16,572 bases of DNA from Candidatus Hermodarchaeota archaeon (GCA_016840065.1 JAEOTB010000052.1:1-16572); one strand, 5' to 3'; counted from the first letter of the stretch, positions 1-16,572 are shown. Numbers and translations are program-made. The notes: generated from the sequence alone by a model not told the origin.

Positions 1-235
1 AGACCGCAAAGACAACCGGGGCGGTTGCGATGAAATGCTGTTTCAGCGCAGCAATTGCTAGTTCATCTTTTACTTCTTGATTTTTGACCACGATGACTCG
101 CCAAGGCTGTTTGTTGCCTCCACTGGGGGCAGCGACCATCACCTCGAGGAGTTGCTGGATTTGTTCTTCAGTGACTGGTTTGTTGGTGAAAGAACGGACA
201 CTCACCCTAGTTAGTAGAGCTTCGATTGCATCCAT
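1..235 (-). CDS. Nitroreductase family protein (5' part; runs off the window start)
   Basis: Not in the ORF track. Manual translation from the ATG at 235 gives MDAIEALLTRVSVRSFTNKPVTEEQIQQLLEVMVAAPSGGNKQPWRVIVVKNQEVKDELA..., with the nitroreductase RxSxRxF and APSxxNxQPW motifs; GAGGT SD just upstream. Confidence 0.92.
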   Translation of the reverse strand, partial: MDAIEALLTRVSVRSFTNKPVTEEQIQQLLEVMVAAPSGGNKQPWRVIVVKNQEVKDELAIAALKQHFIATAPVVFAV

Positions 236-259
236 GATAGTTGACCTCGATTCACAATT

Positions 260-526
260 CTATTCGATTTTGTATACAATATCTCCTGGGCTGACTTTAT
301 CCTTAACTTTGAGTCCAATAACCTTTCCTGCTTCAGCAGATTCTATATCTTCCTTGTCAATTTGCATTGACTCTATTTTCTGCTTGAAATCGGTATCGGT
401 ACCTTTGATCGTGATTTCATCCCCAATTTGTAGAGGCTCTGAAAGTTCTATGACGCAAAGCCCCATACCGGCATGGAAGTTTCTCACCTTGCCAACCTTT
501 ACTTGTCGCTCCTTTCCTTCACTCAA
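260..526 (-). CDS. Small translation-elongation-factor-like beta-barrel protein (EF-Tu domain II / peptidase U32 C-terminal-like)
   Basis: VGKVRNFHAGMGLCVIELSEPLQIGDEITIKG..TDFKQKIESMQID..IESAEAGKVIGLKVKDKVSPGDIVYK is typical of this small archaeal family. Start placed at TTG 526, downstream of an AGGTGA SD; the ORF track uses GTG 535. Confidence 0.75.
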   Translation of the reverse strand: MSEGKERQVKVGKVRNFHAGMGLCVIELSEPLQIGDEITIKGTDTDFKQKIESMQIDKEDIESAEAGKVIGLKVKDKVSPGDIVYKIE

Positions 527-556
527 AGAAATCACCTATTCTCTTGTTTTGTAGTA

Positions 557-2020
557 TCAAACGTGCTTTAGTATCTCTTGGAGGTTGCTCATTAGGATTT
601 GCTGCCACTTGGAGTACTGCTTGTCATATGTCTCTTTGTTGCTTTCATCACAGGTATGTACCTGTTTTATATGAACCATTTCCTTGACCGCTTTTTCTAC
701 GGTTTGGTGTAGATTGGTTCCAACTGAAGCCAGAATCGCAGCTCCTAAGGCTGTTCCTTCATCTACTTGGGTGTATAGGGATTTCCTCCCTGTTATATCG
801 CATTGAATCTGACGCCATAATTCAGACCTAGCTCCACCGCCATCTAGGCGTAATTCTTGGATATTTACACCGGCACCAAAGCTAGTATCTATCATAAAGC
901 GAGCTGCATAGGCGGCACCTTCTAGTATGGCGCGAGCAATGTGAGCGCGGGAATGCTGGAACCCCATCCCATGTAAGATGCCTAGACTGAAGGTGAAGAA
1001 TGGGAAGAGCACTAACCCGTCGCAGCCAGGTGGCGCATTGGATGCTAGTTCGCAAATCACATCGTATGGGTCTCGACCAACGCGTTCAGCAACTGTCTTC
1101 TCTACATGACCGAACTCATCACGGAACCATCTAAGAACAGCTCCAGTGCCAGGTAGAACACCTTCAAGCACCCATTGGTTTGGTAGTACATGTGGGTGAC
1201 AGAATAGCGCACCCATAGGATCCTTGGTCTCCTTCTCAACAGGTGTGACTACAAAAGTACCAGTTCCCGTTGTCCCTTTTGCTACACCTTTCTCTAGTAC
1301 TCCTAACCCGACGACTGAGCATTGCTGATCGCCTCCACCAGCTACAACTGGTGTTCCCGCGGCTAGCCCAGTTTGTTTGGCTGCTTCTCGGGTAAGCTCT
1401 CCTAGGATGCTACCTGATTTGATTATTTTTGGCCAGAGAGAAGTGGGTAGTCCTAGTTCATCGCCCAGCTGGTCTGAGAGTTTCCAGCTTTGCCTGTCAA
1501 GAATTCCAAAAACATGATTCGATAAATCAGAGCCCAATACGCCGCTGAGGCGTTGATAGAGGAAAGCGTCGGGGGTGGCGAATTTGTGTGTTTTGGCAAA
1601 AACCTTCGGTTGTTTATCCTTGATCCATAGGGCGCGGCGAACACTGGTCCGTTGCTTTATCTGCTCTGCATGTTTCTCCGCTGAAGGAGATATTCGGGTG
1701 TCCATCCAGGTTATAGCCCGTGCCAGCGCTTTTCCACTGGCATCTAGTGGTACAAGTGTTGCTCTTTGTGTAACAACGGAAACTGCAGCTATTTCCTTGG
1801 GATCGATTTTTCCTGGCTTTAGGATTTCCTGCATTGTTTCCCGGGTTGTCCGCCACCAATCCTCTGTATCTTGCTCTGACTGGCCATGCTCCACTGCTAC
1901 TGTAGGGAATTCACGATAAGCCTTGACTACTTCCCTTCCCTGAGGATCAAATAGAACCGTTCGATTTCCTGTTGTTCCGAGATCGACGACACATATTAAC
2001 TGGTTGTTTTTTGAACTCAA
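557..2020 (-). CDS. FGGY-family carbohydrate kinase (xylulokinase/glycerol kinase-like)
   Basis: Motifs VDLGTTGNRTVLFD, EQD, TQRAT, AITWMDTR, GGGDQQCS, TGTGT, RAILEG, DGGGARSELWRQIQCDITG and EGTALGAAILA. Start placed at TTG 2020 after a GGAGGT SD; the longer ORF (to 2188) overlaps the opposite ORF. Confidence 0.92.
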   Translation of the reverse strand: MSSKNNQLICVVDLGTTGNRTVLFDPQGREVVKAYREFPTVAVEHGQSEQDTEDWWRTTRETMQEILKPGKIDPKEIAAVSVVTQRATLVPLDASGKALARAITWMDTRISPSAEKHAEQIKQRTSVRRALWIKDKQPKVFAKTHKFATPDAFLYQRLSGVLGSDLSNHVFGILDRQSWKLSDQLGDELGLPTSLWPKIIKSGSILGELTREAAKQTGLAAGTPVVAGGGDQQCSVVGLGVLEKGVAKGTTGTGTFVVTPVEKETKDPMGALFCHPHVLPNQWVLEGVLPGTGAVLRWFRDEFGHVEKTVAERVGRDPYDVICELASNAPPGCDGLVLFPFFTFSLGILHGMGFQHSRAHIARAILEGAAYAARFMIDTSFGAGVNIQELRLDGGGARSELWRQIQCDITGRKSLYTQVDEGTALGAAILASVGTNLHQTVEKAVKEMVHIKQVHTCDESNKETYDKQYSKWQQILMSNLQEILKHV

Positions 2021-2246
2021 AACTAGACCTCCAGCGTAAAACGTACCTTCCCTTGGGTTAAAGCCCCCAATAAGGCTTTTGAGAATAACTGACGCCCCCG
2101 TCATAAGTCCTTTCCATTCGAAAATACCCTGCCAAACCTTTACTTTATGTTTAAGTTCTAGAGTTACCATCATTAGATTGTTGAGCAAACCTTATCTGGT
2201 TCATAGACTCAACAATATAGTGAGTGTCTCCACGGACATGATTGTC

Positions 2247-3797
2247 ATGACTGAAGAAGCTTCTAGCCGTCGCCAACAATCAGAGGCATTGAAACGTCAA
2301 ATTGATGCTCTCGCAATGGATCTAATCTCAGCCCTAGACCTGCTAACCAGGGACTTGCAGCGTAGCCTACTCAGCCTGGCGGACCTTGTTGAAGAGAGGA
2401 TGGACGCCATTGGCTTCGGAAGGCTTTCTGGTCCAGTTGTGCATAGTATTCAAGAGGGAGTTAAAACAGAGGCGAAGCGTTTTGGCGAGAAGGCTCGTGA
2501 GAAGATTAAGGAGATTATGGAGAAGAAGGCAGAAATTGCTGGGTCTGCAGATGTGCTGGGTGCTTGGAAACCGATGACCGCTGAGGAGCGGGGAGCCCGT
2601 CAACGTCAACTCCAGGGGGAAATTGAAGCGAGAGAGAAGTCTCAGAAGGAACTAGAAGCCGAGTTGGCAGAGGCGCGAGTGCAACTATTAGAATTGCAAA
2701 GCAGAATTCAAGCTCTATCAACTCAAGATGGTCAGAGAATCGATACTCTAGTTTCAACCGCAGAAGAACTTCAAGAACAGGTTAGAGGGCTTGAAGCACA
2801 ACTAGAAGAGGAGAGAAGGAACGCTAGTAAGATCACAGAAGAACGGGATTATGCCCAAGAGCAGCTCCAACCCCTTGAGGCCCATTTACAGCGAGCAAGA
2901 GAACGAATCACCGTTTTGGAAGCAGACCTGTTGTTAACTCGTGAGCGGGTCACCACACTAGAGAAAGAGGGAACACAAGCCTCCTCCTTATCCGAGCAAA
3001 TAGGAGAATTACAGGCTGAACGCCAACGAATGAGTTCAGAGCTAGCCACCTCCCAGGAGGAGAAACAGCTTCTAGAAAGACAGGTCGCAGAATTACAGAG
3101 AGATTTAGAAGAGGTTAGACAACAACTTGTCACAACAGAGCAGACAGGTGGTGAATGGGGAGCTCGTGTCGCAGAGCTTGAAAAGCAGGTCCAAGAACTG
3201 ACCGAGTTGAGAGAGACTCATCTTCAACGCATAGCGGAGCTGGAAGCGCAGTTAGCAGACGCCTTGAGAAGATTGGATGAAATCCAAGCAAGTGATAGAG
3301 AAGCTCAGTTGATGGAGGAGAAAGCTAAGCTAGAGGAAGTCAATAGGCTTCTTAAAGCCGAAAATGTTCAGCTGGAACAGGAACTAGAACAAACTCAGCA
3401 AAGATTGGTTGAAACGCAGGAACAAATTGTTGAACTAGCCGAGGCACGAGAGCGGTTAAGGTGGATGGAAAGCCGTGAAAAAGTTCGCAACATTCTGCTA
3501 CAGAAGAATCAACTGTATACTATCCTGACGCGACTGGCAAGCCTAATAATGGAGGGCAAATATATCTGCTCATCTACTGAACTCGGTTACAGTTCCAGTT
3601 CAGGTATCTCCCTTGCAGCCTGGCTAGACAGACACTTCCTAGAATTAGAAGAGGATGGACTAGTAATCATCCATCGCCAAGCTGGCGGAGGAATGCCATC
3701 AGCTTCCATCGAAGTGACTGAGAAAGGACGTCAAATCTTCGAAGAAGCGATGGAAACCGAGGCCGTGACTAGCCCTGCGAAAACAGCTGAACCATAG
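2247..3797 (+). CDS. Long coiled-coil protein with a C-terminal winged-helix-like domain
   Basis: About 300 residues of E/Q/L/R-rich heptads (RVAELEKQVQEL, RIAELEAQL, QVAELQRDL). The C-terminus ...LDRHFLELEEDGLVIIH...SIEVTEKGRQIFEE matches the wHTH 'L..GLV...LTEKG' pattern. Start ATG 2238 or 2247 is more plausible than 2079. Confidence 0.8.
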   Translation: MTEEASSRRQQSEALKRQIDALAMDLISALDLLTRDLQRSLLSLADLVEERMDAIGFGRLSGPVVHSIQEGVKTEAKRFGEKAREKIKEIMEKKAEIAGSADVLGAWKPMTAEERGARQRQLQGEIEAREKSQKELEAELAEARVQLLELQSRIQALSTQDGQRIDTLVSTAEELQEQVRGLEAQLEEERRNASKITEERDYAQEQLQPLEAHLQRARERITVLEADLLLTRERVTTLEKEGTQASSLSEQIGELQAERQRMSSELATSQEEKQLLERQVAELQRDLEEVRQQLVTTEQTGGEWGARVAELEKQVQELTELRETHLQRIAELEAQLADALRRLDEIQASDREAQLMEEKAKLEEVNRLLKAENVQLEQELEQTQQRLVETQEQIVELAEARERLRWMESREKVRNILLQKNQLYTILTRLASLIMEGKYICSSTELGYSSSSGISLAAWLDRHFLELEEDGLVIIHRQAGGGMPSASIEVTEKGRQIFEEAMETEAVTSPAKTAEP

Positions 3798-3897
3798 TTC
3801 TCAAATCAATAAAAAGGGGTTCGCAGCTGTGGGTGCTTTACGCTCATCCATACCACAGATATGGATATCAAGTCCAACAAGCCAGGTAGTACTGGGG

Positions 3898-3905
3898 TTA
3901 ATATA
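3898..3905 (+). promoter_or_regulatory. Putative archaeal TATA box (TTAATATA) for the downstream non-coding RNA
   Basis: TATA-like element ending 22 nt before the first base (3928) of the omega-RNA-like scaffold, the spacing expected for an archaeal transcription start. Confidence 0.55.
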
Positions 3906-3927
3906 GCGTTTTGAGAAGATCTTCTTT

Positions 3928-4098
3928 GTCGCCGCTAGTTGGGCGGAGACCCTAAACGCCTGTCTAGAGACGGGAGGTTACAGCTCCTCAAGGAGTAGTG
4001 CCCGTTGATGAAGCAGGAACCAAACACCAACAAGGACCCCTCGTCCTATTTGAGTAAGTTTTGGACAACGGTTTCCCAGTGTCTGAGCGAGACACTGG
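3928..4098 (+). ncRNA. Orphan IS607-type TnpB omega-RNA (reRNA)-like scaffold (3928-4071) plus 3' putative guide/hairpin (4072-4098)
   Basis: Recalled IS607 tnpB 3'-end hallmarks: GTCGCCGCTAGTTGGGCGGAGACCCTAAACGCCTGT...GATGAAGCAGGAACC...GTAAGTTTTGGACAACGG. The vestigial frame reads VAASWAETLNACLETGGY, like TnpB C-terminal tails. Visible helices: CCGCT/GGCGG, CCTG/CAGG, GACGGG/CCCGTT with a GA..GAT-GA K-turn, GCTCC/GGAGT, AGGAC/GTCCT, and a loop GTTG(3938-41):CAAC(4066-69) pseudoknot. Confidence 0.7.
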
Positions 4099-4121
4099 CT
4101 ACTTTTCTTTCCCTTTTGTTT
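4076..4121 (+). terminator. Perfect 9-bp hairpin followed by a T-rich tract
   Basis: CCAGTGTCT(4076-84)-GAGCG-AGACACTGG(4090-98), then CTACTTTTCTTTCCCTTTTGTTT. Confidence 0.6.
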
Positions 4122-4168
4122 GCTTATAGGTGATGAGGTGAGTAGTGTATGGGCATCCCTTCACAGAG

Positions 4169-4200
4169 TTTATATCCACTCCCTCGAATAAATCAGGTGA
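4169..4200 (+). promoter_or_regulatory. TATA box (TTTATAT) and AGGTGA SD of the ThiF/MoeB gene
   Basis: TTTATAT at 4169-4175, AGGTGA at 4195-4200, ATG at 4209. Confidence 0.5.
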
Positions 4201-4208
4201 AATCAGTA

Positions 4209-5252
4209 ATGGGTTTAAAGCGTAACACAAGATACAGCAGGTTCACAGTACTCTCTGATGTTGGAGAAGAGGGGTTACATCGTTTACGTCAGGCTAGGGT
4301 TGCTGTTGTGGGGGTAGGAGGGCTCGGATGTGTTTCGGCGCTACAGCTAGCTTCGCTTGGTATTGGTGTGCTACGCATAGTTGACAGAGACATTGTTGAA
4401 ATCTCCAACCTTCAGCGTCAACACCTATACACCGATGAAAGTGTTGGACTCCCTAAAGTCGAGGCAGCTCAGCAAAGACTAGAGAAGCAGAACCCTGACA
4501 TTACTGTGGAAGCTATGGCGCTGTCAGTCACTGAAACAACAGCAGAGCGAATCGTAGAGGGGATGGATATCATAATTGATGGATTAGATCGCTTCGCACC
4601 TAGATACGCCTTGAATCGTGCTTGTGTGAAACAAAAGATACCATATGTTTTCGCAGGCGCACTAGCAGCCTCTGGCAACATGACAACCATAGTACCTGGG
4701 GAAACCCCTTGCCTAGAGTGCTTCTTAGGAGATGTTGATGACGAACAACCTACTTGTGCGACTGTGGGAATCTACCCTACAATTCTTGGGGTTATTGGGA
4801 ATCTGCAGGTTCATGAAGCTCTGCGTCTAATCCTCGGAAGGCCACTACAACTTGCTAATAGGCTTCTCTACTTCAACATCGAGACCCTAGACTTTCACCT
4901 GATTCCAATCTCCATCAACAAGGATTGCCCAGTCTGTGGGGACAATACTGAAGGGAAAGAACTACAGACGGATTTGGATGTTACTGTGACTGAACTGTGT
5001 GATGACCAAACCTTCCTTGTCCATGCACGAGTTCCCGAGGCAATCGATATTGGACGAGCATCGAAGATTCTCAAGAAACATTACAAGATTATCAGCAAGA
5101 GCGCACTTGGCATTCAAATTCAGTTTACAGACAAGATACAAGTCAGTGTTGTTGGTGAGGGGAACATCTTGGTGAAAGGTGTTTCTTCCTCAGAAGAAGC
5201 TGAGGCGATTTACCACCAAATAATCGATTTACTCCGTGAAGCTAACCACTAG
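4209..5252 (+). CDS. moeB: ThiF/MoeB/HesA family E1-like adenylyltransferase with C-terminal extension
   Basis: RYSR, VAVVGVGGLG, DRDIVEISNLQRQHLY, PKVEAA, Zn ligands CLEC and CPVC, catalytic-Cys region PTCATVGI. Start ATG 4209 follows an AGGTGA SD. moeB versus thiF/ubaA specificity is not resolvable. Confidence 0.92.
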   Translation: MGLKRNTRYSRFTVLSDVGEEGLHRLRQARVAVVGVGGLGCVSALQLASLGIGVLRIVDRDIVEISNLQRQHLYTDESVGLPKVEAAQQRLEKQNPDITVEAMALSVTETTAERIVEGMDIIIDGLDRFAPRYALNRACVKQKIPYVFAGALAASGNMTTIVPGETPCLECFLGDVDDEQPTCATVGIYPTILGVIGNLQVHEALRLILGRPLQLANRLLYFNIETLDFHLIPISINKDCPVCGDNTEGKELQTDLDVTVTELCDDQTFLVHARVPEAIDIGRASKILKKHYKIISKSALGIQIQFTDKIQVSVVGEGNILVKGVSSSEEAEAIYHQIIDLLREANH

Positions 5253-5286
5253 ACCACAAGTAGTCGAATCACAGTTTTGGGAATGA

Positions 5287-6564
5287 TTAGCCGCCTGTCA
5301 ATTGTTTTAATGCGTCAATCAATGTCTCTACTTCTTCTGGTAGGTTGAAGTAGTGGAAGCTAGCGCGAATATTCCCGTTGTAAGTGTTCCAGATCCCCAG
5401 GAAGTACATTAGAGGTTGGCAACAGTGGTGCCCTGCTCGAGTGAGGATTTTCCATTTCGCGTCCAAGGCAAGGGAGACATCATGTGACTGCCAATCGAAA
5501 AGATTGAAACAGATAGCACCAACTTTGTCCTCGACGCTATCAGTAGGTCCATAAATCTCCATGTTGGGAACCTCTTGAAGCCCGTCAAGCAATTGTTTTG
5601 TCAAGGCTAGCTCGCGTTGTTCGACTTTACTGACCCCGATTTCGTGAAGATACTCAACCGCCCGGCCCAAACCAATAAGCCCGATGATATTGGGTGTTCC
5701 AGCGTCCCAGCGACGAGCCCTGTGATCTACTCGGAGCATGTAGTCCTCAGCTGTAACGGCGGCTATTGCGCCGCCTCCAATCTCTTCTGGAGACATTCGC
5801 GTAAGGAGTTCTTTATCTACGTAGAGTCCACCAGTCCCAGGTGGTCCTAGAGGGCCTTTGTGTCCACTGAAACCATAAAAGTCGCACCCCATCGCTTTCA
5901 CATCCACAGGTAAGTGTCCAGCACCCTGAGCCCCGTCGATGAAGACAAGGCAGTTGGGATTTATTTTCTTGATTGTGCGTATTATAGCGGCAACATCGTG
6001 TTTTGTACCCATGGAATTGGATGCTTGTTGGAAAGCGACAAATTCGGTGTTTTCATCGACGACTTCTGCAAAGGCCTCTGGTAATAGACGCCCATCCCTT
6101 GTAGGTTCTATGGTGACAAACTGAGCCTTCACATGTTTTGCCAATCGCATCCAAGGCAAGAAATTGGAGTGGTGTTCAAGTATTGTAGTGACTATCTTAC
6201 TTTTCGGAGTCCAGTGGACCAAAGGTGGTGCCATCTTGAACCCAGTACTCCACCTATTCAAGAAAGGATGCTCAAGGGCGTATGCTACAAAGTTCGATGC
6301 TTGGGTTTGGTTACGTGTGAAGATGAACTCCTCAGGGTCACAATGAAGCAGTAACTTAGCGACATTGTTCCGTGCTTTCTCACAAGCTTCAGAAGCTTGG
6401 GCAGCAAGTGAATATGCCCCACGTTCGACATTAGCTCCGTACTCCTCGAGATACTCGGTCATCGCTTCTATGACTGGCTTAGGAACAAGTGTTGTCGCAG
6501 CGTTGTCGAAGTAGATGTACTTTTCTGTGATGGGAAGGTCTCTTCTCATATCCTCTGGTTGCAT
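5287..6564 (-). CDS. sufS: Cysteine desulfurase / selenocysteine lyase, SufS-type (aminotransferase class V)
   Basis: YFDNAATT, EHHSNFLPW, DGAQ, PLP lysine motif SGHKGPLGPPGTG, AGTPNI, catalytic RAGHHC (group II), RASFHYFN. Start ATG 6564 or 6576. Confidence 0.92.
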   Translation of the reverse strand: MQPEDMRRDLPITEKYIYFDNAATTLVPKPVIEAMTEYLEEYGANVERGAYSLAAQASEACEKARNNVAKLLLHCDPEEFIFTRNQTQASNFVAYALEHPFLNRWSTGFKMAPPLVHWTPKSKIVTTILEHHSNFLPWMRLAKHVKAQFVTIEPTRDGRLLPEAFAEVVDENTEFVAFQQASNSMGTKHDVAAIIRTIKKINPNCLVFIDGAQGAGHLPVDVKAMGCDFYGFSGHKGPLGPPGTGGLYVDKELLTRMSPEEIGGGAIAAVTAEDYMLRVDHRARRWDAGTPNIIGLIGLGRAVEYLHEIGVSKVEQRELALTKQLLDGLQEVPNMEIYGPTDSVEDKVGAICFNLFDWQSHDVSLALDAKWKILTRAGHHCCQPLMYFLGIWNTYNGNIRASFHYFNLPEEVETLIDALKQLTGG

Positions 6565-6632
6565 ATAGAACACCACATGAGATGGCTAAATAGCGTAATG
6601 ACGAGACTTAAATTCATATGGCTTCAATATAC

Positions 6633-6646
6633 TTAACAATTGTTAA
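6633..6646. promoter_or_regulatory. Perfect 14-bp palindrome TTAACAATTGTTAA in the divergent promoter; candidate operator
   Basis: Perfect inverted repeat between the divergent desulfurase and HTH regulator genes; overlaps a TTAATA TATA-like element (+) and lies near a TTTAAG element (-; 6607-6612). Confidence 0.55.
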
Positions 6647-6695
6647 TATTACTTGCAACGCCTCACATGGCACGCAAGAATCAATGGTGTTCTTT

Positions 6696-7007
6696 GTGTT
6701 ATCATTTCCCTGTGAAACTGCTGTCTGGAAGACTTTGCCGTCCATCCGAGCAGCATTAGCCCGTGCCCTGATAGTTAGAGGACTCGCTCAGCGCCGAGTT
6801 GCTGAACTTCTAGCCACAACCGAAGCCACGATTTCCCATTATCAAAAAAGAAAACGAGGAAACGCTGTCAAGCTAGAGGGCGATATCCTAGAGGCAATAG
6901 ATACGCTTGCCGACGAACTAACTGCTTCAAAAATTCCAACAGAAGAAGTAAGAGAACGCATCTGCCGTCTTTGTAATAAGGCAACTAAAACCACTGTGAT
7001 TTGCTAG
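6696..7007 (+). CDS. Archaeal HTH transcriptional regulator (COG2522-like) with conserved cysteines
   Basis: FPCETAVWKTLPSIRAALARAL..GLAQRRVAELLATTEATISHYQKRKRG (HTH) and C-terminal ICRLC. Likely start GTG 6696 or ATG 6684, not 6618. Confidence 0.8.
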   Translation: MLSFPCETAVWKTLPSIRAALARALIVRGLAQRRVAELLATTEATISHYQKRKRGNAVKLEGDILEAIDTLADELTASKIPTEEVRERICRLCNKATKTTVIC

Positions 7008-7115
7008 CTATCACGATTTAATAGGTGTTTCAAAGCATTAATTCACTCCTACCAAGCTGACACCAAGCTAAAATAGCAGCACAAATCTAACAGCAATGAT
7101 TCCTTGGTGAAACTG

Positions 7116-8354
7116 ATGTCGTGGATGTCGTGGATTCAGAAACAACTTCGAGAAGAAGGAGTCATTGGATTCATTCTTTTTCTTGTCATGTGTAGCATCG
7201 TATGGGCAGTTTTTCTCTCCATCTTCTGGGGAGTACCCTTCATACCCCATCCCGCACCCGATGATGACACCATGCACCGAACAGTTATCTATTTCATGAT
7301 CCGCGGTGAGGACTTTTACACCGCCTGGCGCCACACCGTTGTAGTGTGTGCCGACCCGGGTGACCTACGTATATTTCGCACTCCGATAATCTTCTACCTG
7401 ATAACAGCATTAGTCTGGTGGTCAGGCGACAATTTCCAGTTCCCCCTTGGCGTAATATGCGTCTTCGTTGCTGCTATTAACCTCATCCTGTCCTTTTGGA
7501 CAGCTCGTAAGATGCTAGGATCGGGTTGGGCAGGCCTTACAGCAGCCATCGCCCAATATGCATACTTTTTCAATGTTATTCCAAAATTCCAGATCTCAAT
7601 CTTTGCCATGCCCTTTCTAATCCTGGCTGTTTATTGGGCTTGGGAGGGAAAGGCTTGGCATGCCAGTGGCAGTTTAGCTCTTTCCTTTCTCATCAAGGAA
7701 TCCTTTGGTTTTGCCCTCCCCGCGCTCCTTTTCCTCTTTCTTTTGCGTCGCCACTGGCGTTCTGCTTTGATTCTGATTGGGATGTTTGCTGCAGCTGTGT
7801 GCCTTTATTTTCTACATCTTTATATTGCTCAACCCATCGGAGATCCGAACATGCTCTTCGCTGAGCCACCACTAGATATACTCCTCAACATTGGAGGTTT
7901 TCTCTGGTTCGGCTTCGGTGTCCTCTACTACAATGTATTCTTACCAATAACTATTGGCGGAGGATATCCCTTCAGTCCGATACCACCTTTCCTCTCCTAC
8001 CCTCTGTTCCTTGTAATCCTTGGCTTCCAGTTTGTGTTTGTATGGGGTACACTACTGTTGTTAGGTCTTGAGATGTTCCATCGTCGTAGACTACTCTACC
8101 CCTCCCTCACTTTTCTCGGATTTGTAATCTGGATTGTCCCATTGGTCATCTCTGCTACAACACCGGTAACCAACTTTGAGCTCTGGTGGGTTGACTTTGG
8201 TGTCTATCGATGGTTTGCAGCATCGTATGTAGGTTTTCAGTTGCTAGTCGCCATAAGTTGGCATCAGCTCCGGAAGTGCTTCAAAGAAGAAGAAAAGTAT
8301 TCTTGGATCTGCTCGCAGTTCTCAGGTCTAAAGAAGCGGTTTTCCCGCCAATAA
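7116..8354 (+). CDS. Polytopic membrane protein, probable GT-C-fold glycosyltransferase (ArnT/PMT/GT87-like)
   Basis: About 10 hydrophobic segments; first-loop acidic pair PDDD, RTP motif and an intramembrane LIKES motif as in lipid-phosphate-sugar-dependent GT-C enzymes. ATG 7116 follows a GGTGA SD. The CDS is secure; the function is inferred. Confidence 0.6.
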   Translation: MSWMSWIQKQLREEGVIGFILFLVMCSIVWAVFLSIFWGVPFIPHPAPDDDTMHRTVIYFMIRGEDFYTAWRHTVVVCADPGDLRIFRTPIIFYLITALVWWSGDNFQFPLGVICVFVAAINLILSFWTARKMLGSGWAGLTAAIAQYAYFFNVIPKFQISIFAMPFLILAVYWAWEGKAWHASGSLALSFLIKESFGFALPALLFLFLLRRHWRSALILIGMFAAAVCLYFLHLYIAQPIGDPNMLFAEPPLDILLNIGGFLWFGFGVLYYNVFLPITIGGGYPFSPIPPFLSYPLFLVILGFQFVFVWGTLLLLGLEMFHRRRLLYPSLTFLGFVIWIVPLVISATTPVTNFELWWVDFGVYRWFAASYVGFQLLVAISWHQLRKCFKEEEKYSWICSQFSGLKKRFSRQ

Positions 8355-8419
8355 ATCTGTATATTATATTTCATTTCTATTGAGAAAAATACAAAGGCTG
8401 CGCTTCCATACATCTAGAC

Positions 8420-8447
8420 AGGCTCTAACGTCATTCTGGAGCCTTTT
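8420..8447 (+). terminator. Hairpin with short T run downstream of the membrane-protein gene
   Basis: AGGCTCTA(8420-27)/TGGAGCCT(8437-44), an 8-bp stem with one G-U pair, followed by TTT. Confidence 0.35.
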
Positions 8448-8529
8448 CCCAAGGTTTCCTCGGAACACTCTAGTTGTGATTAATTACGCCAGCCAGTATA
8501 AAAAGGACCCAGAGTATAGAGTACTTGTT

Positions 8530-8680
8530 ATTAGCGGTGAAACCTCTTGGCCGAGGGTGTCACTCTTTCGATGCCCTCTTTCCTTTTCCGTTAGTAACGC
8601 AGCATATGCCTGGGAAAGTAGACGGGGACACCCGATGACCTGTTCCGGTTGTACCGGGAAAGCGAGGAAACCCCTCTTCA
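8530..8680 (+). ncRNA. Candidate structured non-coding RNA of unknown family
   Basis: TATAAAAA at 8497-8504 about 25 nt upstream. Stems ATTAGCGG/CCGTTAGT, GAGGGTGTC/GATGCCCTC, CGGG-GACA-CCCG (GNRA loop), TTCCGGT/ACCGGGA and GAGG/CCTC, then a T-rich tract (8677-8698). Several G-U pairs work only on the + strand. Confidence 0.4.
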
Positions 8681-8719
8681 ATCTTATTCGTTTTCTTTCA
8701 TCATCAGTTCTCTTCATGG

Positions 8720-10084
8720 TTAAGGTTCATATCCTAGACTCTGGTAGATGAGTACGACCTTATTCTTCCAGGATTCAAATTCTCCAGGACTATTGGGGAA
8801 GTTCTTGTATAACTTGAGCATTTCTCTCATCGCCTTTGACACCTTCTGAATACGGCGGAGTAACCCTAGCTTTCGAAGACCCCGGATGAATCGTCCAGCT
8901 TTATCTGTAGCTGACAATTGGATACCCTCTCCTGCATTGGCTCTTAGCAAATCCTCGGTTGTGATTATCCTGTTATTTATTACAAACTCGAATTCTTTGT
9001 TTCCTACTTCCTGAAGCAGCCGCCTCATCAAATCTAAGGAGGCTATTTTCTGTCCGTAATGATGACGGTTGTATTCAACATTGAAGGGCCATAATCCAGT
9101 TGTTGAAACATCACCAGCTTCGATGGCATCTTTCAAGATAGGAGCGACAACATGTGCTGCCTCGATGGCTGAGCCAATCCCTCCTCCGTGGATTGGATTC
9201 ACATGACACCCTGAGTCGCCAATGAAAACAATACCATCTGCAACGTAACTCCAGAGTGGTCTACGAATTGGGGCTGCTCCTCCACCTCCTGTTATCACTT
9301 TTGCACCCTTGAACATGGGCTTACTGGCGATGAATTTCTTATAGAGCGCCTTAGGTCTGTGTCCCTTTCCTCCCTGTGTGCCCAGTCCCACATTAGCGAT
9401 AGTTCCGCCTCTGGGAAAAATCCAGATATAGCCTCCAGGCGAGTAACGGTCGTCCATGATGATTGTGCAGCGATCGGGAGTGTCTGGAGGTTGCTTGAGT
9501 TCGAGAACCTCACGATAGCACACTGCCTGATCATGAAGGGCTATTTTGTTTTCAATCGAGGGGTGCTTTATACGTCGACGAAGTGTGGCCGACATTCCGC
9601 TAGCATCAACAGTTACTTTCGCGGTTGCTTTTACCAGCTTATCTTGGGTAGTGTCCTTGTACTCAACGCCTACAACCGCACCTTTCTCAAGCAGAGGTTT
9701 AATGACGTGCGCGTGGGCTATAACCCTTGCACCTGCATCTTCAGCGCGTTTTAGAAGGCGTTGACCAAAACAGAGTCGGTCGATAGTCCAGCCATCACAG
9801 AGTTCACCAGGTATGCGTTGGCTAACGGTAACAAAATTCTCCATTGATGGCGGGTAAATATCAATGCCATTGATCAGAGTTCCTAGCTCGTCCCCAGTGG
9901 GAAACGGAATTCCTGCGTTTTTCAAGTGGTGCAATGCTATTCCTTCGCCGCACACTTTGTCACCTACTCGGTCGCGTGCTAGACGTTCAAGTAGTAAGAC
10001 TTTGAGGTTCAGCTTGGCAGCTTCATGGGCAAGGTGAGCACCTGCTGGTCCTGCACCAACAACAATGAGGTCATGCAGTGTCAT
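8720..10084 (-). CDS. Geranylgeranyl reductase family FAD oxidoreductase (DGGGPL reductase-like)
   Basis: VVGAGPAG, DKVCGEGI, IDRLCFGQRL, VDASG, the GGR-specific PGGYIWIFP motif and GDSGCHVNPIHGGGI. Confidence 0.92.
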   Translation of the reverse strand: MTLHDLIVVGAGPAGAHLAHEAAKLNLKVLLLERLARDRVGDKVCGEGIALHHLKNAGIPFPTGDELGTLINGIDIYPPSMENFVTVSQRIPGELCDGWTIDRLCFGQRLLKRAEDAGARVIAHAHVIKPLLEKGAVVGVEYKDTTQDKLVKATAKVTVDASGMSATLRRRIKHPSIENKIALHDQAVCYREVLELKQPPDTPDRCTIIMDDRYSPGGYIWIFPRGGTIANVGLGTQGGKGHRPKALYKKFIASKPMFKGAKVITGGGGAAPIRRPLWSYVADGIVFIGDSGCHVNPIHGGGIGSAIEAAHVVAPILKDAIEAGDVSTTGLWPFNVEYNRHHYGQKIASLDLMRRLLQEVGNKEFEFVINNRIITTEDLLRANAGEGIQLSATDKAGRFIRGLRKLGLLRRIQKVSKAMREMLKLYKNFPNSPGEFESWKNKVVLIYQSLGYEP

Positions 10085-10150
10085 GGTGTGTGACTCCCGT
10101 TTTACGGTGTTTTCAGCGTTTGTTCTTCTTAAAGTGTTTTCTCCCTCAGC

Positions 10151-10849
10151 CTATTGGGGTCTTATTTGAATTGTGTCGTCGCTTGGGACCTTTGAGCCTA
10201 TTGGGCAGGCACTAGCGCAACGATTACACCAAATCTCTGCATAGGGTGACAGTTTACGACGGTGCAAGGGACAAGTAAGGCAGAGTTCACGGTTATATCG
10301 ACCACCTTCCAAAGCACCGACTGGACAAGCCTCGATGCAGAGTTCACAGTTGCTACACCAAGGATTATCTTCGATGACTTCGCCAGGCGGTAGTTCAGCT
10401 TCTGTGACTAGGGCTCGGAGGCGTACGCGTGGACCTAGACTAGTGGTGATCAGTAGATTGTTCTTACCTATGATGCCTAACCCTGCAAGAACTGCAGCAT
10501 CTTTTAGATAGAGGCCGGGCTCGTAGGACACGACCTTTGCCTTTACACCCTGACGTTCTAGAAAGAGAGCGAGTCGATAACAAATCCCTCTGAGGATTTC
10601 GTCTTCGAAAGCTCGACCTGTCGGCACCCGCCCTGCACCTGAATCAGGCGGAGCGTTAAGCCATAGATCAAGTAAGGGATCAGCCATTTGCAGTACGATT
10701 ACTATAACCGATTTGGCACTTGGAAAACCCTTTGTTGGTTGGTGCTTTGAAGGATACCTAGTAAACCTTGCGGTTGGCGCAAAGCCCACCAAGTCCGCAC
10801 CCCACTTTGTGGCTTTCTGGTGTAATTCTTGAGCTAGAGAATTCGGCAT
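10151..10849 (-). CDS. Epoxyqueuosine-reductase (QueG)/reductive-dehalogenase-like 2x[4Fe-4S] protein
   Basis: GADLVGFA, AKSVIVI, KDAAVLAGLGIIGKNNLLIT..LGPRVRLRALVT, CSNCELCIEACP, CLTC...CNRCASACPIG. Confidence 0.8.
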   Translation of the reverse strand: MPNSLAQELHQKATKWGADLVGFAPTARFTRYPSKHQPTKGFPSAKSVIVIVLQMADPLLDLWLNAPPDSGAGRVPTGRAFEDEILRGICYRLALFLERQGVKAKVVSYEPGLYLKDAAVLAGLGIIGKNNLLITTSLGPRVRLRALVTEAELPPGEVIEDNPWCSNCELCIEACPVGALEGGRYNRELCLTCPLHRRKLSPYAEIWCNRCASACPIGSKVPSDDTIQIRPQ

Positions 10850-10903
10850 TTTTATCCCTGCTCTCTTTAGGGAGTATTACAAATATTAAGCTGTAATCTG
10901 GTG

Positions 10904-11803
10904 CTAGGCTACCTGTAGTGGAGCAACCTTGGCTAGAGCTGAATCGACTTTTACTCGATGTTGATCGAGACCTAATCGGTCAGGCGGCGTTCTGAGGGCA
11001 AGACAAAGCAGTTCAGGATAATAAAAGACCGGTAATGGATCCTGATTGTCTGTGTGGCGGAGTGCCATCCGTTGGAGAAGGTCAAATTGAAGAGCGCAGG
11101 CGGGGCATATAACCACCAGTGCATCTGCTCCTGCTTGCTTCATGTAGGATAGTTTGTTTCCAGTTATCTTGAGTGAAAGATCACGGTTCACAGGTCGCGT
11201 ACCACTACCACAGCAGTCCATCTCATCTTGATAACGGATTGTTTTTGCACCAAGTGCTTCTACCATCTCGTAAAGGAGTGTTGGGCGCTGTCCGTTATCA
11301 ACACCAAGAAGGTGGCTAGGGCGGACGATATGACAGCCAATGTGAAGGGCAACACGGAGCCCTGTGAGAGGAAGTTCAACCTTGTTGGCGATGGCTTCGG
11401 GGCCGATATCCTCGAAGAGCAGTTGGATGAAATGTTTGACTTCAGTTTTCCCCTTGTACTCGTACCCTGTTTTTGCTAGTATCTCATTAACCTGTCCTGA
11501 TAATTCCTTGTCGCCCTTGAGACGTATAGAAGCTCCTTTGAGCATTTCAAAACAGCCGTTACATGGTGTTAAGATTGGGAGACCCTGTTGTTCGGCTACA
11601 GCTAGATTTCTGGCTGTTATCGCTAGAGCAGCATGATGGTCAATGTGGGGAAGTGTTAATGGGTTAGGACAACACGTGAACCCGTCGATTTCCCTTACCG
11701 GGATTTCTAGCTGTCGTAGTGTTTCACGCACCGCTAGCTCCATGAAAGGTAATCTGTTTGGGATTACACAACCCATGTAAAGTGCCCAAGTTTGCTGTGT
11801 CAT
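10904..11803 (-). CDS. hdrB: Heterodisulfide reductase subunit B (CCG domains)
   Basis: GCVIP, TCCP, PCNGC, HIGCH, DCCG, CPACALQFD and PVFYYPELL; TAATG stop/start overlap with hdrC at 11801-11805. Confidence 0.93.
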   Translation of the reverse strand: MTQQTWALYMGCVIPNRLPFMELAVRETLRQLEIPVREIDGFTCCPNPLTLPHIDHHAALAITARNLAVAEQQGLPILTPCNGCFEMLKGASIRLKGDKELSGQVNEILAKTGYEYKGKTEVKHFIQLLFEDIGPEAIANKVELPLTGLRVALHIGCHIVRPSHLLGVDNGQRPTLLYEMVEALGAKTIRYQDEMDCCGSGTRPVNRDLSLKITGNKLSYMKQAGADALVVICPACALQFDLLQRMALRHTDNQDPLPVFYYPELLCLALRTPPDRLGLDQHRVKVDSALAKVAPLQVA

Positions 11804-12345
11804 TAAGTTTCTCCTCCAGCTTCCGCGGCTTCTGCCTCTTGACGTTCCTTGATTTTCTTCAGGCGCTTGTTGAGTTCAGTTGCTCTGGCGATTTTTGCGA
11901 GGTCCTTGCTTCCGCGGCTTTTCAGAGGTATAGATGGTAACCCCAGTTGCTCGCGCCTCTTGTTTACTGATTCGCTTGGTGCCAGCGCCCAGCCTGATGC
12001 AACTATGTTCTCCACTTCTGCAGCAATGGCTTTGGGGGCGATTCCTAAGGAGCAAGCAAGGTTATGTAACTCGAGAATCAGTTCGGAAACCGGAACCTTT
12101 TGCGGACAATGCTCTAGACAAGCATGGCAGCTTGTACACAACCAAAGTTCAGGCGCCTCCAATAGTCGCCGTGCTTCTCCCTCAAGCGTAGCACGTACAA
12201 ACCTGCGCGGATGATAATTCTCAGCACCTGTTTCCCGTGATATCGGGCAAGCAGCCACACAAGTACCACAGGCGAAACATGATAGAGTATCAATGCGTTT
12301 AGAGAGTTTTTCCGCAATCTCTTGTAAGCGCTTCTCTACATTCAC
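11803..12345 (-). CDS. hdrC: Heterodisulfide reductase subunit C
   Basis: CFACGTCVAACP, PRRFVR, LWLCTSCHACLEHCPQKV and RREQLGLP; GTG start after an AGGTG SD; located between hdrA and hdrB. Confidence 0.93.
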   Translation of the reverse strand: MNVEKRLQEIAEKLSKRIDTLSCFACGTCVAACPISRETGAENYHPRRFVRATLEGEARRLLEAPELWLCTSCHACLEHCPQKVPVSELILELHNLACSLGIAPKAIAAEVENIVASGWALAPSESVNKRREQLGLPSIPLKSRGSKDLAKIARATELNKRLKKIKERQEAEAAEAGGET

Positions 12346-12357
12346 TTCTTACACCTG

Positions 12358-14877
12358 CTATGTTTTTGCCTTGGGCTTCGGTTTCGGTGGGTTCAGGAGC
12401 CGCTCCAACCGTTTTTCTAGCTCAGGACGTATTCTCTCATTCTCCGCAATGATAGCGTCTCTCCCAATCTCCTTCAAGTGAGTGGTCATCTCGGTGATAA
12501 CATGAGCCCATTTGTCGCCTTCTGCGGCTGAAACCCATTCTAGCCTAAATCGCCGCTCATCGATACCCATTTTCTTTAACCGTGCTGCAATTCTGTTGAA
12601 TCGTTTTTCTGCCCAAACATTTCCAGAGATATAGTGGCAGTCGCTTCCAGTTTCTGTCAAGCGGCAACCCGACATTAATACCATGCCAGCTCCTCGGCGA
12701 AATGCCTCTAACACAAATTGCTCGGAATACCGACCAGAACACATCATTCGTACGCCACGGATGTTAGTAGGATAGTCATAGCGGCTAATCCCTGCAAGGT
12801 CGGCACCAGCATAGCTGCACCAGTTACAAAGCATTCCTAGGATTTTGTCTTCTGGATTATCTTCGAGGAGAGCTATGATTTGATCCATTATCTGCTCATC
12901 AGTGAAGTTGTGTTGGGTAATTGCGTTCGCCGGGCATTCGGCAACACATGTTCCGCAACCGTGGCACTTGGCAGGCGTAACATAAGCTGCTTTTCCAGGC
13001 TCAACGGTTATGGCACCGTAGGCGCAGCGTTTCACGCAGATGCCGCATTTCACGGTTGTATTGCGGCAAAGATCAGGATTGACCTCAGCGACAATTGGTT
13101 CTATTTCCCATTCATCTTGAGTGATGATCCTAAGTGCCCGTGAAGATGCTGCACTACCCTGAGCAACACTAGCAGGGATGTCCTTTGGACCCTGTGCGGA
13201 GCCACAGAAGAAGACACCCTCAGTAGCTGCATCCACTGGTTTGAGTTTTGGATGTGCTTCCATGAAGAAGCCAGAGGGACCTACTGGAACATTCAAGACC
13301 CTAGCCAGTTCCTGGGTTCCTTTGCTGGGTACAGCAGCGGTGCTTAGTATCACTAAATCATATTCGCGTCTTGTGGGGCGACCTGTTGAAATATCTTCAG
13401 CGTGAACGATGAGATTCTTAGTGGTGGGGTCTTCACTGATTTCTGCCGGTCGACCCTGTTGGAATCGGATGCTTGCTTGACGTGCTCGCCTGTAAAATTC
13501 TTCATAATCCTTGAATGTTGTTCGGATGTCCATGTAGTAGATGGTTATCTCCGCGTCGGGGTATTTCTCTCGGAGGAGAAGGGCGTTCTTAATGGTATAC
13601 ATGCAGCAGAAACCAGAACACCATATATGGGAACGTTCGTCTCGGGACCCCACACATTGTATGAAGGCAATCCGGTGAGGTTTGTGCATGTCCGAAGGAC
13701 GAATTACTTTGCCTTCAGTGGGTCCTGCAGCGTTGATGAGTCGCTCAAGCTCCATTGCAGTAATCACGTTGGGATAAACGCTGTAACCGTACTCGGTAAT
13801 AGGAGTTGGATCGTATGGTTCATATCCTGTCGCGACCACTATTGCTCCAACTTCGAGGGAGTGGACCTTCTCTGAATCCTCAGGGATTATAGCATCAGCT
13901 CCTGCTACCTTGCAGGCTTCATCACACATCAGGCATGAAGTTGAGGAGCCAGATTTCAATCCGAGGCAGTGGTCAATGTCAATAAGATAGGAGGACGGAA
14001 CAGCTTGAGGATAAGGTATCCATATGGCCGGGCGCCACCCTAGGTTGGCGTCAAAGTTGTTGGGAACAGTAACAGGGCAAACTTTTGTGCATTCACCACA
14101 AGAGTTGCATTTGTCAGGGTCAACGAAGCGGGGACGTTCTGTAACCTGAACTGTGAAGTTTCCAACAAATCCCTCAACCTTTGTGACCTCAGCGTATGTT
14201 ATTAGTTCGATGTTGGGGTGTCGAGAAACTTCAGCCATCTTGGGACCTAGGATACAGATGCTGCAGTCCAGTGTGGGGAATGTCTTGTCGAGAAGAGCCA
14301 TGATTCCTCCAACAGTTGGTGAGCGTTCCACAAGGTAAACCTTGTAACCGGCATCGGCGATATCAAGGGCTGCGTGGATTCCGGAAACACCACCACCAAT
14401 GACTAATGCTTTTTGTGTGACCCCAACTTTGAGGACTTCGAGGGGTTTTAGGTGATGGGCTTTGGCGACAGCGGCTGCAATCTGGTCGGCTGCGCGTTCC
14501 TGACAGCCCTCAGGGTCACTTGAATGACACCAGCTTCCCTGATCACGAATGTTAGCCATTTCAAAAAAGAACTGATTTAGACCCCCGTCCTGAGTTGTTC
14601 GCCGGAAAGTAGGTTCATGCATGCGGGGAGTACAGGCAGCGACAACGACCCTATCTAGATCGTGTTCTTCAATAGCAGCTTTGATTTCTTCTTGACCAGG
14701 ATCTGCACAAGTAAATTTGTTGACCATTGTGCATACGACGCCGTCAAGTTTAGACGCTTTTTCAGCCAGTGCGCGGCAATCGACGACTCCTGCGATATTT
14801 CGTCCACACTCGCATACAAAAACACCGATACGGGCTTTTCTAGTTTTAGAAGGAGGGGTCTCTGGGATTTGTATCAC
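12358..14877 (-). CDS. hdrA: Heterodisulfide reductase subunit A fused to a C-terminal MvhD (hydrogenase Fe-S subunit) domain
   Basis: IGVFVCECGRNIAG, ACTPRMHEPTF, ANIRDQ, GGGVSG, DKTFPTLDCSICIL, QCVGSRD..CSGFCC, GPKDIP and ferredoxin motifs; then MvhD motifs CNWCSYAGADLAG, RMMCSGR, GC..DCHY..GN and WVSAAEG (~12850-12450). Confidence 0.95.
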   Translation of the reverse strand: MIQIPETPPSKTRKARIGVFVCECGRNIAGVVDCRALAEKASKLDGVVCTMVNKFTCADPGQEEIKAAIEEHDLDRVVVAACTPRMHEPTFRRTTQDGGLNQFFFEMANIRDQGSWCHSSDPEGCQERAADQIAAAVAKAHHLKPLEVLKVGVTQKALVIGGGVSGIHAALDIADAGYKVYLVERSPTVGGIMALLDKTFPTLDCSICILGPKMAEVSRHPNIELITYAEVTKVEGFVGNFTVQVTERPRFVDPDKCNSCGECTKVCPVTVPNNFDANLGWRPAIWIPYPQAVPSSYLIDIDHCLGLKSGSSTSCLMCDEACKVAGADAIIPEDSEKVHSLEVGAIVVATGYEPYDPTPITEYGYSVYPNVITAMELERLINAAGPTEGKVIRPSDMHKPHRIAFIQCVGSRDERSHIWCSGFCCMYTIKNALLLREKYPDAEITIYYMDIRTTFKDYEEFYRRARQASIRFQQGRPAEISEDPTTKNLIVHAEDISTGRPTRREYDLVILSTAAVPSKGTQELARVLNVPVGPSGFFMEAHPKLKPVDAATEGVFFCGSAQGPKDIPASVAQGSAASSRALRIITQDEWEIEPIVAEVNPDLCRNTTVKCGICVKRCAYGAITVEPGKAAYVTPAKCHGCGTCVAECPANAITQHNFTDEQIMDQIIALLEDNPEDKILGMLCNWCSYAGADLAGISRYDYPTNIRGVRMMCSGRYSEQFVLEAFRRGAGMVLMSGCRLTETGSDCHYISGNVWAEKRFNRIAARLKKMGIDERRFRLEWVSAAEGDKWAHVITEMTTHLKEIGRDAIIAENERIRPELEKRLERLLNPPKPKPKAKT

Positions 14878-14996
14878 CTACGCGGGTTCCCATCGTTTGT
14901 TAAGGAGTAAGGGAGAAGCTATACGTTTTTGGCTTTAAAGTCTTGGCAAATTTCATCTTTATTGTAGGGCGTCTTAAAGAACTCGCACAAGGGTAT

Positions 14997-15524
14997 CTAG
15001 CCAGGATAACGTTCAGCCAGAAGACGTGCAATCTCATCAAATATATCGTTCACGCCGCTTCCGTCTTTCGCTGAAGCTTCGATGTATGGAGCTTCATGTT
15101 TCTCTGCGAAGGCTTGTCCCTGCTTGGGAGTCGTGGGTGGCTGGGGAAGATCTGAATCTTCTCGGCGGTCAGTCTTATTCCCGACAATCACCATGACAAC
15201 ATCGCTCTCGATTTCTTCGAGCCTACTAATCCAGTTTGTTAATCGCTCCATTGTATAAGGACGGGTGACATCAAATACTGCGATGGCGGCACGAGCGCCC
15301 CGGAAATATGCATGAGTGATGTCGCGAAAACGCATCTGACCTCCAATATCCCAAATTTGGAGTACTGCCTCCCAGCCATTGCGTGAGACGTGCTTGACCG
15401 CAAAGTCTACTCCGACGGTGAGTTTGGTCCCAGCTTCAAACCATCCTGTTGTGTGACGTTTGAGTAGGCTAGTTTTTCCGACACCACCCTCGCCGATGAA
15501 AAGAACTTTGAATACGGTTCTCAT
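14997..15524 (-). CDS. Rab-like small GTPase (Ras superfamily)
   Basis: G1 GEGGVGKTS, G2 TVGVDF, G3 LQIWDIGGQ, RFRDITHAYFRGA, VFDVT, G4 GNKTD, G5 EASAK. Confidence 0.95.
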   Translation of the reverse strand: MRTVFKVLFIGEGGVGKTSLLKRHTTGWFEAGTKLTVGVDFAVKHVSRNGWEAVLQIWDIGGQMRFRDITHAYFRGARAAIAVFDVTRPYTMERLTNWISRLEEIESDVVMVIVGNKTDRREDSDLPQPPTTPKQGQAFAEKHEAPYIEASAKDGSGVNDIFDEIARLLAERYPG

Positions 15525-15627
15525 TCTTACACTAGTCCTCTGCGGTTCATTGGCTGTTATAATATTTTAATTGACCTGGCGTTTAATCCTTGTCAAGGAG
15601 CTGAATATCCATGGGAAAGACGATGAT

Positions 15628-16179
15628 TCAGCCTATTAGTGGCGGACTATCTTCGGGATCAGGGTAGCGTTCTGATAGAAGACGAGTGATTTCCGCGAAG
15701 ATTTTTGAGACGCCTCTTCCATCCTTCGCTGAGGTTTCAATGAAGGGTGCACCATATTTATCGGCGAACCGTTGTCCTTCGGCTTTGCTGATGAATGGGT
15801 GAGCGGATGGGAGAACTCCTCGGAGGTCACTTTTGTTGCCGACAATCACCAAGGGTATTTCCCCCTCAGCTTCGAAGAGGCGATTAATCCAGTCTTCTAA
15901 CGCGTCCATTGTAGTCAACATGGTGATGTCAAATACTGCGATGGCTGCGCGACCACCTGCGAAATAGTAGCTAACAAGTTCACGGAAGTGCATCTGCCCT
16001 GCAAGGTCCCAAATCTGGAGAGTTGCATTCCAACCATCACAGCCTACTTCGCAGGAGGCAAAGTCCACACCAACCGTCTGCTTCATATCCTCGGTGAATG
16101 TGCCATCGACATATCTTTTTAGGAGGCTAGTTTTACCAACTCCTCCTTCACCGAGAAAGAGTATCTTAAAGAACATCAC
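15628..16179 (-). CDS. Rab-like small GTPase (Ras superfamily), tandem paralog
   Basis: G1 GEGGVGKTS, G2 TVGVDF, G3 LQIWDLAGQ, YYFAGG, VFDIT, G4 GNKSD, G5 ETSAK. Confidence 0.95.
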   Translation of the reverse strand: MMFFKILFLGEGGVGKTSLLKRYVDGTFTEDMKQTVGVDFASCEVGCDGWNATLQIWDLAGQMHFRELVSYYFAGGRAAIAVFDITMLTTMDALEDWINRLFEAEGEIPLVIVGNKSDLRGVLPSAHPFISKAEGQRFADKYGAPFIETSAKDGRGVSKIFAEITRLLSERYPDPEDSPPLIG

Positions 16180-16341
16180 CTAGTTACTCACTCCTGGTCT
16201 TTCATTATAGGAGTCACGACTACAATATTGCTCTTGGTCTTCTGTGGATTCTTATTGTAGCTGAATCTCTAGAAACAAGGATTCAATATTGCATATGAAG
16301 TTTGCGTATTGGGACTAATACCCTAACTTCCTCTGGGTTTC

Positions 16342-16572
16342 TCATAATGAGAGTCGCTTAATTTTTCCTTCAGTGTCGATAGACTCGATGATGAGAGGAG
16401 AACCTTTCCCAGTTATACCTTCAAGCTTTAGGAATCCCTGCATAACAGCAAGAAAGTCCATAGGGTTAACACAAGCTTCTGGAGGAAGGACCCCCTTCTC
16501 TTGGATCTTCCCTCTGTGCATTAGTGCTGCTCCTATTGCGGCAGGTATTCCTGTGCCCTCACCCATTGATTG
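16342..16572 (-). CDS. C-terminal end of a saccharopine dehydrogenase family protein (partial)
   Basis: MGEGTGIPAAIGAALMHRGKIQEKGVLPPEAC matches the TG.PAAIGA...GV.PPE C-terminal signature; the frame is open to the window edge. Confidence 0.75.
   Translation of the reverse strand, partial: QSMGEGTGIPAAIGAALMHRGKIQEKGVLPPEACVNPMDFLAVMQGFLKLEGITGKGSPLIIESIDTEGKIKRLSL

Follow-up and report, generated by a model that had tools for sequence, protein, structure and literature searches.

In a stretch of 16,572 nucleotides from a Candidatus Hermodarchaeota archaeon (GCA_016840065.1 JAEOTB010000052.1:1-16572; this whole stretch is referred to here as the window), the 351-nt gap between a 572-aa ORF ending at 3797 and a ThiF-family gene carries what looks like the omega-RNA of a TnpB nuclease, with a promoter and no nuclease gene. 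The question raised by this locus is whether such an RNA has been domesticated by the host as a guide, serves a TnpB encoded elsewhere as part of a mobile element, or is simply what remains of a decayed insertion. The original prediction, which was made from the sequence of the locus, favoured an independently expressed and possibly domesticated guide RNA of IS607 type with a promoter and terminator of its own. The features on which it drew (a TATA octamer, the scaffold, GUUG and CAAC, a set of G-A bases, and a hairpin with a T-rich tract) are all present where it placed them, and the observation itself is confirmed. Its interpretation is supported in part, in that a stand-alone IS607-type guide is borne out while domestication and the terminator are not. 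It is suggested here, with a probability of about 80%, that 3820-4071 is a 252-bp non-autonomous and protein-less IS607-type derivative, for which loading in trans by three TnpBs is proposed.

The omega-RNA scaffold and its conserved fold

The scaffold and the elements of its consensus fold are located as follows.

3928-4071, plus strand: TnpB omega-RNA scaffold and transposon right end (RE), 144 nt, from covariance-model match and covariation; its 3' end is ACGG
3928-3950, plus strand: P1 hairpin (consensus fold)
3959-3962/4014-4017, plus strand: long-range stem (consensus fold)
3967-68 / 4007-11, plus strand: K-turn-like loop (consensus fold)
3969-3974/4001-4006, plus strand: inner stem, with the apical stem (consensus fold)
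4020-4064, plus strand: 3' domain (consensus fold)

By homology, 3928-4071 is an intact TnpB omega-RNA scaffold, the 3' end of which reads ...GGACAACGG. A sequence search of the genome for other copies, as had been proposed with the original prediction, located eight in total; five others contain the full scaffold and share 75-87% identity with the present one, and two further fragments align with part of it. The 3' ends of three complete tnpB genes run into scaffold copies of this genome (C110 and two on C17) that are 78-81% identical to 3928-4071. The ORFs concerned, of 409-436 aa, can be assigned to TnpB because the HTH_OrfB_IS605, OrfB_IS605 and Cas12f1-like_TNB domains are present. Similarity between all copies ends at the same ...ACGG, and beyond this point the sequences are unrelated. 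A strict covariance model (CM R1), for which 17 tnpB-linked 3' ends were the input and from which the 3820-4071 copy and all stand-alone copies were left out, matches 3928-4071 from end to end (positions 1-143 of 143, 148.5 bits, E 1e-33), which is the outcome expected if the locus is a TnpB scaffold, as had been claimed from the sequence and as its alignment with tnpB 3' ends also shows. The claim that the nuclease gene is missing also holds, since no tnpB ORF was found upstream of the scaffold and the readable remnant consists of only 26 codons of the TnpB C-terminus.

The fold was analysed in an alignment of 35 non-identical scaffolds, drawn from the same genome, from 12 of its relatives and from one Asgard chromosome that is more distant. 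The consensus comprises 34 pairs in six helices, and compensatory double changes were found among these 35 copies in 13 of the 34 pairs, for example from G-C to A-U in 11 sequences and from A-U to G-C in 13. Any of the observed covariation measures was matched by at most 1 in 500 column shuffles. Sliding the partners by 1-3 columns reduced pairing from 92% to 33-51%, and these controls gave 2-8 compensatory pairs against the 13 observed. Part of the structure lies within the TnpB coding region of the full-length copies, which makes the compensatory changes in that part informative. Comparative analysis thus indicates that the nested helices are conserved and supported by covariation. Folding of the scaffold as a single sequence is unremarkable (z of -0.9, with unexceptional z-scores on both strands), so that support for the structure comes from the alignment.

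Some parts of the scaffold are too constant to covary. The outer three pairs of the first hairpin (1-23, 2-22 and 3-21) are all invariant. The proposed pseudoknot between the GUUG loop at 3938-3941 and CAAC at 4066-4069 is complementary in 98.6% of cells and shows zero compensatory changes; covariation is silent on it because these pairs are almost invariant. G-A at 3967-68 and GAU-GA at 4007-11 flank the GACGGG/CCCGUU stem, and the signature bases of a K-turn (G3967, A3968, G4010 and A4011) are invariant in 35/35 copies, in a context which resembles the box D (CUGA) and box C (AUGAUG) motifs. The invariance of the G-A bases and their C/D-like context are compatible with the predicted K-turn.

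These same CUGA and AUGAUG motifs, which form the K-turn-like loop, and the invariant G-A bases could also be read as marks of another archaeal K-turn RNA, such as a box C/D, H/ACA or other L7Ae-binding RNA that merely resembles a tnpB 3' end. Rfam, including RAGATH-18, HEARO and the C/D and H/ACA RNAs, gave no match at gathering thresholds over the whole window, nor did relaxing E to 10 over 3780-4160 produce one, and no tRNA or tmRNA was found. Against such an identity there is also homology to tnpB 3' ends from end to end, the coding-derived part included (the VAASWAETLNA frame), and in every copy this homology stops exactly at the transposon end. With the tnpB 3'-end alignment and the tnpB-only covariance model, this reading is in practice refuted, and the chance that it is correct appears negligible.

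Boundaries, promoter and insertion site

The upstream gene directly adjoins the ThiF-family gene in each of three other species of the genus (G001, G002 and G003), and the site is empty in all three. This comparison with relatives, which had been proposed as a check on the idea of a domesticated guide, therefore speaks against that idea. The intergenic sequence of the congeners reads ...AAGGGG, then TTTCC(G/C/T)AGTGTCTGA..., and contains the GTG start of the ThiF-family gene. In the present genome 252 nt (3820-4071) without counterpart in the congeners follow G3819, and the ancestral sequence resumes at 4072, so that the point of insertion is a GG located 7 nt upstream of the ThiF-family GTG start. 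As judged from these alignments, the insertion belongs to this lineage only and is younger than the split from the three congeners. The inserted sequence consists of a left end carrying a TATA promoter, fused to the scaffold and the right end.

3810-3819, plus strand: flank to the left of the insertion, with GGGG as its last bases (TAM-like; contains the GG core of the target), collinear with the congener empty sites up to G3819
3820-3927, plus strand: left end (LE), 108 nt, without counterpart in the three congeners; its start and motif match full-length elements
3898-3905, plus strand: TTAATATA, the TATA box of a putative LE promoter, located 22 nt upstream of the scaffold start G3928
4070-4071, plus strand: terminal GG of RE (IS607-type core dinucleotide), placed by the homology stop in all copies and by empty-site comparisons
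4072-4095, plus strand: guide-encoding position, equal to the ancestral target (7 nt of old leader, the old GTG start at 4079-4081 and the first ThiF-family codons); 23/24 bases are those of the G002 empty site
4096-4228, plus strand: filler, context outside the element, without counterpart in the congeners

The left end begins TTCGCAGCTG..., for which the LE of a full-length element of G001 has a matching beginning; the boundary of that element is fixed by an empty site in the present genome (L078 compared with C86). It was considered that the LE start might be a diverged duplicate of the target. This was rejected, as the same start (TTCnCAGCTGTKGGTG) is found in the full-length element at an unrelated insertion validated by its empty site. 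Within LE there is a 7-bp hairpin (3846-3852/3860-3866) and a conserved motif at 3885-3905, GGTAGTAC...TTAATATA, which also lies upstream of tnpB in the full-length copies C110 and C17b and is present in all mini copies. Because GGTT is repeated at 3818-3821 and 4070-4073, the element boundary can be placed only to within 2 nt in either direction. Clean empty sites were found for L078, a full-length copy, against C86 and for L058, another mini copy, against C123, and the flanks of other validated insertions end in AAGGGG and GAGGG.

The junction between left end and scaffold is not peculiar to this locus. An identical LE motif, TATA, about 21 nt and then a T joined to GTCGCC at the start of the scaffold are found in the 3820-4071 copy, in C60 and at five sites of G001 (C123, C402, C147, C128 and C384). 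The internal junction is thus common to seven mini copies in two genomes, with at least five sites in the congener, and the presence of the same architecture at C60 and the five G001 sites implies that one deletion derivative spread to unrelated sites. The mini copies indeed sit at unrelated sites, each with a different guide. They contain no protein-coding gene, retain both ends of the parent element, share one junction and are polymorphic for presence and absence, as is characteristic of non-autonomous mini-IS. It had been argued that random decay would not trim an element exactly at the 5' edge of the scaffold; the junction common to seven copies, and TATA boxes at 20-26 nt in other LE types, bear this out. 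Among metagenomic contigs, those of two marine-sediment samples (DNA contigs from one study) bridge 3460-3956, and marine-sediment DNA contigs of three runs from one study contained no joint across the mini-element; no RNA run with the locus was found. Many contigs of the source metagenome break at 3927/3928 with differing upstream sequence, an effect of the repeat.

With respect to the promoter, the octamer at 3898-3905 lies 22 nt before 3928, which agrees with the earlier view that the TATA box stands at the distance of a transcription start. TTAA(A/T)AT is invariant in the seven mini copies, while the adjoining spacer varies, and it also occurs in the left ends of full-length elements. The putative promoter is thus the transposon's own left-end one, which speaks against a domesticated guide gene. 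In the sister genus about half of the scaffold copies at the loci sampled have no TnpB ORF, and across the family loci sampled the numbers of stand-alone and tnpB-linked copies are about equal, both ratios being provisional. In eleven stand-alone copies of the sister genus the same GTCGCC start is preceded, at a distance of 20-26 nt, by a TATA box such as TTTTTATA or CTATAAAA. What lies upstream in these copies can be sorted into two or more additional types which cannot be aligned with the LE type described here, each of them similar to the sequence found before tnpB in full-length elements of the sister genus. The recurrent placing of a TATA box before the scaffold suggests selection for direct transcription of the omega-RNA. 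Selected expression of the guide alone is indicated because the layout recurs with several LE types and the structure is kept among diverged copies. The recurring layouts may have arisen either by independent deletions or by exchanges of left ends.

These observations bear on whether the present copy is an inert relic, a deletion derivative for which transcription, loading and mobility have ceased and whose structure is inherited from functional copies. In it 33/34 consensus pairs are intact, and a G-to-A change at 4053, unique to this copy (the other 34 sequences have G), breaks the otherwise invariant C4027-G4053 pair and could represent early decay. The rearrangement of the flanking DNA, the degraded scaffold fragments in the same genome (C17:6690-6796 and C32:8142-8253) and the lack of a detectable TnpA in 19 genomes would also be in keeping with a relic. 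Mini copies, however, are only 77-90% identical to one another, and in spite of this divergence of 10-23% they keep 32-34 of the 34 pairs by means of wobble and compensatory changes. An invariant TATA amid a varying spacer in seven copies, the recurrence of the promoter-to-scaffold layout with unrelated left ends, and an insertion younger than the split from three congeners likewise argue against a long-dead sequence, and an inert relic is considered an unlikely description of the locus.

The sequence that follows the scaffold is older than the insertion. As 4072 onward matches the congener empty site, the guide is merely old target DNA. A 9-bp hairpin (4076-4098), followed by a T-rich tract, had been taken for a terminator. 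The GTGTCT...AGACAC repeat that forms it is also present at the gene starts of the congeners, so that the hairpin is pre-existing gene-start DNA and the terminator in its proposed form is not upheld. The first 20 positions of the guide partly pair into this ancestral hairpin. Beyond it lies the filler (4096-4228), which contains a T-rich tract (4102-4125), a TATA-like CTTATAGG at 4123-4130 and new ATG starts at 4149 and 4209, and which has ACAC repeated at both edges (4092-4095 and 4225-4228). No homologue of the filler was found in the same genome or in 18 other genomes of the family. From its composition and position, the T-rich tract at 4102-4125 is a possible candidate for an omega-RNA terminator. 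An exactly matching empty allele may be gone from the population, because the locus has been rearranged downstream over 4096-4228.

Rearrangements next to three insertions could be hints of breaks made by TnpB. The filler starts 24 bp after RE, close to where ISDra2 TnpB cuts; about 50 bp are duplicated around the C60 copy; and another copy is accompanied by foreign DNA of 174 bp.

TnpB partners, IS607 affiliation and a proposed mechanism

The genome (2.59 Mb in 131 contigs, 84% complete) contains exactly three TnpB-family genes according to the Pfam model, which are 77-78% identical to one another. Their residues D190, E274 and D356 align with D191, E278 and D361 of ISDra2, and the four zinc-finger cysteines are present. 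ISDra2 is also the closest solved natural TnpB to the three proteins (E 1e-63). The expectation that a TnpB would be encoded elsewhere in the genome is thus met by three copies with an intact RuvC D-E-D triad. The other partner that had been considered, a nuclease-dead protein of the TldR type, was not found in this 84% complete genome, in which 3/3 TnpB genes keep D-E-D. It is assumed that the three TnpBs, whose own scaffolds are 78-81% identical to 3928-4071, are cross-compatible with it and could use it.

This is the point at which domestication has to be weighed. A guide RNA of the host, whether TldR-like or otherwise co-opted, might for example regulate the adjacent ThiF-family gene: the RNA has a promoter and no nuclease gene, it lies directly upstream of a gene whose start region is its guide, and stand-alone copies in the family loci sampled rival tnpB-linked ones in frequency. 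Such a role is nevertheless difficult to reconcile with an orthologous site that is empty in 3/3 congeners and with a multi-copy mobile family whose members sit at unrelated sites and differ in their guides. A search of the genome for a second guide target returned only the locus itself at 0-1 mismatches, and no match with 2-3 mismatches follows GGG. Where the ThiF-family gene now starts (4209-4232), the sequence and the guide have diverged, and no TnpB-family gene was found other than the three with D-E-D. The domestication proposed originally is therefore not sustained, and we regard it as very improbable.

Assignment of the mobile element to IS607 is based on relatives and on its junctions. 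The same family of TnpB and omega-RNA (48-57% protein identity) is found in Atabeyarchaeia, Jordarchaeum, Anaerolineales (Chloroflexi) and Ktedonobacter, where a Resolvase-domain ORF of 195-221 aa (one also with MerR) ends at the start of tnpB, which is the IS607 layout. The tnpB 3' ends of these relatives score 46-63 bits with the covariance model, the Atabeyarchaeia end having itself been a training sequence. At the junctions the left flank ends in GGGG directly before LE and RE ends in ACGG, with GG repeated, and the same is seen in L078 and L058, each compared with its empty site. In these three insertions there is a GG core at both junctions and a GG target, with no long target duplication. 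A serine recombinase abutting tnpB in relatives and the GG core at the junctions thus support the designation of the element as IS607-type, and the description of its host as Asgard-like is also correct, the closest genomes by protein similarity at related loci being Hermodarchaeota MAGs.

No serine recombinase TnpA of the element was found in the same genome or in 18 related genomes (19 Hermodarchaeota genomes), and no Y1 HUH transposase of the element in the same genome. An affiliation with IS200/IS605 (Y1 TnpA) was considered and set aside, since the same genome has no Y1_Tnp and the sole Y1_Tnp of the family (G014) adjoins an unrelated TnpB (35% identity over 46 residues). Current mobility is unexplained because neither a serine nor a Y1 transposase was found in the same and 18 related genomes; the absence of tnpA, like the copy ratios, is provisional because these genomes are MAGs, 72-91% complete, in which repeats assemble poorly.

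From the arrangement of the non-autonomous derivative we infer how transcription, loading, cleavage and homing might proceed. An internal deletion would have removed the tnpB 5' UTR and nearly the whole gene, joining a left end with an archaeal TATA box to the first base of the scaffold. The TATA box would direct transcription from a point some 22 nt further on, at 3928 or close to it, and the product would be the 144-nt scaffold followed by a guide copied from the flank at 4072 onward; the RNA would probably end within the T-rich tract at 4102-4125. The TnpB encoded by the three full-length copies of the genome would load this RNA in trans, and the complex would recognise an unoccupied allele, in which GGGG is followed by the sequence matching the guide. 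The occupied site would be protected because ACGG stands in place of the TAM. A break in the unoccupied allele could then be repaired by recombination with the occupied copy, by which the mini-element would be retained or copied. Transposition to a new site would need the serine recombinase TnpA in trans. It is also possible to think of the promoter-fused omega-RNA-only modules of Hermodarchaeota, which would have several origins in different IS607-type left ends and which are present in genomes with no detectable transposase, as a self-propagating guide-only layer that spreads by TnpB breaks and recombinational copying instead of transposition, or as an early step towards multiple guides resembling a CRISPR array, although this is a tentative and rather doubtful proposal.

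Comparison with known systems

The locus provides an Asgard case of a TnpB transposon reduced to a guide-only derivative, for which the boundaries are resolved, the empty site is validated, the promoter fusion is explicit and trans partners can be identified. As it comprises no more than one TnpB, one 252-bp element and one target, the system lends itself to direct testing. Eukaryotic Fanzor2 has been proposed to derive from IS607 TnpBs, and Asgard examples are of some evolutionary interest given this link, although nothing here bears directly on it.

A close parallel is with the stand-alone mobilised omega-RNAs of OMEGA systems (Altae-Tran et al. 2021, as summarised in PMC10691335), which are expected to act in trans with a compatible effector and whose biological role is described as unknown. 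As in the present element, a scaffold and transposon end without an effector or transposase gene have evidently been mobilised in the same genome as effector-encoding copies. The differences, as read from sequence, are that here the host is an Asgard archaeon, the TnpB is IS607-linked and there is an explicit fusion to an archaeal TATA box 22 nt before the scaffold. Minimal PATE-like IS200/IS605 elements of Geobacillus stearothermophilus, which often encode omega-RNAs (Meers et al., 10.1101/2023.03.14.532601), are similarly protein-less, keep LE and RE, occur in multiple copies per genome and have an omega-RNA that needs the TnpB of other copies. Those elements, however, depend on Y1 TnpA, single-strand hairpin ends and a TTGAT-type TAM, whereas the element described here has a GG core and relatives with a serine recombinase, and TnpA was undetected in its host family.

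Among IS607 elements the IStron of Clostridium botulinum has been studied, where TGGG serves as target and TAM with a strict requirement for its GG, and where the scaffold has UCGG at its 3' end (10.1101/2023.11.20.567912). Both elements have GG as the core of each junction, a TAM-like left flank rich in G (GGGG in the present element, TGGG in the IStron), an NCGG scaffold end (ACGG here, UCGG there) and a guide that is the 3' flank. As the scaffold ends in NCGG, TAM and RE differ at position -3, and the pair of GGGG flank and ACGG right end parallels TGGG/TCGG of the IStron (10.1101/2023.11.20.567912). In contrast to the IStron, the present element has no tnpA, tnpB or group I intron and is found in an archaeon, and its TAM preference is read from a handful of flanks. 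ISDra2 TnpB (PDB 8BF8/8EXA/8H1J; PMC8612924) has the same catalytic triad and a C-terminal ...LVAA..(D/E)TLNA overlapping the 5' hairpin of the scaffold, but belongs to an IS605 element with Y1 TnpA and a TTGAT TAM. That the nearest solved protein comes from an IS605 element while the element here is of IS607 type agrees with the polyphyletic association of transposases within TnpB clades (PMC10691335).

TldRs, which are nuclease-dead TnpB repressors with fixed guides (10.1101/2023.11.30.569447), resemble the present case in using a TnpB-type guide RNA apart from transposition. In TldR systems, however, RuvC is inactivated and both the locus and the host target are conserved, and none of these features is found here. 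The step of retention by break-induced copying that is proposed for the mini-element has its precedent in bacterial TnpB elements (10.1101/2023.03.14.532601; 10.1101/2023.11.20.567912). The phenomenon of stand-alone mobilised omega-RNAs has thus already been described in bacteria, and the present example of it is archaeal and IS607-linked, with a resolved promoter fusion and empty site.

Scaffold copies in the genome and its community

The genome to which the window belongs (G000) carries further copies of the omega-RNA scaffold, scored here against the covariance model built from 17 tnpB-linked scaffold 3' ends.

L006:1482-1624 (G000 C69:27840-27982): scaffold copy with an altered 5' hairpin, 127 bits
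G000 C17:6690-6796: degraded 3' fragment of the same scaffold, 41 bits
G000 C32:8142-8253: degraded 3' fragment of the same scaffold, 35 bits

In the first of these unrelated sequence stands in place of the 5' hairpin, and yet the copy reaches 127 bits; 50-70 nt upstream of it is a gene of the actin family (343 aa; Pfam Actin, E 2e-33). No ORF was found upstream of either degraded fragment.

In two runs of DNA contigs from the source marine-sediment metagenomes (X1 and X2), contig depth rises from ~9 to ~170 at the scaffold start (window 3911-3957), and at least 10 metagenome contigs stop at 3927/3928, with upstream sequences that differ from one another and are in some cases TATA-like. The source community therefore contains many additional scaffold copies sharing this 5' boundary.

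Element movement and flanking DNA

A search of the 19 family genomes (G000-G018) yielded no resolvase-type transposase, although both tnpB elements and mini-elements are polymorphic in their insertion from one species to another. The sole Y1 TnpA of these genomes, at L070 (G014 C208:1-2307), lies in divergent orientation beside a 379-aa TnpB-like ORF which is unrelated to the TnpB family of the window's omega-RNA, and the pair is a separate IS605-type element. Two further loci are a full-length element in the congener G001 and the other promoter-fused mini-element of G000, on C60.

L077:2163-2336 (G001 C12): 174 nt of foreign DNA immediately outside the left end of the full-length element
L002:1385-1425 and L002:1669-1715 (G000 C60): terminator hairpin and T-tract copies around the mini-element

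A homologue of the foreign DNA lies at a gene end in G000 (C9:8105-8277). Compared with the empty site, also on G000 C9, the insert as a whole has a duplication of ~12 nt on its two sides. This has the look of a copy made together with flanking DNA of the donor, and not of a clean transposition. At C60 the two sides carry diverged copies of one terminator unit of ~45-50 nt, of which G001 and G003 (also a congener) have only a single copy. The 17 nt separating the right end from the second copy finish with ACAAACGG, which resembles the tip of a second right end.

A second segment specific to the window

4096-4228: second window-specific segment, ~130 nt, starting exactly 24 nt past the right end of the mini-element

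This segment has ACAC at each edge and stands where the ThiF-family gene had its first codons. It brings with it a T-rich tract, new ATG starts at 4149 and 4209, and the TATA-like CTTATAGG (4123-4130). No homologue of it was found in the 19 genomes searched. It could, speculatively, be a repair scar left by self-targeting. The left breakpoint of the segment lies near the cutting position of ISDra2 TnpB, which is 15-21 bp away from its TAM (PMC8612924).
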